DNA from: a virus
Reading direction: 5' to 3' (one strand)
Virus record (IMG/VR): IMGVR_UViG_3300045919_000631
Location: 1-64,000 of that record
Length of the DNA: 64,000 nucleotides
Part shown: positions 1-64,000 of the stretch, in pieces
Layout: every line of letters starts with the position of its first letter
How positions within the stretch are numbered: the first letter of the stretch is position 1
The notes under the pieces: model-generated
The model's database searches: none
The model's input: the letters and a program-made list of their open reading frames with translations, nothing else
Told to the model about the DNA's origin: nothing
Program-made: the position numbers and the translations under genes

Positions 1-278
1 GTCCAAAAATCATTATCAATATCTTTAATATCTGGAAAGTATCCACTCTCTGTTTTACGTTGCCAGATTTGCTGCGCTTCAAAAAGTGCCTGGTCATCAG
101 CGTCGCGTTCATTAGCTCTCCCCTCACTGGTAATAATTGCCGTGTATGGTTTAGTGGTAATTTCAGCACCACCAACCTGCCCGTACTTTGTGTAGTATGA
201 TGCACCATCGATAATCATGGTCCATTGCTGGACAGATCCTAGGCTTGTTCTCGAATAAAGAGTCGGAAGTGTTTTCAT
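1..278 (-). CDS. ATP-dependent DNA ligase, N-terminal part (runs off window)
   Basis: Manual translation MKTLPTLYSRTSLGSVQQWT...YGQVGG...GRANERDADDQALFEAQQIWQRKTESGY resembles the N-terminal extension of large-phage DNA ligases; the catalytic core is outside the window. Confidence 0.6.
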   Translation of the reverse strand, partial: MKTLPTLYSRTSLGSVQQWTMIIDGASYYTKYGQVGGAEITTKPYTAIITSEGRANERDADDQALFEAQQIWQRKTESGYFPDIKDIDNDFW

Positions 279-457
279 GGTGATTTATCTTTGATAAGTT
301 GTTCAATGTCAGCTAAAATTTCTTCTCTTGTCTTGCATTTTTCTTCTCCCGTGACATGATCCATGAAAGTGTTTTCATACCAGTCAACAAATTCCTGGGA
401 CATTAAAATATCATACACGATAATACTGTCAGCGAGGGTGATATGGTTGGCGCGCAT
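275..457 (-). CDS. small hypothetical protein
   Basis: ORF track 275..463; second ATG (457) lies 6 nt after the promoter -10 element. Confidence 0.55.
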   Translation of the reverse strand: MRANHITLADSIIVYDILMSQEFVDWYENTFMDHVTGEEKCKTREEILADIEQLIKDKSP

Positions 458-463
458 ACCCAT

Positions 464-479
464 ATGATATCACAGTTCC
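464..479 (-). promoter_or_regulatory. GGAAC-N5-TAnAAT promoter
   Basis: ggaac-tgtga-tatcat; one of >=12 copies. Confidence 0.65.
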
Positions 480-489
480 TTTTGAGAGT

Positions 490-837
490 CTATATTGGAT
501 TGTCGTAGTCACCGCTATCATTTGGAAAACGTAGCTGCAACTTTCTCAACCAATCTCTTAAACCATCTTCAGCGTATCCAGCCTCAATAAAATTAGACTC
601 AAGTTCATCAGGATTATAAACACCCACAAGCTTTTTACCAAGTTTATCCCAAGCTGCTTGAACTTTTGGATCAGCAAACACTTCTTCGAGGTTATCCAAA
701 GCATCAGTAGCTGCTTTATATGTAGTCACTAACTTTTGCATGCTTTGGATATATTCAATATCTTTATCAACATGCTCAACACCTTTCATAAAAGCATCAT
801 CGTTTTCCATAAGTTTTACAACGTCATCAAACTTCAT
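490..837 (-). CDS. hypothetical protein, possible internal head protein
   Basis: 115 aa; N-terminus MKFDDVVKLMENDDAFMKGVEHVD shared with paralogous N-termini. Confidence 0.6.
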   Translation of the reverse strand: MKFDDVVKLMENDDAFMKGVEHVDKDIEYIQSMQKLVTTYKAATDALDNLEEVFADPKVQAAWDKLGKKLVGVYNPDELESNFIEAGYAEDGLRDWLRKLQLRFPNDSGDYDNPI

Positions 838-856
838 AATAGTATTAATTTAAATA

Positions 857-1453
857 TTAGCCTTTTTCAGGTTTACGTTGAAGCACTCCGTTTTTATACC
901 ACGCTTTAGAGCCATTAGCCCATTCTATAGCAGGTCCATCGTCGCGATGAAACACTCCGTTTTTATACCACTCTTTACGGCCATCAGCCCATTCTATAGC
1001 AGGTCCATCGTCGCGATGACATTTTCCGTTTTTATACCACTCTTTAGAGCCACTAGCTCGTTCTATAGCAGGTCCATCGTCGCGATGACGTTTTCCGTTT
1101 TTATACCACACTTTAGTGCCATCAGCATATTCCACTGCAGGTCCATCGTCGCGATGCCATTTTCCGTTTTTATACCACACTTTAGTGCCATCAGCATATT
1201 CCACTGCAGGTCCATCGTCGCGATGACGTTTTCCATCTTTCCACCACTCTTTGGTGCCATCAGCAAACATGATGCAATCTTTTTCTAAACTTTTTGGTTT
1301 ATTTTTAAGACTTTTAGCGACCCAACCTTCTCCACACTTCTCATACTTAGTTGGATCAACTCCGATTTTATAGAAAAACGCTTCTTTATCAACGTCATCT
1401 AAGCCATTCATGAAGTCGTTTTCGAGAAGAGTATATAGCTCGTTGAAGGTCAT
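857..1453 (-). CDS. HRDDGPA-repeat (MORN-like) protein
   Basis: Five 23-aa repeats WYKNGKxHRDDGPAxExAxGxK; TAAATA upstream. Confidence 0.8.
   Translation of the reverse strand: MTFNELYTLLENDFMNGLDDVDKEAFFYKIGVDPTKYEKCGEGWVAKSLKNKPKSLEKDCIMFADGTKEWWKDGKRHRDDGPAVEYADGTKVWYKNGKWHRDDGPAVEYADGTKVWYKNGKRHRDDGPAIERASGSKEWYKNGKCHRDDGPAIEWADGRKEWYKNGVFHRDDGPAIEWANGSKAWYKNGVLQRKPEKG
886..1265. repeat. 69-bp coding tandem repeat, ~5.5 copies
   Basis: caggtccatcgtcgcgatg at 931, 1000, 1069, 1138, 1207. Confidence 0.9.
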
Positions 1454-1466
1454 TAGTAATATTTAC

Positions 1467-1504
1467 AAAAAAAGCCCGGAGCTGCGACTTTCAGCTCCGG
1501 GCTT
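1467..1504 (-). terminator. intrinsic terminator
   Basis: aagcccggagctg/cagctccgggctt stem with U-run on minus strand. Confidence 0.85.
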
Positions 1505-1526
1505 ATATCCTTATATCCAGACTCTA

Positions 1527-2922
1527 TTACTTACCTTGAAACTTGCTATCAAGCAAGCCCAAGTTCTTAAGCAGACTGATGTTAATCAGGTCTGCATTTG
1601 CACTACCTCCACCAGCGGTATTACCCGCACTAGCACTAGCTCCAGAGCCAATGACAACATGTGGCACTGAAATCTTACTAAGTTCTGCAGCTACTCCGAT
1701 ATCGCGTTTTACAGCTAGTTCAGCGATAACTCGGTCATGCTCAGACATTGCCCCCGCCAAAGCCAAGCTCTTTTGCTGAGCTTCTGCCATAGTGATCTGA
1801 GCTTTTGCATTTTCTTCCGCAGCTTGCCTATTGAGGCGAGCTACCTCCAGTTGCTGCGCGGCTTTGAGCTCAGCAACTGCCTTTTCCTGTGCTGCTGCAG
1901 TTTCTGCAGCAATTTTAGTCTGAGTTGCGACTGCAACTAGTTTTGCAGCTTCAGTCTCAGCTACGACCTTTTCTTGGTTAGCTTTAGTCGTAGCTACAGT
2001 TGCATCCTGAGTTGCTTTGATAGTCGCAGTTGCTGCGATTTTATTAGCTTCGGCCTCGATTTCAGCCTTTTCGCGATAACCCTTTTCAACTACCATCAAG
2101 CGTTGCTGCACTTCCTTTTCTCGCTGAGCCTTTGAGTTCTCGGTTGCCAGGAATGCATCTTTCTTGACGGCAAACTGTTTCTGAGTCATCTCATCATACT
2201 TCGTGCCAGTTACAGAAAACTGCTTAACTTGAATACCCAGTTCTGTAAGCGGTGAAGGCTCGGAGATTTTCGGCTTCCCAGATTTTTCATCTAGAATGAC
2301 CTCTGTAGCAAAGACAGTAATCGGCTGACCCTTTGCATCAAACTGGTCCTTGAGAACTCGTTCCACGCGTCGCATCTCAAAGAGACCGCTCATGAGTTGT
2401 TCTTGCACAACTTGAGTATATTCAGCTTTTCGCGATGTCTGGTTCTCTGACGAGGTCATCAGCGGCGCCGAGGACTTTAGACAGTTCACTAGATATGCTT
2501 TTACAGCTGCTCGAACATTTCGATGAGTCCCGTCAGCATCAGGTAGCTGTTGGTGGAACAAGAGTCTTTGCTTATCTGTGATGGGAGTTTCAATGCGTGT
2601 CACCGTAGACATCTTCGCAGTGCCACCATCATTGAACGTGACTTCCACAGAGTCGTCGCCAGGAGATTCCTTAGACGGTTCGGTGTAGTCAAGGGTGATA
2701 TACTTTGGATAGGTCCAGACCGTTCCCCAACCCTTCCAATAGTATCCACCGGAATCGATTGTGCGGATTTCTCCGTTAATCGATTGAACGATTTGCCAGT
2801 TATGGTTATCGTTATGACCAACCGTGCCGTTAAAGGCAAGGCCAGCAATAACAATAACAACAACAGCAAGAATCAACTTAACGAGCGAGGCAATAGGAGC
2901 CCCTTCGGAGTTATTAGCCATA
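1527..2922 (-). CDS. SPFH/band-7 (flotillin-like) membrane protein
   Basis: N-terminal TM helix, SPFH-like core, long Ala/Glu-rich coiled coil; start probably MANNSEG rather than 2969. Confidence 0.8.
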
Positions 2923-2958
2923 TGTTTTGTTTTTATTTGTTTATGTTTACTGACAAAA

Positions 2959-3210
2959 TTAGAATTCAACCGGCTCTTTAACTATGACCCGGATATCTTT
3001 TCTCTTCAACCGATTAATAATTTCATTTGCATCCATTTGTGCGGCTTTAAATGCGGGATCTCTCGATGAGAAAGCAAATTGCCGACAATCATACATGTTT
3101 AAATTACCGATTCTATGTTTTATAAAAAGAAACCTAATTCGATGAACTTGCCACCATTTTTCTCCGAGACCATTTTCAAAATACGTAAGGGTGTATTTAA
3201 GTTTTTTCAT
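2959..3210 (-). CDS. hypothetical protein
   Basis: 83-aa ORF coupled to neighbours. Confidence 0.55.
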   Translation of the reverse strand: MKKLKYTLTYFENGLGEKWWQVHRIRFLFIKHRIGNLNMYDCRQFAFSSRDPAFKAAQMDANEIINRLKRKDIRVIVKEPVEF

Positions 3211-3452
3211 GGTTTGATATCTTTAACAGCTTCAACCTCTTTCTGAAGAGCCTTTTTCTTTGACTTCACTGCTTTAACCACTGCTTTTTTATTAGTGGCT
3301 AAACGTTCAGCTTCTTCTTGGAGAAAGTCTGTTTGTCTATCATCATTGAGCAATTTGCTCTTAATCCAGTGATCAAGCCAAGCAGATCGGAAGATCCAGT
3401 AGCAAAGAGCTAGAAGACTGATTATTGCAAGAAATCGTTCGAAGAGAATCAT
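3207..3452 (-). CDS. small membrane-anchored coiled-coil protein
   Basis: N-terminal hydrophobic helix, Lys-rich tail, upstream of SPFH gene. Confidence 0.6.
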   Translation of the reverse strand: MILFERFLAIISLLALCYWIFRSAWLDHWIKSKLLNDDRQTDFLQEEAERLATNKKAVVKAVKSKKKALQKEVEAVKDIKP

Positions 3453-3460
3453 ACCTTATT

Positions 3461-4015
3461 TTATGACATTTCCTGTATAACTTTTTTCATTGCTGATTTA
3501 ATCTCTCGGAGATCTTTAGCAAGGTCTTTCTTTGTGTATGTGTCAAAACCTTTTTGCATTGCTGATGCAGCAATATCAAGTCCAACGTCTTCGAAGCGTT
3601 TAAGCTTCTCGAGCCAATAATCGTTTTGAAAAGCTCGCAGATCAGCCCGGATTTGATCTGGAGTCAAGGCCTCTCCGTCTCTGTTCAGAAAATATTCTGC
3701 GTCGCGACCAAGACCAAGCTCAAGCTCGGCATCGATATAATATGCACGCATACGCGGCGACAAATCAACGAAATCTTCATCAATGAGAGTTGAAAGATTA
3801 TAGCCTGATTTCTTTTTAGGATAATCATGCACAGTACCTTTGATGAAGCGAAATTGGCCATCTTCATTTACGCCAGTTTCAAGGTGACCCCAAAACTTCC
3901 AATGCTCATGCGGGGTACTATTTTCCCAGGCTCCATCAGAGAGTTGCCCAGAAATTTCGTGCTCCCAAATTGCGTGCAAGCCTTTACTAGGAAATAACCA
4001 CGTATGTTTGTTCAT
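3461..4015 (-). CDS. hypothetical protein
   Basis: 184-aa ORF behind GGAAA-N5-TAAAAT promoter variant (4024-4039). Confidence 0.7.
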   Translation of the reverse strand: MNKHTWLFPSKGLHAIWEHEISGQLSDGAWENSTPHEHWKFWGHLETGVNEDGQFRFIKGTVHDYPKKKSGYNLSTLIDEDFVDLSPRMRAYYIDAELELGLGRDAEYFLNRDGEALTPDQIRADLRAFQNDYWLEKLKRFEDVGLDIAASAMQKGFDTYTKKDLAKDLREIKSAMKKVIQEMS

Positions 4016-4043
4016 TCGTGGTTATTTTACTGATTTTCCCTAT

Positions 4044-4670
4044 TTACCAACCTTCTTCAATCACTGGCATATACACATTAGCATTATATCGGATTTCGTT
4101 TTGTGCTTCGAGTTTACTTTCTCGAGTAGCTCGAATAAAAAATCGAAAGCCTTTATGCGTAGTTGGCATTCCTCTATGAAAAGTGAGCCAATCAAAGAAT
4201 ATAGGTTTCGCTTCAGGCGCAATCATGCGATGAAAAACTTTTTCTTCGCATAATTTTTCCACTTCAGTGTCCCATTTCTTATAGATTTTCTCACCAACTG
4301 GAGGTATCTCCATCTCTGCTTCGCCTATTGCAAATTGCGTCAAAGAGCAATTACCCCACAGACACATGCAGTGCTGTGACCTATACTCTGGTGTCTCATA
4401 ATTTGGCTGTTTATCCTCGCGTGTGCGAGGCACGTCATCGTGATGCCAACCAGGAATACAAGGCCACATTCCAGGCATAAGCATATGAACACGCGAATCA
4501 ACAAGAATATCGTTCCAAGGAAGATAGTCTAGAAATCGTTTTGTGAGAACGCCACCGTTGGCTAAAGCAAATTCTCGAGTGGCACGATGGAGCATTGGCT
4601 CCGTTTTGATAGTGTGTTCATCAGCTTTTTCTAGCTGAGGCCCAAACGCTAAATAGCTTGTAATATTCAT
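4044..4670 (-). CDS. putative 2OG-Fe(II) dioxygenase-like protein
   Basis: PGWHHDDVPR (HxD) and distal FHRG, RFFIRA motifs. Confidence 0.6.
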   Translation of the reverse strand: MNITSYLAFGPQLEKADEHTIKTEPMLHRATREFALANGGVLTKRFLDYLPWNDILVDSRVHMLMPGMWPCIPGWHHDDVPRTREDKQPNYETPEYRSQHCMCLWGNCSLTQFAIGEAEMEIPPVGEKIYKKWDTEVEKLCEEKVFHRMIAPEAKPIFFDWLTFHRGMPTTHKGFRFFIRATRESKLEAQNEIRYNANVYMPVIEEGW

Positions 4671-4673
4671 TAT

Positions 4674-4702
4674 AAAAAAGCCGGTGGTATTAGCACCGGC
4701 TT
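4674..4702 (-). terminator. intrinsic terminator after NAD operon
   Basis: aagccggtg/caccggctt stem with U-run. Confidence 0.8.
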
Positions 4703-4712
4703 GGTTGATTTA

Positions 4713-6230
4713 TTAAGCTAACGCTTTTTCTACATTTGCCTGGACTCGAGCTCGAATTTCTGCGAGACTCTGATCAACAAGCAGCTTACCATCTCTGAAT
4801 ACTTCCTTGAGCTGATTAAACTCGCTATTAACGAGCTCTCTCGGCTGGCGATCAAGTGCGATATAATCACCGTTACCATCTTTAACAACGAGAATAAATC
4901 CTCGTGCCGATTTCTTTAAGCCCGAATCTGTCTTCGGATCTTTGAAGATTTCTCTGGTTTCTCCATTGACAATACCAGCTGTTGCCTTCATGGCAAAGCC
5001 GAGTGTGTCGCGTGTTGTATAGGTGTAAGTGTAAGAACCAACACCGAGAACAACATTTGTCGAGGCGAAGCCTTTATCTTTCAGGCCAGACATGATTTGT
5101 TCACACCGCTCAAGCGTGATACTATCACCGTAAATGAGACCGATATGACTATCAAGGACTCTAAATCCTTTATCGGTTACGGTCCCGCCAAAGATATCCC
5201 AGAGACACTGAATAGCGCCTTTGAACTCAGGACTATCACGACGAGCTTGAGGATCGCCAACAATAATCTTTACAGGGTCACCAGAATCTGGACGAATGAC
5301 AACTCTATCGATTGGGAATCCTCCCTTTCGTGCAAGGATATCTTCTTTGAGCTTTGGCAAGAACTTTGTGATAACCTGCCAGAAATCAAAAGAATCCGAT
5401 ACGATAGAAACGATACCCTTTGGATATACTTCTGTGATGAGTCTCTTGAAGGTATCAAACTCACCGTCTTTAGTGCCCATGCACATAACGCTGTGTTCAG
5501 TAGCTGGAACCGATGTTCCAATAAGCTCTTTGTCAGCATTGGCATTGTAATACTCTTCAGCGAAGTCGATTGCAGGCACTGTATCAGTACCGACAAACGA
5601 AGTCAAGTGACCGAGGCCACTCGAAGCACCATCAAAGGCACCGTTCATTCCGCGGAAGCTAAAATCGTGCGCTTGGAAAGGCACGAAGTTTACATCACCA
5701 CCGGTTTCTTTTGCATAGCGTGTGAGCAGCTGCTTATACTTATATGCAGTTGTCGCACTTGTGCAAGTCTTCCAGATGGAGTTACTGATATTGGTTTCCA
5801 AATAGTTTGTCAACCAAAAGAACTCAGGCTTTGTGTTCTCAATTGTAAAGAGAGGAACACGTGCATTTACTGCAGAGCCCTCAGGGAGAGCTCGAACCGA
5901 TAGCGGCAAATACCCCAGATCGTGTAGCGCTTCGATGTGGTCAACTGGAACTGCTCCCACACCTAAAGATGTATCCATTCGTCGTTTATAAGCACCAACG
6001 ACTTGCGCCTTTGGTAGCTTGAAAAAGCCTTCGTCAAAATTCTTGACAAGGTCTTTGATGTATGCCTGAAGACCAACGGAGACGATTTTTTCGTCAACAC
6101 CCGTAGCTTTCGCAGCGTGCTTTACAGAACGCGGCGTGAAGTTCGAGTAAACAAGCTCAGTCCCTTGTGGATACTGTCGCCTGTGATCGGTCTTATAGAA
6201 GTCCAACTGTGTTAGTGGATTTATTTTCAT
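4713..6230 (-). CDS. nadV: nicotinamide phosphoribosyltransferase family (NAMPT; likely NARP1 Namat)
   Basis: DFYKTDH, HDFSFRG, GTDT, VPATEHSVM, SIVSDS, VIRPDSGDP, GLIYGDSIT, TRDTLGFAMKAT, KDPKTDSGLKKSARG. Confidence 0.95.
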   Translation of the reverse strand: MKINPLTQLDFYKTDHRRQYPQGTELVYSNFTPRSVKHAAKATGVDEKIVSVGLQAYIKDLVKNFDEGFFKLPKAQVVGAYKRRMDTSLGVGAVPVDHIEALHDLGYLPLSVRALPEGSAVNARVPLFTIENTKPEFFWLTNYLETNISNSIWKTCTSATTAYKYKQLLTRYAKETGGDVNFVPFQAHDFSFRGMNGAFDGASSGLGHLTSFVGTDTVPAIDFAEEYYNANADKELIGTSVPATEHSVMCMGTKDGEFDTFKRLITEVYPKGIVSIVSDSFDFWQVITKFLPKLKEDILARKGGFPIDRVVIRPDSGDPVKIIVGDPQARRDSPEFKGAIQCLWDIFGGTVTDKGFRVLDSHIGLIYGDSITLERCEQIMSGLKDKGFASTNVVLGVGSYTYTYTTRDTLGFAMKATAGIVNGETREIFKDPKTDSGLKKSARGFILVVKDGNGDYIALDRQPRELVNSEFNQLKEVFRDGKLLVDQSLAEIRARVQANVEKALA

Positions 6231-6694
6231 GTTATTAGTTTTCTTACTTGTATCAGAGCCTGCCCCAGAAGGTTTTGTCCTTTCCAGTTAGCGGGATCTA
6301 AGATTTTGTCGTCATTTGCTCCGAGGCCGACGCCCCAGATATTATCAACTGGCGATGCTTCAACTAGGATTCTATCTCCAGTATCTCGTAGATTTTGCCC
6401 GAGCTCACTGTTTTGCTGAAACTTGAGTAGATTGACATATGTCATCAACCCAAATTTGACGCATTCCCAAGCCTTTGCGTCGAATCCTTTGACTAGCCTA
6501 CCGAGCTTTTTTGCTTCAGCAGGGTTTGTCTCCTTAAAAATTTTGTCTTTGATTTCTTCATCACCGAAGAAGTCAGCTTTATACCACATGAACGCTTGTT
6601 CGCTATTAGCGAAAACTCCCGTAGGGGCTGGATACCAATTACTGTAGATATCGGCTGTGCCCCAGAAATAAATTGCTTTGTCTGTAATTCTCAT
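6227..6694 (-). CDS. NADAR (YbiA-like) family protein
   Basis: SNWY, SEQAFMWYKA, AKKLGR, KFQQN, LVEASPVDNIWGVG, GQNLLG. Confidence 0.92.
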   Translation of the reverse strand: MRITDKAIYFWGTADIYSNWYPAPTGVFANSEQAFMWYKADFFGDEEIKDKIFKETNPAEAKKLGRLVKGFDAKAWECVKFGLMTYVNLLKFQQNSELGQNLRDTGDRILVEASPVDNIWGVGLGANDDKILDPANWKGQNLLGQALIQVRKLIT

Positions 6695-6697
6695 AAA

Positions 6698-7165
6698 TTA
6701 TTTTACTTCGCTAATCAAACGTTCTATCCATTTATTATAATCATCGTATAGTGGAATTCTATACTTTTCAGCGATAATCTCAACATTTCCTTTTCGCCAG
6801 AACCCTTCGGGGCAGCAGATTATAAGTTTGTCTGATTTTGCGTTTAATCCAAGTTCAAGTAAGCTAATTGGTGACTTTGTATTTGGAGCCAGATACATTG
6901 CGATAATATCGGCATCGGATAACCCTCGAAGCTCCCATGTTACTTGCTCTTTAAATACTGGATTTGTGATGCTTTGTACATAATCTACATCAAACTTTTT
7001 ACGCCGCGGATTTAAGATTGTGCAGTTATAAGGACTGAGCCAATTTGTTACCTCTGTCTGCCAATCCACTGCCTTATCCATATCAATGGATCCGGCTAGA
7101 AAGATTACAGGATTTTTTACTGGGATATCATACGGTTCTGGTGCAATGAAAACTTTAGCGCTCAT
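6698..7165 (-). CDS. nucleoside 2-deoxyribosyltransferase-like protein
   Basis: IFLAGSI..WQ, ILNPRR, QVTWEL, SPISLLELG, GFWRKGNV. Confidence 0.88.
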   Translation of the reverse strand: MSAKVFIAPEPYDIPVKNPVIFLAGSIDMDKAVDWQTEVTNWLSPYNCTILNPRRKKFDVDYVQSITNPVFKEQVTWELRGLSDADIIAMYLAPNTKSPISLLELGLNAKSDKLIICCPEGFWRKGNVEIIAEKYRIPLYDDYNKWIERLISEVK

Positions 7166-8040
7166 GTATAAAAGATTTCCTCAAGTTTAGTAACTGTTAC
7201 TCGCGGTTCCATAACCCATTGAGTTTCTCCGCCCCAGCTATCCGTTGTGAAGATTTGGTCAATTCCTCCATCAATAAGGACTCTTGTACCTTTCGAGAAG
7301 ATACCGTGCGTCACATACAGGGCAATGGTTCCTGCATTTTTAGCACGGAGAGCTTTTGCAAGCTCAATAAATGTACGACCACCATCACAAATGTCATCGC
7401 AAATGATAACAGAAGCACCTTTTAAATCGTCTGCATAGACGATAGTCTCCTTAATTTGACCGGTCGCAAGATCACGAAGCTTATCGCAGCGAATAAAGCT
7501 ACTATGATCGTAAAGTTTCGCAAGAGCTGCAGTCTTTTTATTTGCGCCAGCATCTGGGCTCACAAAGATGGGCTTTGCAGTAATAATATACTTGTTAAGC
7601 TCAGCAAACTCTCCAATAATTTCTTGCTGGCTAAGAACAAGACTATTATTGATAAGTGCTGGAGTTACATCAGAATGCGGATCAACAATAGCGACGGAAT
7701 GAAAGTTTAAGCTATTGATATAATTTGCAAAAACTCTCAAACTAAAAGGTTCACCTTTATCACATACTCTATCTTGTCGGCCATATGGTACATATGGCAT
7801 AAAAAGTTTAATATTAGTTCTTGGCTGAACCAGTTCTTTTACTGCATCTTGAATCAAAGCAAGTTCAAATAGGTCAACAGCATCATGAATACGAGCAGTA
7901 ATCATCACTGGATTAGTAGTGTGATTAAATGCATAGTTTTCACTATCAAGTTTCACTCCAATCTCACCACCAGGAAAGAGGAAGCGATTGTTTTGCTTTA
8001 CCCATTCACCTTCAAAGCCAGGAACTTTAATTTTGAACAT
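7162..8040 (-). CDS. prs: ribose-phosphate pyrophosphokinase family (likely NARP1 Adps)
   Basis: FPGGE, PYVPYGRQDR, DPHS, SPDAGA, DDICDGGRTF, VTHGIFSKG. Confidence 0.92.
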   Translation of the reverse strand: MFKIKVPGFEGEWVKQNNRFLFPGGEIGVKLDSENYAFNHTTNPVMITARIHDAVDLFELALIQDAVKELVQPRTNIKLFMPYVPYGRQDRVCDKGEPFSLRVFANYINSLNFHSVAIVDPHSDVTPALINNSLVLSQQEIIGEFAELNKYIITAKPIFVSPDAGANKKTAALAKLYDHSSFIRCDKLRDLATGQIKETIVYADDLKGASVIICDDICDGGRTFIELAKALRAKNAGTIALYVTHGIFSKGTRVLIDGGIDQIFTTDSWGGETQWVMEPRVTVTKLEEIFYT

Positions 8041-8045
8041 ATTAT

Positions 8046-8061
8046 ATTGTATTGAATTTCC
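8046..8061 (-). promoter_or_regulatory. GGAAA-N5-TACAAT promoter variant heading NAD operon
   Basis: ggaaa-ttcaa-tacaat, ATG 5 nt downstream. Confidence 0.55.
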
Positions 8062-8264
8062 TATTGAACGTTGTGTTCATCATTTCTAAGAAAGTTTTCC
8101 ATTGCACTTAATGGTTTAGGTGCGTCATAATCAGGTTCTTCATCCTCGTCTTCAGCTTCGCAATGCTCACCGCATTCACTGCACATATCACCGTGCATTA
8201 CGCGAGCACCGCAGCAATTAGATACACAGCCACCAGAAAAGTAATCAAAATAATCGTCACTCAT
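8061..8264 (-). CDS. small Cys-rich (Zn-ribbon-like) protein
   Basis: SNCCGA...CSECGEHC. Confidence 0.65.
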   Translation of the reverse strand: MSDDYFDYFSGGCVSNCCGARVMHGDMCSECGEHCEAEDEDEEPDYDAPKPLSAMENFLRNDEHNVQ

Positions 8265-8953
8265 GGGTTTTCTCGTTTATGGTCTCTAACATCAAGGTCT
8301 CTGTGGCTCAAAAGTTCAATTACATAAGAAGCAGCAACTGGGCCACCGAAAGATTCGATACCAACATCAAGACGCTTACCAAGACCAGTATCAGGACGAG
8401 TCAATGGGAGATCTCCGTGTGAGTGGCCACAAATATGGATTGAATTATGTCCCATACGCTCATGCGATATGATTGGAAAGTGACAAAGCACGAAAAGCTG
8501 CTTATTGACTTGAACAGTTGCGTACTGATGCAAAAATACGACACGACGATTTGGATTATTGTCTAACTCAAAATCGAGAGGATACACCTCATACTTTAGA
8601 GTACCGTCGTAATCAATAGCTGTTGGGTAATTTCTAAAGAGTGTGTTCTTGTATGCTTGGCCTTGACCACTATTATGATTTCCCCAAAGCAAATAAAGCG
8701 TTTTAAACTTTAAGCGACGAACAAGAGCCCAGAAATCAGCAGCTTCAGCCTTGATAATAAAATCACCAACGTGAAAGACAATACCGTCATCTGGTACGCG
8801 AGTATTCCAAGTTTGAACTAAAGCCTCGTTACAGTCTTTAGCGTTGGAAAACCCTCGAGGTTTCCAGATAAAGTCTTTATCATGACCATAGTGAAGGTCG
8901 CTAACAAAGAAGACTTTTTCGTCAGGATGCTGGATTTTTAGTGGCTTGAACAT
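8261..8953 (-). CDS. calcineurin-like metallophosphoesterase
   Basis: SDLHYGH, GDF, GNHN, CHFP, GHSH motifs. Confidence 0.9.
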   Translation of the reverse strand: MFKPLKIQHPDEKVFFVSDLHYGHDKDFIWKPRGFSNAKDCNEALVQTWNTRVPDDGIVFHVGDFIIKAEAADFWALVRRLKFKTLYLLWGNHNSGQGQAYKNTLFRNYPTAIDYDGTLKYEVYPLDFELDNNPNRRVVFLHQYATVQVNKQLFVLCHFPIISHERMGHNSIHICGHSHGDLPLTRPDTGLGKRLDVGIESFGGPVAASYVIELLSHRDLDVRDHKRENP

Positions 8954-9061
8954 TTATTATTTCTCCATCTTTTGTAAGAGGAAATGCTAAATGATAATAT
9001 AAACCGAGCCCATCTTTATAGACCCAGCATATATTATCATAGCATTTTACAAAGTAAAGGG

Positions 9062-9613
9062 TCATCCCAAATAAGCTTTAATTACTTCTTCAGCGAAAGC
9101 TTTCCAATCATTGCGATCACTTTCGCGAAGCCATTCCCATCCTATTGGATGCCCCATCGCTTCATATGCAATTTGCGCTACGTGAATATCGTCTTCTTTA
9201 TCAAAGCCAAGCCATCTGATATGAGGGTGATGCGTTACGTTGAGTTTATAATTAGGAGTTGGATCAGAATCTGATACTTCAACCCACGGGCCTTGATTAA
9301 AATACCAACAGAAGTCAGTTGGCAATACTGCCTCTCCGATTTCTAGTTGTCTAAAGCCTTCTGGCATTGATACTCCTAGCTCAGGAGCTGGTTTCTTTGT
9401 TACCTGCTTTTTAACTTTCTTACGAATAAACTTTGTGAGTCCAAGATCTTTATGGAAAGGTGTGCCGATGAGGTGGTCAATTATGAAGGCACCACTCGGA
9501 ACCCATTTTTGGGTCCAGATATTTAACATTAAATCGTTTTCACGAATAGGTTCACCTGTTCTAAGGATGCGCCAGCCGTCAGGAATTGGTGGTAATTTTT
9601 GCTTTGAGTTCAT
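9062..9613 (-). CDS. hypothetical protein with duplicated P(D/E)G(W/F)RxLxxGE module
   Basis: PDGWRILRTGEPI and PEGFRQLEIGEAV. Confidence 0.65.
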   Translation of the reverse strand: MNSKQKLPPIPDGWRILRTGEPIRENDLMLNIWTQKWVPSGAFIIDHLIGTPFHKDLGLTKFIRKKVKKQVTKKPAPELGVSMPEGFRQLEIGEAVLPTDFCWYFNQGPWVEVSDSDPTPNYKLNVTHHPHIRWLGFDKEDDIHVAQIAYEAMGHPIGWEWLRESDRNDWKAFAEEVIKAYLG

Positions 9614-9800
9614 TTTTTGCTTCGAGTTTAATTATTTTCTCTTTGAATAGCTCTGCTTGTAATGCGAAAAGTGCTGCTTTTACACGAACGATATCATCAG
9701 TATCGAAGACAGTTTCGAGCAGCAGTTTTTTATTGTAATAAATTTTTAAAGTCTTGTGGTTAGTGTCCCAGTATACAGTTTCAAATGTAATGTCGTGCAT
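9579..9800 (-). CDS. hypothetical protein
   Basis: 73-aa ORF in operon. Confidence 0.55.
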   Translation of the reverse strand: MHDITFETVYWDTNHKTLKIYYNKKLLLETVFDTDDIVRVKAALFALQAELFKEKIIKLEAKNELKAKITTNS

Positions 9801-10012
9801 TAGCTAATAAGTGCAGAGATTTTCGTATGCACAGCATGTGCGGCTTCGTGCTCTTTATTTAGCTCATCGTTCTTTGCGCCAAGATAGATAATAACTACAT
9901 CATTATCTGCAATTTGCTGCTTATTACGCACCTTGAGGTCTTCAAGATCTTGAATTGTTTTCGTGAACGACGAGAGGATGTCGGTAAGTTTTTTCTTTTT
10001 AAAGAGTGGCAT
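9800..10012 (-). CDS. hypothetical coiled-coil protein
   Basis: 70-aa ORF behind GGAAC promoter. Confidence 0.6.
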   Translation of the reverse strand: MPLFKKKKLTDILSSFTKTIQDLEDLKVRNKQQIADNDVVIIYLGAKNDELNKEHEAAHAVHTKISALIS

Positions 10013-10020
10013 AGATTTAT

Positions 10021-10036
10021 ATTTTACGGAAGTTCC
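10021..10036 (-). promoter_or_regulatory. GGAAC-N5-TAAAAT promoter
   Basis: ggaac-ttccg-taaaat. Confidence 0.7.
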
Positions 10037-10704
10037 TATTGAGAAAGTTCTGGAAACAAGTAACGATTAATGTAGATGTTAACCATGTCTTCAGGATAAC
10101 CACATCCCATTAAAAATCGCTTTGTATAAACGTTTTCTTTTTGATTTTTGCAGTAATAGTTATGTTCTGGTATGAAGCTCGAATTGACTACAGTTTTGCC
10201 AACATTTGCTAGATAATAATCCATGCTTTTACAAGCAACATCAATAATCTTATTGAGCTCATCATCTGAACTAACATTACCAGCAGCAATCATAAAAGGA
10301 GAAAATATTCTCTTTCCCCAATCTGGCAATTCCCTATCTTTCTTCCACGTGAGAGGTTTTACTGTCTCTTCAAACCACTTCATCATAAAATGGTCTTTAT
10401 CGCCAGTAATCGAAAAATCGTGAAAGATGCCAGTAATTTTATTGGCGCCAGCCATCAAATCAAATCCATATATTGGAGATGCGTCATCAGTCTTTGGAAA
10501 GATTGTAATATGCATTATCCACATCTTTTTGGATTCACGCACATCCAATACTTGAATATGTGCGCGCCTATACGTATCTGATTTCCAAACTTTATTAAAC
10601 CAATTGAAGGCTTCTAATTGCCGCTCTTCAATTGGTTTACCTGATTTATCTAGCTTAGCAGTTAACTCATCTGCTAAGCTTTGCATTCTGTCAAAAATTG
10701 TCAC
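10036..10704 (-). CDS. ferredoxin-dependent bilin reductase (PcyX/PcyA-like)
   Basis: YRRAHI, MHITIFP, PIYGFD, FHDFS, RELPDWGKRIFSP, YCKNQKEN; coupled to heme oxygenase. Confidence 0.85.
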   Translation of the reverse strand: MTIFDRMQSLADELTAKLDKSGKPIEERQLEAFNWFNKVWKSDTYRRAHIQVLDVRESKKMWIMHITIFPKTDDASPIYGFDLMAGANKITGIFHDFSITGDKDHFMMKWFEETVKPLTWKKDRELPDWGKRIFSPFMIAAGNVSSDDELNKIIDVACKSMDYYLANVGKTVVNSSFIPEHNYYCKNQKENVYTKRFLMGCGYPEDMVNIYINRYLFPELSQ

Positions 10705-11237
10705 GCAATTCGCGCAATAATTTGCGTGTTATAATAAAATGCATCTTTCGCCTCTCCAGCTAATTCAGGCACAGCAAGCTCTCTCATTTTTTGACGAAGA
10801 ACTGGAAGATTATCAAATTCATACCAGAGGCCTGCACCTGGGACTAAAGATTTTAGCATTTGGCCTCCAAACATATCTCCAGCATATCGTACGTAAAAAT
10901 GTGCTTTAATTTTATTAACATCAGTGAGCTCAATAAGATAATTGTAATAATCAATTGTCTCCCAATAAATTTTCGCGGGTGTGCCAACTTTTGCGTTAAT
11001 CTCAGCGAGATCTTTTCTAATGTTTGGAAGGCGTGCAATTCCTGAAAAGTCTGTAAGAATGCCCGCTTTTTCAGCAATAGGCTCAAGCGCTGCATAGACA
11101 AGTGTCATCTGCGTAATATACGCTTGAATTTCTTTTTCTGTCGCTGCTTTAGCAAAAAGCAGCCGCATGAACGGAGTGTTCTCTGCGGCTGCGTGTTCTG
11201 TAGCTGTTAATTCTCTTAAAGATAGTGTATTTGACAT
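10701..11237 (-). CDS. hemO: heme oxygenase
   Basis: LRELTATEHAAAE (proximal His), VYAALE, HFYVRYAGDMFGGQML. Confidence 0.92.
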   Translation of the reverse strand: MSNTLSLRELTATEHAAAENTPFMRLLFAKAATEKEIQAYITQMTLVYAALEPIAEKAGILTDFSGIARLPNIRKDLAEINAKVGTPAKIYWETIDYYNYLIELTDVNKIKAHFYVRYAGDMFGGQMLKSLVPGAGLWYEFDNLPVLRQKMRELAVPELAGEAKDAFYYNTQIIARIA

Positions 11238-11275
11238 ACACTAATTTTAAAGTCTAACTATCAGAAATCAATGAT

Positions 11276-11971
11276 TTAAAGAATACCTTCTTTGATGAGT
11301 CGGTCCATGAGTTTCACGCCAGGGACATTGAAGGAACGGAGCACCTCAATTGCACATTTAATAAGGTCATCTGTATATTCACGACCGGTGTTAGTATCAT
11401 TAATGCAATCAAGAATATCTGAATAGTGATTTCTATCAATGATAGCAATGGCAAGTTCGTTTTCCTCAAGTGACTTAGAGTTCATCTCTTTAAGAACTCG
11501 TGTCAAAGCAGAAATTACCTCATATCGGTTGATGATTATGGATGTCAAAAATGGAGAGAAATCAACATTAGCGTCGATATCAATCCCGCGAAACACTCTA
11601 GGCAAAAGTGTTGAAATCAGTTGCGTGTTAAGCCGAGCTTGGAAACGACTCCCTCTAACGAGGCCGGCGCTTCCAAGCTGAGCCACTGCAATGCGACGAA
11701 GACCTTTAGCGCGATCCTTCTCATCTTTAAACGGTGCGCCATCATTGACTGTAATTTTAAAATCTCGGACACAATTAGCAACACACTTCGGTTGGTCATT
11801 GTGAGGATATCCTAGCGCATAAGCGACTGCGGATTCAACGCACATTTCACCCGGCACTGGTTCTCCTTCAGTGTCTGCAACAAGGCCTGCATCCACGACT
11901 TCAACAACATGGCGAGCTTGAGCCAACGTAATTGGCGCAAACGAATTTTTCTTTAGTTTTTTAGTTGGCAT
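11276..11971 (-). CDS. hypothetical protein
   Basis: 231-aa ORF, MCVESAVAYALG..HNDQPKCV. Confidence 0.7.
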   Translation of the reverse strand: MPTKKLKKNSFAPITLAQARHVVEVVDAGLVADTEGEPVPGEMCVESAVAYALGYPHNDQPKCVANCVRDFKITVNDGAPFKDEKDRAKGLRRIAVAQLGSAGLVRGSRFQARLNTQLISTLLPRVFRGIDIDANVDFSPFLTSIIINRYEVISALTRVLKEMNSKSLEENELAIAIIDRNHYSDILDCINDTNTGREYTDDLIKCAIEVLRSFNVPGVKLMDRLIKEGIL

Positions 11972-12018
11972 ACTATTTTATTTTATAGTTTTTCCCTTAG
12001 TCAATAAGTTAGCTAAAT

Positions 12019-12095
12019 TGGTACCATCGGAGGGGCTCGAACCCTCGACCCTCGGTTTAGAAAACCGATGCTCTGTCCGGCTGAGCTACAATGGT
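12019..12095 (-). tRNA. tRNA-Arg(TCT)
   Basis: cloverleaf, anticodon arm tcggt-ttTCTaa-accga, encoded CCA. Confidence 0.93.
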
Positions 12096-12104
12096 ATAAA
12101 ATTT

Positions 12105-12485
12105 TTAATCAATCTCTCCTTTTTCTTCGATTTCTTCCTCATCCTCTTCGTCGAGTTCTCCAATCCGTTCCAAAGCAAAATCAATTACACCAGAACCTGT
12201 CCCAAACCCATACTCGCCACATTCAAACAATTTCTTCAGTGTTGCTGCCTCTTCGTCAGAAAGTTCTTTGACTTTAAATGAACGAAGCCAATCATTATAG
12301 CCACAAAAAATTATTTGCTCGTTAGTACCAAAATACACTTCTTGTTCTGTATCTCCAACTTTTTCAAAGTACTTTGCGGTAATTTTCTTAATTTCTTCCC
12401 ATTCATCAGCTTCTACAACGTGAAAAAAATCGAGGTCAAACTCATCAGCGTAATTTGTATTTCCAATAATTAGAACTTTAGACAT
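12105..12485 (-). CDS. hypothetical acidic protein
   Basis: 126-aa ORF behind GGAAC promoter. Confidence 0.7.
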   Translation of the reverse strand: MSKVLIIGNTNYADEFDLDFFHVVEADEWEEIKKITAKYFEKVGDTEQEVYFGTNEQIIFCGYNDWLRSFKVKELSDEEAATLKKLFECGEYGFGTGSGVIDFALERIGELDEEDEEEIEEKGEID

Positions 12486-12490
12486 ACCAG

Positions 12491-12506
12491 ATTGTATGGA
12501 AGTTCC
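12491..12506 (-). promoter_or_regulatory. GGAAC-N5-TACAAT promoter
   Basis: ggaac-ttcca-tacaat, ATG 5 nt downstream. Confidence 0.7.
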
Positions 12507-12577
12507 CGCAGGGGAAAGGCTCCCATATTTCTATGAGAGCCTTCATTCGTAGTCCGGAGACAACGCGTGACAGTAAA

Positions 12578-13297
12578 TTAGAACTTCAAGCTATAACCGC
12601 CGCTATAACCTGTGATTTGTCCATTGTTGTTAGTAAAGCCATTGCGATGAACAAAGACACCTGCTCCGAGATCACCATGCTTGGTTACATATCCAACACC
12701 AAGACCACCAGTATAATAGCGCTTTGCGTTCTTATATGCAGCAACTGTGAAGGAGCCAGGATCGTTGAAACCGACGCCAAAGCTTGGGACTACCTTGAAG
12801 CCCTTATAGACAGGGATCCGAACTTTAGTGGTGCCTTCATAATTGACTGAATGATTTTTCGTGTCAAAACGTGCTGTCAGATCAAGAGGAATGATCGTTG
12901 AGTTACCGCTCACTCTGATAAACGGCACTGTATTGTTCTTGAAACCATCAAATGCAGCTGTTCGGCTCACATTCTTGTAAGTTGCTCCAAGCTCTAAATC
13001 AGCAATAGTCGCTACGAATTTGTAGCTTGCTGTGACATCAACTCGCTTGAAAAGGCCAGCCTTAACGGTGGTCTTATTCAAATTAGCTGTATCAATATTG
13101 CTGTAGGTCTCGACACCGACACCAACACCGTAAAGGCTTGTTGATGCGCCTGCTGTCGCAACATTTGTTTCTGTCACAACACCTTGCTCAAGAAGCTTCG
13201 ATGTATATCCAACGTTGGCAGTCACATCGAAGGGAACTCCTGCGAATGCAATGCCGGCTGTAAGCACAAGAAGTGCAATTAGTTTAGTTTTATTCAT
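12578..13297 (-). CDS. outer-membrane beta-barrel protein
   Basis: Sec signal peptide ending AFA, alternating beta-strand pattern, C-terminal YSLKF BAM signal. Confidence 0.8.
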   Translation of the reverse strand: MNKTKLIALLVLTAGIAFAGVPFDVTANVGYTSKLLEQGVVTETNVATAGASTSLYGVGVGVETYSNIDTANLNKTTVKAGLFKRVDVTASYKFVATIADLELGATYKNVSRTAAFDGFKNNTVPFIRVSGNSTIIPLDLTARFDTKNHSVNYEGTTKVRIPVYKGFKVVPSFGVGFNDPGSFTVAAYKNAKRYYTGGLGVGYVTKHGDLGAGVFVHRNGFTNNNGQITGYSGGYSLKF

Positions 13298-13352
13298 ACA
13301 GTCTTATTTAATCACTGTTCCCAACTGCATCAACTTTCAAAGTGGTGAAAAT

Positions 13353-13438
13353 TGGTACGCAAGGAGAGATTCGAACTCTCAAGGACATTTGATCCTAAGT
13401 CAAATGGTTCTACCAGTTTCCCTTTCGTCCACTTGCGC
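13353..13438 (-). tRNA. tRNA-Leu(TAG), enlarged D-arm
   Basis: tttga-ctTAGga-tcaaa, T-arm gagag-ttcgaat-ctctc, CCA. Confidence 0.85.
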
Positions 13439-14059
13439 AAGTAAAAGTTTATCTATTCGTTTGTAATAACTGCCATAATTGCTTGGTATTTTTAATTCTC
13501 TTAAAGTGTCTTGCATATTAAAGTTGTTTTTCTTGTACGTGTGGATTAGATCTTCATCGGATACTCGAAGTTTACAATTTTTTTGCTTTTTGCGGCGGTA
13601 TGTTGGTGTTTGAGCATGGCAATTCGGGCATAATCGTCTCAAGTTTTTAATTCTGTTGTCAGATCTAATTCCATTTATATGGTCAGTTTCCAGCGGAATT
13701 GGAAAATCGTTCCAAGCTGATAACCCGCAACCACCGCACTGATCAGGCCAGTGAAGCACTTCTGTTAAATGACGCTTAATAACACTGCCACCAATATTAG
13801 AATTTGCTGTGAATACGGTTGGATCAGCATATTGTGAGTATTTACCGGGCTTGATTAAGGCTGTTACTCCTTTATGCTGTGGATTGCCAGCATAATTAAT
13901 GCCAAGCTCAGCATTATATTTCATCCATGTTCCATGTGATATGCCTAGCTTTCTTTTAATTTCAAAATTAGAGATTGTATTGTTTGACTCTTCAATCCAT
14001 CTAATAATTTCAGCTTTTCTGGCGGATATCTTTAATCTTTTTCCTTCTCTGGTAGTCAT
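13400..14059 (-). CDS. HNH homing endonuclease
   Basis: CGGCG..LETDHINGIRSDNRIKNLRRLCPNCH; perfect TATAAATA at 14068-14075. Confidence 0.9.
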   Translation of the reverse strand: MTTREGKRLKISARKAEIIRWIEESNNTISNFEIKRKLGISHGTWMKYNAELGINYAGNPQHKGVTALIKPGKYSQYADPTVFTANSNIGGSVIKRHLTEVLHWPDQCGGCGLSAWNDFPIPLETDHINGIRSDNRIKNLRRLCPNCHAQTPTYRRKKQKNCKLRVSDEDLIHTYKKNNFNMQDTLRELKIPSNYGSYYKRIDKLLLAQVDERETGRTI

Positions 14060-14079
14060 AGCTCATATATTTATATCAC

Positions 14080-14102
14080 GACTACCGTTACACCATACGC
14101 CC
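14080..14102 (-). pseudogene. orphan 5' tRNA fragment
   Basis: gggcgta-tggtgtaacggtagtc = acceptor 5' strand plus D-arm, no matching 3' half. Confidence 0.55.
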
Positions 14103-14380
14103 TAAAAAATACTGTTCTTATTGGAGATCTTGTATTCAATAATAGTCCCAGTCGTGTTAATCGTCAGAGTTTCGCCTTTTAATAAAGATTGAATTGCATC
14201 TCCTTGCGTTAAATTCAAATAACTCCAGCATGTTGGAGGATTCGCTTTTAAGTATCTAAGACTTAGTAAAAACTCTAACGCTCCGGTGCATGGAAATGTT
14301 GTCTTGCAAATAACACTGAGATTATTTTCTATATCTTCTTCTATCGCATCAATCCCGTTCAAAAAATCAGCATCGTTCAT
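14102..14380 (-). CDS. hypothetical protein (FLxGxDAIE N-terminal family)
   Basis: MNDADFLNGIDAIEED. Confidence 0.65.
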   Translation of the reverse strand: MNDADFLNGIDAIEEDIENNLSVICKTTFPCTGALEFLLSLRYLKANPPTCWSYLNLTQGDAIQSLLKGETLTINTTGTIIEYKISNKNSIF

Positions 14381-14382
14381 AA

Positions 14383-14652
14383 TTAGAATCTTTTGTATCG
14401 TATAATTTTAAGACCTTCAATTTTTCTGCCTATATGATCTAATTGCATATCAATTGTGACTGTCTCTCCTCGGAGGAGTGCTTCTCGTCTTCTATCAATA
14501 TCAAAGGTTGGCCAACATCTAATCATATCGCCAAGCAAAAAAAGTTCAATATGATGCACTTGATTATCATCATAAATCAGCTCTTGAGTAATTAGCAATT
14601 TGTCGTTGATTTCTTTTTCAAGAGCATCAACCCCAGCTAAGAAATCGTTCAT
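14383..14652 (-). CDS. hypothetical protein (FLxGxDAIE N-terminal family)
   Basis: MNDFLAGVDALEKE. Confidence 0.65.
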   Translation of the reverse strand: MNDFLAGVDALEKEINDKLLITQELIYDDNQVHHIELFLLGDMIRCWPTFDIDRRREALLRGETVTIDMQLDHIGRKIEGLKIIRYKRF

Positions 14653-15842
14653 CCTTTTGAATTAGCAAAATCTCCAGGACCATCTTCTTCATCTTCAGAA
14701 GAGTCTTTAAACTTATCTTCTGATGCATCGTTGTATGCATCCCATTGAGCTTGAGCTTGGCTAATTAAGCTCTTGAAAAGATTAGCAGATTGATTATTAT
14801 TCTGCATGGCAAGCTTAATTGTTGCAGCGTCTTGTTGAAGAAGTAGCTTATAAACAAGAGGCAACAGCTTCATATCTTTTTGCGGGACATGCGTTGCTAG
14901 ATTTGTGTATAGAGCTGGACCACTCATAATATCAGTAACTTCATCATCAACAGTCTCTTTATCGAGATTTGACTGAGAAGTGACATCCATTGAGAGATAA
15001 TCGTAAAGACCTTTTACAATTTCATGAACAAGATATGGGAAGAATGGAGCTTTTGCATTGATGACATATCCATTTCCTTCAGGCTCAACTTCTTCAGAGC
15101 CCATTGCCATATCATTGAGCATTTCTTTTGGAATTTGTTGATGTGGCGTTGCATAGTATACTGCTTGAACAATGACAGCTAAAGCACCATAAGCTTTTGT
15201 AAGCTCAGGAGAAATGTGGTCGAGTTGATCGCTAATCAGCTGAAAGAGATAAAGCTTATTAACAGCGTTGCCTTGTGTAATTAAATTTGCAAATTGTCTC
15301 TTCAATGAAGATTCATCAACATCAGCTAATACATCAGCAAGCTCTAAATTAATTTTTTCAGCCTCTGTCAAATCATCAGGGCCTTGAGGTTGCTCTTCGG
15401 CAAGCTCTTTTTCTTGTTCAGTGATTGCATTATCGAGATTTGCAGCTGTTAATTGTGCATCAATTCGAATTGCACCTTTATCAATTAACTCTTTAAACAT
15501 CGCAAACTCAGGCAAATCTAAGACAACTTGCACAGCCAAGTGTTCAAGCTGCTCTTCATGGCCTTGTTGCAATTGTCCAGCTTTACGAATCGCTCCCATC
15601 ACTGTTTGAAGCAGCTGTGGTAATTGAATTTGACTTGCTGGCTTACCGAGATAGTGCTCAAGACGCTGAACCGTTTTCTTATAGCTTTCACTCGTTACGA
15701 GCTCCAGATAGCGCTGACCATTTGGTCCAGGCTCTGGCATAATTTCTTCAACAGGAAGCGGCTTTTTATAAAGAGCTTGCTTACTCTTATGAAAGAGGTT
15801 TGGAGCACCGCTTGTATCGATTGCTTCTTTAAAAGTTTTCAT
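14649..15842 (-). CDS. hypothetical protein, probable virion/head protein
   Basis: 397 aa, MKTFKEA N-terminus, zincin-like LVHEIVKG lacking the second His. Confidence 0.7.
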   Translation of the reverse strand: MKTFKEAIDTSGAPNLFHKSKQALYKKPLPVEEIMPEPGPNGQRYLELVTSESYKKTVQRLEHYLGKPASQIQLPQLLQTVMGAIRKAGQLQQGHEEQLEHLAVQVVLDLPEFAMFKELIDKGAIRIDAQLTAANLDNAITEQEKELAEEQPQGPDDLTEAEKINLELADVLADVDESSLKRQFANLITQGNAVNKLYLFQLISDQLDHISPELTKAYGALAVIVQAVYYATPHQQIPKEMLNDMAMGSEEVEPEGNGYVINAKAPFFPYLVHEIVKGLYDYLSMDVTSQSNLDKETVDDEVTDIMSGPALYTNLATHVPQKDMKLLPLVYKLLLQQDAATIKLAMQNNNQSANLFKSLISQAQAQWDAYNDASEDKFKDSSEDEEDGPGDFANSKG

Positions 15843-16078
15843 TTAGCCAAATTGCGGCGTTTTGCTTTGAAGAGGGTTACATCCTTTTCTTCATCCTCAC
15901 TCTTTGCAAGAGCTTTGGGGCGAGGTGTTATACCTGGCTTTGTGGGCTGCAACGGATGTGGTGTTGCTGGTCGCGTTCCTGGCGTTGCAGGCGTGCGCAC
16001 TGGTGTCTTTACAGGAGGTGGTAGTGTTTGAGGCATTTCTTTTAGAAGATTCTTGACAATGCTATCGTAGGTAAACAT
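15839..16078 (-). CDS. Pro/Thr-rich small protein
   Basis: 79 aa, TAAATA upstream. Confidence 0.65.
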   Translation of the reverse strand: MFTYDSIVKNLLKEMPQTLPPPVKTPVRTPATPGTRPATPHPLQPTKPGITPRPKALAKSEDEEKDVTLFKAKRRNLAK

Positions 16079-16130
16079 TAAAATATTTAATGCTATTTAG
16101 CCAATAATAGAGATTTTCCTTTTGAGAAAT

Positions 16131-16206
16131 TGGGGTGCCCAAGGAGGATTGAACTCCCTCTCCAAGCTCCACAGGCTAGTGTGCAAACCAATACACTATG
16201 AGCACC
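16131..16206 (-). tRNA. tRNA-His(GTG)
   Basis: ctGTGga loop, G-1/C73, CCA. Confidence 0.92.
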
Positions 16207-16216
16207 ATAAAGTTCA

Positions 16217-16420
16217 TACACTGTTATATCAGCCTGAACGCGCGCCGTGGAACTGGGTGATATGTTTAGCCTCTTGTGGCTCCTATTTGTTACCAAATAT
16301 AGCAGTGTAAAGGTTAGCCGCTAAGCCAGCCAGAACGGTTTCTCAGGACGTATATTTTACAGCAATGGTTTGTGCTCACTGGATCATAATATAATGACCT
16401 ATACGCTTAGCCCTGAGAAA
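16217..16420 (-). ncRNA. unclassified structured RNA(s)
   Basis: closing stems tttctcagg/cctgagaaa and tacactg/cagtgta, between two tRNAs. Confidence 0.55.
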
Positions 16421-16422
16421 GT

Positions 16423-16497
16423 TGGAAGACCGGGACGGAATTGAACCGACGAATAACAGGTTTGCAAGCTGCTGCCTAACCATTCGGCATCCGGTCT
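16423..16497 (-). tRNA. tRNA-Cys(GCA)
   Basis: ttGCAaa loop, U73, CCA. Confidence 0.9.
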
Positions 16498-16502
16498 AAA
16501 AA

Positions 16503-16577
16503 TGGTGCCTCCACTGTGAATCGAACACAGATTGACTGATTCGTAATCAGTTATTCTATCCATTGAAATATAGAGGC
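16503..16577 (-). tRNA. tRNA-Arg(ACG)
   Basis: actga-ttACGaa-tcagt. Confidence 0.92.
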
Positions 16578-16586
16578 TCAAAAAAT

Positions 16587-16663
16587 TGGTGGAGATGGTA
16601 GGACTCTAACCCACAGTTATAACTCGTTCGAAGCGAGGTCGGCTCTACTTTGCCAGCATCTCC
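16587..16663 (-). tRNA. tRNA-Arg(TCG), atypical D/T loops
   Basis: ctcg-ctTCGaa-cgag, acceptor ggagatg/catctcc, CCA. Confidence 0.7.
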
Positions 16664-16668
16664 AAAAT

Positions 16669-16744
16669 TGGTGCGCAAGGAGGGACTTGAACCCTCAGAA
16701 TCAGCCTTCTCAGAGCTGCGGCTATACCGTTCGCCTACAAGCGC
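16669..16744 (-). tRNA. tRNA-Leu(GAG), short variable arm
   Basis: cagct-ctGAGaa-ggctg. Confidence 0.82.
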
Positions 16745-16749
16745 AAAAA

Positions 16750-16977
16750 TTAACGACGTCTGTGATAATGACCATACCATCCAATATCAGCACGCCAAAA
16801 AATGAATGGTGCAGGATAGTAATACTGAGGTTGCGCAACAATAATATTTAGCGCACATTCAGCAGAGGGCATTGGTTGATAGCTGACTTGCTGATACACG
16901 ACCGGTACCGGCTGATGAACGGGAGCAGCAACGCAACCACCGAGAAATAAAGCTGCAATAAGAGTTAAGTATTTCAT
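16750..16977 (-). CDS. small lipoprotein
   Basis: MKYLTLIAALFLGG-C lipobox. Confidence 0.7.
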   Translation of the reverse strand: MKYLTLIAALFLGGCVAAPVHQPVPVVYQQVSYQPMPSAECALNIIVAQPQYYYPAPFIFWRADIGWYGHYHRRR

Positions 16978-16985
16978 ACGTAATA

Positions 16986-17195
16986 TTATTTAATTTCCCA
17001 CTCTAACCGAATATCAGTCCATGTTGGAGGGCAATAACAATAACCATCGCCATGATCCGCGCAACAGCCAACGTACTCCATTTTAACAGTAACTTTACTT
17101 AAATCTGTAACACCTTTTTCTTTAAGGCTTTTAATAAGATTTTCTATGCTGCAGCCTTCAGCGTCTGTTAGAGATAGTGTATCAACTTTTTTCAT
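16986..17195 (-). CDS. small Cys-containing hypothetical protein
   Basis: 69 aa, GCC...YCYC. Confidence 0.6.
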   Translation of the reverse strand: MKKVDTLSLTDAEGCSIENLIKSLKEKGVTDLSKVTVKMEYVGCCADHGDGYCYCPPTWTDIRLEWEIK

Positions 17196-17199
17196 AAAT

Positions 17200-17275
17200 T
17201 GGTGCGGTCACTTGGACTTGAACCAAGACCAGCTGTTTAGGAAACAGCAACTCTTTCCAATTGAGCTATGACCGC
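17200..17275 (-). tRNA. tRNA-Arg(CCT)
   Basis: gctgt-ttCCTaa-acagc. Confidence 0.92.
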
Positions 17276-17280
17276 GTAAA

Positions 17281-17405
17281 TGGAGTCGGATAGCGGAATC
17301 GAACCGCCTGTACTTCGAAGGTACGATCACCGTAGGCTTAATACCAACCAGGAGAGGCGTAAATGGTGCCTCTGAAGAGAATCGAACTCTATCTCCATAC
17401 CCGAC
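17281..17405 (-). ncRNA. two-headed tRNA-like RNA
   Basis: two TTCGATT T-loops, two acceptor-like stems, each followed by NCCA. Confidence 0.65.
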
Positions 17406-17411
17406 ATAAAT

Positions 17412-17495
17412 TGGTGCCCAAGGTGGGACTCGAACCCACAAAACCGGAGATTTTAAGTCTCTAAACTGTGCCATTCGCTATAAGGTCACAAGGGC
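17412..17495 (-). tRNA. tRNA-Leu(TAA), enlarged D-region, short variable arm
   Basis: gaga-ctTAAaa-tctc, T-arm gtggg-ttcgagt-cccac, CCA. Confidence 0.8.
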
Positions 17496-17501
17496 AAAAA
17501 A

Positions 17502-17586
17502 TGGTGCCAGAGGTCGGACTCGAACCGACACGCCTTTCAGCGACTGATTTTGAGTCAGTTACGTCTACCGATTTCATCACACTGGC
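17502..17586 (-). tRNA. tRNA-Leu(CAA)
   Basis: actga-ctCAAaa-tcagt, long variable arm. Confidence 0.93.
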
Positions 17587-17592
17587 ATTAAA

Positions 17593-17680
17593 TGGCGGAA
17601 AATGATCGCATCGAACAATTACGGTTTTTGCCGTACTACTGATTTCAAGTCAGTTTGAGGAGCCAACCTCAGCATCTTCC
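17593..17680 (-). tRNA. tRNA-Ser(TGA), possible 8/4 fold
   Basis: actga-ctTGAaa-tcagt, long variable arm, G73. Confidence 0.85.
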
Positions 17681-17766
17681 AAAAATTGTTGTAAATTTTT
17701 TGAACATCTCTAATGAACTCTGCATTAAAATATTTAATCATATGCATTAAAACATTCAAGTAAAAT

Positions 17767-17856
17767 TGGCGGAGAGCAGGGGACATGATCCACAACCCAT
17801 TTAAGGATCTCATCGTTTAGCAAACGAGCCTAGTATGCCTATCTAGTTTACTCTCC
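17767..17856 (-). tRNA. tRNA-Ser(GCT)
   Basis: tcgt-ttGCTaa-acga, long variable arm, G73. Confidence 0.85.
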
Positions 17857-17865
17857 AAAAATTTA

Positions 17866-18114
17866 TTACGCCATCACTTTGTCTTTTAATCGACGAGCAA
17901 TGCTGTAGTGTTTATTAAACTCGTTAGTTAACTTTTCACTACGAGCAATCTTTGCAGCCTGTGCATGAAATGTATAAAGAGCTCTCGGATCTTTACAATT
18001 CTCAATGCCAGGTACACTATTAACAAAATTGTGATAATCGTTCTCAGAGTCAAGCGCGGCTCTATTAATTGCAGCAACGCTTAAGATGTTATTTACAGCT
18101 TCGTTAAAGGTCAT
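17866..18114 (-). CDS. hypothetical protein, possible internal head protein
   Basis: MTFNEAVNNIL N-terminus, TAAATA upstream. Confidence 0.65.
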   Translation of the reverse strand: MTFNEAVNNILSVAAINRAALDSENDYHNFVNSVPGIENCKDPRALYTFHAQAAKIARSEKLTNEFNKHYSIARRLKDKVMA

Positions 18115-18266
18115 GTAATTATTTATTTCTTCTTAAAGCGCTTCCAGAACTTTGATTTCTCGATTAATAGCGCAATGCCATCAACAACAAGCTCCCAAAG
18201 AACAGCGCCGCCAAATTTGACGAATAGGGTAATGAGTAGGGTCCACATCCATATATTTAATAAAAT

Positions 18267-18341
18267 TGGTGCAGCGCCAGGGTATCGAACCCTGTCCTCA
18301 AGTTTGGAAAACTCACATGCGTCCATGAACACCTGCGCTGC
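18267..18341 (-). tRNA. tRNA-Gly(TCC)
   Basis: tgagt-ttTCCaa-acttg. Confidence 0.9.
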
Positions 18342-18483
18342 GAAATTTCTTGATGGCAACTAATACAATACACAACCCAGCAAACACTAACCCATACGTG
18401 GACGGCTCTGGCACAACTGGGTGATGTTTTGCATTCCAGTCAGTCATGGCGCTATCTAATGTTTGTGTTGTGGTTGCTGGCAT
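18313..18483 (-). CDS. stand-alone PEP-CTERM microprotein (56 aa, below ORF-track cutoff)
   Basis: MPATTTQTLDSAMTDWNAKHHPV-VPEPSTYGLVFAGLCIVLVAI-KKFRSAGVHGRM: VPEP motif, TM helix, basic tail. Confidence 0.85.
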   Translation of the reverse strand: MPATTTQTLDSAMTDWNAKHHPVVPEPSTYGLVFAGLCIVLVAIKKFRSAGVHGRM

Positions 18484-18487
18484 AAAG

Positions 18488-18563
18488 TGGTGGTAGTAGA
18501 GGAAATCGAATCCCCAACATTCCGCTAATCGGGCGGACGCTCTACCAATTGAGCTATACTACC
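18488..18563 (-). tRNA. tRNA-Ile(GAT)
   Basis: tccgc-ccGATta-gcgga. Confidence 0.9.
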
Positions 18564-18686
18564 AAAAAGTCATTAGATTTCAAAATCCTTAGCCCTCAGA
18601 ACATTTTTTTTTTCTGATTATTTTTCGTTGGCTCAAAATCTCAATACAACTGAACCTTGATCTGTGTAAGTAAGTTTCATTGAATT

Positions 18687-18702
18687 ATTATATTTTTGTT
18701 CC
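18687..18702 (-). promoter_or_regulatory. GGAAC-N5-TATAAT promoter
   Basis: ggaac-aaaaa-tataat. Confidence 0.7.
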
Positions 18703-18707
18703 TAAAT

Positions 18708-18782
18708 TGGTGCGCCGGACAGGGATCGAACCTGCGACATTCTCGTTGGCAACGAGATGCACTACCGCTGTGCTACCGACGC
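18708..18782 (-). tRNA. tRNA-Gly(GCC)
   Basis: tctcg-ttGCCaa-cgaga. Confidence 0.93.
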
Positions 18783-18789
18783 ATTGAAT

Positions 18790-18866
18790 TGGCAGGCCCG
18801 CATGGATTCGAACCATGTCAAAAAGCTTCAAAGGCTTCTGTGCTAAAACCGTTACACCACGGACCC
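18790..18866 (-). tRNA. tRNA-Gln(TTG)
   Basis: gaagc-ctTTGaa-gcttt. Confidence 0.92.
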
Positions 18867-18872
18867 ATAAAA

Positions 18873-18948
18873 TGGATGCCAAGGAGGGACTCGAACCCAC
18901 AACCTAATCCTTCAGAGGGATCCGCGCTACCAATTACGCTACTCGGCA
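18873..18948 (-). tRNA. tRNA-Gln(CTG)
   Basis: gatcc-ctCTGaa-ggatt. Confidence 0.92.
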
Positions 18949-19010
18949 AAAATCAGGTGTATTAGGTTCCTGTAAACTTCACTAATACACTACTCTTTCG
19001 AGTGTGAAGA

Positions 19011-19088
19011 TGGCTCCGGCCCGTGGTAACGATCCACGCTTAACACGGGTAACAACCGTGTGCTTAACGCCATGCCAGCCCGACCGGA
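19011..19088 (-). tRNA. tRNA-Asn(GTT)
   Basis: cacgg-ttGTTac-ccgtg, U1-A72, G73. Confidence 0.87.
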
Positions 19089-19094
19089 ATAAAC

Positions 19095-19430
19095 TTATTT
19101 TAAATCATCAATTCTATCAGCTCTCAATCCTGTATTTGGAATGATTTGAATGGCTCTATCATCCCAAATCTGAACCGCTGTGTAATCTTTTTGATTGGTG
19201 ATCTCCATATCAATTCCGTGCTTTATTAGCCAGGTTTTAATTGCTGGAATCGCATCTGGATTGGATGCTCTTGCTGTAAAAAGCTTTACTGTTTGTCCTG
19301 ATGTAAGCCATCGACGAACCCGTAGGAGCATTAAAGGTACAGGCTCGCCGATATGTTCATGGCCCTTATACCCATCGTACTGAGCAAGTGTGCCGTCTAG
19401 ATCAACTAAAATTACACCAGAATTGTTCAT
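19095..19430 (-). CDS. HAD-family phosphatase (Pnkp 3'-phosphatase-like)
   Basis: DLDGTLA, FTAR, IWDDRA. Confidence 0.8.
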   Translation of the reverse strand: MNNSGVILVDLDGTLAQYDGYKGHEHIGEPVPLMLLRVRRWLTSGQTVKLFTARASNPDAIPAIKTWLIKHGIDMEITNQKDYTAVQIWDDRAIQIIPNTGLRADRIDDLK

Positions 19431-19435
19431 TTCAA

Positions 19436-19451
19436 ATTATAATAATGTTCC
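19436..19451 (-). promoter_or_regulatory. GGAAC-N5-TATAAT promoter
   Basis: ggaac-attat-tataat, ATG 5 nt downstream. Confidence 0.7.
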
Positions 19452-19528
19452 AGTCACTGGGTTTGCTTTGCAAACTTTGTTTCGTTTATGACTACAGAAA
19501 TAAGTGAGCTGGAACAATAAATACTTAT

Positions 19529-20158
19529 ATGACTACAGAATTTCTACCAGAGTGTATCTCTGCTTTTAAAGCTTCACGAAAATGTGGAATTTATAAATTA
19601 ATAAGTCCTAACGAATATTACTATATTGGATCGTCTAATAATATTAGGCTACGGTGTTTAAATCACCTGCATAGGCTTAAAAATAATACCCACCCTAACC
19701 CACGCGTACAAAATAAATTTAATGCACATCCAAGTGATTGGAAGGTTTTAATTTTGGAGGAATGTGTTGAAGACTGTATTCTTACAATTGAACAAAAATA
19801 TTTAGATAAAAATTATGGGTTAGAACTTTGTATGAATAATAATCCAATTGCTGGCAAACCTCCGACCAATACAACAGGTATCGGACGCTTTCTAGGCGGT
19901 AAACACGCTCCAGAAGCTAGAGCTAAAATATCAGCAGCAAATATAGCTCGATCAACACCAGAATATAGAAAACGTATGTCTGATATCACAAAATTAAATG
20001 GTAATAAACCACCCAGCCACCCGATTGGGTATATAGTACCTTTAAGTGTGCGCGATAAAATCAGTAATACCCTAAAAGGTCATACAGTTTCTATAGAAAC
20101 GAGAACAAAAATAAGTAATACTTTGAGAAAAAGAAAAGACTTTAAACTACTCATTTAA
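19529..20158 (+). CDS. GIY-YIG homing endonuclease with NUMOD3-like repeats
   Basis: GIYKL...YYIGSS...R...H...EQ; KHAPEARAKIS, HTVSIETRTKIS. Confidence 0.9.
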   Translation: MTTEFLPECISAFKASRKCGIYKLISPNEYYYIGSSNNIRLRCLNHLHRLKNNTHPNPRVQNKFNAHPSDWKVLILEECVEDCILTIEQKYLDKNYGLELCMNNNPIAGKPPTNTTGIGRFLGGKHAPEARAKISAANIARSTPEYRKRMSDITKLNGNKPPSHPIGYIVPLSVRDKISNTLKGHTVSIETRTKISNTLRKRKDFKLLI

Positions 20159-20659
20159 AAATTTCTCCATTTTATTTAAAATTTCATGCGCTACATCTTC
20201 GCGTAGTAGCTGATTCATATAGCCCATGAAAGGTCTAACGTTTATAACCTTGAGCGGCCCAATATCAGAAAGAAATGCTTTCTTTGATTCAAGTGGTAAA
20301 TTAAAACCGTTATCAGGCAAATCATCAACGAGAACAGAACGACCAACTGGAAAATTAAGCTTCTCAACGTGACTGTTTTGAGTATCTTCTCGAGCATAGA
20401 TATTACCCCGGTCAAAGCCAAGATCAAAAGTGTCTACCATCATATGCGCATACTCTCTACATGCTGCTGTGAGCATATAAACATCGCTGTATCTCTCTCT
20501 AACAAGCTTTAGAAATTCTTTTGCACCAGGACGCAGAGTCGTATAATACTTTGATCCATCAGGAAATACAATTCGGGTTGCTCCACCTGGCAAATTGCCA
20601 TAAGCATATTGCGAGTGAATGAGCGTTTCATCGAGATCAATAAAAATATATTTGTTCAT
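20147..20659 (-). CDS. HAD-family NIF/FCP1-like phosphatase
   Basis: IDLDETLIHS, LRPGAKEFL, VLVDD. Confidence 0.82.
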   Translation of the reverse strand: MNKYIFIDLDETLIHSQYAYGNLPGGATRIVFPDGSKYYTTLRPGAKEFLKLVRERYSDVYMLTAACREYAHMMVDTFDLGFDRGNIYAREDTQNSHVEKLNFPVGRSVLVDDLPDNGFNLPLESKKAFLSDIGPLKVINVRPFMGYMNQLLREDVAHEILNKMEKFLNE

Positions 20660-20904
20660 TGTAATTCTTCTTTTGTTAAAGCCCAGCGTGTGCCTGTAAA
20701 TCTAGAGGCTATTACTTTTTTGTTTCTTAACTTTTTCCAATACCTCACCATTGCATCATCAGAGTCCCACAAAAACGATCCAAAGGGTTTTGATTGTATC
20801 CCATCTTTATTCTCTGGGCCAGTGGTCTTAAAAAAGAGTAAATTAGTCTTAATGAATTCAGGACCCTCTTCTATCGCATCAACACCAGCTAAAAAATTGT
20901 TCAT
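20656..20904 (-). CDS. hypothetical protein (FLxGxDAIE N-terminal family)
   Basis: MNNFLAGVDAIEE. Confidence 0.65.
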   Translation of the reverse strand: MNNFLAGVDAIEEGPEFIKTNLLFFKTTGPENKDGIQSKPFGSFLWDSDDAMVRYWKKLRNKKVIASRFTGTRWALTKEELQ

Positions 20905-21872
20905 AAAAATACTTCTTTAAATTTCTGCATGACGTTCTTTGGGGAGAATCTCTCTGTATACATATCACACTCAAAGGCGTTAACTTTAGCTTTATTAATC
21001 TTAATCATTTTCTCGTACAAATCTTCCAAGCCACTATACAATATGGCTTTAGTGCCAAGAATATCTAAATGAGCTCTATCATATTGATGAACCATTTGAT
21101 TATCCCACCAGCCGTCCCAAGTAAAGATTGCTTTGCCCATTGCACTAAATTCAGCAACAGCAAGACCAAAAGTCTCGCCATCAGCTCTTGCATGAATCAT
21201 TGCATCTGCGGTGTTAATAAATTTACGTTTATACGTTCCATCAACATCAGCATTAAAAGGTAAAAATTTAACGCGTGAGTGGTCAATAAAAGGCGTTGTG
21301 TTCATAAACACGAAATACAAATCAGGCCGTCTATCTAAAGCAGCTAAAATTGCAGCATGGACAAATGGTAGGTTAAATTGATCCTTACCACCTAGTCGCC
21401 CAAACACAAATGCATCCTTAGGAATGCTTAGCTCGTCACGCAAATCCGTATCAATGCGAGGCATATCAACTATATGCGGAACCCACAGCGGTTGGCTGTA
21501 TTTTTTCGCAATATATTCTGATACACCTGCATAGACATCACCATAGGGCTCAGTCATGACAAAAACGCAATGAATGCCAACTTTACAGTTATTTGGAATC
21601 CAATCTCTTGTACCCCAACGAGCCATAACGATGACATCTATTTTCTCTTTGTCGATGATCTTCGGTAAATCATTTTGCATGTCGTCGTAAAGAATACAAC
21701 GAACATTTGCTTTCTCAAATTTTTCAATGGGCATAGTGCCATTGCCAATGTTGCCTTTACCGCTAATGGCAAATGCATCCAATCCTAAAACTGATTGCAA
21801 ACCTTTTGCGTAATCTAACGCAACAACGCCAGTGCCGCGCTCTAATGTATTAACGTGAAAAGCAACTTTCAT
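20901..21872 (-). CDS. GT-B glycosyltransferase (GT4-like)
   Basis: ERGTGV, DAMIHARADGETFGLAVAEF. Confidence 0.85.
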   Translation of the reverse strand: MKVAFHVNTLERGTGVVALDYAKGLQSVLGLDAFAISGKGNIGNGTMPIEKFEKANVRCILYDDMQNDLPKIIDKEKIDVIVMARWGTRDWIPNNCKVGIHCVFVMTEPYGDVYAGVSEYIAKKYSQPLWVPHIVDMPRIDTDLRDELSIPKDAFVFGRLGGKDQFNLPFVHAAILAALDRRPDLYFVFMNTTPFIDHSRVKFLPFNADVDGTYKRKFINTADAMIHARADGETFGLAVAEFSAMGKAIFTWDGWWDNQMVHQYDRAHLDILGTKAILYSGLEDLYEKMIKINKAKVNAFECDMYTERFSPKNVMQKFKEVFL

Positions 21873-22081
21873 AAATTTAGAATGTATCCAAGCCCATCAC
21901 AGCTTTCACATGGACCAGATCCATAATTTTCGCCCCAATCTGGATGAGGACACGGCAATACTGCTACTCCTTGTTCATCCCAATATTCTCTGCCAGATCT
22001 GTCACATGCTGGGCATTTTCTATACGTCTGTTTGCCAGTGATTATGTTTCTAAGAGTCTCTGTCTCTATTTCGATAAACAT
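21869..22081 (-). CDS. small DnaJ-type Zn-finger-like protein
   Basis: CPACDRSG...CESCDGLG. Confidence 0.7.
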   Translation of the reverse strand: MFIEIETETLRNIITGKQTYRKCPACDRSGREYWDEQGVAVLPCPHPDWGENYGSGPCESCDGLGYILNL

Positions 22082-22086
22082 TCAGT

Positions 22087-22102
22087 ATTTTATGAATGTT
22101 CC
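22087..22102 (-). promoter_or_regulatory. GGAAC-N5-TAAAAT promoter
   Basis: ttgaca...ggaac-attca-taaaat, ATG 5 nt downstream. Confidence 0.75.
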
Positions 22103-22120
22103 TAGTAATGTCAAGAAAAA

Positions 22121-22196
22121 TGGAGCCCAAGATCAGGATTGAACTGATGACATCTGCGCTACAAGGGCAGCACTCTACCAACTGAGTTACATGGGC
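22121..22196 (-). tRNA. tRNA-Thr(TGT)
   Basis: ctTGTag loop, CCA. Confidence 0.88.
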
Positions 22197-22211
22197 ATGC
22201 TAACAAAAAAA

Positions 22212-22288
22212 TGGTCAGTATGAGATGAATTGAACATCCAACCTCTTGAACCCAAATCAAGCGCTCTACCAAGTTGAGCTACATACTG
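22212..22288 (-). tRNA. tRNA-Pro(TGG)
   Basis: cttga-ttTGGgt-tcaag, C1-G72. Confidence 0.92.
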
Positions 22289-22382
22289 AAAAAGTTATTT
22301 ATGAGCCGGGCAATTGCATGCCTATGCATCTCCATATAGGGACTTTAACCCATGGGACTAACTCACGCCATATCTGGCAAAT

Positions 22383-22460
22383 TGGTGGAGAATAGGGGCA
22401 TCAAACCCCTCTGTATCATGATTGCAAATCAAGCGTCCACATCAAGCAGACCCATTCCCC
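22383..22460 (-). tRNA. tRNA-Ala(TGC)
   Basis: ttTGCaa loop, G3:U70. Confidence 0.88.
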
Positions 22461-22795
22461 AAATCTAAAATTATTTGATCAACGTTGCCTATCAGCAACT
22501 TGATGTTATTTTCTCTTACCACTGCTTCAAGTTTTTCTTGATCAAGCTTTAATTTATACTCATTTTTAGGATCAAGATAAATATCTCTATCAGGTAAATA
22601 GAAATCTGGATAATATCTTCGTTTCCTACCGTTGCTGTCAGTCCAATAAAATTTTATTTCACGTGATCGCTCCCATCTAATATTTTTCTCATCTAAAAAT
22701 TCTGCTAACTTTACTTCCCAACTTGAGTCCATCCAAATATCTCTATATTTGTATTTATGGTAATTTGTTTCTCCACCGCAATTTGGATTCGCTGT
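22442..22795 (-). pseudogene. N-terminally truncated PD-(D/E)xK (TnsA-like) homing endonuclease
   Basis: DSSWE...RRYYPDFYLP..IYLDPK; the frame continues upstream (ANPNCGGETNYHKYKYRDIW) to an in-frame stop with no start. Confidence 0.6.
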
Positions 22796-22830
22796 AATTT
22801 ATGGTGGACTGACAAAGAATCAAACCATAT

Positions 22831-23043
22831 TTATCGATTTACTGTCCAAATATCATCTAAATCGTTTTGCTCATCTTCCTCGGATGGCTCCATACCAAAA
22901 GTATCATATGCTGAATCTTCTGGATTCCATACTTGCTCACCAGAAAACAAATGCTCTCCTTTGGCATTCTTTCCAACTGACTTGGAGCCTTTTAAAATTC
23001 TGTATCCAAGAGCGCTCCACTCTTTGAATGTTTTCGTTGTCAT
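22831..23043 (-). CDS. hypothetical protein
   Basis: KTFKEWSALGYRILKGSKS resembles ArdC-like ssDNA-binding motif. Confidence 0.6.
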   Translation of the reverse strand: MTTKTFKEWSALGYRILKGSKSVGKNAKGEHLFSGEQVWNPEDSAYDTFGMEPSEEDEQNDLDDIWTVNR

Positions 23044-23335
23044 AAAATGTTTGGAGCCCTAGGGTGCAAAATGCATCCCGAACTCCGCCTTCGCATAATC
23101 GCTACCTCGAGTACTTAACGCGACTTTCGGTTCAGCTTTTTTGGGTTTAGGTTGAGAGTAGAGCACAACACGAACGTACCGAGCTCCGATAGTCCGATCA
23201 CTGATGCTTTGTGAGTGATACAAACCTAAAATTGGTATATGTCATACAGATCCGGCCATATACAACCGCCTGCGACGTTCGTCGTTCGCACCCCCCTGTG
23301 TTTTTATTTCAATTGCCTTTCAGGTCTTGCAAAAT

Positions 23336-23412
23336 TGGTGCCCCCGCTCGGACTTGAACCGAGAACCTGACGCTTAAAAGGCGCCAGCTCTGACCAATTG
23401 AGCTACAAGGGC
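23336..23412 (-). tRNA. tRNA-Lys(TTT)
   Basis: ggcgc-ctTTTaa-gcgtc. Confidence 0.93.
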
Positions 23413-23464
23413 GAAAATGGTGGACCTACTGAGTGTTATGACTTATTCTTTTCGGCCCGTAAAA

Positions 23465-23872
23465 TGGTGTAGGCGGCCGGATTTGAACCGGCGTGTATGC
23501 TGCCTTGTCAACCAGTTTCTACAAGTTTAGATTTATAAAATTCATAACGAGCAGCATAAATCAAACTGCATCGCAATTACTCTAACATTCTAACTTTCTA
23601 CTAGAACTGCGGATAAGGTTAGCCAACTCCGCAGTGCCATCTCACTGTTACGATTTGGTAGATAGTGAGAATCTTTACCAACTCGTTCACCTTTAATTAG
23701 GCGAATGAGAGCTCTCCGGACGGGATGGTGACTAGGTCACGAACCTTCGCGAAGAAACTCTTAACTGAATTTACAATGTTGTTTATTGTTTGAAGCGATA
23801 TTAAAGAGCATTGCATCATTGCTCTACTTGCTACTGGACTTTCCGGCATCATATAGAATCCAGAACGCCCAC
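23465..23872 (-). ncRNA. ssrA: tmRNA
   Basis: 5' gtgggcgttctggattc, 3' gccggttcaaatccggccgcctacacca, G3:U70; internal tag frame 23780-23697 ending ELSFA*. Confidence 0.9.
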
Positions 23873-23891
23873 AAATTCAAAGAACATCCAA

Positions 23892-23907
23892 ATTATACTG
23901 AAGTTCC
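23892..23907 (-). promoter_or_regulatory. GGAAC-N5-TATAAT promoter for tmRNA
   Basis: ggaac-ttcag-tataat, ~20 nt before the tmRNA 5' end. Confidence 0.75.
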
Positions 23908-23918
23908 AAAAGAAAAAT

Positions 23919-24014
23919 TGGTGGTCCTATATTTCGTTTCCATTTGAACTACTCCCCAAATTTTACAATTGATATTATTTGGCTTTCATTCTGAGTCTAC
24001 CGCAGCCTAGGACC
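23919..24014 (-). ncRNA. CCA-ended tRNA-like element without canonical T/anticodon arms
   Basis: 7-bp ggtccta/taggacc plus ACCA. Confidence 0.55.
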
Positions 24015-24027
24015 TATGGTGGCAAAA

Positions 24028-24103
24028 TGGTGGGTGCACCGGGACTCTAACCCAGAACCAACTCCTTAAGAGGGAGCGACTCTAACAATTGAGCTATACA
24101 CCC
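24028..24103 (-). tRNA. tRNA-Lys(CTT)
   Basis: gctcc-ctCTTaa-ggagt. Confidence 0.9.
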
Positions 24104-24113
24104 AGAAAATTAA

Positions 24114-24326
24114 TTGAGTATTGCCGGGCTTGATTCCGGCTCAATGTGTTCTCACACGACTGCACCATCTCAGTTTACTGCAATCAGGGCTGCGTTACTT
24201 CTGAGCGCGACTTCAGACATTCCGCTGCGGCCGGTCGCTGGTTTCCGTGTTTATCACCAGTGCAGATTTTATTCCAGATCTCAACCCATACCCCTGTTGC
24301 GTGGGTCCATCCCCACCGATACTCAA
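24114..24326 (-). ncRNA. ~210-nt unclassified structured RNA
   Basis: terminal stem ttgagtat/atactcaa, D-like and T-like hairpins at each end, GC-rich. Confidence 0.65.
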
Positions 24327-24330
24327 AAAA

Positions 24331-24408
24331 TGGCGTCCCTGAAGGGATTTTAACCCTTGTTGATGCATTGAGAATGCAGTTTCCTAAGACAGACTAGAAG
24401 ACAGGGAC
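24331..24408 (-). tRNA. tRNA-Glu(CTC)
   Basis: tgca-ttCTCaa-tgca, G73. Confidence 0.85.
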
Positions 24409-24741
24409 GTTCTGTTGCAAAGCTTCATCGATCTTTGCTTGAAACTCTGGGCTCTCATATCTATTAATAAGAGCTGCAAAGTATCTATAAAGGCTTGTAT
24501 GTGTTGGACGCGAGCGAATCGTATCAACAATTCCTCGATAAGCGGCAACAGACATTCGCGCTTTGAAGCGCTGTTCATTTACGAAGTTGATAGAGACCTC
24601 TTTTGCTTTTTCGATATCATCATCGTAATTATTTTTAATGATACCAAACAATGTTCGGAAAATGGAAGGGTGTGCAACATTCTCTTTCCCCGTTGCTTGA
24701 CCTTTCCATGATTGGAATTGCTTACCAAGGTTATGAATCAT
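24394..24741 (-). CDS. hypothetical protein
   Basis: 115-aa ORF behind GGAAC promoter. Confidence 0.65.
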   Translation of the reverse strand: MIHNLGKQFQSWKGQATGKENVAHPSIFRTLFGIIKNNYDDDIEKAKEVSINFVNEQRFKARMSVAAYRGIVDTIRSRPTHTSLYRYFAALINRYESPEFQAKIDEALQQNVPVF

Positions 24742-24749
24742 GCAACATA

Positions 24750-24765
24750 ATTATATCACTGTTCC
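24750..24765 (-). promoter_or_regulatory. GGAAC-N5-TATAAT promoter
   Basis: ggaac-agtga-tataat. Confidence 0.75.
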
Positions 24766-24782
24766 GTGTGAGAACTTTAAAA

Positions 24783-24857
24783 TGGTAGCCCCACCGGGAT
24801 TCGAACCCGGATAATCGCAGTGAAAGTGCGGTAAACTAACCGTTATTCTATGAGGCC
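24783..24857 (-). tRNA. tRNA-Glu(TTC)
   Basis: cgca-ctTTCac-tgcg. Confidence 0.92.
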
Positions 24858-24939
24858 GTAAATTGGTATCACGTTCAGGTGTTATTTTAACGCGATGGAA
24901 GTATCCTAACTGGTCCTGTTGCTACTGCAGTAGCGAGAT

Positions 24940-25014
24940 TGGAGGCAGGGACGGCGTTTAAATCCGTTGCTGAAGGTTATGAGCCTACTGAGTTATCACA
25001 TACTCTACCCTGCG
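24940..25014 (-). tRNA. tRNA-Met(CAT), initiator-like, divergent
   Basis: ctCATaa loop, C1 mismatch, cgcaggg 5' end, atypical T-loop. Confidence 0.72.
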
Positions 25015-25022
25015 TCAAAAAA

Positions 25023-25099
25023 TGGTACCAGGTGAGGAACTCGAATCCCCAACATCTTGAATGTAAATCAAGTGCTCTAACCAATTGAGCTAACCCGGC
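25023..25099 (-). tRNA. tRNA-Val(TAC)
   Basis: cttga-ttTACat-tcaag. Confidence 0.92.
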
Positions 25100-25104
25100 A
25101 TAAC

Positions 25105-25226
25105 AAAGTACTTTTTATTAGATCGGGGTTTAAAGCCGATTTGCCTTAACCATTAGGCTATCTTGGCATGGAGCCAGGAGTTGGATTTGAACCAACGTGT
25201 CTTTTAGACATTGCTGTGAGTACTTT
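25105..25226 (-). ncRNA. circularly permuted tRNA-like RNA (Y RNA/YrlA-like topology)
   Basis: order V-arm, T-arm, acceptor 3', loop, acceptor 5', D-arm, anticodon-like arm, closed by aaagtact/agtacttt. Confidence 0.75.
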
Positions 25227-25230
25227 TAAC

Positions 25231-25291
25231 TAAGCGCATTTATTTTCGAGATAATAGTTCGAATTTTATTTTGGATTGCTGTGTGCGCTTA
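25231..25291 (-). ncRNA. short CACAGCAA-motif hairpin RNA
   Basis: taagcgca/tgcgctta stem followed by cacagcaat, as in the neighbouring element. Confidence 0.55.
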
Positions 25292-25297
25292 AAGATG

Positions 25298-25381
25298 TTG
25301 TAAGTGTACTGCCATACTATACTATGCGAGACCCGGCTAAACGTAATCCAGCAGGAGACTTCGAACCTCCCCTTCTTACAA
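25298..25381 (-). ncRNA. second circularly permuted tRNA-like RNA
   Basis: ttgtaag/cttacaa closing stem, T-arm ggagg-ttcgaag-tctcc, closed acceptor hairpin, D-arm with GG. Confidence 0.68.
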
Positions 25382-25383
25382 AT

Positions 25384-25459
25384 TGGCACGTCCGGCCGGA
25401 GTTGAACCGACATAAGGTGGATTTGGAGTTCACTGCCCTACCACATGGACCACAGACGT
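25384..25459 (-). tRNA. tRNA-Trp(CCA)
   Basis: ctCCAaa loop, G73. Confidence 0.9.
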
Positions 25460-25665
25460 GTAAAATTTGTAGTCCATTTTTCATCATGTTACCATGGGAT
25501 GGACCGATCCGTTTCCACTCTTTAGTCTGGAAGCTCAGCGAGCTTAGGGCTCGGAACCTTATTAAGATTCTTACACTCTACTGCAACCACTCTTTTGCGC
25601 AGCATAATCTCCAGCGAACTTTGTGATCGTTGCCAAAGGTGTCTGCGCTTACATTGAGCAGAAAT

Positions 25666-25760
25666 TGGTGCTAGTTTTATCTGAATCTTGCCCTTGGGCC
25701 TAATAAGAACTGCAACTTAATCAGGATACGAGGCTTGCCAACATCAGACCTTTAACTAGC
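25666..25760 (-). ncRNA. CCA-ended non-cloverleaf RNA
   Basis: 7-bp gctagtt/aactagc plus ACCA, inner tctga/tcaga. Confidence 0.55.
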
Positions 25761-25769
25761 AAAGGAAAT

Positions 25770-25844
25770 TGGTGGTAGAAGAGGGGCTTGAACCCTCAAC
25801 CTTATCCTTATGACGGATTTGCGCTACCATTGCGCCATTCTACC
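25770..25844 (-). tRNA. tRNA with CAT anticodon (Ile2 or elongator Met)
   Basis: atcc-gtCATaa-ggat; acceptor resembles the phage tRNA-Ile(GAT). Confidence 0.85.
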
Positions 25845-25848
25845 GAAA

Positions 25849-25923
25849 TGGTGGGCCAAGAGGGACTTGAACCCCCAACGCCGAGATCTTCACTCTCGCG
25901 CTCTACATTGGAGCTATTGACCC
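25849..25923 (-). tRNA. tRNA-Phe(GAA)
   Basis: cgaga-gtGAAga-tctcg. Confidence 0.9.
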
Positions 25924-25967
25924 ATTTAAATTGAATGCCTAGCATTTCTGCTAGGACTTTTGTTTTC

Positions 25968-26063
25968 TTATTCGCTACAAGACTTGTTGTTGTAGTCTTC
26001 GTGAGTTATTACTCCAACTAAAGCAACAGCCAAATAGGCGATTATGATGGTTACAATTTGCAT
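25968..26063 (-). CDS. 31-aa membrane microprotein
   Basis: MQIVTIIIAYLAVALVGVITHEDYNNKSCSE with AAGGA upstream. Confidence 0.45.
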   Translation of the reverse strand: MQIVTIIIAYLAVALVGVITHEDYNNKSCSE

Positions 26064-26150
26064 TGTTTCCTTTGTCCTTAGAACTGATGCCCGTAGGTTA
26101 ACCAGTTGTTAAAATGGTGGGATTAATAGTAATCGACTTCTTAAAAGAAA

Positions 26151-26226
26151 TGGCCCCCACACGGGAAATCGAATCCCGATAAATGGATAGACAATCCATG
26201 GTACTAAGCCGTTGTACGATGTGGGG
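26151..26226 (-). tRNA. tRNA-Asp(GTC)
   Basis: atgga-ttGTCta-tccat, G73. Confidence 0.88.
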
Positions 26227-26233
26227 CTTTAAA

Positions 26234-26851
26234 TTACAGCCAGCTTGGTCCTTTTTGATCAACTGGAATTTTTAAAATCTTTCTTACTAACCATTTTACC
26301 CACCAATACGCGGTGAGCTTTAATGATTGAAATTTTAAGAGCGTATGATTACCAACAATAATTGAAGCACCATAACGCTTAACAACTCTTACATGGCCTG
26401 CTGTTTCGTGGCAAAGTTTAGTGACATCAACGATACTACCACCATAGGCTTGATCGCTCCAATTGTCAACTAAAATATCTGCTCCCATTCTGTTTCCAGA
26501 ACCTTTTACAACACCTCGTAAAATTGCGTGGCTTGCTCCTTTTACACTAAAAATTTGATTACCAAGACCATTTTGCGATTCACCGAATGAACCGTGTAGC
26601 ATTGTCGTGGCGTGATTATTAATATCAACCGAGCATTCAGCTCCTTGATTGACTACTAGACCGCTGAGACTTACGATACTAAAATCGCAAATCTTTAAAA
26701 TGCTTGCATATTGCACAGGGTGATCTGGCGTTAATACGGCATTGTCTCCTGGGTTATTTGCTGGTGTTGGATTAGAACTACCGGCGTTTGATTCCCAGAC
26801 ATTGTTGCTTACTGATAGGTAATTAACATCTACTTTGGTTGAACTGCTCAT
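26234..26851 (-). CDS. hypothetical beta-rich protein with C-terminal amphipathic helix
   Basis: true start MSSSTK behind TAAATA; the ORF-track extension overlaps tRNA-Tyr. Confidence 0.7.
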   Translation of the reverse strand: MSSSTKVDVNYLSVSNNVWESNAGSSNPTPANNPGDNAVLTPDHPVQYASILKICDFSIVSLSGLVVNQGAECSVDINNHATTMLHGSFGESQNGLGNQIFSVKGASHAILRGVVKGSGNRMGADILVDNWSDQAYGGSIVDVTKLCHETAGHVRVVKRYGASIIVGNHTLLKFQSLKLTAYWWVKWLVRKILKIPVDQKGPSWL

Positions 26852-26868
26852 GATGTTATTTATTAAAA

Positions 26869-26953
26869 TGGTGGGCATAGAAGGACTCGAACCTTCGGAG
26901 ACGTTAGTCAGCTGATTTACAGTCAGCCACAATTGCCGCTATGTGATACACCC
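26869..26953 (-). tRNA. tRNA-Tyr(GTA)
   Basis: gctga-ctGTAaa-tcagc, long variable arm. Confidence 0.93.
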
Positions 26954-27208
26954 GAAACTGCGCAGTCTCTCCTGCTGTCAAGCCTAGATCATCGCGCTCG
27001 GCTTTCAGGCTAAATTGGCCTGGCTTTTATTTAAAGACGATCCAGGGCTCGTCATAAAGAACAACTAACTTATTGACTCTTCGTCCTCACAAGCACGGAT
27101 TTACATCCTTCCTGGTTTTGGGGCCCGCAAAACATTTCCTATAATAAGAAATGGCGGCTATTTCATACGCTTCGAGGCGCGCTTTTGCCTATATCTAAAT
27201 TGAACTGT

Positions 27209-27243
27209 AAAAGAAAACCCTAAGCTTTTTGGGCTTAGGGTTA
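27209..27243 (-). terminator. conditional intrinsic terminator (attenuator B:C)
   Basis: aaccctaagc-ccaaaaa-gcttagggtt-ttctttt. Confidence 0.85.
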
Positions 27244-27269
27244 AAAGTAAAACTGTCTTTAACCCTAAG
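27234..27269 (-). promoter_or_regulatory. antiterminator hairpin (A:B)
   Basis: perfect 12-bp cttagggttaaa/tttaaccctaag, mutually exclusive with the terminator. Confidence 0.8.
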
Positions 27270-27354
27270 ATGTCCCTTTATCTGCCAAACCATGTGGTTC
27301 TAGCGCAACGTTCGAGTTGCTTGTAAACCAAATTGTTTGATACATTGAGAGCAT
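27265..27354 (-). CDS. attenuator leader peptide (29 aa)
   Basis: MLSMYQTIWFTSNSNVALEPHGLADKGTS*; its TAG lies in antiterminator strand A. Confidence 0.75.
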   Translation of the reverse strand: MLSMYQTIWFTSNSNVALEPHGLADKGTS

Positions 27355-27385
27355 TTGTGAAATTATTTAATCTAACTTCCGGTAT

Positions 27386-27401
27386 ATTATAGTATAGTTC
27401 C
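27386..27401 (-). promoter_or_regulatory. GGAAC-N5-TATAAT promoter at head of RNA array
   Basis: ggaac-tatac-tataat; an additional TAAATA at 27364-27369. Confidence 0.75.
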
Positions 27402-27447
27402 TGAAATTCAACCTATTTATTTTTGGGATATGAATGGGGCTTAATCT

Positions 27448-27825
27448 TCATTTACCAAAAAAGAAGAGATAATCATCGTGATTAAGCTCGAGTCTATCAT
27501 TTTTGTTCGCGCTAAGAACTTGGAGCCAACCATTATATGCTTGCACGAGCTCATGATGCTCCATAATCTTTTCTTGACATTCAGTTAGATCACGCTGAAG
27601 AGTTGCATCAATCCGAATCTGTGGACTAAAAGAGCCTTTTGTATTAGAGTAACTAGCAGCAACTGAATCATGGACTTCAATGCCACCGTCCCCAATACTC
27701 TTCATCACTTCTTTCTTTTTATTTTCCCACCATTCAAATTTAGCTTGATGAGTATCTCGTTTAGTCAGCGCCGCTGAAGCTAGTTCCGATGCTGTATATA
27801 AAAATTTCCATTCGTGACGTTTCAT
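27448..27825 (-). CDS. hypothetical helical protein
   Basis: 125-aa ORF. Confidence 0.7.
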   Translation of the reverse strand: MKRHEWKFLYTASELASAALTKRDTHQAKFEWWENKKKEVMKSIGDGGIEVHDSVAASYSNTKGSFSPQIRIDATLQRDLTECQEKIMEHHELVQAYNGWLQVLSANKNDRLELNHDDYLFFFGK

Positions 27826-27828
27826 AAA

Positions 27829-28470
27829 TTATTGATATAGATAGGGTTTCCATTCTTCTCTGATTACAGTACCCTCAGGTACAATTTGATGCAAGTTAAT
27901 ACCTTTTAAGGGTTTTACTTCTTTACCGTGGATATCGTAATAAGGAAAATGGCTATCTTTTTTATTATTGCATTCCCAGCAAGCCAGCACTAAATTAAAA
28001 TCATCATTGCTTCCACCTTTGCTTTTTGGGAGACAGTGATCCTTAGTTGCTGCGCTATATGGAATCTTTTCGTAGCAATATTGACATACACCTTTGTATA
28101 TGTCATAGAGCCGACGAAGAGAAATACTTTGACCGCTTTTTGGACGGTGCCCAAAGTTTCTTGTGCAGACTAAAATTGTGGGGATTGCCCAGCATCTATC
28201 TTCTCCAGTTAACTGATCTGGAGCAGAACGAAGACAAGGTTGGTCGTCAAAAAGTGATACTTCATTGTTAAACCAGCGTAGAGTATTAATCCCTTCTCCA
28301 AGCACTAAATCAGCTCCGTGCCAAGACACAGCATTACCTACAGCATCGATACCTTTTACACGGCCGCACATAAGGTGCCGAAAAGCAGCGCGAGCAGTAA
28401 TGACGTTGAACGCTTCGTGCGCAACGTTGCAGATTAAACTTGTGCGAGTATGTGGAGCTACAACTTTCAT
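27829..28470 (-). CDS. HNH endonuclease (McrA-like)
   Basis: CQYC...TKDHCLPKSKGGSNDDFNLVLACWECNNKK. Confidence 0.9.
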   Translation of the reverse strand: MKVVAPHTRTSLICNVAHEAFNVITARAAFRHLMCGRVKGIDAVGNAVSWHGADLVLGEGINTLRWFNNEVSLFDDQPCLRSAPDQLTGEDRCWAIPTILVCTRNFGHRPKSGQSISLRRLYDIYKGVCQYCYEKIPYSAATKDHCLPKSKGGSNDDFNLVLACWECNNKKDSHFPYYDIHGKEVKPLKGINLHQIVPEGTVIREEWKPYLYQ

Positions 28471-28533
28471 TCAGAATAATGCCGAGGCTGGGCTTACCAT
28501 ACCTCGGCTGGTTATAATTATAATATCCAGGAT

Positions 28534-28758
28534 TTACTTAGCGACTACACCGGACTGATTGAGAGCTGACGCAAGATCACGAGCATCAACTGGAGTCCAT
28601 TCAGACTGCCATTGATTAATCACGTTCAAAACCTTTGCACCATCTCCAACAATACGGAAAGAACCGTCATTGACGCGCTCAAGTGTGATGTTGAAACGCT
28701 TTGGTCTGACAGACTTATTAGCTAAATAACTATTCCATTGTTCGTTGATTTTCTTCAT
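28534..28758 (-). CDS. hypothetical protein
   Basis: 74 aa, GGAAC promoter upstream, hairpin downstream. Confidence 0.7.
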   Translation of the reverse strand: MKKINEQWNSYLANKSVRPKRFNITLERVNDGSFRIVGDGAKVLNVINQWQSEWTPVDARDLASALNQSGVVAK

Positions 28759-28765
28759 ACACTCT

Positions 28766-28781
28766 ATTATAGGTTAGTTCC
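28766..28781 (-). promoter_or_regulatory. GGAAC-N5-TATAAT promoter
   Basis: ggaac-taacc-tataat, ATG 7 nt downstream. Confidence 0.75.
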
Positions 28782-29122
28782 GGAAAAAACAAGGTATCTC
28801 TTATGTTCTTTCAATAACTTTTTCTTTAGTTGTGTCTGCTGAGTTATCATCAATGGGCAGTGCCCATGCTGATGTAATCAGTTTTATTGGTTCGGTACTA
28901 CCTTGTAAAATAATTACTTGGCCAGGCGCTAGTTCAATTAGTTCGTCGGGCTTCATCCATTCCCTATTCCACTTTTATTGCAAGGATCTGCATTTGCGTC
29001 ATACTCCTCTTCAATAGGCACAATAAAAGTTGTGAGCAACGTTTTATACGGTTGAGTAGTTCCTTGAAGGTAAATAATCTCTCCAGGCTTTATTTCTATT
29101 ACTTTTTTAGGGTCCCAGGTTG

Positions 29123-29341
29123 TCATAAATTTGTTACTTGCTGATGAACGAAAATAATTTCCATCTCAAAATCTTTTTTACTCTTGCAAAGAGCTTGTTG
29201 CCTAAAAATACACTGCGCATTTTCACTTTCACTTTGAAAGGTCAAATCCGGGTTATCAAAAACACTCACAAACCCAGATCGGTCATAAACAAATAAATAG
29301 CCACTCATTTTGGCTCTATATACTATATCTTTCGGATCCAT
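29123..29341 (-). CDS. hypothetical protein
   Basis: 72-aa ORF. Confidence 0.5.
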   Translation of the reverse strand: MDPKDIVYRAKMSGYLFVYDRSGFVSVFDNPDLTFQSESENAQCIFRQQALCKSKKDFEMEIIFVHQQVTNL

Positions 29342-29472
29342 TTAATTGAATTGTATATCCAAAAGCTCTTGATAAAGTTCTCTCAATAAACGCGCGGCGA
29401 TTGCTGCTTGTTCATTGTTAAGACCTTCTCCTCGAGCTACGGAAGATTCTATGGTGATAATAATTCTATCAA

Positions 29473-29958
29473 CTATTTCTGCTTGCATAAATTTGCTGGA
29501 AACTCTATAGGGTCAAATTGAATCCGTTTTTTAATTTGCATATAGGCTCTTAATACTTTGTATCTATAATGTTGAGCATACTTCACTGCGTCGATTTCTG
29601 CTGGTGAATTTTTATATTTCTCAGGCGTGCTTTCATCATACATTGCGTTTGTATGAGGGATTCTTATAATCTTGTATTGTATAAAGTGTCTAAGCTCATG
29701 TAGCAAATCTACAATAAAATTTGCTGAGTCTTTAATCTCTTGTGACATGTAAATTGTATGCACAAGACCTGGCTCTACTCGATAATACGAATACCATCCT
29801 TTTACCAAGCGAATTGAAATTTGATATTTCTTTGTGGGTCTTTTGTGGTGAATACATTCTTCCTTTAGAATTGAAGATAGTATAAGTGATAAAACTTGAA
29901 AATCGATACTAAACTTCTTTAAAATTCCTTGAGAAGGTTTAAACTTAATATGGCACAT
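29473..29958 (-). CDS. putative zinc metallopeptidase
   Basis: LLHELRHFIQY...PAEIDA (HExxH plus distal E). Confidence 0.75.
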   Translation of the reverse strand: MCHIKFKPSQGILKKFSIDFQVLSLILSSILKEECIHHKRPTKKYQISIRLVKGWYSYYRVEPGLVHTIYMSQEIKDSANFIVDLLHELRHFIQYKIIRIPHTNAMYDESTPEKYKNSPAEIDAVKYAQHYRYKVLRAYMQIKKRIQFDPIEFPANLCKQK

Positions 29959-30241
29959 CTTCTTCGTCTTTTACGGGGAATCTTGCAGGCTTATATTCGC
30001 TTCCAGAGAGCTCTTCCATTTCAAGTGCTCTGATATATTCAGCCTCTTTTATAATGTCTTCGGGCATTTTTGAAGCAGTTGTTGAACGTGCAAGCCTCCG
30101 CTCAAATTCATCTTCTGTAATTAATTCAGCCATAGATCTATCAAAAGCTTCTTGGCTTGAACGATCCCATCCATCGGGATCTAAAACTACTCCATCATAT
30201 GTTTTAAGCCACTCTATGCTACTCTTTTTAACAGGTTCCAT
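29945..30241 (-). CDS. hypothetical protein
   Basis: VLDPDGWDR motif; GGAAC promoter at 30256-30271. Confidence 0.65.
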   Translation of the reverse strand: MEPVKKSSIEWLKTYDGVVLDPDGWDRSSQEAFDRSMAELITEDEFERRLARSTTASKMPEDIIKEAEYIRALEMEELSGSEYKPARFPVKDEEDVPY

Positions 30242-30289
30242 TTGAGATAAATGCTATTTTAATGTTGTTCCTTGATAAATATTAAAACG

Positions 30290-31510
30290 ATGATTTCGCG
30301 ACCAATTTCAGATGTGTATGCTCGTATTATTCTTAATGAGTATAGCGAAGGGTTTATTAAAGCTCAAATGGAGCGTTTAAAACGCTCAGCTGGTCCACAC
30401 GTGACTGAAGAAATGATGCGCTCATATATTGAGCGATTTGATCAATTAAAGTCAGGACAGGCATCGAAAGCGCAAATTATCCAGCTTGTTAGACAATTTA
30501 TAGCAGGTGGTCAAATCGCTGCTGATCCGCAATATGGTCCAAGAGATGCTGAGCGCATTAAAAAATTAGCGGCAAATCCGCTTGAGCTTGGGTTTTATAA
30601 CTGGCATGATTTGGAAATCGTCAAGGACTCATTTAGAGATCCTGCTGATAAAAAAGCACAAAAAATGGCTAATCCTGAGGACACAGGAGCGGAATTGATT
30701 TATAATGATCATGGTTTTCAGATTTATTGGGCTGAAGATATGAACGCTTGTATAAAGTTTAAGCAGTGGATCACAAATAAAACAGCAAAAAGTGGTGAAA
30801 CTGGTAATGCGTATGGATGGTGTATTAGTTATAAACCATCCAGTAATCTATACGCAAATTATCGATTTGGAAAAGATAGAGCGAATGCTAGCATTTATTT
30901 CGTTGTTGATTGGAACATCCCACCAAGCAATCCAAACCATTGTATCGTTTTAATGGCTTTACAAGATGGTCGGTACAGATTATCTGATGCAACAAATAAC
31001 ATGTCAAGAGAAACTGTCACAGGATGGGACACTGTTGTTCAATGGATTCCAAAGATTCGTGATTTGAAAGGATTGATTACGTTTAAACCATTTTCTGAAG
31101 CAGAAGAGCTTTACAATATAACTCGCACAGCTACAGCTGCTGACTTTGCTGGATATACAAGATATAATGTTAAGCAGGCGTATATCGGTGCTGGTAAGCC
31201 AATTAATTCTGAAGACTATCTCAAACTCCCTCAAGAGTTGCAGCATTTATATGTTAATGTTCGCTGCCCAACGCCAGAAAATGATAACTTGAATTTGTTG
31301 CTGTATGGTATCTTTGCTAATACAGACGCTGATAGAGTTAGAGCTGCGATTAAAACTGTTAGAGATTTATACTTACAGAAAGACCCAAATTACAGAGAGC
31401 CTCTATTGTGTGAGCCAACTGTGATGAAAGGCGATAATCAAACATACAAATATTATCGCAAACTTGTCAACGATGCTATCGAGGCAAAAGGTAAAGGTCG
31501 AAGAAACTGA
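30290..31510 (+). CDS. hypothetical late protein
   Basis: ~406 aa, GWCIS...YANYR...IYFVVD motif, TAAATA at 30276. Confidence 0.75.
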   Translation: MISRPISDVYARIILNEYSEGFIKAQMERLKRSAGPHVTEEMMRSYIERFDQLKSGQASKAQIIQLVRQFIAGGQIAADPQYGPRDAERIKKLAANPLELGFYNWHDLEIVKDSFRDPADKKAQKMANPEDTGAELIYNDHGFQIYWAEDMNACIKFKQWITNKTAKSGETGNAYGWCISYKPSSNLYANYRFGKDRANASIYFVVDWNIPPSNPNHCIVLMALQDGRYRLSDATNNMSRETVTGWDTVVQWIPKIRDLKGLITFKPFSEAEELYNITRTATAADFAGYTRYNVKQAYIGAGKPINSEDYLKLPQELQHLYVNVRCPTPENDNLNLLLYGIFANTDADRVRAAIKTVRDLYLQKDPNYREPLLCEPTVMKGDNQTYKYYRKLVNDAIEAKGKGRRN

Positions 31511-31511
31511 G

Positions 31512-31598
31512 TGGTAGGGATAATCGGACTCGAACCGATACACTTTTACAAGTATTTGCTCTTAAGGCAAATGTGTCTACCAATTTCACCATATCCCC
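31512..31598 (-). tRNA. tRNA-Leu(TAA), canonical copy
   Basis: tttgc-ctTAAga-gcaaa, long variable arm. Confidence 0.93.
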
Positions 31599-31601
31599 AT
31601 A

Positions 31602-32516
31602 TCACTCATCAGTCTTTACTACGTGAAATACAGCGTCAACTCCACGACCATATTTTTCAATTAGGCCCATGTCTTGCATGTCTTTCAAGATAATATATGC
31701 TTGCGATGGCGTTAATCCAAGCTCTTTTATAACTCTTCCTTTAGAGATAAAAGGCTCATTCTTCATTGCAAGAATTTTGGTAATATTAGCATCTTGACGC
31801 TTCTTCTTATTGAGAGGGATCTCTTCAGTTTCTTTGGGACCACTAAAGAGAAACCCACTCTCTGTCATAAAGCTATTAAAATCGTTACAAGAACCGAAAC
31901 GGTTTTTATATACAGAGATTACCCGCGCTGAAGAGTCTTCAGTGTCTTCATCGAGAGTAATTTGCATATTAACATCGCATATATGAGGAATGAGAGAGTT
32001 GCCTTTCAAGGTGCCTGCCTTTGTGAGGTGCATCACAAAGATAACAACACATTCATGATCTTTTGCGTGCTTAACTAAGCTATTAATTGCAAATGTCTCA
32101 TGCTCTCTTGTGTTCATATCTTCATCCTTTTCAAGAGCTTGGAATGAATCAATTACAAGCACATCATTATCCTCAATAGCTTTCAACAATTTATCAACGT
32201 CGGTCTCATTTGCGATGCGCACGTTTTGCACATTAAGACGCTTGCAATTATATGCAAGTTGGTGCAAACTTTCTTCACCAGATGCATGAGCAACGGTGTA
32301 ACCAGCTTTGCTAAGCGATTCAAGTAATTGAAGCAAAAACGTGGTTTTGCCTAAGCCAGCGCGAGCCGTAATAGTGATACTTGACCCCGGAAGCAATCCC
32401 TCGCCAAAGATTCTATCCAGCTCTTCAACGTTAGATTTAATACGACGATAAAATACATCAGGTATTTGTACATCAGAAGCTTTTACAAATTCTGTTCGTT
32501 CAAGTCCAAGGTTCAT
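31602..32516 (-). CDS. RadA/Sms-like RecA-fold ATPase
   Basis: AGLGKTT Walker A, SGEES, VIDSFQ, HLTKAG, KNRFG. Confidence 0.9.
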   Translation of the reverse strand: MNLGLERTEFVKASDVQIPDVFYRRIKSNVEELDRIFGEGLLPGSSITITARAGLGKTTFLLQLLESLSKAGYTVAHASGEESLHQLAYNCKRLNVQNVRIANETDVDKLLKAIEDNDVLVIDSFQALEKDEDMNTREHETFAINSLVKHAKDHECVVIFVMHLTKAGTLKGNSLIPHICDVNMQITLDEDTEDSSARVISVYKNRFGSCNDFNSFMTESGFLFSGPKETEEIPLNKKKRQDANITKILAMKNEPFISKGRVIKELGLTPSQAYIILKDMQDMGLIEKYGRGVDAVFHVVKTDE

Positions 32517-32944
32517 GCAGTAATTTGAATATACTCCTCGCTAATTTTCTTATTAAAATGTCTCATAAAACAGTCTTCAATATATGAGAGTTCCCGTTTA
32601 TGTTTGATGCATGCTTCTGTGTCTGCCTCATCAATAGTTTCTGTTATCAATGATTTATAGCATAGAGCAAGCCAGGTGCTGTATGCATTTAATTTATATT
32701 GACTATGCTCTTCTTCAGAGATGCCAGCGTCTTGGCGTTTTTGTTTTTCGGCACCTTTTTTTGCAAAGGTTTGAAGAAACAATTGGAATTTATTTTTGTA
32801 CTTTTTCTTCACAAGTTTTTGCAGAAACTTATGATAAATTGGTACTATCTCACCGGTAAGAGTGCATTTAGCTTGATAAGAGGAAGGGACTTCCACCGCA
32901 CCGTCTGCGAAAAAATACTTGAAATTTTTCTTTTGTCTGGCCAT
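32513..32944 (-). CDS. hypothetical protein
   Basis: 143-aa ORF coupled to RadA-like gene. Confidence 0.65.
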   Translation of the reverse strand: MARQKKNFKYFFADGAVEVPSSYQAKCTLTGEIVPIYHKFLQKLVKKKYKNKFQLFLQTFAKKGAEKQKRQDAGISEEEHSQYKLNAYSTWLALCYKSLITETIDEADTEACIKHKRELSYIEDCFMRHFNKKISEEYIQITA

Positions 32945-32959
32945 AGATTAAATAATTCA

Positions 32960-33226
32960 GTGAATGAGTTAATTAAGTTAATTAATATTCTTAAAGAGTA
33001 CTCTAAAAAAGTGTACCCTGATTATGATAGAGGAACGGTGCTAACACACTTTCCGAAAAAGTTTTACCAAGATTTGTTATCAAATATTGAAAAACTTAAT
33101 ACTGATATTGTCTACAAAACAGAAATAAATCAAAAAGAATATCTTGTTGTGTTAGCACCGAGTTATGATGATACTCATAATTTTTTTGCTTCTCTATCCT
33201 CTAGCGCAATTGATGACGAGGATTAA
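32960..33226 (+). CDS. hypothetical late protein
   Basis: GTG start behind TAAATA. Confidence 0.55.
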   Translation: MNELIKLINILKEYSKKVYPDYDRGTVLTHFPKKFYQDLLSNIEKLNTDIVYKTEINQKEYLVVLAPSYDDTHNFFASLSSSAIDDED

Positions 33227-33447
33227 TACGCAGCAAACCATTGCTCACGCTGAGTATCAATCCATCTATCACTAAGCTCAGCAGCTCCCATAACAGAGCC
33301 GGTATCCTCGCTTACTAGGATGCCTGGTCCATATTTTGGATTAGGTTTGAAGGTCCAGTAGACCCCCATTCCAAAAACACGACCAGGTCGGTCAATACGT
33401 AGAATGCCTGTTTTAAGGCAATGAATTAAATAATCAGCAATGCTCAT
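33223..33447 (-). CDS. hypothetical protein
   Basis: 74 aa behind GGAAC promoter at 33455-33470. Confidence 0.65.
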   Translation of the reverse strand: MSIADYLIHCLKTGILRIDRPGRVFGMGVYWTFKPNPKYGPGILVSEDTGSVMGAAELSDRWIDTQREQWFAAY

Positions 33448-33510
33448 GACCTATATTATATTACAGTTCCGTGGAGGTCCACTTTAATGAATCAATAAAT
33501 AATAACACAT

Positions 33511-36500
33511 ATGAGTTTCGTCAAAATCTCTGAACTACCACAAAATTCTGTATTGTCCCAGGACGATTTACTCGCAATGGTGCATAGCACAGCTGGTACA
33601 CTTGTTACATATAAAGTAGGTTTATCAGATTTAGATTCTCGGTATGTTCAGCTCTTTGTACCCCTTTCTGGTGGTATAATGAATAGCAGTTTAAATGTTC
33701 TTGGCTCAATCAGTGCTCGCGATAATTTATTTGCAGCTGGTATGCTTGTTGGCAGCTTATCAACAACGACATTTAACGTTTTTAGTTTAACAGCAAGCAA
33801 TTTATCAGCCAATAATGTTTTTATTGGTGTGCTTTCTGGATCAAATGCAGGATTTATTAATTTATCAGCGTTTTCATTGAACGTTTTCTCTCTTTCAGCG
33901 ATCAATGAACGTGTTAATAGCTTAACAGCAAATTACATAAACACAACGAGCTTAACTGCTTATAATTTATCTGCGACAAATATTAGAGGAGCTAGTGGTG
34001 TATTTGATACAGCAACAATTACTTCAATATCAGCGGCTTCATTAGTTGTTGTAAATGCTACAGTTGGAACCCTCTCAGCAACGAACATTACTTCTAGTGG
34101 TGGCAATTTTTCAACAACAAACGCAAATGTTATTGACTTATCAGCATATCATTTATCAGCTAATCAAATTGTAAATTCTCAGATTTGGACTGATCCAGTA
34201 GCAAATACAGTCGGTATCAATACTAAAGCCCCAAATAATGCACTGACAGTTATTGGTACTATTAGCGCGGTCGGTGCTGTTACATATACAGCACCGCGAC
34301 CAAATCTAGTTTATGTAGCAACTTGGGGTGATGATACTAACGTTGGTACAAATCCTTCAGCCCCATTTAAGACAATTAAAAAGGCTTGTCAATTTGTATC
34401 ACAAAACCAGGGTATGACATATCCAGTCACTCAAACAGCTGGTCAGCCAGTGACTCAATATACAATTTTCGTAATGACAGGCACCTATACGGAACAGAAT
34501 CCGATTTATGTGCCGCAATCAACTTCAATCATCGGTGATGGTTTAAGACGTGTAACTATTATCCCAGCAAATCTTTATTACGATGTTCTTTGGGTTAATA
34601 ACGCCTGCTATGTTTGGGGCATTACTTTTAGAAGTCATTTAGAGCCATCAGCTGCAATAGCGTTTCCAAATCTTGACTCAACAAAGCCACAATTTCAAAT
34701 TGCGTTTAATACTTCTGGATATGCAATTTCAGCTGTGGGAACGAATGATTATTATCGCACATACAAACCACTAATCACAACAAGCCCATATCCACAAGGT
34801 TGCTCTTCAATTACGCAATCAGTTAGTGCTCCAAATCAGTTTACAGTTGCGCAAACAATTTCAGGGCGACCATCATTCTTTAATACAGCATCATCTCGCG
34901 TTGCAACTGAATTCACAACATTTATTAATGTTGTGCTCGGTGGTCAAACAGCAGTGCCTGCAACGTTCCCGACATACCCAGCAAATATTCCAGTTACAGC
35001 AGGAACAGCAATTACAATTTTAACAGCAAATAGATCAGCTATTCAAGCTTATTCATCTGCATATTGGACAGCAAATTACCCAGGTGTTCTTACAACACCA
35101 CAATTAACAGCATCGACAAGAGATATGGGTGCGTTTGTTGACACAATTGTTGCTGATCTAAAAACAGGATCAAATCACAGAGCTGTTGAATTTGGTGATA
35201 TCTTTTATGTTGGCACAATTAATCAAAGCGGTTCTGGTAATAATATTCCATTACCCGCTGGTGTAGTTGGTCCATGTAATGGAGTGTTTGGAGCTACATA
35301 CAATTACATTAATGCAGGATCCGGTTTAAATCTTTCTGCATATGCGGATTCAACAACATTTATTTTATCTGAGTTTAAAGCCCTCACAGGTATTTTAACA
35401 AATGGACAAAATTCAGTTGTTCTTTTCCCAACACTAACTCCAACAACTGATGAATTAGCTGCAGCAAATCTTCTCAGCGCAAATCGTTCATTCTTTCAAG
35501 CTGAGTTAACAGCATATGTTGATAATAACTTCCCTGGATTCAATTATACTAAGTCAACTGCTGCAACAATTTCAGCTGCAAAAGCACGTGCTTATCGTGA
35601 TGCAGGTTGGATTGTAGATGCTATTGCTTATGATTTACAAAAAGGTACAAATTCACGCGCTGTAACATATGCAAATTCATATTACTATCCAGGATATAGC
35701 CGTATTGCTGGTCAGGAAATTGCCACAGCAAAAACGCTCGGATATTTGAGTTATCTAGCTTCTTATGTTATCAATAATAGCGCTGCTCAAACAACGTATG
35801 GTGGATGCGGTCTTCGAATTGATGGAAGTCTTTGTCGCGGTCCTCTCAGAAGCTTTGTAACCGACTCCTTTACGCAAGTAAATGAAGGTGGATTGGGAAT
35901 GCATATACTCAATAACGGATATGCTCAACTTGTATCTACATTTACTGTTGGTTGCCGTATTGGATTGCTTGCAGAGTCTGGTGGTCAGATGACAGTCAAT
36001 ACTTCAAATTGTACATTTGGTCTTTCTGGACTTGTTGCAAACGGATATTCATCAACGCCAGTATTGTCAGGTATTTTAAGTGCAGACGCTGCTTATAATT
36101 CAATTTATATCACAGTGAGTGGTGTCTTACCGAGATATGATGCTCCAGATTATTTGACATATCCAATGCCTGTAACGGTTCCATATGTTGGTCTTGTTAT
36201 GACAGTGGATGGAGATACTTCAAACACGCTCTATATTGTGGCTTCGGCATCACTTGTTGATGCAGCAAGATATTCATACAATTTGACATTTAATCAAAAT
36301 GTTCAAGCACCTCTTAAATCATTAAGTGCTGTCAAGTTTTACGTTCGAAGTGAAATTGCAACAAATTCACACGCCTTTGAATATGTCGGGTCGGGTACGC
36401 AACTCAGTCAGTTATCTCAAGCAATTCCAGCACTTGGTGGTGTAGCAAACCCTGACAATGAAGCCATTGCTTTAAGCGGTGGTGCAGTGTTCTTCACAAG

Positions 36501-36633
36501 CACAAACACTCAAGGTAACTTCAAAGTTGGTAACAATTTTACAATTCTTCAAGACACTGGCACAATTCAAGGAACCACATTCCAGAGATCTATCTTGGCA
36601 CTGGTTACGCCTTTAACTTTAGCGCTTGAATAA
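33511..36633 (+). CDS. virion structural protein with pectin-lyase-like beta-helix
   Basis: VKISELP N-terminus, YVATWGDDTN..G..FKTIKKA, GDGLRRVTI, DSFTQ, NGYAQLVSTFT; TAAATA upstream. Confidence 0.8.
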   Translation: MSFVKISELPQNSVLSQDDLLAMVHSTAGTLVTYKVGLSDLDSRYVQLFVPLSGGIMNSSLNVLGSISARDNLFAAGMLVGSLSTTTFNVFSLTASNLSANNVFIGVLSGSNAGFINLSAFSLNVFSLSAINERVNSLTANYINTTSLTAYNLSATNIRGASGVFDTATITSISAASLVVVNATVGTLSATNITSSGGNFSTTNANVIDLSAYHLSANQIVNSQIWTDPVANTVGINTKAPNNALTVIGTISAVGAVTYTAPRPNLVYVATWGDDTNVGTNPSAPFKTIKKACQFVSQNQGMTYPVTQTAGQPVTQYTIFVMTGTYTEQNPIYVPQSTSIIGDGLRRVTIIPANLYYDVLWVNNACYVWGITFRSHLEPSAAIAFPNLDSTKPQFQIAFNTSGYAISAVGTNDYYRTYKPLITTSPYPQGCSSITQSVSAPNQFTVAQTISGRPSFFNTASSRVATEFTTFINVVLGGQTAVPATFPTYPANIPVTAGTAITILTANRSAIQAYSSAYWTANYPGVLTTPQLTASTRDMGAFVDTIVADLKTGSNHRAVEFGDIFYVGTINQSGSGNNIPLPAGVVGPCNGVFGATYNYINAGSGLNLSAYADSTTFILSEFKALTGILTNGQNSVVLFPTLTPTTDELAAANLLSANRSFFQAELTAYVDNNFPGFNYTKSTAATISAAKARAYRDAGWIVDAIAYDLQKGTNSRAVTYANSYYYPGYSRIAGQEIATAKTLGYLSYLASYVINNSAAQTTYGGCGLRIDGSLCRGPLRSFVTDSFTQVNEGGLGMHILNNGYAQLVSTFTVGCRIGLLAESGGQMTVNTSNCTFGLSGLVANGYSSTPVLSGILSADAAYNSIYITVSGVLPRYDAPDYLTYPMPVTVPYVGLVMTVDGDTSNTLYIVASASLVDAARYSYNLTFNQNVQAPLKSLSAVKFYVRSEIATNSHAFEYVGSGTQLSQLSQAIPALGGVANPDNEAIALSGGAVFFTSTNTQGNFKVGNNFTILQDTGTIQGTTFQRSILALVTPLTLALE

Positions 36634-36641
36634 ATAATTTT

Positions 36642-37004
36642 ATGGCAACAACAGTAGCATTAAATCACTTCGTTAGAGCATCAGTTTTATTAACAACGAC
36701 ACTGACGCAAGTGTATTCCGCACCTGCAAATCAAGCATCGATTGTTTTAACAGCGCTAGCTACTAACACGACATCAAGCCCGCAGACAATTACCTTAGGT
36801 GTCTCCGGTAATGGTGGAACAAATCAAGCAACCCTTCCTTACTTTGATATTGTAAAGAATTTTCAAATTCCAGCAAATGACACAGCGAATTTAGCAATTG
36901 GTAAAATTGTATTGAATAACTACGATGCTCTTTATGCAAGTGCTCAAACTTTATCAGCTATCAATGTAACTCTTTCAGTGCTTGAGACTTTAAATACACA
37001 ATAA
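36642..37004 (+). CDS. small virion structural protein
   Basis: beta-rich, VYSAP...LSVLE, typical partner of the preceding family. Confidence 0.7.
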   Translation: MATTVALNHFVRASVLLTTTLTQVYSAPANQASIVLTALATNTTSSPQTITLGVSGNGGTNQATLPYFDIVKNFQIPANDTANLAIGKIVLNNYDALYASAQTLSAINVTLSVLETLNTQ

Positions 37005-37005
37005 T

Positions 37006-38418
37006 ATGTCAAACTCGTTTCCGCAAACAATTGGTGGTAAACTATTGGTCAACTCTCCGCTTAGTGCATCGAGTGATCGCTATACCTTTTTAAGTTTACC
37101 AAACGCTGAGCCAAATCTTGGCGCTCCACGTGGTTTGTCTGGAACGTGCTATTTTAATGTCACTGAACCAGTTTCAGGCACAAGAGTTTGGTCTTCAAGC
37201 GCGAGCATAACTCAATTCGGAAATAATATTGGTATTGGTTTGGATTTGCCAAGAGAAAAATTAACAGTTGTTGGCAATATTTCAGCAACAGGCACAATTT
37301 ACGGAACATTAAACGGTGCAAACTCTGCAGCAGCAGGCAATGATACATACGTTCAATATAATAGCGGTGGACGTTTTGGTGCAGATTCTGCATTTACATG
37401 GAATAGAACATATTCAGGCCTGATTATTGGTGGGTTTACTAATCAGTTATCTGCAAACAACGGTCAAATAATTGGCGCTGGTGGTAATTACGTTCAAGCA
37501 GCTCACACAAATTCAATTATTCTCGGAACCAACATCACAACAAATGCTGCTAATTATACATTTGTTAATAATCTTAGCACTCCAGGGAGCATCGTTGGTA
37601 ACAATATTTTTGCTACAAATGCTATTGGTGTTGGAACACTTACACCGAATCAACAGCTAACAGTTGTTGGTAATATTTCAGCAACAGGTAATTTATATGG
37701 AACTCTTCAATTGCCTCAAACTGCATTGCTTGCAGCTGGTTTTGATACATATGTTCAGTATAATAGCAGTGGCAATTTAGCTGGTAATTCAACATTTACA
37801 TACAATTATAATTTAACTGGGTTAAAAGTTGGTATTACTCACATACTCACAGGCACAAGATCGTCAATCTTGGGTGGTCAAAGCAACTGCGTGTCAAGTA
37901 ATTTTGGAATTGTTGGTGGTGGTAATAACAACAATGTATCTTCTGACTACGCTTCTATTCTCGGCGGACGTTGTAATTCATCGCAAGGCACTCATGCAGT
38001 TGTTGGTGGTGGTAATTGCAATAGCGTTATTGCATCTGGTTATGCAAGTAGCATTGTCGGTGGTGAGTTAAATACAGTCACGAGCGATTATGGCGCTGTT
38101 TTAGGCGGTAGAAGTAACACCTTATCACATAATGATGCTTTTATTCTCGGTTCAAACTTGGCATCAAATGCAGTTTGCACAACATTTGTTAACAATCTTA
38201 GTACTCCAGGAACATTATACGGCAATTTAATGCAAGCATCGTCAGCGACAGTTACTGGTAATCTTAGCGCCAAAGGCAATATTCAAGGTAATATTGTTGC
38301 TAACACCTTAACATTAAATTCTGCATCATTCTTTCCGACATTAACAGCAACCAACTCTTATATAACAATAACTGTTGGAACATCATCACTAGCTCTGCCG
38401 CTTTACAGATATACTTGA
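37006..38418 (+). CDS. tail fibre-like protein
   Basis: LTVVGNISA and GGxxN repeats. Confidence 0.75.
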   Translation: MSNSFPQTIGGKLLVNSPLSASSDRYTFLSLPNAEPNLGAPRGLSGTCYFNVTEPVSGTRVWSSSASITQFGNNIGIGLDLPREKLTVVGNISATGTIYGTLNGANSAAAGNDTYVQYNSGGRFGADSAFTWNRTYSGLIIGGFTNQLSANNGQIIGAGGNYVQAAHTNSIILGTNITTNAANYTFVNNLSTPGSIVGNNIFATNAIGVGTLTPNQQLTVVGNISATGNLYGTLQLPQTALLAAGFDTYVQYNSSGNLAGNSTFTYNYNLTGLKVGITHILTGTRSSILGGQSNCVSSNFGIVGGGNNNNVSSDYASILGGRCNSSQGTHAVVGGGNCNSVIASGYASSIVGGELNTVTSDYGAVLGGRSNTLSHNDAFILGSNLASNAVCTTFVNNLSTPGTLYGNLMQASSATVTGNLSAKGNIQGNIVANTLTLNSASFFPTLTATNSYITITVGTSSLALPLYRYT

Positions 38419-38462
38419 TGACTATTTGGGCTTCACATAGTCTATAAATTAAATAATTAGAC

Positions 38463-41400
38463 ATGAGCCAGAACGTTAATTACCGCGACACTAATTTTAC
38501 TAGTTTAGTGAGTTTGGGTATCGGAACTGATAATCCTAACCATGCGCTAACTGTTGTCGGCAATATCTCTTCAACTGGTAATATCTATGGTAACTTTGTT
38601 GCTGCGTCCGGTGCAGGAAGCGCTGGCGGAGTTAATTCTCAAGTTCAGTTCAATAATTCAGGCTTACTTGCAGGCGATAGCGGCTTAACCTACACAAATT
38701 CAACAAGCACTCTAACAGTTTCTAATGAGTATGTTAAAACAGCACTTGCAATTGGTATATTAAGCGGAGCTAGTGCATTAACAGTTGTTGGTAATATCTC
38801 AGCCTCTGGCATCATTTACGGTAATATTCCATTACTAAGTGCTCTTGCATCTGCTTTTGGACCAAATACGCAAGTTCAATATGCTAGTGCAGGATTGCTT
38901 GCGAGCGTTCCAACATTTACGTACAACCCCGTAAATAGCAGCGTAAATGTTCCAAACGTTTATACAAGCAATATTATTTTAAGCTCTTTAGCTGTTGGAG
39001 CTTTAAGTGGCTCAGAAGTTGCTACTATTGTTGGTAATTTGTCAGTGACTGGTACAATCTACGGCAACTTAAGCACAAATCAATTTTTGTTATCTGCAGC
39101 AGGTCCAACAAATTCAGTTCAGTTCAATTTAAACGGTAAACTCTCTGCAGACGCTGGCTTGACCTATACGCAGGCAACGAGCACATTATTTGCTCGCAAT
39201 ACTAACATAACACTCTTAACTGCAACATCGAGTGTTTTCACAAGCAAAGTTGGTATTAATACTATTACACCAAATGAAATGCTCACCGTTGTTGGTAATA
39301 TCTCAGCAACAGGAAGCATTTACGGCTCAGTAACAATTCCACCAGTCACTGCAACAGGTGTTGCTGCAGGTATAAACACACAAGTTCAATATAATCGCAG
39401 TGGTATTTTAAGTGCAAATGCTGGGTTTGCTTATTTTGATAATTTAAGCAGTGTTGTAGTCGGTTCAGGCAATTCATTAAGTGGCCTCAGCGCATTTAAC
39501 AGCGCGATTCTTGGCGCGAATAACATAGTATCGCATCCAAATGTTTTCACTCTTGGTTCTAATTTAACATCATTTGCGGCAAATTATACTTTAGTAAATA
39601 ACTTAAGCACAAATGGTCAAGTTGCAGCAAATACAGTTGTTGCAAATACTTTATCAGCAGCTGGGTCTATTTTTGGAACATTTCCTCAATTATCTGCAGC
39701 CGGTGCAGCAGCAGGCGCTGCAACTTGGGTTCAATATAATACAGGCGGTGCACTCGGGGCTGATGCAGGTTTTATTTATCTTCGCACTATAAGCGGCGTT
39801 CAAATAGGTGCAAATAATGTGGTGAGTGGCCTTTATAGTGGTGCTCTTGGTCAAAACAATACAGTATCGCATAATAATGCTTTTGCTTTTGGCACTAATT
39901 TAGTATCTAACACAGCTAATTTCACTTACGTCAATAATCTTAGTACCCCTGGTCAAGTACGTGCAAGTTGTGTAACTGTTGTGGGTGATATTTCTGCAAC
40001 AGGTACTGTATATGGCACTGTAGTATTGCCAGCACTAACATCAACAGCTTTTGCAGCTGGTTCAGCTACAAATATTCAGTTTGCAAAGAATAGTCTTCTC
40101 GCAGGTGATAACGCATTTGTTTATTTGCAGAGTCTCACAGCTTTACAAGTTGGTTCAAATCAAGCAATTAGTGGTCCATTTAGCAGTCTTGTTGGTGGAT
40201 TGAGTAATACGATTACGGCTAGTGCATCATTTATTGCTGGTGGCGTCAACAATAGAGTTGATGGCATTAATTCAGTTATCAATGGCGGTACATATAATCG
40301 TTCTTGGAGTGCAAATTCATTTATTGGAGCCGGTACGAATAATACAGTTGTAAATGATTTAGCAGTTGCTCTCGGTGGCAATAATAATATCGTGAGCGGT
40401 AGTGGATCTGCTAACGTAGGTGGTATTGTAAATGTTGTAAATGGATGTTACTCGGCAAATATTGGTGGTGCTCTCAATAATGTTCAAGGTACGTGCGCAG
40501 CTTCAGTTGGTGGTGCCTTTAATCAACCGGCAGGAACGTTTTCAGGCACTGTCGGTGGATGCAATAATATTGCTTGCTGTGCTGGTAGCTCAGTTGTTGG
40601 TGGCTTTTCAAATCTAGCATGTGGAAATTGTTCAACAATTGCTGGAGGCGTTTGCAATACGACAAAAGGTCCATATGCAGCTATAATTGGAGGTTGTTGC
40701 TTAACAGAAACGGGCATTGCATCAGTTCTTGTTGGTGGCCTCACTAATACAATTACTGGATCTGGTTCAGTTATTGCAGGTGGTTTAAACAATACTGCAA
40801 CAGCTAATTATTCTTTAATTGGTGCTGGTTATAATAATGCAATCAACAATACAGTTTCTGGTAGCGTTATTCTCGGTGGTTCAAATAATACTATTACCCA
40901 CAATGATGCAATTGTTCTCGGCACCGGTCTCTCGTCAGTTTCAGCAAATTACGTTGTTGTAAGTAACTTAAGTGCTAAATTTAACATTTATGCAAGCAAT
41001 TTACCGACAGCACCTACTGGCGAATCACAGGCTATATATGTTAGTGCAGGCAATTTTGCAACCAATCAAGGATTTCAATATCTTCCGCAGTTAAGTGCTC
41101 TCGTCGTTGGTAAAGGCAATTCCACAGTTGGGTTGTATGGTACAGTTGCTGGTGGTTATTGCAATATTTTAAGCGGTGATTGCAGCTTTATTGGTGGTGG
41201 TAATAATAATACCACTGGATACGGTACTAATATAGTAATTGCTGGTGGTGGATTTAATACATCATTCGCTTCTTATGCAGCAATGGGTGGTGGTTTTTGT
41301 AATATTAATAATACCACCTATGGGTTTGTTGGTGGTGGCCGCTGCAATAATAATACAGCTGATGCAGGTGTTTTAGTCGGTGGTTGTAGTAATATTAATA

Positions 41401-43262
41401 ACGGGTACTGCGGTGCTTTTATTGGTGCTGGATTTGGAAACTTTGTGTGCCAGCTTGGATCAGTAATTGTTGGTGGTGTTAGTAATACAGCTTGCGGTGC
41501 TTATTCTATTATAGCTGGTGGTAGAGTTAATAATATAGCAGCAAACACTGATGCAGCAGCTATATTAGGTGGGTGCGGTAATTATACATGCGGTTTTTGT
41601 TCATTTATCGGTGGTGGTTGTTTTAACTGTGTGCGAGACCATTTTAATGCGATAGTTGGTGGTGCAGGAAATCAAATTCAGCAAGGTCAAGCTTGGTCAA
41701 CTATTGCTGGAGGTCTTAGCAATTGCATAACAGGGTACTACACTAATCCAGCCAATCATTCATTTATTGGTGGTGGTTGTTTTAACACTGTGTATTGCGT
41801 TGACGGTGGTTTTATTGGTGGTGGTTATAGCAATTTAATACAAAGCACGTATGGATTTACCAACGGTCTTGGTAAAAACACAGCATCATCAATCGTTGGT
41901 GGCACAAATAATTGCATATTAAGCTCATACAACTTTATCGGTGGTGGTACAAATAACTTTATAAAAGCTTGCTACAGTTCAATTAATGGCGGTGCTAATA
42001 ACTCACTAAGCGGCTGTAACAGCTTTATTGGCGGTGGCTTTAGTAATTCTGCATCGGGTAATTGCGCCAGCATCGTCGGTGGTTATTGCAATATTTTAAG
42101 CAGTGATTGTAGTTTTATTGGTGGTGGCAATAATAATACCACTGGATACGGTACCAATATAGTAATTGCTGGCGGTAGTAATAATACTGCTAGTGGATTT
42201 TACACCACTATAGTTGGTGGGTGTGTAAATTGTATTTGCACCGGAGCTATTTATAGCTTTATTGGTGGTGGTCGTAATAACACAGCTGCTGTTGATACTT
42301 CAATAGTTGTCGGTGGATGCTATAATACCGCTTACGGTGGTTGTGGTGCTTTTGTTGGTGGTGGTTATCTAAATTTTACTAACGCAATAGCTGGAGCAGT
42401 CGTTGGTGGTTATCAAAATTGCTCAACTAGCGGTAACTACACTACTATAGGTGGTGGTCGCCAAAATACAGTTTGTGCTGAAGTTGCAGTAATTGCTGGT
42501 GGTTGCCAAAATTTCTCATGTGGACAGTATTCAGGTATTTTAGGTGGACAATTAAATCAAGTAAGAGATCATTGGTCATCAGTTGTTGGTGGGTGTGTAA
42601 ATTGCATACAACAAGGTAATTGTTATTCAACCATCGTTGGTGGTTTAAGCAATTGCATAACTGGTAATTATAACACTCCAGCAAACTTTGGATTTATTGG
42701 TGGTGGGGTTTGCAACCAACTGTATTGCGCAGATTCTGGCGCAATTGTCGCTGGACAATACAATTGCATTGTCCATCAAAATAACGGAGCAATTAACTTG
42801 GGTAAAAATATTGCTTCAGCAATTGTTGGTGGCACAAATAATTGCATATTAAGCTCATACAACTTTATCGGTGGTGGTACAAATAACTTTATAAAAGCTT
42901 GCTACAGTTCAATTAATGGCGGTGCTAATAACTCACTAAGCGGCTGTAACAGCTTTATTGGCGGTGGCTTTAGTAATTCTGCATCGGGTAATTATGCTAC
43001 TATCGTTGGTGGATATTGCAATTTAGTGACAACTGATTGCTCAGGCATTCTCGGTGGTATGTTCAATAAAGTTAGCCACGCTTGCTCGTTTACAGTTGGT
43101 GTCAATCTTTCAACAAACGCGACAAACACAACCTATATGAATAATTTGAGCGTTCAAACGTTATTGAATGCTGGCGGGCTTCCAAGCACCTCAGCTGGAC
43201 AGCCAAAAGGAACAATTTATTATTGCTCCACTGACTCAAATAGGCTATATTACGTGCCTTGA
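38463..43262 (+). CDS. large Gly/Cys/Asn-rich fibre/adhesin
   Basis: 1599 aa, dozens of ~15-aa IGGGxxN repeats, VQ(F/Y)N and VVGNISA modules. Confidence 0.8.
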   Translation: MSQNVNYRDTNFTSLVSLGIGTDNPNHALTVVGNISSTGNIYGNFVAASGAGSAGGVNSQVQFNNSGLLAGDSGLTYTNSTSTLTVSNEYVKTALAIGILSGASALTVVGNISASGIIYGNIPLLSALASAFGPNTQVQYASAGLLASVPTFTYNPVNSSVNVPNVYTSNIILSSLAVGALSGSEVATIVGNLSVTGTIYGNLSTNQFLLSAAGPTNSVQFNLNGKLSADAGLTYTQATSTLFARNTNITLLTATSSVFTSKVGINTITPNEMLTVVGNISATGSIYGSVTIPPVTATGVAAGINTQVQYNRSGILSANAGFAYFDNLSSVVVGSGNSLSGLSAFNSAILGANNIVSHPNVFTLGSNLTSFAANYTLVNNLSTNGQVAANTVVANTLSAAGSIFGTFPQLSAAGAAAGAATWVQYNTGGALGADAGFIYLRTISGVQIGANNVVSGLYSGALGQNNTVSHNNAFAFGTNLVSNTANFTYVNNLSTPGQVRASCVTVVGDISATGTVYGTVVLPALTSTAFAAGSATNIQFAKNSLLAGDNAFVYLQSLTALQVGSNQAISGPFSSLVGGLSNTITASASFIAGGVNNRVDGINSVINGGTYNRSWSANSFIGAGTNNTVVNDLAVALGGNNNIVSGSGSANVGGIVNVVNGCYSANIGGALNNVQGTCAASVGGAFNQPAGTFSGTVGGCNNIACCAGSSVVGGFSNLACGNCSTIAGGVCNTTKGPYAAIIGGCCLTETGIASVLVGGLTNTITGSGSVIAGGLNNTATANYSLIGAGYNNAINNTVSGSVILGGSNNTITHNDAIVLGTGLSSVSANYVVVSNLSAKFNIYASNLPTAPTGESQAIYVSAGNFATNQGFQYLPQLSALVVGKGNSTVGLYGTVAGGYCNILSGDCSFIGGGNNNTTGYGTNIVIAGGGFNTSFASYAAMGGGFCNINNTTYGFVGGGRCNNNTADAGVLVGGCSNINNGYCGAFIGAGFGNFVCQLGSVIVGGVSNTACGAYSIIAGGRVNNIAANTDAAAILGGCGNYTCGFCSFIGGGCFNCVRDHFNAIVGGAGNQIQQGQAWSTIAGGLSNCITGYYTNPANHSFIGGGCFNTVYCVDGGFIGGGYSNLIQSTYGFTNGLGKNTASSIVGGTNNCILSSYNFIGGGTNNFIKACYSSINGGANNSLSGCNSFIGGGFSNSASGNCASIVGGYCNILSSDCSFIGGGNNNTTGYGTNIVIAGGSNNTASGFYTTIVGGCVNCICTGAIYSFIGGGRNNTAAVDTSIVVGGCYNTAYGGCGAFVGGGYLNFTNAIAGAVVGGYQNCSTSGNYTTIGGGRQNTVCAEVAVIAGGCQNFSCGQYSGILGGQLNQVRDHWSSVVGGCVNCIQQGNCYSTIVGGLSNCITGNYNTPANFGFIGGGVCNQLYCADSGAIVAGQYNCIVHQNNGAINLGKNIASAIVGGTNNCILSSYNFIGGGTNNFIKACYSSINGGANNSLSGCNSFIGGGFSNSASGNYATIVGGYCNLVTTDCSGILGGMFNKVSHACSFTVGVNLSTNATNTTYMNNLSVQTLLNAGGLPSTSAGQPKGTIYYCSTDSNRLYYVP
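41151..42993. repeat. ~930-bp intragenic tandem duplication
   Basis: 41895-42063 identical to 42825-42993; 41151-41245 near-identical to 42078-42172. Confidence 0.85.
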
Positions 43263-44158
43263 TTTTTGACTGATGCAATTATTGCATTAACATCAAACAA
43301 TTCATTTGTGCTATATGGATACTCGTGATCTTGACCATCAAAATTATAGTCAAAGATAAAGCTATCAATTAAATGCTCCATATCGCGTTTTGCAGTTGGA
43401 TAGATATTATCGTGAATATTATATCCAAATGTTGTATGCGATGTACCGACCCAAGCAACTGTTGACGGCAATCCTAGCGTAGCGGCAGCATGTTGCATGC
43501 TACTATCAATCAATAAACGCTTTTTTGACATTAAAAGCATAGCCATGAACTCACGCTTACCAATTTCAGGCAGTGCCTCAGTCCCATTTAATTTAAAGCC
43601 GGTTGGTCTTGATACTTGAATAATATGATGCGTATCTTTAAAAGCGTCAACCACTTGTTGGGCCTGATAAATTGGAAAATCTCTGGTCCAGCTATACGGT
43701 TTTTGTGAAGCCCAGGCACCTCCACAAGTTTGAAATATCATTATTGGCTTAGGATTGGCGTATTTTTGTTGAACATTTTCAAGCTCTCGAGCATTAAAAT
43801 ATAGACGCGGAGTCTCATTGTTATATTTCAATTTAAACAATTCACACCAGCTGATAATAACGTGCTGCTTCTTTTGAATATGAGCGGCTGTAAAGTATGG
43901 CTCGTTTTTAAAGATTAATGTGTCTTTATCTTGAATATAATCTCTATAAAAATAAGGATGAGCTCCAGAGCGGTATACTCTTGCGACATTTGGGTTATTT
44001 AAATAAACTTCAGGCCAAGGTGTAACAACAATTAAATCACGTTCAGGATGATTTGCTTTAATTGCAGCCGCTACAGCTGTCGATGCAATGATTTTTCCAA
44101 GACCACCTTCAGGAATAAAAACGGAATAGCTTTTTGGCTCACTTAATACTAATGTCAT
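43250..44158 (-). CDS. glycosyltransferase (GT9/heptosyltransferase-like)
   Basis: GGLGKII, PEVYLNNP, IDSSMQHAAA...FGY. Confidence 0.75.
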   Translation of the reverse strand: MTLVLSEPKSYSVFIPEGGLGKIIASTAVAAAIKANHPERDLIVVTPWPEVYLNNPNVARVYRSGAHPYFYRDYIQDKDTLIFKNEPYFTAAHIQKKQHVIISWCELFKLKYNNETPRLYFNARELENVQQKYANPKPIMIFQTCGGAWASQKPYSWTRDFPIYQAQQVVDAFKDTHHIIQVSRPTGFKLNGTEALPEIGKREFMAMLLMSKKRLLIDSSMQHAAATLGLPSTVAWVGTSHTTFGYNIHDNIYPTAKRDMEHLIDSFIFDYNFDGQDHEYPYSTNELFDVNAIIASVKNQGT

Positions 44159-44187
44159 GAAGCTACTTACATAACACTAACAATCTA

Positions 44188-44439
44188 TCAAGACTTATTG
44201 GCAATTAAATCATCAAAAGTACTGACTAGGGTGGTGTGGAGGCTTGGATATGCTAAGTTCTTATCAAAGATTTTACAGAAACTATCAGTTTGTTTTAGTT
44301 CTTCAACGCGGGCTAATATACTTTGACACTCAATTAGGGCCCATTTATTGTAGCTATAATGTTGTTGAACAGTATTTACTAGAGTTTGCCAATCCATTTG
44401 ATTATTTATAAATATACTTGTGATATCTGTACCTTTCAC
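44188..44439 (-). CDS. hypothetical protein
   Basis: 83-aa ORF; start probably MDWQ. Confidence 0.45.
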   Translation of the reverse strand: MKGTDITSIFINNQMDWQTLVNTVQQHYSYNKWALIECQSILARVEELKQTDSFCKIFDKNLAYPSLHTTLVSTFDDLIANKS

Positions 44440-45085
44440 AATTTACGATTATAATAACTCCGTATTAACTGCAGCGTCTGGTTATTCCGTGCAATTTAAC
44501 ACTTTTAAATTTTCAACAGACTTCACTTCTATTACAGCGGGTATATCCGATAAAAAAGTTGTTTGGAATTTTGGTGATGGTACAACCTCAGCTGAGTTAA
44601 CAGCTACGCACTGGTATAAATATCCTGGGACTTATCTCGTTCAGCTAAATCTTTTTGATCAGTTTGGGCAAGGTACTCAAAATTCTTATGTAAGCTCAAT
44701 AGCAATATATAATTATATACCCGATACTATTATTATATCATCAACTGTGCAGCCAATTTTAACAAGCGGTGAAGCTGTTACTCAATTATTTTTAACAAGA
44801 TATAACTCTTGGCAAATGTCATCAAGTGCTGAAAACACTGTAATAAATTTGACAGTATCAGGCAATCAATCACCTTTTTATAGTGCATCGGCATATAATT
44901 CAGATAAATTTGCTCACCTAAAATCATCGAGTCGATTTGCTTTAAGTTCTACGTTTGGACTAACTGTAGTCGATCAAGTATCCACAACTAACAATCCGAT
45001 ATTTTTACTAGTTAATGGAACTAATTATTTGGTAGGCACGAGCGGTGTGAGCTCATTTTATTACATTGAAGATTCAAAGATATAG
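44420..45085 (+). CDS. PKD-domain structural protein
   Basis: WNFGDGT...HWYKYPGTYLVQL; TATAAATA at 44407-44414. Confidence 0.85.
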   Translation: MISVPFTIYDYNNSVLTAASGYSVQFNTFKFSTDFTSITAGISDKKVVWNFGDGTTSAELTATHWYKYPGTYLVQLNLFDQFGQGTQNSYVSSIAIYNYIPDTIIISSTVQPILTSGEAVTQLFLTRYNSWQMSSSAENTVINLTVSGNQSPFYSASAYNSDKFAHLKSSSRFALSSTFGLTVVDQVSTTNNPIFLLVNGTNYLVGTSGVSSFYYIEDSKI

Positions 45086-45099
45086 ACTATAATAAAGAA

Positions 45100-45798
45100 A
45101 TGGTAATTTTTGATCCCACTAACCACACATATAAAAATCCAGAAAGTGGTGAGTTTTATAAGTCAGTTTCAACTCTTTTATCTCAATACAAGAAGCCATT
45201 TGATGCAAAGTTTTTTTCGAAGATAGTCGCTAAGAGAGAAGGCGTTTCACAGCAAGCTATTTTAGATAAATGGGATAAAAATACTCAAGAAGCGTGCATA
45301 AAGGGTAAAGATATTCACAGCATTATTGAAGGTTACATAAAAAATGACGCTTATGATATTGAAAACTTATCTTTGATAGACGAGTTTAAAAAAGTTTTTA
45401 ACAAGGAAGAATTTAAAGTTTTTCATAGTGAGAAAATCTTGTTCAGTGACGAACATAAAGTAGCCGGCACTTCAGATTGTATTGCTGATAACATAAAAGG
45501 TAATACTTTTGATGTTTACGATTTTAAAACAAATAAAAATTTCCAATTCTTTAATAAATATAATGAGTACCTCTTAAAACCTCTAGAACATTTACAGAAT
45601 TGTCATTTCAATGTCTACGCTTTGCAACTATCACTATACGCTTTTTTATATAGTAAAATGTCTGGTAAATCTGTTCGAAAATTAGCACTTTATTACTATG
45701 ATGACACTAAGTTCAACTATATTAATGTCCCGTACATGCGTTGGGATATTGCTGTTTTATTAAAACATTATGGATCCAATCATCCTGAAAAAAGTTAA
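45100..45798 (+). CDS. PD-(D/E)xK exonuclease
   Basis: SVSTLL, GKDIH, AGTSD, DFKTNK, YALQLSLY. Confidence 0.88.
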   Translation: MVIFDPTNHTYKNPESGEFYKSVSTLLSQYKKPFDAKFFSKIVAKREGVSQQAILDKWDKNTQEACIKGKDIHSIIEGYIKNDAYDIENLSLIDEFKKVFNKEEFKVFHSEKILFSDEHKVAGTSDCIADNIKGNTFDVYDFKTNKNFQFFNKYNEYLLKPLEHLQNCHFNVYALQLSLYAFLYSKMSGKSVRKLALYYYDDTKFNYINVPYMRWDIAVLLKHYGSNHPEKS

Positions 45799-46036
45799 GA
45801 CGCTTTTGATGACTTGCACTGCTGATAATTGCAGCAGCGTTAAAAGCAAATTGATGACAATATTAAAACCAACTGAGGCTGACTTAATGTATATTCATTT
45901 TTTGGATATTGAGCCTCATTTCATCAAAGAAACCTGCAAGATACCTGCATCTCAGGTAATTCCTCAATTTAACGATTACTTTCAATCGAGCAATCCTGTG
46001 ACATATTTGTATGTTGATGACTACTTAGAGACCTGA
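45770..46036 (+). CDS. hypothetical protein
   Basis: 88-aa ORF. Confidence 0.5.
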   Translation: MDPIILKKVKTLLMTCTADNCSSVKSKLMTILKPTEADLMYIHFLDIEPHFIKETCKIPASQVIPQFNDYFQSSNPVTYLYVDDYLET

Positions 46037-46056
46037 TAACGTAATTAAATAATCTT

Positions 46057-49000
46057 GTGCTATCAGGGTTAAATACATTAAGTCCAGTATCATTTAATTA
46101 CAATAACGACAGCGATTTATCTGTAAATCAGACGCCTTTTGCTACACAACAGGGGCTTAATCTCAATTTTGTAAGCCTTTTAAGTTCGTGTCGAGACGAA
46201 GCTGTGTTAAATTATTCAAACACATTTTTATCCGACTTAATTGATATAAACGATTGCATGCAAATTGCAGCAAAGCAATCTATCCCCTTACGGTTTTCGA
46301 CATATTTTGCATTTAACTCTTACCCATCAATTAATATAGCATCAAGCTATTTGCAAATTATTTCAAATCCTGGCAATATCTCAGCTTTAACGTTTGTCAA
46401 CACGTTATGCGACTCATTAAATTCATATTTTGTATTTAGCGACGTTGATGGTATATCTTGCAAAATAAGCACAATAGATAACTCTATTACTAAGTTTTTG
46501 ACTGTCGACCCAGCAACAAGTGCTTGCATTTTTTCCGTTGAAACATCAGCAATAACAGCTATTAGTTCTAATCGATTTGAGTATGCATTAGATAATAGTG
46601 GATTCTTAAAACTTTTTTATAGAGGTGCTGGGACTCTTTGCACTGTATCTAAAGTTAATAACAGTCTTAGCGCTGTGCCCATTGCTGTTATAAATCCGTT
46701 TAGTACAATTCTTACAACTTCATATAAACCAGTAACGCCTCCAAATATAAGAAATAACTTTGTTTATTATGATGGGATTAAAAACTTTAAAGTAAATTCT
46801 GCAAAATCAATTTCAACTCAACAGAATTACGCCGCGCATTACGAGCATGAGAGCCAGAGTAATTTTCAAAATAGTGTGTCAGCTGGTATCGATTTTTTTA
46901 AATTAAAAAACACTCTAAGCGATAATTATTGGATTAATGATACTTTGCCTTTTGATAAAAAAACAGTTCAAAGAAGATACTCAAACATTTTATCAAAGCA
47001 AAATAGTGAAAAATTTGCGGCGGATTTGCAATTTAACTACGCTTACTACACAAAAGAGTATTATTTTGCTCCAGATATAACAACTAAATTTACTTTACCT
47101 GACTCCTTATACCCATACCTGAATATTAATATTAATGATAGCAGCCTTGCATTGGCAGGATCATATGGTGGTATGTCTCCTGTATTTTCTGATAAAATTT
47201 TTAAGCAAAATGATGTCAATTTAAACTTGACAGATTTTAATAATTCAAACGGTCTGTATTTATTTTCATGGTTATATACAAGCAGTAATCAGCTCACCTC
47301 ATATTGGGTTGATAGATATTATTACCCAAAAAGCACCTCACTGACAAATGCTTACACAGGTGCTTCATATCAAATTTTCTCTTACGTATCTGATTTATCT
47401 GCATATTTGTCTCTCAATAGTGTAAGCAATTTTCTATACTATGATATTAAGAGTTCGCAGGTATTAGAGCCTCTGGCAACTTATTATTATTCAAGAATAG
47501 GATCAAATTACATCGAAAAGGTAGTTAGTAAATTTGCAACTGCCTTAAGTTCGTTAGATTCAAGTTACTTCACGATTAGTAACCCAAGTAACGCGTTCTC
47601 GGTTGCATTTAACTTAAATTGCGACCGTATCAGCAACGTTAAGACACCTTTATTAGTTGGTAATAACTTTGATGAAGGAGTTAGTGTATATAAAGGCGGA
47701 ACTGAAAACATTTTCACTCCAGGCTATTTTATATCAACTGATAAGCTTATTAATTTTTATGATATTGATGATGCCTTAACGTTTACATTAAACTTAAGCA
47801 CATATGTTGGTAGCTCCGTAAAGATATTGGATGTAGTAAATACTGGATTTGACCATCCACAGAAAGTGTTTTATGTTAATACAGCAAATAGCTATCCAGG
47901 ATTTATTGATTTTAGTCTTGATGGTAAAGTACTAAACAAAGTCGAGTTTTCAAACCTTGCTAATAAATTTGATGCAGGTATAAGTGGAAAAACGTATATC
48001 GGTAATGCCAATATAATTTACTACAACACAAATGGAGCACTTACTAGCGCTTATAATTTTGATTATATCAATAATACTCACGATTTAGGTACAGTATATG
48101 CTAACCCAAGCGGTTGCTTTGTATCTTTTAACAGCTCTCTTTGCGCGTTATCAGGCACACACGGTGTTGTTTTTGGTAAATATGGTGTATCTAAAGCAAA
48201 TAACGTGATTTATTTTAGAAATTTAGCAACAGGTATATATTCTGAATACGTTGCTTTAAGTACATCAAATGCTGTATTTGACTTACAGTCTTATAACAAC
48301 TTGTTGTATGTGCAAACTAATACAAAAGTATCAGCTATTGATTCTCTTAAAAACGTTGTAAGCACGTTTTATCTAAACACGAGTGCTGTATCTGGGCTTG
48401 CAATTGATTTTATTAACAAAGATTTTTCTACAAAATTGCTAAGCTATTCTGTAGATATTAGTGGTCGCATTATTGTCGATACGTTTAATATTGATACCAC
48501 AAAATTGGAGTCAACGTTTGCAACTAACTTAACTGCAATCTCTTCACAGTATCAAGAGATTGCAAATAATATCAACACACAATTATTCACTCCAGTAAAT
48601 TTCACAACTATTAATAGCATTAATAAATTTGATACTAATGATATCATTGTGCGTGCTGATTTATTTTCTGGAAATAATTACAAGAATAAAACAACTCAAA
48701 TAATTGGAAGCAGTATGACCAGCAATCAGCGTTTATTACTATCATTTGACCCGACAAATGGTATAATAAAATTGTATATTGATGGTGTGCTCACTAATTT
48801 TGCTTCAATTTCAGCTAATACATTTTTGAATAGTTACTTTCTTGCAAATACTTTCGGAGTTGGTGTACCATACATTGGAAATATACCAGTGACTAGTTTA
48901 ATTGCTTCTTGTAGTTGTGCTCCTATGGACTATCAATTAGCAAATTTTAAAGTGTATAACAATGCTTTAACTGATGATGAAGCAAAATTTGACTCACTAT

Positions 49001-49254
49001 TGAATAAGCGTATTCAAGGCATAAATTTTGACGTACCACAAGGCACGCGCAATAATACAGATTCTATAGCATCATTTAATAAATTCTTAATACCAGGCCG
49101 CAAAAATAACAACATAAAAGTGTATATCAAAAATTTGAATCTTAGTCAAGCATCGCAATTACAGCTTATCTCTCTTTTACAGAGCAAGTTAGTTGATGTT
49201 TTACCAGCTAATACCAATAACGTAGAGTTTGATTTTTCAATAAACAATGAGTGA
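46057..49254 (+). CDS. large structural protein with LamG-like C-terminus
   Basis: IKLYIDG, FKVYNNALT; late promoter. Confidence 0.7.
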   Translation: MLSGLNTLSPVSFNYNNDSDLSVNQTPFATQQGLNLNFVSLLSSCRDEAVLNYSNTFLSDLIDINDCMQIAAKQSIPLRFSTYFAFNSYPSINIASSYLQIISNPGNISALTFVNTLCDSLNSYFVFSDVDGISCKISTIDNSITKFLTVDPATSACIFSVETSAITAISSNRFEYALDNSGFLKLFYRGAGTLCTVSKVNNSLSAVPIAVINPFSTILTTSYKPVTPPNIRNNFVYYDGIKNFKVNSAKSISTQQNYAAHYEHESQSNFQNSVSAGIDFFKLKNTLSDNYWINDTLPFDKKTVQRRYSNILSKQNSEKFAADLQFNYAYYTKEYYFAPDITTKFTLPDSLYPYLNININDSSLALAGSYGGMSPVFSDKIFKQNDVNLNLTDFNNSNGLYLFSWLYTSSNQLTSYWVDRYYYPKSTSLTNAYTGASYQIFSYVSDLSAYLSLNSVSNFLYYDIKSSQVLEPLATYYYSRIGSNYIEKVVSKFATALSSLDSSYFTISNPSNAFSVAFNLNCDRISNVKTPLLVGNNFDEGVSVYKGGTENIFTPGYFISTDKLINFYDIDDALTFTLNLSTYVGSSVKILDVVNTGFDHPQKVFYVNTANSYPGFIDFSLDGKVLNKVEFSNLANKFDAGISGKTYIGNANIIYYNTNGALTSAYNFDYINNTHDLGTVYANPSGCFVSFNSSLCALSGTHGVVFGKYGVSKANNVIYFRNLATGIYSEYVALSTSNAVFDLQSYNNLLYVQTNTKVSAIDSLKNVVSTFYLNTSAVSGLAIDFINKDFSTKLLSYSVDISGRIIVDTFNIDTTKLESTFATNLTAISSQYQEIANNINTQLFTPVNFTTINSINKFDTNDIIVRADLFSGNNYKNKTTQIIGSSMTSNQRLLLSFDPTNGIIKLYIDGVLTNFASISANTFLNSYFLANTFGVGVPYIGNIPVTSLIASCSCAPMDYQLANFKVYNNALTDDEAKFDSLLNKRIQGINFDVPQGTRNNTDSIASFNKFLIPGRKNNNIKVYIKNLNLSQASQLQLISLLQSKLVDVLPANTNNVEFDFSINNE

Positions 49255-50704
49255 TATAAAAAAATATGAATTCAGTGACGGTTCTCTGTTTACGTTAACG
49301 GGCTCTAATTATATTGGGTACTTTAATATAACTGATAATGTTGCGTACGCTGGCAAATACACTCAAGATGTTGCATTAGCTAACAAAAGCAATGTTAAAA
49401 CAGCAGTGACAATTTCTGATAAGTTTTTTAATAGATTAATCAATCAAAACATATCCTTGTCGTATAGCTTATCTGATTTTGTCTTTTATCCTGGAGAACT
49501 TCTTAACAAAAACTCAATCAATGTTAAATTAGAATATGCTTTCGAAAATTTTATTGATGTATACAGAGCCTGTTTTATGGCTTCATCAAATTTACCTTAT
49601 AGTTTTCAAAATTTTGCAGCTTTATCGTCAACAAGTGGTGGACTTAGTATTGTTTGGGCAAACTCCGCAACGAGTTTTGCAGCAGGATTTTCCGCCTTAA
49701 GTGCTTTATATCCACAAATTCAATCATCTAGCCGTATTTGCTACGCTCCTAACAAATACTCAACAAATAAGACTCTAATTGTTGCAAATTCAGCATCACT
49801 TCATGTTTTTAAAGTTAATCAAAGCCAAAACACTTTCACGTTCGTATTTTCTTCAGCGTTTGTCGCAACTAATAATAGTCTTGACTATAATCAACTAACG
49901 TTTAAAAATATCACAAGCATAGCCCGTGATGGAAATTCTTTTTACGTTTGCGATGCTGGCAATGCAATTGTATATGCTTATGATATTTCTGATGTCTTAG
50001 CTGAAGACCGTGCACTTGGCAAACAATTTAATCTCAAAAATTCAATAAATCATAACGCTTTGCTTATTCAGCCAACTATAGTTGAAGCATCAGAAAATTA
50101 TGTGTTTGTGTATGATAGCTCTTCTAATTTAGTTTATTTTTATGATGCTAATTTTAATCATATTAATACGTATCGAAATTCAAAGTTTTTTAGCAAACAT
50201 CCTGTTGTAGATTTGACTTACTATAAGCCATATAATCAACTATTTGCACTTACTCAAGATTTCAATATTGCTAAGATCAATCTAGATACAAGCTCAACAA
50301 TTGTTGCTCTTAATACTGCCTATACCGTATCCGGAGAGCTTGCTAAAAAGATTATATTTTCAAACTCTAATTCAGATGTGTTTTACTTGATGACGAACTC
50401 GTCTTTATATAAAAAGTTTGTATCAAACCCAGAACCAAACATCGGGTCTTTCTTTTTTAATTACAAATACGACACTGATCAAACTGCTGTATATTGGGAT
50501 ACATATTCTGTTAATTGGAGCGCGGCTAATATTAACTGGGATTACGGTCCAAAATCGGCATCTTTTAGTTCAGCCTCAGCAGTAAATATATACGACATTG
50601 ATACCTTCAATTCTGATTTAAGTTCTGATGATATCATGCTATATGCATTCAATTCATTTTTGAACTATAATGAGATTACAGTATTTAACTCAATTTTAAA
50701 ATAA
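49247..50704 (+). CDS. structural protein, beta-propeller-like
   Basis: FYVCDAGN / VFVYDSSS NHL-like blades. Confidence 0.65.
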   Translation: MSDIKKYEFSDGSLFTLTGSNYIGYFNITDNVAYAGKYTQDVALANKSNVKTAVTISDKFFNRLINQNISLSYSLSDFVFYPGELLNKNSINVKLEYAFENFIDVYRACFMASSNLPYSFQNFAALSSTSGGLSIVWANSATSFAAGFSALSALYPQIQSSSRICYAPNKYSTNKTLIVANSASLHVFKVNQSQNTFTFVFSSAFVATNNSLDYNQLTFKNITSIARDGNSFYVCDAGNAIVYAYDISDVLAEDRALGKQFNLKNSINHNALLIQPTIVEASENYVFVYDSSSNLVYFYDANFNHINTYRNSKFFSKHPVVDLTYYKPYNQLFALTQDFNIAKINLDTSSTIVALNTAYTVSGELAKKIIFSNSNSDVFYLMTNSSLYKKFVSNPEPNIGSFFFNYKYDTDQTAVYWDTYSVNWSAANINWDYGPKSASFSSASAVNIYDIDTFNSDLSSDDIMLYAFNSFLNYNEITVFNSILK

Positions 50705-51144
50705 TGGCTGACGTTTTTACAGTTCCAACAAACACCTCAACAGTAAATTTCGATATTTACCCGAGAACATCTGTTCAAATATCTAATTCAACAGACACAA
50801 GTGATGAGTATGTTAATACGGTTATTATTAATAAATCTCTTGCAAAGCTTTTATTGAATTATTCAGTGCTTATATCATATTTTAACTATAAATTTACTGG
50901 TATATATACTCCTGGGACTGTGATTGTATCATCAGATATTAAGCCGTTATCTACACCACAAAAGCTGTCAATTGCAACAATAATAGATGATAATTTCTTT
51001 GTGGGGATAAATGAAAAAACAGCTCCGCAAGTATTAACAAGAATATTTTCATCTCTGTTACAAGCTAACTCAGCAATATTACAACAAACAAACATCGAGA
51101 TATCAAATCTCGATGATGCACTGAAAGTCGTTACAGCACTATAA
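50704..51144 (+). CDS. hypothetical structural protein
   Basis: 146-aa ORF in late operon. Confidence 0.6.
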   Translation: MADVFTVPTNTSTVNFDIYPRTSVQISNSTDTSDEYVNTVIINKSLAKLLLNYSVLISYFNYKFTGIYTPGTVIVSSDIKPLSTPQKLSIATIIDDNFFVGINEKTAPQVLTRIFSSLLQANSAILQQTNIEISNLDDALKVVTAL

Positions 51145-51159
51145 AGAATAAATAATTTT

Positions 51160-51816
51160 ATGGCTCTTCCTAATTTAGCAGGTAATGCAATTAACACTTC
51201 ATATGTTGGTGTATTGCACGTTAATGGTGCTAGTCCTTCAGCAATACCAGCTAGTGGCGTCACTGTTGTTTCTGATGGTAATGGTAATTCAAGCTCTCTC
51301 AGTGTTGGTCGAGCTGGTAACGGAGCGACCGTAACCGGGACATTTATTGCAAACGGCTTAACATTTCCAGGATCTGGTGGTGGTGTAACAACTTTAGTTG
51401 ATCTAATTTATCCGGTTGGTTCTATATACCTATCAGTGGCAGCAACAAATCCAGGAACGTATTTTACTGGCACGACATGGATTGCTATCGCGCAAGGTAA
51501 AATGTTAATGGGCACAGGAACTGGCACAGATAAAAACGGCAACACTTTTACGGGATTGTCTGGTGATGATGTGTTAACTGGTGAATATACTCATCAATTA
51601 ACGACAGGTGAAATGCCTGCTCACTCACATCAATTGAACACATTAGGTTTAGGGCAAGCAGATGGTAATACAACAAATGCGGATCAGGGTGTTCTTTTTA
51701 ATTCTATTGGCATTTCGGGGGCTTCATCCAATTCAACAGGATCTGCTGGTGGTGCACTTGCTCACAATAATATTCCACCATATTTTGGCGTTAATATCTG
51801 GCAACGAACAGCATGA
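51160..51816 (+). CDS. baseplate/short-fibre protein (gp10 C-terminal/collar-like)
   Basis: IYPVGSIYLSV, GEYTHQLTTGEMPAHSH, HNNIPPY..IWQRTA. Confidence 0.85.
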   Translation: MALPNLAGNAINTSYVGVLHVNGASPSAIPASGVTVVSDGNGNSSSLSVGRAGNGATVTGTFIANGLTFPGSGGGVTTLVDLIYPVGSIYLSVAATNPGTYFTGTTWIAIAQGKMLMGTGTGTDKNGNTFTGLSGDDVLTGEYTHQLTTGEMPAHSHQLNTLGLGQADGNTTNADQGVLFNSIGISGASSNSTGSAGGALAHNNIPPYFGVNIWQRTA

Positions 51817-53180
51817 GCTACAATGTTATCATTTTTGCATCATTTCCTTCAACTATATTTGTCGACCCTCAGCAAGAGCTCGCCAATTATGGTAGCGTAA
51901 GCCATTATTTTAATTTACAACCAGCGTTTCAGACGGCAACAATTGTGCCGCATAATGTAGCATCCATAACATCGCTAAATATAACGAGCAACGGTGTTGA
52001 TGACGGTAACTTTGATATTTTTCCTATAAAATATGCAAATGAAGATATTAACTTTGTTGTAAAACTTAAAGATATCAAAGGCTTTGATGTAAAGGACTAT
52101 AAATTGCTGCCTTTAAGTAGTTTTACTTTTTCTCTTAGTTCTTCCGTAGGTGCAAATCTTTCGTCTGCATCTTTTCAGAACAATATTGGAACCTTAAGCT
52201 CGTTAACGCAGGGTGGTTTCTTCAAAGGTCTACTTACATGTCCAGTCACTGCAAATAACGTTAAGATAAAAGCTATCTACAATGACGGAATTATTAATTT
52301 AACTGGATCATCAGCTACATTTTCAATTTATAGTAGTGGCGGCCTTTATCAGCTGCGGAAAGTTAATGAAGATTTTGATCAAGCTAACGCTTTTAAGTAT
52401 TTAGCCACACAGCCTGCGTTAATTGATAGACCTATGCTAATGGATCAGTTTCTCGGTCAAATAGTTGGCACTGCGACTGCTAATCCAAATACACTTGGTA
52501 TTGAGGTGTATGAAAAAATTTCAAACTTTGTATCTAACTTAGAAGATATTGAGTATTGCAATGTTGATGCATTGAAGTCATTGCTTGATTCAGTTAATGT
52601 CCCTTATGAAAACTTTGATTATGATTTACCGCCAAGTTTTAAACGCTTAGTTGATATATTATCTGTTAAGCACAAGCTAATATTTGGGCAATCAAATCAA
52701 TATCAAGGCAATTACAATCCAAAAGGGTTTGTTAATAGCGCGATATATGGATTAAACAGAGGCACTCAGTTAAATATCAATAGCGCAATTTTATCTAGTG
52801 GAAGTCTTGCACAGTATATTTTAACTCATGAAAAATTTAGTGACACATATAACCTCGTTAGTACAGACCTTACAGGTATTTCTGGGGTACCATATATTCA
52901 CGATACTGCCTATCCTCTCAGCGCTGTCTCTACTAATTGGGGCTGGTCCTTGGTACTTCCCGGAACTGTATCCGGAACAGGAGTGTCAAAATACTACGAC
53001 TTCTACAAATATACCCCAGCTGTAGAGGGAACACTTCTGCAGAAATTTCTAGATTTTGATAATAGCAATAACACTCTGTTACAAACAAACAGCACAATTA
53101 ACGAGTTCACCAGACAAGGTGGTATTATAGACAACGTTTTGCTGCATAACATATACACAAACCTTGAAATATTGTCTTAA
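51813..53180 (+). CDS. hypothetical baseplate-region protein
   Basis: 455-aa ORF in late operon. Confidence 0.65.
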   Translation: MSYNVIIFASFPSTIFVDPQQELANYGSVSHYFNLQPAFQTATIVPHNVASITSLNITSNGVDDGNFDIFPIKYANEDINFVVKLKDIKGFDVKDYKLLPLSSFTFSLSSSVGANLSSASFQNNIGTLSSLTQGGFFKGLLTCPVTANNVKIKAIYNDGIINLTGSSATFSIYSSGGLYQLRKVNEDFDQANAFKYLATQPALIDRPMLMDQFLGQIVGTATANPNTLGIEVYEKISNFVSNLEDIEYCNVDALKSLLDSVNVPYENFDYDLPPSFKRLVDILSVKHKLIFGQSNQYQGNYNPKGFVNSAIYGLNRGTQLNINSAILSSGSLAQYILTHEKFSDTYNLVSTDLTGISGVPYIHDTAYPLSAVSTNWGWSLVLPGTVSGTGVSKYYDFYKYTPAVEGTLLQKFLDFDNSNNTLLQTNSTINEFTRQGGIIDNVLLHNIYTNLEILS

Positions 53181-53188
53181 ATATTGTA

Positions 53189-55555
53189 ATGCTACTCACA
53201 TCAAATAGATACTCAATCATTACTGTGCTTAATAGTGTAACAAACACTATTAATGATGATAAGTTTGATGCAAGAGTTCCTTTTTCATTTTTAGAGTTTC
53301 TTAACTACTCTAAAGCGCTAGATAACCACTTGATAAATCTGTCTGATTATCAAGATTACCTCAAAAAATGGAACGGGGTTACTAATAATACGCAAAATGA
53401 TTTACCGACACAAGTGCGTGAGCAGTTTATTGTTTTTTTAAAAACTGTCGCACTTAACTACACAACTTCGGAAGAAAAGAGATATCTATCAAATATTGAT
53501 TACTCATCAAATGATGATCTTGAGATTGCTACCCCGTTCTTTGTTAACAAAGTAAAACAAGTAATTTTGTATTTTGCTGATAAACGAGATACTTTTAAAC
53601 AAACTCTAGCTATTGCAGCAAATAAAGGAACCAATCACGGAACTGAAGAGTTTATTCGAGCATTTATTATTGATAATTTTATCGGTAATGAAAGTTCAAC
53701 GCAATTTACAACTACAGATTCTACATCAGCAATTACTTCAAAACTGCATATTGAGATTGAGGAAGGGTATGATATCAATAATGATTATTTTGATTTAGAT
53801 CCGTATGAGGCACCAGCTTTTTATAATGCAGAGAATGATAGATCTGCGTATTTTTCGTCGAATACTAATAGCATTGACCCGGAAATTTTTCTTAATGGAG
53901 ATCAAGCCATAATCAACCTCATAAATTATGAACAAGTTATCCTTGATAGTATACCAACTTTAGCTGTATTAATAAACACTCCTGATCTAACGTTGCTTGA
54001 AAATAGCGACTTCATAGACTATTCTAATCATACTAGATCAAATATTAAACTGCTACTAACAGCAAAACTCATACAAAAATTTGTTGGCACTGATTTTTAC
54101 TATCTTAGCACAAACACATTTGGCGAAACTTTGAGTGGACGTTTATTTGAAGCAACCTCACCGTACGCAAATTTATTAAACTTACATTATCCATCAACAT
54201 TAACAGTTCCTGCAAGTGCTACTTTATATGACCGTGATGTGGGTTTATTTTATCGGCCTTCTATTCAGAACATTTATTCACTGCAGACCCCGTTTTCATA
54301 TTCACTAAAATCATCTTTATGTGCTAACAGTGTGTACGTGTTTCCGGACCCTTCGAAATATGGAAACGTTTCTGGGGTTAGTAAGACTACGTTCAATTCA
54401 CCGTTTTTATACGAACAGCATGGTGAGGATATTCAAAGAAATATTTCTTCAAATAACGCTTATGGCCACTCGTTTGTGACTAATAACAATACAACTTTTG
54501 AAAGTTATAACTCAAGAGAACAAAACAAATTTAAGAGTGTGGCAAACAAGCTATATAATTCAGGAATAGCTACTACAAATGTTTCTGACCCTTTTGGTAA
54601 TGTTATTGTAGGTTTTAAGCAGCAGAATACTCTATTCATTAATAATTGGACCAATAACGTTAGTCTATCTTCTTGGGGCCTTGGGCTTTCTGCGTTAAAT
54701 ACAATTCCTTATACGAGTAATATCAAAACTGCAAACACCCTGCCGTTTTTAAATACATCTACAGCTCCGAGTAATATACAGGGATTAGCAACTCCATTAT
54801 CTATATACGATGAGCGTGAAACAAATGGTGATTTTTACGTTTTTAATGCTTTATCGAGTCAATTTACTTCTCTCACTGCTGCTTTTAGTGATGTTCTAAC
54901 AAAATATCCTACAGAGTCTAATTATATTAGATATGCATTACATAATGTTGAAATATATGATTCTACTTATGTATTCACTACATTTGCTTATAAGCTTATA
55001 GATCGCATAGATTTTGATGGACAATTTAAAAAATCTCCGAGTGTTCCACTTAGTTTACATGTGTATAGCAATCATTTAGCAAGTAACGTGTTTAATGTTA
55101 GTAAAACTCTCAACGTAGCGACCTATACACTAGTTGATAATGTTTCAGCACAATATAACAACCGTCAATTTACTTTATCATTTTATCAATACGACACAAG
55201 GCTTAATACTTGGAAGCAGTTGACATTTTTATCAAGTAATGTTTTTCAATATGCTGTTAACTCTAAATTAGACGCAAATAATTTAAAGCTATCATATAAC
55301 AGCCGTCAAGATGTGTATAATATTATTGTCGATTTAAAGGATTTAAATAGAAATATTTTTATACATAACTTGGTTTTAAAGATTGCTAACGGTCGTGTTG
55401 AGATAACAAAAGATATCCTATATGCTTGCACAAATAATAACTGCACGATTAATTTTTATGATGGCAGCAATAGCATTCAAAACGTTAATATTTTATCAAA
55501 CGCTTTATCTAGCATACCGTACATAAGTACTTCAAATGGCACTTACCAATTTTAA
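53189..55555 (+). CDS. hypothetical baseplate-region protein
   Basis: 788-aa ORF, TAAATA upstream. Confidence 0.65.
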   Translation: MLLTSNRYSIITVLNSVTNTINDDKFDARVPFSFLEFLNYSKALDNHLINLSDYQDYLKKWNGVTNNTQNDLPTQVREQFIVFLKTVALNYTTSEEKRYLSNIDYSSNDDLEIATPFFVNKVKQVILYFADKRDTFKQTLAIAANKGTNHGTEEFIRAFIIDNFIGNESSTQFTTTDSTSAITSKLHIEIEEGYDINNDYFDLDPYEAPAFYNAENDRSAYFSSNTNSIDPEIFLNGDQAIINLINYEQVILDSIPTLAVLINTPDLTLLENSDFIDYSNHTRSNIKLLLTAKLIQKFVGTDFYYLSTNTFGETLSGRLFEATSPYANLLNLHYPSTLTVPASATLYDRDVGLFYRPSIQNIYSLQTPFSYSLKSSLCANSVYVFPDPSKYGNVSGVSKTTFNSPFLYEQHGEDIQRNISSNNAYGHSFVTNNNTTFESYNSREQNKFKSVANKLYNSGIATTNVSDPFGNVIVGFKQQNTLFINNWTNNVSLSSWGLGLSALNTIPYTSNIKTANTLPFLNTSTAPSNIQGLATPLSIYDERETNGDFYVFNALSSQFTSLTAAFSDVLTKYPTESNYIRYALHNVEIYDSTYVFTTFAYKLIDRIDFDGQFKKSPSVPLSLHVYSNHLASNVFNVSKTLNVATYTLVDNVSAQYNNRQFTLSFYQYDTRLNTWKQLTFLSSNVFQYAVNSKLDANNLKLSYNSRQDVYNIIVDLKDLNRNIFIHNLVLKIANGRVEITKDILYACTNNNCTINFYDGSNSIQNVNILSNALSSIPYISTSNGTYQF

Positions 55556-56027
55556 TACTCTCATCTTAACGTTGTCTTCAACACCTCCAGTTGCAAACAC
55601 TAATGCTATGTTTGTTTTATCTGCTGCAATTCAAGGAATAACTCAGGTTCAACTCAATTACAATCTATTAAGTGCTTTTTCTTCTAAGATGTACAAAACA
55701 ACTTTAAATTGGACCTCAAGCGCAACAGCGGCGGTTAACGCGTCTTATGATAACTCAACTTTGCTTCCTTTTAATTCAGCATATACCAGCTACGTATATT
55801 CTCCATCAACGTCAGGTATAACAACAAAGCAAGCTGCGTTCAGTGTTTACTTTGAAAATGGTGCTATTCACACTTTTCGCGTTGGTCTCTTTATTTTAGG
55901 TGATAGCTTAATTGATCTTGACTTGAATGTCTTGAATGTTCAGAATATTGCTCAGCTTGGCTACAGCGTATTAAACGTCCAATCCAATAAACAAAACGTT
56001 GTTTTTAACGTATCCGATTTACGCTAA
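55536..56027 (+). CDS. hypothetical structural protein
   Basis: 163-aa ORF. Confidence 0.6.
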
Positions 56028-57944
56028 ATAATTAGCAGTAACGTCTTTAATATAAAATGGTGAGTGGCCAGAATACCCTACACCAAATTTAAGATTCGTT
56101 GGAATTGCGCTCAACGCAAGACCGGTATTGATTGATGTTACAAGATTATATTTGTTATTTTGCAGTGCATATACATCTATCTGCTGCATATAGCGGCGAA
56201 GGCCGACACGAACAGTTCTTTCAATACTATCAAGCCCGTAAAACGTTGCAGGATTAACTGCAGCAGATGAAATGTAATTAAAGTTTGTACCTGTTCTTAA
56301 TGCAATTTGACTTGGAATTAATCCTGTCAAGCCTGTTGTAAACGCTGCTATTGAATTTTTTTGACTAAAAGCACCAGTAACGTCAAATCCAAGTGCCATA
56401 TAAATTCCAGAAATTGATGATAATGGTGTTGATGTATTATTACCAACTGTGGTTAATCCTGGTCCGCATGCGCCACCAGTTAGTGTTTGAACATTGGCAT
56501 CTATAAAGAATACACTAAAACCATAAGTACTGATTGTTGAAAATCCTGTTGACAATAAATTGAAAGTGAACCCAATTGTAAAATCATAATTTGCTTTAAA
56601 TGCTGATACAAACAACATTGAGCTGCAATACAATGGATATGTCGGTGTCGGTGTTGGAGTCGGTGTAGGGGTTGGAGTCGGTGTCGGGGTCGGTGTTGGT
56701 GGGCATGGTACAACTAACTGATCACCGTTTTGAGCCAATAGTGGATCAGATAACTCATCTGTCAGTGGGCATACAGTTGGTGTAGGTGTGACAGATGGTG
56801 TTGGAGTAGGGGTCGGTGTAGGGGTCGGGGTATTAGTAGGAGTCGGAGTAGGGGTCGGTGTTGGAGTATTAGTAGGGGTCGGTGTAGGACTTAAAGGAGG
56901 TGTAGGTGTCGGCGTGGGGGTTGGAGTCGGTGTTGGAGTATTAGTTGGAAGCGGAGTCGGTGTAGGTGTCGGAGTAGGAACAAACGGAGTCGGTGTTGGA
57001 GTATTTGTTGGTACTGGTGTTGGAGTTGGAGTTGGTGTCGGAGTACCAGGTACTGGTGTTGGGGTAGGTGTTGGGGTAGGTGTATTAGTCGGTGGTGGAA
57101 CCGGAGTCGGTGTGGGCGTTGGGGTAGGTGTACTAAATACTGGTGTTGGAGTAGGTGTTGGAGTCGGTGTATTAGTTGGAGTGGGGGTTGGAGTCGGCGT
57201 GTTTGTGGGCGTCGCTGTTGGTGTGGGAGTAGGAGTCGGGGTATTAGTAGGGGTTGGAGTCGGTGTAGGTGTCGGAGGATCGGTATTAGCTGTAAACTCT
57301 AATAGAGCATCAGATAATATTGAAACGTCGGGGTTTTGTGAAAGAGATATACTCGTTGGAGTTATTGTAAAATTAGTTTTTGGATTACTAATTGTATCTC
57401 CATTGATATTAAAATTGGAACCAAAATAGATTCCACCTGACGTCATGTTCTTAGAATCAGCTGATGTTACCCAATCACCACTTCCAATACCATTAACGTT
57501 TGTACCTGCTAAAGCTAGGCCAAGTGGACCGCCAGGAATAGAACTTGATAATGTCCAACCTCTGTATGAACCATTTTGAAAAGTTGCGGTTCCTCCAATA
57601 ATATCAATAGAAAGATTGACTATTAAAAGAGTGGAGTCGATTGATCGACCAGCTGATGCTGTTATTGCAGATTTACCTGTTGGTAAAGTAACATCAGCAA
57701 ACATTGTTGTGCTGACACCATCACCAACAATACTGCCTTGTGATACACCATCAAAGTATAAAGTATACGCAACATCAGTTGGAATAGGTGTTCCAAAAGC
57801 ATATATTTTATAACGAATTGTGCTTCCAGCGCTATACCCAACTGTCATTATAGCACCAACAATATTGTTTAATGCTTGCGATAATGTTGAGGATGATATT
57901 GTACCAATACCCTCAATATGGTCAAATGTAGCTCTTGTTGACAT
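56019..57944 (-). CDS. Pro-Thr repeat (mucin-like) protein with C-terminal legume-lectin-like domain
   Basis: long (PT)n linker; GFSVFF...ALGFD...FGVGYSG. Confidence 0.8.
56640..57276. repeat. low-complexity Pro-Thr codon repeat
   Basis: (ggNgt)n hexamer array with variable third positions. Confidence 0.9.
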
Positions 57945-57945
57945 A

Positions 57946-59757
57946 TTATTCTACAATGATATTATCAAGAATAGTCTTGTTGAACAAGAACGGAAATTTA
58001 AAATACGGCAGTTGAATATCAGTAGATTTCACTTGAATGTCTGTTGAATAGTTAGGATTAAACACCAGTAAAGTCAACCCACTTGAATTGATAACTAATC
58101 CATCGTCTAAAATTCTTCGCATACTATAATTTGCTACACCTGCAACGCTAAGGATTTGCGATACTAAATCACTCAAAGATACAAGCTGACCAAGCGTGCA
58201 ATTATCTGGAGCAAAATAGTTTTGAAAGATTGTATTCACACTATTTTTAATACTGTTTGAATCTACTCTAGCATCAGATGTCTTTGTTATTACTATGAAA
58301 GTTGTCTTTGCAATATCAGGAGTTAATGTCTCGCCGGATCCGGCTAATCCTAGCGTAAATGCTGTGTATATAGGATCTTGAGGCACAAGCTCCATATTTA
58401 GAGCTTTCAACGGATTCATTGTTGATATTATCGCGTTTTTTTGTGAATTTTGTAAAAAATACTGAGTGTTACTACTATCAACACTTTGGATGCGAGGTAC
58501 AGCAAAAATATAAACGTTGTTGTCTTGTCCAGCATGTGCAAAATTTACTTCATTTGACAAAAATCTAGGATCTCCGTTTGGTGATGCTAAACCTAGGTCG
58601 TAAAAGTATTTAATATAATTCTCTATAAATGAGTTATTATTAACTGCCTTAACATCAATTACAATGTTTGAAAAATTCTTTGATATAAAAGTCTTAAAAT
58701 CATCAGATGTCAGTAAACGATTTTGGCTAAAAAACGTCTTCGGAGAGTTTACTCTAATTTCATCAACTGTCTCTTTTTCTCTTGAAGATGAAGATGCGAG
58801 ATTATTTGAAAAGCTTATATTAGTTGCAAGATTAACGGAGATATAATTTAGTGTTGATGAAAATACGTCTGCAGATATCTTATTGAACTGAGGAGACTGA
58901 AAGAAATTAATTGTTTGGCCGTTTAATTGATTGGCTGATATAACACCAGATGCACCATCGCTTTGGAGATAATAAACATAAACTTGGTCATTTGTATTTA
59001 ATTTTTTGCCAAATACTCCGTTACCAAATTTAATTTCATAAAACTCGTTTTCGTTCAATCTAAGCTCATATTTTAAAGCATCTCCAGATTCTAAAAATAA
59101 AGAACTTGTCGGCACATACTCATTATATTTACCAGTTGTTGCATCAAGCACATATACTCCAAACCCTCCATCAATAAATAGTGGATTATTGGTTACAGTG
59201 TCTTTAACGACGACAGTTACTGTTTCCCAATTTTCACCTGTTGCAAACTGCGCAGGATACTCAATCCATTTGCCTTGTTTTAATAAATTTTCTTCATATA
59301 GCGTTGCCAGGTCTTCAGTTCCTGATAATGTCTTGCTGAAAGTTATATCGGATGGGAAAGAAAAATATATACCATTAACATCAAAAAACGAATATCTCGG
59401 GAGTGTGTATATACCAGTAGGAATATCTGATCCCGCTGTTGCCTCAAACGCTAAAAGCCCTGTTTGAAAACCTGTTGGCTTATAATTCATAAGCTTTACA
59501 AGTTTGTTCATATTCTCATATAAAGCTGCTTGGTCAAATTGAGCCTCTGCTCCTGTATTATTAAGATAGAACAAAAGATAGTGATAACTTAGTGCTATAA
59601 CATCCATTATAGCGCTGATATTACTCCCTTCAAAATTTTGATCAGTAAAGACCCCACCTTGCGTTAGCCTGTCTCTAATTAAACTTTTGAGCGTAAGTGC
59701 ATCAAAGGTTGCGTAACCGTTGCGTGGTAGTGTGAGATCTGTGAAAGTTGTTGCCAT
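57946..59757 (-). CDS. gp6: baseplate wedge subunit (T4 gp6-like)
   Basis: [43 protein letters not shown]. Confidence 0.9.
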
Positions 59758-59760
59758 TTG

Positions 59761-60240
59761 TTAATTTTTGAAGAAGCCTGTTTTATCTAAAGTACCTTTA
59801 AAGCTTACTTGCTCAGTACTAAAAGAAGGGACACTTATATTAAAAGTTATTGTATATGATTGATTTTCTGAGTCAGGAGAAACATCAATGTTAATTATAT
59901 TTACACGTGGTTCAAATTTTTGAACATTTTCAAATATTGTCGTACCTATGATTCGAGCCCGTGCGTCACTTACTGGAGCAAATAAAATATCTCCAAAATT
60001 AGCACCAAAAATGGGATTTAAGGGTTTTTGTCCAGGCGATGTTGTTATTATATTAATAATGCTGTTAAATATTGCACCGAGGTTGTTATTTACAATTACA
60101 TCTGTTACTTGCTGCTTCTTATAAAGTTGATTGTTAAATGTTAGCCCTAATGTTAAATCAAGCTGCAAATCTGTATAAGTCTTAGCATTGCCTCTGCTAG
60201 GATTTATATTGTTTAAGATATCGAGCTTTAGGTTAGCCAT
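59761..60240 (-). CDS. gp25: baseplate wedge subunit (T4 gp25-like)
   Basis: NIITTSPGQKPLNPIFG, FEPRV. Confidence 0.9.
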   Translation of the reverse strand: MANLKLDILNNINPSRGNAKTYTDLQLDLTLGLTFNNQLYKKQQVTDVIVNNNLGAIFNSIINIITTSPGQKPLNPIFGANFGDILFAPVSDARARIIGTTIFENVQKFEPRVNIINIDVSPDSENQSYTITFNISVPSFSTEQVSFKGTLDKTGFFKN

Positions 60241-60290
60241 GGCATAATTATTTAGGCCTAGAACAGAAAATCACAAAGAGAGACTAAATA

Positions 60291-60890
60291 ATGATAATGC
60301 AACGTAAATTTTTAACTTTGGTCGAGAACTCAATAGCTCGCTTTAGCAATGGCGGGTTTCTAGTGGGTGATGTTGTTAAATTTGCTCCTAGTTTTAAGAG
60401 CAAAGAGTCCTTTAAAGAGCTTACCGATGATGTCAAAAAGTATATTACAGACTTCATGAAGACTGATAAGCCTTTACGTGTTGTTGATATCGTCACAAGC
60501 AAATTAACACCTGGACCAGGCAACAGCGATAATCGCGGTGCAAAGTTTTCTGTCGTGCTAGCAACCGAATTAGCGCCAGGTAGTTTTGATTTACAGAACA
60601 AAGTTACAGTGCCAGGTGATTTGTTAATTGCTGACAACCCATATCCAAATTTACCTCCAATTGCAAATAGTCTCCGTAAAAAAGAGAAAATTAATTTAAA
60701 GCCAGTAAAACCTGAAGAGGATGAAGAGGTTGTCAACGCACCATATGACCAAACTCTTCAGAGTCAAATTGGAGACACTGTAAAACGTGGAGACCGGTCA
60801 CTTGGAAATGTTAATGTTAAGATCCCATCCAAGTCGGTCAAAACGCCGATGACTGCAGGTAGCTATACTAAGATGTATGTTGGTGGCTAA
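60291..60890 (+). CDS. hypothetical late protein
   Basis: 199 aa, TAAATA upstream, GGFLVGDVVK. Confidence 0.7.
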   Translation: MIMQRKFLTLVENSIARFSNGGFLVGDVVKFAPSFKSKESFKELTDDVKKYITDFMKTDKPLRVVDIVTSKLTPGPGNSDNRGAKFSVVLATELAPGSFDLQNKVTVPGDLLIADNPYPNLPPIANSLRKKEKINLKPVKPEEDEEVVNAPYDQTLQSQIGDTVKRGDRSLGNVNVKIPSKSVKTPMTAGSYTKMYVGG

Positions 60891-61807
60891 GCCAACTTTT
60901 GTAGAGCTAACATACAAGCAAAAGAATTAATTTCTTTGTCAGCCACAAAAACATCTCTATAAAGATGTTCACTAATAACTGAGATCAAATCAGGTTTAAT
61001 AACTGAATTAATTTTGCTATCATTGTAAATGAAGTTCAAAAATTGGCGAAGTAGGCTGCTATAATCACCTTGAAACCTTGATTCGTTTTCAATTAAAAAC
61101 TTTCTTAGCTCTAGAGCTTTCTTATCCGCTAAGAACTTCCAAACACTAGCAAGCATTTCTGTATCTCCTATTTCGTTTGAAAGATTTAGAGTGCCGCTAA
61201 CGCTATATCTTTGCAAACCACTGAGAACCTTGCGAATATCAGGGTAACAGTTTTTAATGTATTGGACAAGCAATCTCTTTTGACTTTCAGGGATTACTAT
61301 TTTCTCTTTGTTAAGAACATCGACTGCACGTGATAAAACACCTTGAATTGGTGGAGTTAAATCGAATGCTTGAGCTCTGCTTTGCAAGGCTAACATTATC
61401 TTATGTTTAAAATTAGCTGTAAAGATAAAGCGTGTAAAGTTCTGATACTCCTCAACAGTATTGCGAAGTGCTCGTTGTGCGTCAATTGATAGCCCATCAC
61501 ATTCATCTAATATAACAACTTTTAATGCGCCATCAATGCTTTTTGTCTGAGCGAAGTTAGTTACCTTGTTTCTAATCGTATCGATGCCATTTTCATCAGA
61601 AGCGTTAATATAAAGATACTGGCATTTGAGTATGTCTTGAACAATAACTCGTGCAAGTGTTGTCTTACCAATACCTGACGGACCCACAAAGATAAAATGT
61701 GGTATGTCACCTTTTAACGAAGAGAAATATGCTCTATTATCTGGAGATAAAATAATATCATTAAGCGTTTTAGGCTTATGACGTTCTTGCCATAATGTTT
61801 CGAACAT
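60887..61807 (-). CDS. gp44: sliding-clamp loader large subunit (T4 gp44/RFC-like)
   Basis: LWQERHKPKT, GPSGIGKTT, INASDE, ILDECD, AQRALR. Confidence 0.93.
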   Translation of the reverse strand: MFETLWQERHKPKTLNDIILSPDNRAYFSSLKGDIPHFIFVGPSGIGKTTLARVIVQDILKCQYLYINASDENGIDTIRNKVTNFAQTKSIDGALKVVILDECDGLSIDAQRALRNTVEEYQNFTRFIFTANFKHKIMLALQSRAQAFDLTPPIQGVLSRAVDVLNKEKIVIPESQKRLLVQYIKNCYPDIRKVLSGLQRYSVSGTLNLSNEIGDTEMLASVWKFLADKKALELRKFLIENESRFQGDYSSLLRQFLNFIYNDSKINSVIKPDLISVISEHLYRDVFVADKEINSFACMLALQKLA

Positions 61808-61808
61808 A

Positions 61809-62258
61809 TTATTTCTTATCTGATGATCCAAAACCTTTTTCGCCTCGAGCTGTTTCAGTTACTTCAGTTGCCCAATCAACGTTGGCCTGGATTAGTGGGT
61901 ATACAATAATTTGTGCAATTTTATTGCCTTTTGTCACTTGATATGGAATATCACTTTGATTATACAACTTAATGCCCATATTTCCGCGATATGGATTATC
62001 TATAATTCCAAAATGTGGCTGTACTCCAAACTTAAATCCAAGACCTGAACGGCCTTCTACGCGAAACCAATAACCTGGTGTGATATACGCCAGTTGCAGG
62101 CCGACATCAACGATACCACTTCCTCTTGCATCAATAAGTTTGTCTTCTACTGCAACTAAATCCAATCCACTATCTCCGATATATGGGTCTGAATGATTAT
62201 AAGCAGGGAGCATTGCATCTGGATGTGTCTTTACGAATTTAATTGTTACTGGAAACAT
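61809..62258 (-). CDS. dut: dUTPase
   Basis: DSGLDL, GRSGL, GIIDNPYRG, KIAQ, RGEKGFGSS. Confidence 0.95.
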   Translation of the reverse strand: MFPVTIKFVKTHPDAMLPAYNHSDPYIGDSGLDLVAVEDKLIDARGSGIVDVGLQLAYITPGYWFRVEGRSGLGFKFGVQPHFGIIDNPYRGNMGIKLYNQSDIPYQVTKGNKIAQIIVYPLIQANVDWATEVTETARGEKGFGSSDKK

Positions 62259-62317
62259 ATATTTCACATTATAGAAGTTAGAACTATTAAATCAAGAAGA
62301 TATAATAAGTAATTAAG

Positions 62318-62812
62318 ATGGAAGCACAAAACAAAGATATCAGTAATACCAATATTAGCGATACCGTTAATCAGCTTGTGGCTCAACTTCAGGCACCAGC
62401 TGGGAGAAAAGATGAAAAAGAGTTCTCTCTTAAAAGAGAAGAGCTTGAAGACTTTATTATTCAGCAATCAGGGCAACTTGTAAAAGGGAGTGTTGAATTT
62501 ATTGAAGAGCTAAAAGAAATGCTCGTTTCTGCCCCAGAGGCAAAAGACGTTGAAGCTTTGTCTAAGTATGTCGCAGCTACTGCAGCAGCTATAGAGAGTT
62601 TAAATAAAGTTTACACTGCTAATAAGACTGAAGCTTTAAAGATAAAACTCAAAAACATGGATATTGAGAGTAAGAAGCAGCTACAATCAGCAGATATTGG
62701 AAGCCGACTTGTTATGAATAGAGAAGAAATTCTTAAACGGCTTATTGATGATGCAAAGCTTATTGAAGCAGAGGTTACGACAGTATCTCCATCGTTGACT
62801 TCTCGATCTTAA
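62318..62812 (+). CDS. hypothetical helical protein
   Basis: 164-aa ORF. Confidence 0.65.
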   Translation: MEAQNKDISNTNISDTVNQLVAQLQAPAGRKDEKEFSLKREELEDFIIQQSGQLVKGSVEFIEELKEMLVSAPEAKDVEALSKYVAATAAAIESLNKVYTANKTEALKIKLKNMDIESKKQLQSADIGSRLVMNREEILKRLIDDAKLIEAEVTTVSPSLTSRS

Positions 62813-63662
62813 CAATTTCGTCTTTAAACGCATCAACTTTTACCTGCAGATGTTCCATATCAGTCAAGGTAAACTTAAAAAGAATTGCTTTGCGGTTAGG
62901 GTCTAAATCTTTTGGATTTATTTGTTTGAAGAAAGATATGAAATCGCTCAAGTCACCGAGAACACTCTTGAGTAAATTTAGTATCTGTAGCTGATTTACA
63001 ATTGCTCGATTATAATATAGGATATCAGTTACTAAATTAGTGCCATGAGCTGTTTTAGCTGTGTTCACATTTACATCAACTTGCAAGCCACTAAGACCAC
63101 GCTTTAAAAGGGTGTCAGTATAGTAACTAAATGTTTTTAGCACCTTTAATTCATTTTGAGAAATTTTGTTATATAGTGATGCTGATATTCCGACCGGTAA
63201 AAAATATTGTTTACTGTATGTATCGTAGTATGGAGATGTGTTATTATCAAGCACACATATAGTATTTGCTATATCCCCTGTATCATCAGAAAATTGTTTG
63301 AAATAGACGTTATTGTTGATAGCTGACTGAACACGAACCTGGAACTGTTCAGACATTGCAAAATATTTCTCAATGAAAAATAATTTAAACGAATCATCAA
63401 GCTGTTTTTCACCGGCGGGATTTCCAAAAGCATCAAAATTAGGAACAGTGAAATTGGCATCGTTTAATGTTGCAAATAAGCCACCAACTGAACTCAACAT
63501 ATCATAGGAACTATTAGCTTTAGCAAACTCAATGCACTGATTAATTTCAGCAATATATGTTCCCATAGCTGAAAGTATGTTGGTGCTTGAGTTGTAAAAG
63601 GAAATGCTAGTTGCTTCTACAATATTAACGTAGTCAGGAAGAAGTGTTTGCTTATAGGACAT
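62775..63662 (-). CDS. hypothetical protein
   Basis: 295-aa ORF. Confidence 0.65.
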   Translation of the reverse strand: MSYKQTLLPDYVNIVEATSISFYNSSTNILSAMGTYIAEINQCIEFAKANSSYDMLSSVGGLFATLNDANFTVPNFDAFGNPAGEKQLDDSFKLFFIEKYFAMSEQFQVRVQSAINNNVYFKQFSDDTGDIANTICVLDNNTSPYYDTYSKQYFLPVGISASLYNKISQNELKVLKTFSYYTDTLLKRGLSGLQVDVNVNTAKTAHGTNLVTDILYYNRAIVNQLQILNLLKSVLGDLSDFISFFKQINPKDLDPNRKAILFKFTLTDMEHLQVKVDAFKDEIVKIEKSTMEILS

Positions 63663-64000
63663 TTTCGTTAAATTTAAGATCTGTGAAGTCGTACGTTTTT
63701 ACTGCAATAATTTTGTTAACAAAATCAGTGTCATCAATAAAATGATATTCAATACCAATTATATAATATATTCCAAGGAACTTATTATCGAAATCGTTGT
63801 CGATGTATTCACCTCTACGATCAACGCTAATAAATTTGCTAGTGTCTCTATGCATTGATCCACCAACAATTATTTCTACACCTAGGTTTAAAGCTAAAGC
63901 ATCTCTTAATAACTGATTTCGGCCAAATGATAAATGTGAATATGATTCAAATTTTGGGTATGTTGCAAAAACATTTTTAGAAGCATAATTTAACTTTTGA
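63652..64000 (-). CDS. C-terminus of a possible baseplate hub protein (partial)
   Basis: frame open to the window edge; LGIYYIIGIEYHF resembles hub C-termini. Confidence 0.4.
   Translation of the reverse strand, partial: QKLNYASKNVFATYPKFESYSHLSFGRNQLLRDALALNLGVEIIVGGSMHRDTSKFISVDRRGEYIDNDFDNKFLGIYYIIGIEYHFIDDTDFVNKIIAVKTYDFTDLKFNENVL

What the first reader, a model, noticed from the sequence alone, without database searches (positions are those of the whole stretch)
25298..25381. Second permuted tRNA mimic, opened at the anticodon loop
Seen: ttgtaag, T-arm ggagg-ttcgaag-tctcc, hairpin tgctggattacg-tttagc-cgggtctcgca (closed acceptor), D-arm gta-tagtatggcag-tac, cttacaa. The RNA ends form the anticodon-stem equivalent, so it has no anticodon and no chargeable end. 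Inference: an elbow-only mimic that resembles an anticodon-cleaved tRNA. Two unrelated sequences with this topology within 300 bp argue for selection.
Basis: partly seen in the sequence, partly recalled or inferred. Interest (0 to 1): 0.75.

Follow-up and report, generated by a model that had tools for sequence, protein, structure and literature searches.

The report
Back-to-front tRNA look-alike in phage
Between two ordinary tRNA genes of an uncultured wetland jumbo phage lies an 84-base gene for a tRNA "turned inside out" (amino-acid end sealed, anticodon loop missing), most likely a tRNA-shaped decoy or adaptor RNA of the kind known from bacterial Y RNAs, though I found no evidence yet that it is conserved or expressed.

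Summary
On the minus strand, 25381 to 25298, every arm of a tRNA is present in circularly permuted order: closing helix, 4-nt variable region, T arm, sealed acceptor hairpin, U8-A9, D arm, closing helix. A strict descriptor finds only this site in the 109-kb record and none in 100 shuffles. Rotated and given a dummy anticodon loop, ARAGORN calls it a tRNA. It has no anticodon loop and no CCA, although all 26 ARAGORN-called tRNAs here encode CCA.

The topology equals the tRNA-like domain of YrlA Y RNAs (Chen 2014), but the element is not a YrlA member. The Rfam model does not hit it, it lacks a Ro60-binding stem, and no Ro60/TROVE or DUF2828 gene occurs in the held half-genome or in the nearest 99%-complete relative.

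This scan has reported permuted tRNA mimics on an "ACAGCAA handle" in other phages. The two neighbours here carry that handle; this element does not. I found four bare analogues in other jumbo phages, two of them in phages that encode TROVE.

No homologue, variant or RNA read was found, so selection and expression are unshown. Best reading: a non-chargeable tRNA-shaped mimic RNA (about 0.5). Main rival: a remnant of a tRNA rearrangement. It is a new variant of a known kind, of moderate interest.

The parts
25375..25381 (-). 5' strand of the closing helix (equivalent of the anticodon-stem 3' strand, extended to 7 nt)
   Evidence: Pairs 7 of 7 Watson-Crick with 25298-25304. Pair probability is 0.9-1.0 for six of the seven pairs in the thermodynamic ensemble.
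25371..25374 (-). 4-nt variable region (AAGG; G at the position of G46)
   Evidence: Sequence reading; descriptor parse var=4.
25354..25370 (-). T arm: 5-bp stem (loop-closing pair is G-U) and a 7-nt loop TTCGAAG with T54, T55, C56 and A58
   Evidence: ARAGORN drawing.
25347..25353 (-). Acceptor 3' strand. It is followed by TTAC, not by a discriminator plus CCA.
   Evidence: Pairs 6 of 7 with 25325-25331 (one G-U, one C-U mismatch). All 26 ARAGORN-called tRNAs here end in CCA.
25332..25346 (-). 15-nt cap that seals the acceptor. It can extend the hairpin by two G-U pairs and two G-C pairs around a bulged A.
   Evidence: The extended hairpin lowers the cloverleaf energy from -11.6 to -16.0 kcal/mol.
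25325..25331 (-). Acceptor 5' strand
25323..25324 (-). U8 and A9
25306..25322 (-). D arm: 4-bp stem (one U-G) and a 9-nt loop with A14, G15, G18, G19 and A21
25298..25305 (-). A26 and the 3' strand of the closing helix (equivalent of the anticodon-stem 5' strand)
25384..25459 (-). Context: complete tRNA-Trp (CCA) whose encoded CCA end lies 2 nt upstream of the element
   Evidence: ARAGORN; Rfam tRNA 44.1 bits.
25231..25291 (-). Context: hairpin H, an 8-bp closing stem followed by CACAGCAAT. It starts 6 nt downstream of the element.
   Evidence: The stem is kept in the MFE fold of the 284-nt segment.
25105..25233 (-). Context: neighbour E1. It has a closing stem plus CACAGCAAT, a V-like hairpin, a T arm, an acceptor with internal TCCA and a 1-nt joint, a D arm, and an anticodon-like arm with a 9-nt loop.

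Best explanation
The element is a gene for a small tRNA-shaped non-coding RNA module: a circularly permuted tRNA.

Steps and their standing:
1. Inferred: it is transcribed as part of the phage's minus-strand tRNA operon. The spacers on either side are 2 nt and 6 nt.
2. Inferred: it is released when the flanking tRNAs are processed, either alone (84 nt) or as the first domain of the 283-nt Trp-to-Val interval together with the two handle-bearing RNAs that follow it.
3. Shown for the sequence, inferred for the fold: it folds into a tRNA L-shape. The sealed acceptor hairpin stacks on the T arm, and the 7-bp terminal helix takes the place of the anticodon stem.
4. Shown from the sequence: it has neither an anticodon loop nor a CCA end, so it cannot be charged, decoded or cut by an anticodon nuclease.
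5. Inferred: it works by presenting a tRNA elbow and an acceptor/T minihelix to proteins that recognise tRNA shape. That is how the tRNA-like domain of YrlA-type Y RNAs is thought to work. The partner could be a Ro60-like particle, tRNA-modifying or processing enzymes, or host tRNA-targeting defence proteins.
For: 1. Full permuted cloverleaf with 22 of 23 designed pairs standard and all elbow nucleotides present.
2. Unique in the record, with 0 hits in 100 shuffles.
3. It fills the gap between tRNA-Trp and the next RNA element almost exactly. The three elements between Trp and Val are packed with spacers of 2-6 nt, like genes of a processed operon.
4. No resident tRNA is its parent: the best local match is 9 nt. 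It is therefore not a fresh duplicate, yet its helices are intact while the CCA that every ARAGORN-called tRNA here has is missing.
5. The same architecture, standalone and not overlapping any tRNA, recurs in other jumbo-phage tRNA arrays:
   - N2: L104 minus 18155-18069, acceptor capped by a UUCG tetraloop.
   - N3: L107 minus 8903-8831, also directly after a tRNA.
   - N4: L128 plus 3858-3935.
   - N5: L224 minus 2001-1933.
   N4 and N2 get full-length sub-threshold YrlA matches (38.5 and 29.7 bits). The phages carrying N3 and N4 encode canonical TROVE proteins.
6. The published precedent has the same V-T-AS-D order. YrlA takes tRNA modifications, and the M. smegmatis form is cut by RNase P (PMC4201824). 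A crystal structure shows a true tRNA fold without a free CCA (bioRxiv 10.1101/312249).
Against: - No homologue of this particular element was found, so there is no covariation or conservation evidence.
- The nearest relative, G048, lacks it at the syntenic slot.
- The two public runs that hold the locus are DNA contigs with identical sequence.
- The Rfam YrlA model gives no match even at E<=10 in a 311-nt search.
- There is no Ro60-binding stem or GNCGAA motif, and no ACAGCAA handle.
- No TROVE, DUF2828 or RtcB gene occurs in the 109 kb held. G048, which is 99% complete, has neither TROVE nor DUF2828.
- Free-energy folding does not favour the cloverleaf: the acceptor and D helices have under 10% ensemble probability. 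The same is true for a quarter of the real tRNAs here.
- The T-stem G53-U61 pair and G15/G48 depart from the tRNA consensus.
Confidence: 0.5

Rival explanations
1. The element is a non-functional remnant. The middle of a tandem pair of related tRNA genes (3' half of copy one, spacer, 5' half of copy two) has exactly this permuted order and pairs automatically. The element would be what is left after the outer halves were deleted or replaced, or a decayed member of the handle RNA family.
For: - Tandem paralogous tRNAs in other phage arrays score as pseudo-permuted tRNAs with both my descriptor and my model. An example is the Val-Val pair at L102 9428-9502.
- Chen 2014 warns of the same artefact.
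- Phage tRNA arrays are in rapid flux: the relative G048 has other content after tRNA-Trp.
- There is no conservation or expression evidence for the element.
- It departs from the tRNA consensus at G53-U61, at G15/G48, and by a mismatch in the acceptor.
Against: - No parent tRNA is left in the genome. The event would therefore be old or imported, yet 22 of 23 pairs and all elbow nucleotides survive.
- Both outer halves would have to be removed flush with the ends of a 7-bp helix, leaving spacers of 2 nt and 6 nt.
- Standalone analogues with deliberately sealed acceptors (a UUCG tetraloop in N2) recur in unrelated phages.
Confidence: 0.27
2. The element is a cis-acting processing signal. Its acceptor/T-arm minihelix recruits RNase P, or another tRNA-processing nuclease, to cut the polycistronic transcript. 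That would help to free the neighbouring handle RNAs, which have no tRNA ends of their own. The element itself would be a by-product.
For: - It lies between a tRNA and two non-tRNA RNAs in a tightly packed operon.
- It has a 7-position acceptor stem. In M. smegmatis YrlA a 7-bp stem suffices for RNase P cleavage (PMC4201824).
Against: - The predicted RNase P site lies inside the element (between 25332 and 25331), not at a boundary of a neighbour. Cleavage there would not trim hairpin H or E1.
- The acceptor has a mismatch and no RCCA.
- A conserved D arm and closing helix are not needed for such a signal.
Confidence: 0.1
3. The element is a true permuted tRNA gene, as in Cyanidioschyzon or Thermofilum. 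The transcript would be circularised, and then opened at the acceptor to give a working tRNA.
For: - The 3' half lies upstream of the 5' half, with matching acceptor and anticodon-stem strands.
- Phages often carry RNA ligases (PMC7824862).
Against: - There are no anticodon-loop nucleotides: the two ends form a flush helix, and the flanks give no U33/R37-type loop.
- There is no CCA after the acceptor 3' strand.
- No RtcB was found.
- No bulge-helix-bulge motif is present, and bacteria have no splicing endonuclease for one.
Confidence: 0.03
4. The element is a chance arrangement of hairpins in AT-rich intergenic DNA.
For: The MFE z-score of the element alone is only -0.42.
Against: 0 of 100 shuffles of the whole record give a hit. 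ARAGORN accepts the rotated form. T-loop and D-loop signatures lie at the right distances.
Confidence: 0.01

Closest known systems
YrlA (Y RNA-like A, Rfam RF02553): tRNA-like Y RNAs bound by bacterial and mycobacteriophage Ro60/Rsr (Chen et al. 2014, PMC4201824; Wang et al. 2018, bioRxiv 10.1101/312249)
   Same: - Same order of parts: variable region, T arm, sealed acceptor-like stem-loop, D arm.
- The RNA ends leave through the anticodon-stem position.
- The tRNA tertiary nucleotides are kept.
- No free CCA and no anticodon loop.
- Also found in phages that carry many tRNAs.
   Different: - No Ro60-binding helix or GNCGAA motif: only a 7-bp terminal helix, boxed in by a tRNA 2 nt upstream.
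- The Rfam model does not match it at any threshold tried.
- No TROVE gene in the held 109 kb or in the nearest complete relative.
- It lies inside a tRNA operon rather than beside rsr.
Phage 'handle' RNAs: a 7-bp closing stem followed by ACAGCAA, carrying tRNA-derived interiors, reported by earlier stages of this scan beside DUF2828/Ro60-like genes. I found no publication on them.
   Same: - A 7-bp closing stem enclosing a permuted tRNA module.
- Located in a phage tRNA array.
- Two such RNAs (E1 and hairpin H) are its immediate downstream neighbours.
- I re-found handle-type permuted tRNAs in other phages (L134, L198, L100), two of which encode DUF2828.
   Different: - The defining ACAGCAA motif is absent: the closing strand runs straight into the 4-nt variable region.
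- No DUF2828 gene in the held sequence.
Circularly permuted tRNA genes of Cyanidioschyzon merolae and Thermofilum (general knowledge; reviewed in PMC4090602, a search hit that I did not read)
   Same: The 3' half is encoded upstream of the 5' half. An intervening sequence joins the acceptor strands.
   Different: Those genes rebuild a complete anticodon loop and a chargeable CCA end through a bulge-helix-bulge splice. This element has no loop residues, no CCA and no such motif.
Two-piece (permuted) tmRNA genes of alpha-proteobacteria and cyanobacteria (general knowledge)
   Same: A bacterial-world precedent for a permuted tRNA-like gene. Its acceptor is first sealed by an intervening segment, which is then excised.
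   Different: tmRNA keeps a chargeable CCA end and a tag reading frame. This phage has a separate, standard one-piece tmRNA at 23465-23872.

Membership tests
YrlA (RF02553) | tRNA-like domain in the order V region, T arm, sealed acceptor-like stem-loop, D arm | tested here: met
YrlA (RF02553) | Match to the Rfam covariance model (gathering score 69 bits) | tested here: not met
   No match at E<=10 in three searches: 24000-27000, the whole record, and 25090-25400. By contrast, analogues N4 and N2 get full-length sub-threshold matches of 38.5 and 29.7 bits.
YrlA (RF02553) | Ro60-binding module: long terminal helix with a GNCGAA(N)G motif near the 5' end | tested here: not met
   The terminal helix is 7 bp. 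tRNA-Trp ends 2 nt upstream. There is no GNCGAA motif outside the T loop.
YrlA (RF02553) | Encoded within about 4 kb of a Ro60/TROVE gene, same strand | tested here: not met
   No PF05731 match in the 109-kb record. phmmer of phage TROVE proteins against all ORFs of 150 aa or more finds nothing. The record is only about 52% complete. Relative G048, 99% complete, also has none.
YrlA (RF02553) | Bound by Ro60; carries TruB/DusA-type modifications | not testable with these tools
   No RNA data. The only runs that hold the locus are DNA contigs.
Phage handle RNAs (closing stem + ACAGCAA; from earlier notes of this scan) | ACAGCAA directly after the 5' strand of a roughly 7-bp closing stem | tested here: not met
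   The closing stem is present, but AAGG and the T arm follow it. The only intergenic CACAGCAA sites are at 25211 and 25276, in the two neighbours.
Phage handle RNAs (closing stem + ACAGCAA; from earlier notes of this scan) | DUF2828 (PF11443) Ro60-like gene in the same genome | tested here: not met
   No match in the record or in G048. The genome is incomplete, so this is not final.
Canonical tRNA (RF00005) | Contiguous acceptor, D, anticodon, T, acceptor order with a 7-nt anticodon loop and a 3' CCA or discriminator end | tested here: not met
   Not called by ARAGORN or the Rfam tRNA model. It is recognised only after rotation with a dummy loop.
Circularly permuted tRNA genes (Cyanidioschyzon type) | Joining the transcript ends restores a full anticodon loop (or another loop) through a bulge-helix-bulge splice | tested here: not met
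   The ends form a flush 7-bp helix. The flanks give no loop with U33 and a purine 37. No RtcB.

The most novel reading that the evidence does not exclude
The element would be a handle-free, Ro60-independent tRNA decoy. It would be a sealed tRNA body that the phage makes alongside its real tRNAs. Its job would be to soak up host defence or stress proteins that recognise tRNA by its elbow and acceptor/T minihelix, such as non-anticodon tRNA nucleases, tRNA-fragment sensors or nucleotidyltransferase toxins. It would itself be immune because it has no anticodon loop and no free 3' end. A variant of this reading: the element and the cargo-less handle hairpin 6 nt downstream form a split unit, with cargo and handle side by side instead of nested.
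Probability: 0.12. Interest if true: 0.8.

Novelty: new variant of a known kind. Interest (0 to 1): 0.45.

Why it matters
Phage tRNA arrays are now read mainly as spare parts against host tRNA-cleaving defences. If they also encode sealed tRNA look-alikes that cannot take part in translation, the arrays hold a second class of product. That class would act on tRNA-binding proteins rather than on the ribosome.

This element is the barest form I have seen: a tRNA body with neither the Ro60-binding stem of YrlA nor the ACAGCAA handle of its neighbours. It sits in a lineage where no Ro60-like gene was found. It could therefore show what the tRNA-like module does on its own, and it is small enough (84 nt) to test directly.

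As it stands it is a single, unconserved, unexpressed-as-far-as-known example, which limits its weight.

Tried and rejected
Searches for relatives or copies of the element:
1. blastn of 24700-26300 against GenBank phages gave only scattered tRNA matches.
2. An exact 24-nt T-arm/acceptor pattern in IMG/VR gave 0 hits.
3. A T-loop plus D-arm pattern in JGI metagenome contigs gave 0 hits.
4. A single-protein search with the RadA-like ATPase (31602-32516) in IMG/VR gave 0 hits.
5. The ORF at 24394-24741 has no homologues among 5.8 billion proteins.
6. The glycosyltransferase at 20901-21872 has many 50%-identical homologues. Their 80 loci carry almost no tRNAs and no permuted tRNA. Their full records did give tRNA arrays to scan.

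Sequencing runs:
8. No RNA holder was listed. The two DNA holders (wetland metagenomes, two studies) are contigs identical to the window, so they give no variants, ends or expression data.

RNA models:
9. A covariance model built from the element alone (R1) found only tandem-tRNA junctions, and missed the analogue N2 because of its short cap.
10. MAFFT could not align the element with N2, so no multi-sequence model or covariation count was made.

Search for a partner protein:
11. There are no matches for TROVE, RtcB, DUF2828 or Gp23 in the record.
12. The 412-aa protein at 30272-31510 was folded (pLDDT 80) and has no PDB match, so it is not Ro60-like.
13. The protein at 1527-2969 looks SPFH/Band 7.
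14. The other large ORFs are terminase, tail sheath, DnaB and a metallophosphatase.

Other:
15. The Rfam tRNA model links this element's D arm to E1's T arm across 98 nt at 15 bits. I rejected this because the acceptor strands do not pair.
16. A loose scan for stem-plus-AGC motifs was too noisy to use.
Coordinates of analogue N3 were therefore read off by hand.

Full report
WHAT THE WINDOW IS

The window is the first 64 kb of a 109,280-base IMG/VR virus record, estimated to be about 52% complete. The genes show a tailed myovirus-type jumbo phage:
- tail fibre and baseplate wedge
- T4-type terminase, tail sheath and DnaB

It has no close cultured relative. The same sequence occurs in wetland metagenomes from two studies.

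From about 12.0 to 31.6 kb the minus strand carries a tRNA operon:
- 26 tRNAs by ARAGORN
- two more tRNAs by Rfam, plus a one-piece tmRNA

THE OBSERVATION

Read on the minus strand from 25381 down to 25298, the 84 bases give the following parts in order:
- a 7-nt strand
- a 4-nt variable region
- a T arm: 5 bp with the loop TTCGAAG
- a 7-nt acceptor 3' strand
- a 15-nt cap
- a 7-nt acceptor 5' strand
- U8-A9
- a D arm: 4 bp with a 9-nt loop carrying A14, G15, G18, G19 and A21
- A26
- a 7-nt strand that pairs perfectly with the first one

Evidence that it is real:
- A strict descriptor of this architecture hits only this site in the whole record, and nothing in 100 dinucleotide-preserving shuffles.
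- When I rotated the two halves and inserted a dummy 7-nt loop, ARAGORN called a tRNA in all six variants.
- It is not the known artefact of two adjacent tRNAs. The upstream neighbour is a complete tRNA-Trp ending 2 nt away. The downstream neighbour is a non-tRNA hairpin.

Free-energy folding is neutral:
- The MFE z-score is -0.42.
- The cloverleaf lies 4.5 kcal/mol above the MFE.
- Six of the 26 real tRNAs here are as far or further from their MFE.

WHAT IT LACKS

- There is no anticodon loop. The ends form a flush helix.
- There is no CCA. The acceptor 3' strand is followed by TTAC, while all 26 ARAGORN-called tRNAs encode CCA.
- No resident tRNA resembles it beyond the universal motifs.

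SURROUNDINGS

Three non-tRNA elements fill the 283 nt between tRNA-Trp and tRNA-Val, with spacers of 2 to 6 nt:
- this element
- hairpin H (25291-25231), an 8-bp stem followed by CACAGCAAT
- E1 (about 25233-25105), a closing stem followed by the same CACAGCAAT and enclosing a T arm, an acceptor with an internal CCA, a D arm and two further hairpins

Earlier notes of this scan describe a widespread, apparently unpublished family of phage "handle" RNAs. These have a closing stem plus ACAGCAA and often carry permuted tRNA bodies. They lie beside a DUF2828/Ro60-like gene.

I treated those notes as leads. H and E1 fit the handle description. The element under study does not, because its closing strand runs straight into the variable region.

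COMPARISON WITH YrlA

Chen et al. 2014 (PMC4201824) describe YrlA Y RNAs of bacteria and mycobacteriophages with the same order of parts (V, T, sealed acceptor-like stem, D). Their findings:
- The RNA ends form the Ro60-binding stem.
- The RNAs carry tRNA modifications.
- The M. smegmatis form, with a 7-bp acceptor stem, is cut by RNase P and receives CCA.

Wang et al. 2018 (bioRxiv 10.1101/312249) solved the domain. It is a true tRNA fold without a free CCA. The element therefore works like this domain on paper.

Membership fails on three counts:
- The Rfam YrlA model gives no match at E<=10 in three searches, including one restricted to 311 nt. Its only hits in this genome are tandem-tRNA junctions.
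- There is no long terminal helix and no GNCGAA motif.
- No TROVE, DUF2828 or RtcB gene is in the 109 kb. phmmer with phage TROVE and DUF2828 proteins against all ORFs of 150 aa or more finds nothing.

The 412-aa protein next to the array, which looked faintly repeat-like, folds with pLDDT 80 and matches nothing in the PDB.

RELATIVES

This phage is isolated. A neighbouring ORF has no homologues at all. Two proteins gave handles on other viruses.

The glycosyltransferase at 20901-21872 (about 50% identity) led to 43 IMG/VR records, many with large tRNA arrays.

The 412-aa protein (41% identity) led to G048, a 211-kb, 99%-complete phage with 22 tRNAs. This is the best relative I found.
- G048 has no TROVE and no DUF2828.
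- After its tRNA-Trp it carries a different RNA of about 94 nt, closed by an 8-bp stem whose 3' strand reads ACAGCACA.
- It has no homologue of the element.

Pattern scans of IMG/VR and of JGI metagenome contigs for the element's own T-arm and D-arm words found nothing. There is thus no conservation or covariation evidence for this particular sequence.

ANALOGUES

Scanning 1.44 Mb of tRNA-rich phage DNA (1,323 tRNAs) with a flexible descriptor, and discarding anything that overlaps a called tRNA, left four standalone modules: this element, N2, N4 and N5. A fifth, N3, was found by eye.

| Name | Locus and coordinates | Record | Notes |
|---|---|---|---|
| N2 | L104 minus 18155-18069 | 363-kb phage G036 | 14-bp closing stem; acceptor capped by UUCG |
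| N3 | L107 minus 8903-8831 | 345-kb phage G043 | directly after a tRNA; 5-bp closing stem |
| N4 | L128 plus 3858-3935 | G044 | |
| N5 | L224 minus 2001-1933 | G047 | |

- N4 and N2 get full-length but sub-threshold YrlA matches (38.5 and 29.7 bits).
- G043 and G044 encode canonical TROVE proteins. In G043 the gene is about 100 kb from the array.
- G036 has neither TROVE nor DUF2828.
- Handle-type permuted tRNAs turned up in G045 and G028, both with DUF2828.

Sealed, permuted tRNA bodies are therefore a rare but recurrent product of jumbo-phage tRNA arrays, roughly one per few hundred tRNAs in this biased sample. They come in a bare form and a handle form. N3 is the closest analogue of the element studied here.

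The same scans showed how easily tandem paralogous tRNAs imitate the pattern, for example the Val-Val pair in L102. This is also the obvious evolutionary route to such genes.

INTERPRETATION

Shown:
- the architecture
- its statistical oddity
- its lack of an anticodon loop and of CCA
- its position in the operon
- the absence of a parent tRNA
- the recurrence of analogues elsewhere

Inferred:
- that it is transcribed and stable
- that it folds as a tRNA
- that it acts by being recognised as tRNA-shaped

I put about 0.5 on a functional tRNA-shaped mimic. The partner is open: a Ro60-like particle encoded in the missing half of the genome or by the host, tRNA enzymes, or host tRNA-targeting proteins.

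The other readings:
- remnant of a tRNA rearrangement, or decayed family member: about 0.27
- cis processing signal: 0.1
- true permuted tRNA gene: 0.03
- chance: 0.01

VERDICT

It is a new variant of a known kind: a YrlA-like tRNA mimic stripped to the tRNA body. The class has been seen before by this scan on other DNA.

Interest is moderate (0.45). The object is clean and testable, but it is a single example without conservation or expression data.

Noticed in passing
window 25105-25233 (minus): Neighbour E1. It has a closing stem followed by CACAGCAAT and encloses a V-like hairpin, a T arm, an acceptor 3' strand with TCCA, a 1-nt joint, an acceptor 5' strand, a D arm, and an anticodon-like arm with a 9-nt loop containing UUA. 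The rotated form is not called a tRNA by ARAGORN.
   Followed up: partly
window 25231-25291 (minus): Hairpin H: an 8-bp stem followed by the same CACAGCAAT word as E1, with a small inner hairpin and no tRNA body. It starts 6 nt after the element studied. It could be a cargo-less handle next to a handle-less cargo.
   Followed up: partly
window 25460-25769 (minus): A 310-nt gap between tRNA-Met and tRNA-Trp with no called gene. It contains a stretch of about 95 nt closed by a 7-bp acceptor-like stem followed by ACCA (about 25760-25666), and further hairpins.
   Followed up: no
window 24334-24408 and 16426-16497 (minus): Two tRNAs found by the Rfam model (49.4 and 45.7 bits) but missed by ARAGORN.
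   Followed up: no
window 17325-17391 (minus): A T arm and acceptor 3' strand with ACCA, followed after 5 nt by a strand complementary at 6 of 7 positions. This is probably a junction of two unusual tandem tRNAs that ARAGORN did not call. It shows how pseudo-permuted patterns arise.
   Followed up: no
window 23465-23872 (minus): Phage-encoded one-piece tmRNA (Rfam 87.6 bits) inside the tRNA operon.
   Followed up: no
L242 4203-4296 (minus), record G048: In the nearest relative, the slot right after tRNA-Trp holds an RNA of about 94 nt closed by an 8-bp stem. Its 3' strand, not its 5' flank, reads ACAGCACA. An unusual tRNA follows it, found by Rfam only (44 bits), whose D arm resembles that of the element studied.
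   Followed up: partly
L107 about 12950-13090 (minus), record G043: A YrlA-like element with a closing stem of about 18 bp, a T arm, an acceptor with GCCA and a D arm (partial YrlA match, 30 bits). It lies in a phage that encodes a canonical TROVE protein about 100 kb away and also carries the bare analogue N3.
   Followed up: partly
L104 about 17820-18010 (minus), record G036: Just downstream of analogue N2 there is a tRNA-like gene that appears to be interrupted by a long insert containing the word ACACAGCAAG.
   Followed up: no
window 20901-21872 (minus): A glycosyltransferase-like protein inside the tRNA array. It has about 50%-identical homologues in many jumbo phages and in giant-virus bins.
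   Followed up: partly
window 30272-31510 (plus): A 412-aa protein beside the array, with 17 homologues, all without a source-given function. The AlphaFold model is confident (pLDDT 80), but no solved structure matches it.
   Followed up: yes
window 24394-24741 (minus): A 115-aa ORF between two tRNAs with no homologue in the 5.8-billion-protein collection, not even itself. It may not be a gene.
   Followed up: partly

Follow-up and report, generated by a model that had tools for sequence, protein, structure and literature searches.

The phage record analysed here (IMGVR_UViG_3300045919_000631, IMG/VR) has a length of 109,280 bp and is about 52% complete by estimate; its first 64 kb constitute the stretch of DNA referred to below as the window. 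Unless indicated otherwise, the features described are located on the minus strand, which carries a large array of tRNA genes between 12 and 31.6 kb. With the default settings of ARAGORN, 26 tRNA genes were found in the array, and with a relaxed threshold the number increased to 32, by which all 20 amino acids were covered; according to ARAGORN, the array includes five Arg tRNAs and one Cys tRNA. The six tRNA-like genes detected only at the relaxed threshold were Cys gca (16423-16497), a short Leu taa-like gene (17416-17484), Ser tga (17593-17680), Ser gct (17767-17856), Ala tgc (22383-22460) and Glu ctc (24331-24408). Two of these six were also recognised by Rfam, and the scores suggest that these genes have non-canonical features. 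Inside the array there is also a tmRNA (23465-23872; 87.6 bits with the Rfam model), which is preceded by its own GGAAC-N5-TATAAT promoter at 23907. A Shine-Dalgarno motif was absent from 85 of the 91 long genes of the phage.

The element under study is a leader of 172 nt, located downstream of an operon that encodes a 74-aa protein, an HNH protein and a 125-aa protein, the last of which (27448-27825) ends with a stop codon at 27448. The neighbouring proteins were compared with PHROGs and Pfam, and no match was obtained apart from that of the HNH endonuclease. In its AlphaFold model (pLDDT 89), the 125-aa protein forms a long antiparallel coiled-coil hairpin accompanied by a small sheet; among the Foldseek hits of this model, the one with the highest probability was the tRNA-binding arm of seryl-tRNA synthetase, at a level that was not significant. 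The 125-aa family is widespread in phages, and in at least six unrelated ones its members are located beside or inside tRNA arrays.

On the other side of the leader, a spacer of about 250 nt (26954-27206) extends from the terminator described below to tRNA-Tyr. The spacer contains a TAAATA motif (27033-27028), and our searches revealed in it neither a notable ORF nor a match to Rfam, and its fold was not significant (z = -1.2). A near-palindrome, GTTTTGCGGGCCCCAAAAC, is also present in the spacer, as is a terminator-like hairpin on the plus strand at 27005-27023. The first block of genes beyond the spacer (24783-26953) comprises tRNA-Tyr, a 206-aa ORF and the tRNAs for Asp, Phe, Met, Trp, Val and Glu(ttc). 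The 206-aa ORF, located between tRNA-Tyr and tRNA-Asp (26234-26854), matched no PHROGs or Pfam family. Its model was confident (pLDDT 92) and showed a small right-handed beta-helix followed by a C-terminal helix, weakly similar to family-3 pectate lyases and tailspikes; structure searches with the 125-aa and the 206-aa neighbours gave no significant match.

In the earlier note on this DNA, two promoters had been placed ahead of a 29-codon upstream ORF (uORF), and both motifs were found where they had been described. The distal one, GGAAC-N5-TATAAT (27386-27401), has a predicted transcript start near 27379 and is found about 170 nt ahead of the terminator. The motif GGAAC-N5-TAWAAT occurs in 10 copies in the window, in comparison to 0.14 expected, and all of them are found on the minus strand, between 10021 and 33470. 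Because of this excess and the common orientation, the copy at 27401 can be assigned to a genuine class of promoters. In most copies of this class the TATAAT hexamer is followed by an ATG at a distance of 7-8 nt, and one copy is located ahead of the tmRNA. Since the -10-like hexamer is only 7-8 nt away from the start codon, mRNAs of the GGAAC class would be leaderless or nearly so, which would fit the scarcity of Shine-Dalgarno sequences in this phage.

The proximal signal, TAAATA (27364-27369), starts at position -15, 9 nt before the ATG of the uORF, and resembles a gene-start or late-promoter signal: TAAATA starting between -18 and -10 was found at 27 of 104 long genes, as opposed to 1.6% of all ATGs. 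The next GGAAC promoter downstream is located at 24765 and another one at 23907, before the tmRNA, both in the same motif class as the copy at 27401. Since these two promoters lie downstream, at most the first block, with its seven tRNAs, depends on the leader, which agrees with the caveat on internal promoters already made in the earlier note. The TAAATA motif at 27033-27028 could, in addition, drive tRNA-Tyr independently.

The uORF (27265-27354) starts with an ATG at 27354 and ends with a TAG codon at 27267-27265, which is followed in frame by GGT TAA. When scored with a position weight matrix, its start context ranked at the median among real genes and at the 93rd percentile among all ATGs. 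We also calculated a log-likelihood ratio of codon usage, in which in-frame usage was compared with out-of-frame usage in the long genes of the phage. The value for the uORF was +10.5 bits. Among small ORFs with 25-40 codons (median -7.0) this is at the 97th percentile, and it falls within the range of windows of 29 codons from real genes (median 14.6). Both the start and the codon usage are thus gene-like, and we infer from these two lines of indirect evidence that the uORF is probably translated.

A recount of the codons gave the same numbers as in the earlier note: the peptide is composed of 18 distinct amino acids, with no Cys and no Arg, and uses 25 distinct sense codons, including three for Leu and four for Ser. 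The presence of 18 amino acids in 29 codons places the uORF in the top 0.9% of windows of real proteins and in the top 1.3% of small ORFs, a statistic that was picked post hoc, after the peptide was known. No run of regulatory codons for any sensed amino acid was found in the uORF. The match of its codons to the anticodons of the phage tRNAs (18 of 29 exact and 27 of 29 with wobble) was not significantly above that of the phage genes (51% and 85%, respectively), with a window P of about 0.08-0.16. A second leader, which could have served the Arg and Cys tRNAs, was also considered; the candidate, a 23-codon ORF rich in Arg and Cys at 18252-18181, was rejected, as it was accompanied by neither a switch nor significant structure.

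The end of the uORF and the region following it contain three complementary segments. Segment A (27257-27269), the 5' arm of a putative antiterminator, contains the TAG stop codon of the uORF. Segment B (27233-27246) is a shared arm, in which residues 27246-27234 can pair with A and residues 27242-27233 can pair with segment C (27225-27216). The pairing of B with C forms an intrinsic terminator, in which the hairpin is followed by UUCUUUU; the U-run is located at 27215-27207. The A:B helix had been described as a perfect one of 12 bp; we counted 12 Watson-Crick pairs and an additional G-U pair, that is 13 bp in all, with a predicted energy of -14.3 kcal/mol. Refolding of B:C returned the 10-bp stem claimed before, with a loop of 7 nt and an energy of -14.5 kcal/mol, and the positions of the U-run and of the TAG codon within A were as described. 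A:B and B:C are mutually exclusive and nearly isoenergetic.

To judge how often such an arrangement is encountered, we scanned for terminator-like hairpins (a perfect stem of at least 7 bp followed by a T-rich tail) with a perfect upstream complement of the 5' arm, called here an anti-arm, within 80 nt. Among the 60 terminator-like hairpins of the record, an anti-arm of 8 nt or more was found only in the leader, where it has 12 nt. In 277 hairpins from 650 kb of other loci, we obtained only a few chance 8-mers and one tandem-hairpin repeat of an unrelated phage; apart from these tandem duplicated hairpins, an anti-arm of at least 9 nt was absent from all the other 336 hairpins scanned. In the 109-kb record, three occurrences of the 9-mer CTTAGGGTT and its complement were counted, all within the same 54 nt, and the whole record holds only one switch element of this kind. 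In a 20-kb scan covering the tRNA array (11.8-31.7 kb), B:C with its U-run ranked first among the terminator-like sites. Upstream of A a fourth arm is absent, and the leader switch is therefore not a tandem-hairpin duplicate. The pairings, the 9-mer confined to this site and the rarity of anti-arms indicate that the three-segment architecture is real and far from chance. A search of the leader with the Rfam covariance models returned chance-level hits only (E > 2), with tRNA-Tyr as the only match to pass; the leader thus matched neither a T-box nor another curated cis-regulatory RNA of Rfam.

A feature that had been missed in the earlier note is that the body of the uORF itself folds into a strong hairpin sequestering the AUG. 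This long imperfect hairpin, P1 (27270-27354), extends from the AUG to the last sense codon and contains 29 bp, with the AUG region paired with the 3' end of the ORF. Its minimum free energy (MFE) is -23.9 kcal/mol (z = -4.0), only one of 200 shuffled sequences was as stable, and it accounts for 14.5% of the ensemble; in terms of stability it belongs to approximately the top 1.3% of coding windows of the phage. The 172-nt leader as a whole is strongly structured as well (z = -3.9). The whole of P1 is located inside the ORF, and no part of it pairs with A. Since it overlaps neither A nor B, the folding of P1 alone cannot flip the switch. The burial of the AUG in P1 could mean that the leader is a structured non-coding RNA or that it is poorly translated. 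As a conjecture, P1 might serve as a hairpin for pausing or timing, or it might limit initiation to a co-transcriptional window.

We then modelled how a ribosome on the uORF would affect the two pairings, by masking a footprint that reached 15 nt upstream and 14 nt downstream, counted from the first base of the codon in the A site. The MFE structure of the remaining RNA contained A:B for A-site codons 2-24, and with the A-site at codon 25, 11 of the 13 pairs were left. For A-site codons 26-30, that is through the stop codon, it contained B:C instead. In the folding of growing prefixes, A:B formed once B had been transcribed and persisted after C had been added. The stop codon and the end of the U-run are 57 nt apart, which is on a scale similar to that of the E. 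coli trp leader. No protector hairpin of the 1:2 type, which would sequester A, was found in the leader; the default state of an untranslated leader would therefore be read-through.

On this basis we propose that the leader could act as a ribosome-dependent, leader-peptide transcription attenuator placed before the first block of the tRNA array, from tRNA-Tyr onward. Transcripts initiated at the GGAAC-N5-TATAAT promoter (near 27379) or arriving from the upstream operon would carry the 29-codon ORF. If the leader was untranslated, or if a ribosome was held at A-site codons 2-25, the RNA would fold into the A:B antiterminator, since A and B are transcribed ahead of C and A:B equals B:C in stability, and the polymerase would continue into tRNA-Tyr and the following genes. 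A ribosome keeping pace with the polymerase up to the last codons or the UAG would cover A, leaving B free to pair with C, and transcription would stop at the U-run. As a net effect, transcription of the tRNA block from the promoter at 27401 would be low during fast translation, and it would increase with slow, stalled or absent ribosomes. The earlier note had made the same proposal, of termination with a ribosome at the stop codon and read-through with a stalled one, and in silico the footprint model indeed switches in this direction, between codons 25 and 26. We infer that polymerase and ribosome would be coupled at the leader and that the terminator would function in the host.

Several searches for relatives of the leader were carried out. 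Megablast and blastn against GenBank phages revealed no near relative, with only the tRNA-Tyr of unrelated phages matched, and single-protein scans of IMG/VR with the 125-aa, 206-aa and 304-aa proteins revealed no close relative. The 125-aa family comprised 70 homologues at 84 loci, among which the nearest belonged to GC-rich, non-syntenic phages with ordinary genes downstream; neither blastn nor tblastn detected a trace of the leader at these loci. In several distant phages the 125-aa gene is located within tRNA arrays and is followed directly by tRNAs, without a leader. Homologues of the 206-aa ORF were found at 14 loci, with about 50% identity, and represent the nearest phage group. These phages possess only 1-4 tRNAs, with the tmRNA directly before tRNA-Tyr, and among them we found no GGAAC-N5-TATAAT motif and no comparable switch. 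Comparative support for the leader was thus not obtained from these searches. In one of the related phages (L097, ~4165-4549), the apparent tmRNA directly before tRNA-Tyr was recognised by visual inspection of its 5' and 3' ends alone.

Pattern searches gave a similar picture. The exact A/B/C pattern had a sole match in IMG/VR, in an unrelated AT-rich phage with tandem hairpins, which was rejected, and a pattern derived from the peptide had no match in IMG/VR. A relaxed A/B/C pattern had 21 matches in bacterial genomes, which were rejected as unrelated repeats or terminators. In five bacterial contigs, two Flavobacterium MAGs among them, we noticed an order of arm, inverted arm and arm followed by a U-run, with TTAGGGTT-type arms; these loci may represent unrelated terminator/antiterminator leaders.

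Among the explanations that we considered, the leader-peptide attenuator was the best supported one, and its architecture and logic held in silico; we give it an even chance of being correct. The spacer of 250 nt between the terminator and the first tRNA counts against it, as do the TAAATA motif at 27033 and the promoters at 24765 and 23907, which could drive the tRNAs independently. Further points against it are that no comparative support was obtained, that the record holds a single element of this kind, that P1 buries the AUG, and that the leader has neither a run of regulatory codons nor a protector hairpin for A. The TAAATA motif and the spacer preceding tRNA-Tyr would also fit a stand-alone short unit with its own promoter and terminator, consisting of a gene for a 29-aa microprotein or a structured small RNA of about 170 nt; such a unit would have no regulatory connection with the tRNAs, which would be driven by their own promoters. 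The copy in segment A would then be left over from the duplication of a terminator arm, or be a part of a stabilising hairpin. The presence of a promoter, a gene-like start and a terminator within about 195 nt fits such a unit, and so do the strong overall structure of the leader and the same three-copy pattern in the tandem duplicated hairpins of the unrelated phage. However, the missing fourth arm upstream of A argues against a tandem-hairpin duplicate also in this case. Moreover, if A:B always formed first, the terminator would be rare, so that a perfect 10-bp C arm with its U-run and a perfect 12-nt A arm would have no joint reason for being retained; the position of the stop codon exactly inside A also speaks against such a unit. 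We regard a stand-alone unit as rather unlikely.

The alternative pairings are real and isoenergetic, and they could be set by a factor other than the ribosome, such as an RNA-binding protein of the phage or the host, an antisense RNA, or the speed or modification of the polymerase in the course of the infection programme, with the ORF being incidental. P1 is well defined and directly abuts A, and thus could be a protein-binding module; the adjacent 125-aa coiled-coil protein belongs to a family often found beside tRNA genes in other phages. On the other hand, tRNAs of other phages directly follow the 125-aa gene with no leader in between, no Rfam family was recognised, and P1, overlapping neither arm of the antiterminator, could not flip the switch by itself. 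Coding-like codons together with a gene-like start would also be expected in only a few percent of incidental frames. Taken together, control by such a factor seems quite improbable to us. The simplest explanation, an ordinary terminator of the upstream operon with the 74-aa, HNH and 125-aa genes, accompanied by a complementary copy and a small ORF that arose by chance, appears highly unlikely. Small ORFs are common, and between the stop codon of the 125-aa gene (27448) and the leader terminator there is no other terminator; yet a promoter of the phage class is situated between the operon and the terminator, a perfect 12-nt anti-arm occurs in none of the other 336 hairpins save the one tandem repeat, and the ORF resembles a gene in both its start context and its codon usage.

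If the leader does work as an attenuator, a further question is which signal it would read. The earlier note suggested that the uORF samples codons and opens the array in response to anticodon nucleases or starvation. In such a pan-codon gauge, slowing of the ribosome at any of the first ~25 codons, which represent 17 amino acids, would open the phage tRNA block on demand; the slowing could result from starvation, host shut-off or tRNA-cleaving defence nucleases. The diversity of the peptide, within the top ~1% by a post hoc statistic, speaks for this suggestion, and the match to the phage anticodons, not above that of the phage genes, the absence of Arg and Cys codons and the internal promoters downstream speak against it. 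The codon-sampling claim is compatible with the data but no more than suggestive, and we consider the pan-codon gauge as a tentative possibility that is more probably wrong than right.

Phage tRNA arrays are usually regarded as constitutively co-expressed cargo, and a full-text search of the literature brought up no report of attenuation acting on phage tRNA genes. If the attenuator is real, a gate read by the ribosome would mean that large phages monitor translation capacity and respond with their own tRNAs, which would have consequences for our view of codon compensation, of the escape from anticodon nucleases and of attenuation in hosts and phages without Shine-Dalgarno sequences. A pan-codon gauge, if true, would add a layer of regulation that has not been published for tRNA genes, and would connect to the idea of phage tRNAs as a means of countering tRNA-targeting defences (PMC10264068, PMC11555353). 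The element is small (~195 nt) and its logic is explicit, which makes it directly testable in a coupled transcription-translation system.

The best known leader-peptide attenuators are those of the amino-acid operons of E. coli, such as trpL, hisL, thrL and ilvL. In common with them, the phage leader has a promoter-proximal short ORF, a terminator overlapping an alternative antiterminator hairpin, a stop codon placed so that a terminating ribosome would mask the 5' arm of the antiterminator, and a length of about 170 nt; segments A, B and C correspond to segments 2, 3 and 4 of trp. In contrast to the trp-type leaders, its peptide is unusually diverse, with no run of one or few amino acids, and there is no segment-1 protector for A, so an untranslated leader should read through instead of being super-attenuated. 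The genes controlled would be phage tRNAs and a beta-helix ORF, not biosynthetic enzymes, and the phage genes here, unlike those of trp-type systems, lack Shine-Dalgarno sequences. The leader also resembles the generic terminator/antiterminator riboregulators predicted by PASIFIC (PMC5314783), in having two exclusive structures in the 5' leader, one of which is an intrinsic terminator; in comparison to these, it has no known aptamer or Rfam family, and the candidate flipping element is the ribosome at the stop codon.

In terms of physiology, the nearest published parallel to the proposed logic is the trn operon of Anabaena sp. PCC 7120, a 26-gene tRNA array induced by translational stress (PMC8421152) and controlled by the repressor TrcR (PMC10272220), in which an accessory tRNA array likewise remains low until translation is impaired. 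The Anabaena array is located on a bacterial megaplasmid and not in a phage, and it is controlled at the promoter, by direct repeats bound by the RHH repressor TrcR, with no attenuation; the main text of the NAR paper on this operon contains no words beginning with attenuat-, leader or terminator. A different kind of parallel is offered by attenuators that sense translation inhibitors by ribosome stalling, such as the msrD leader (PMC10314930) and yxjB with tylosin (PMC6851288). In these, as in the antibiotic-responsive leaders identified by Term-seq, general translation status is sensed through a ribosome stalled on a short ORF, and stalling favours the antiterminator, switching on genes that relieve the translation problem. 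Leaders of the msrD/yxjB type depend on specific arrest peptides and on ribosomes with a bound drug, and control resistance genes, whereas the phage leader has no known arrest motif and its output would be tRNAs. In its proposed function, the phage leader would be nearer to these stalling-sensing leaders than to those of the trp type.
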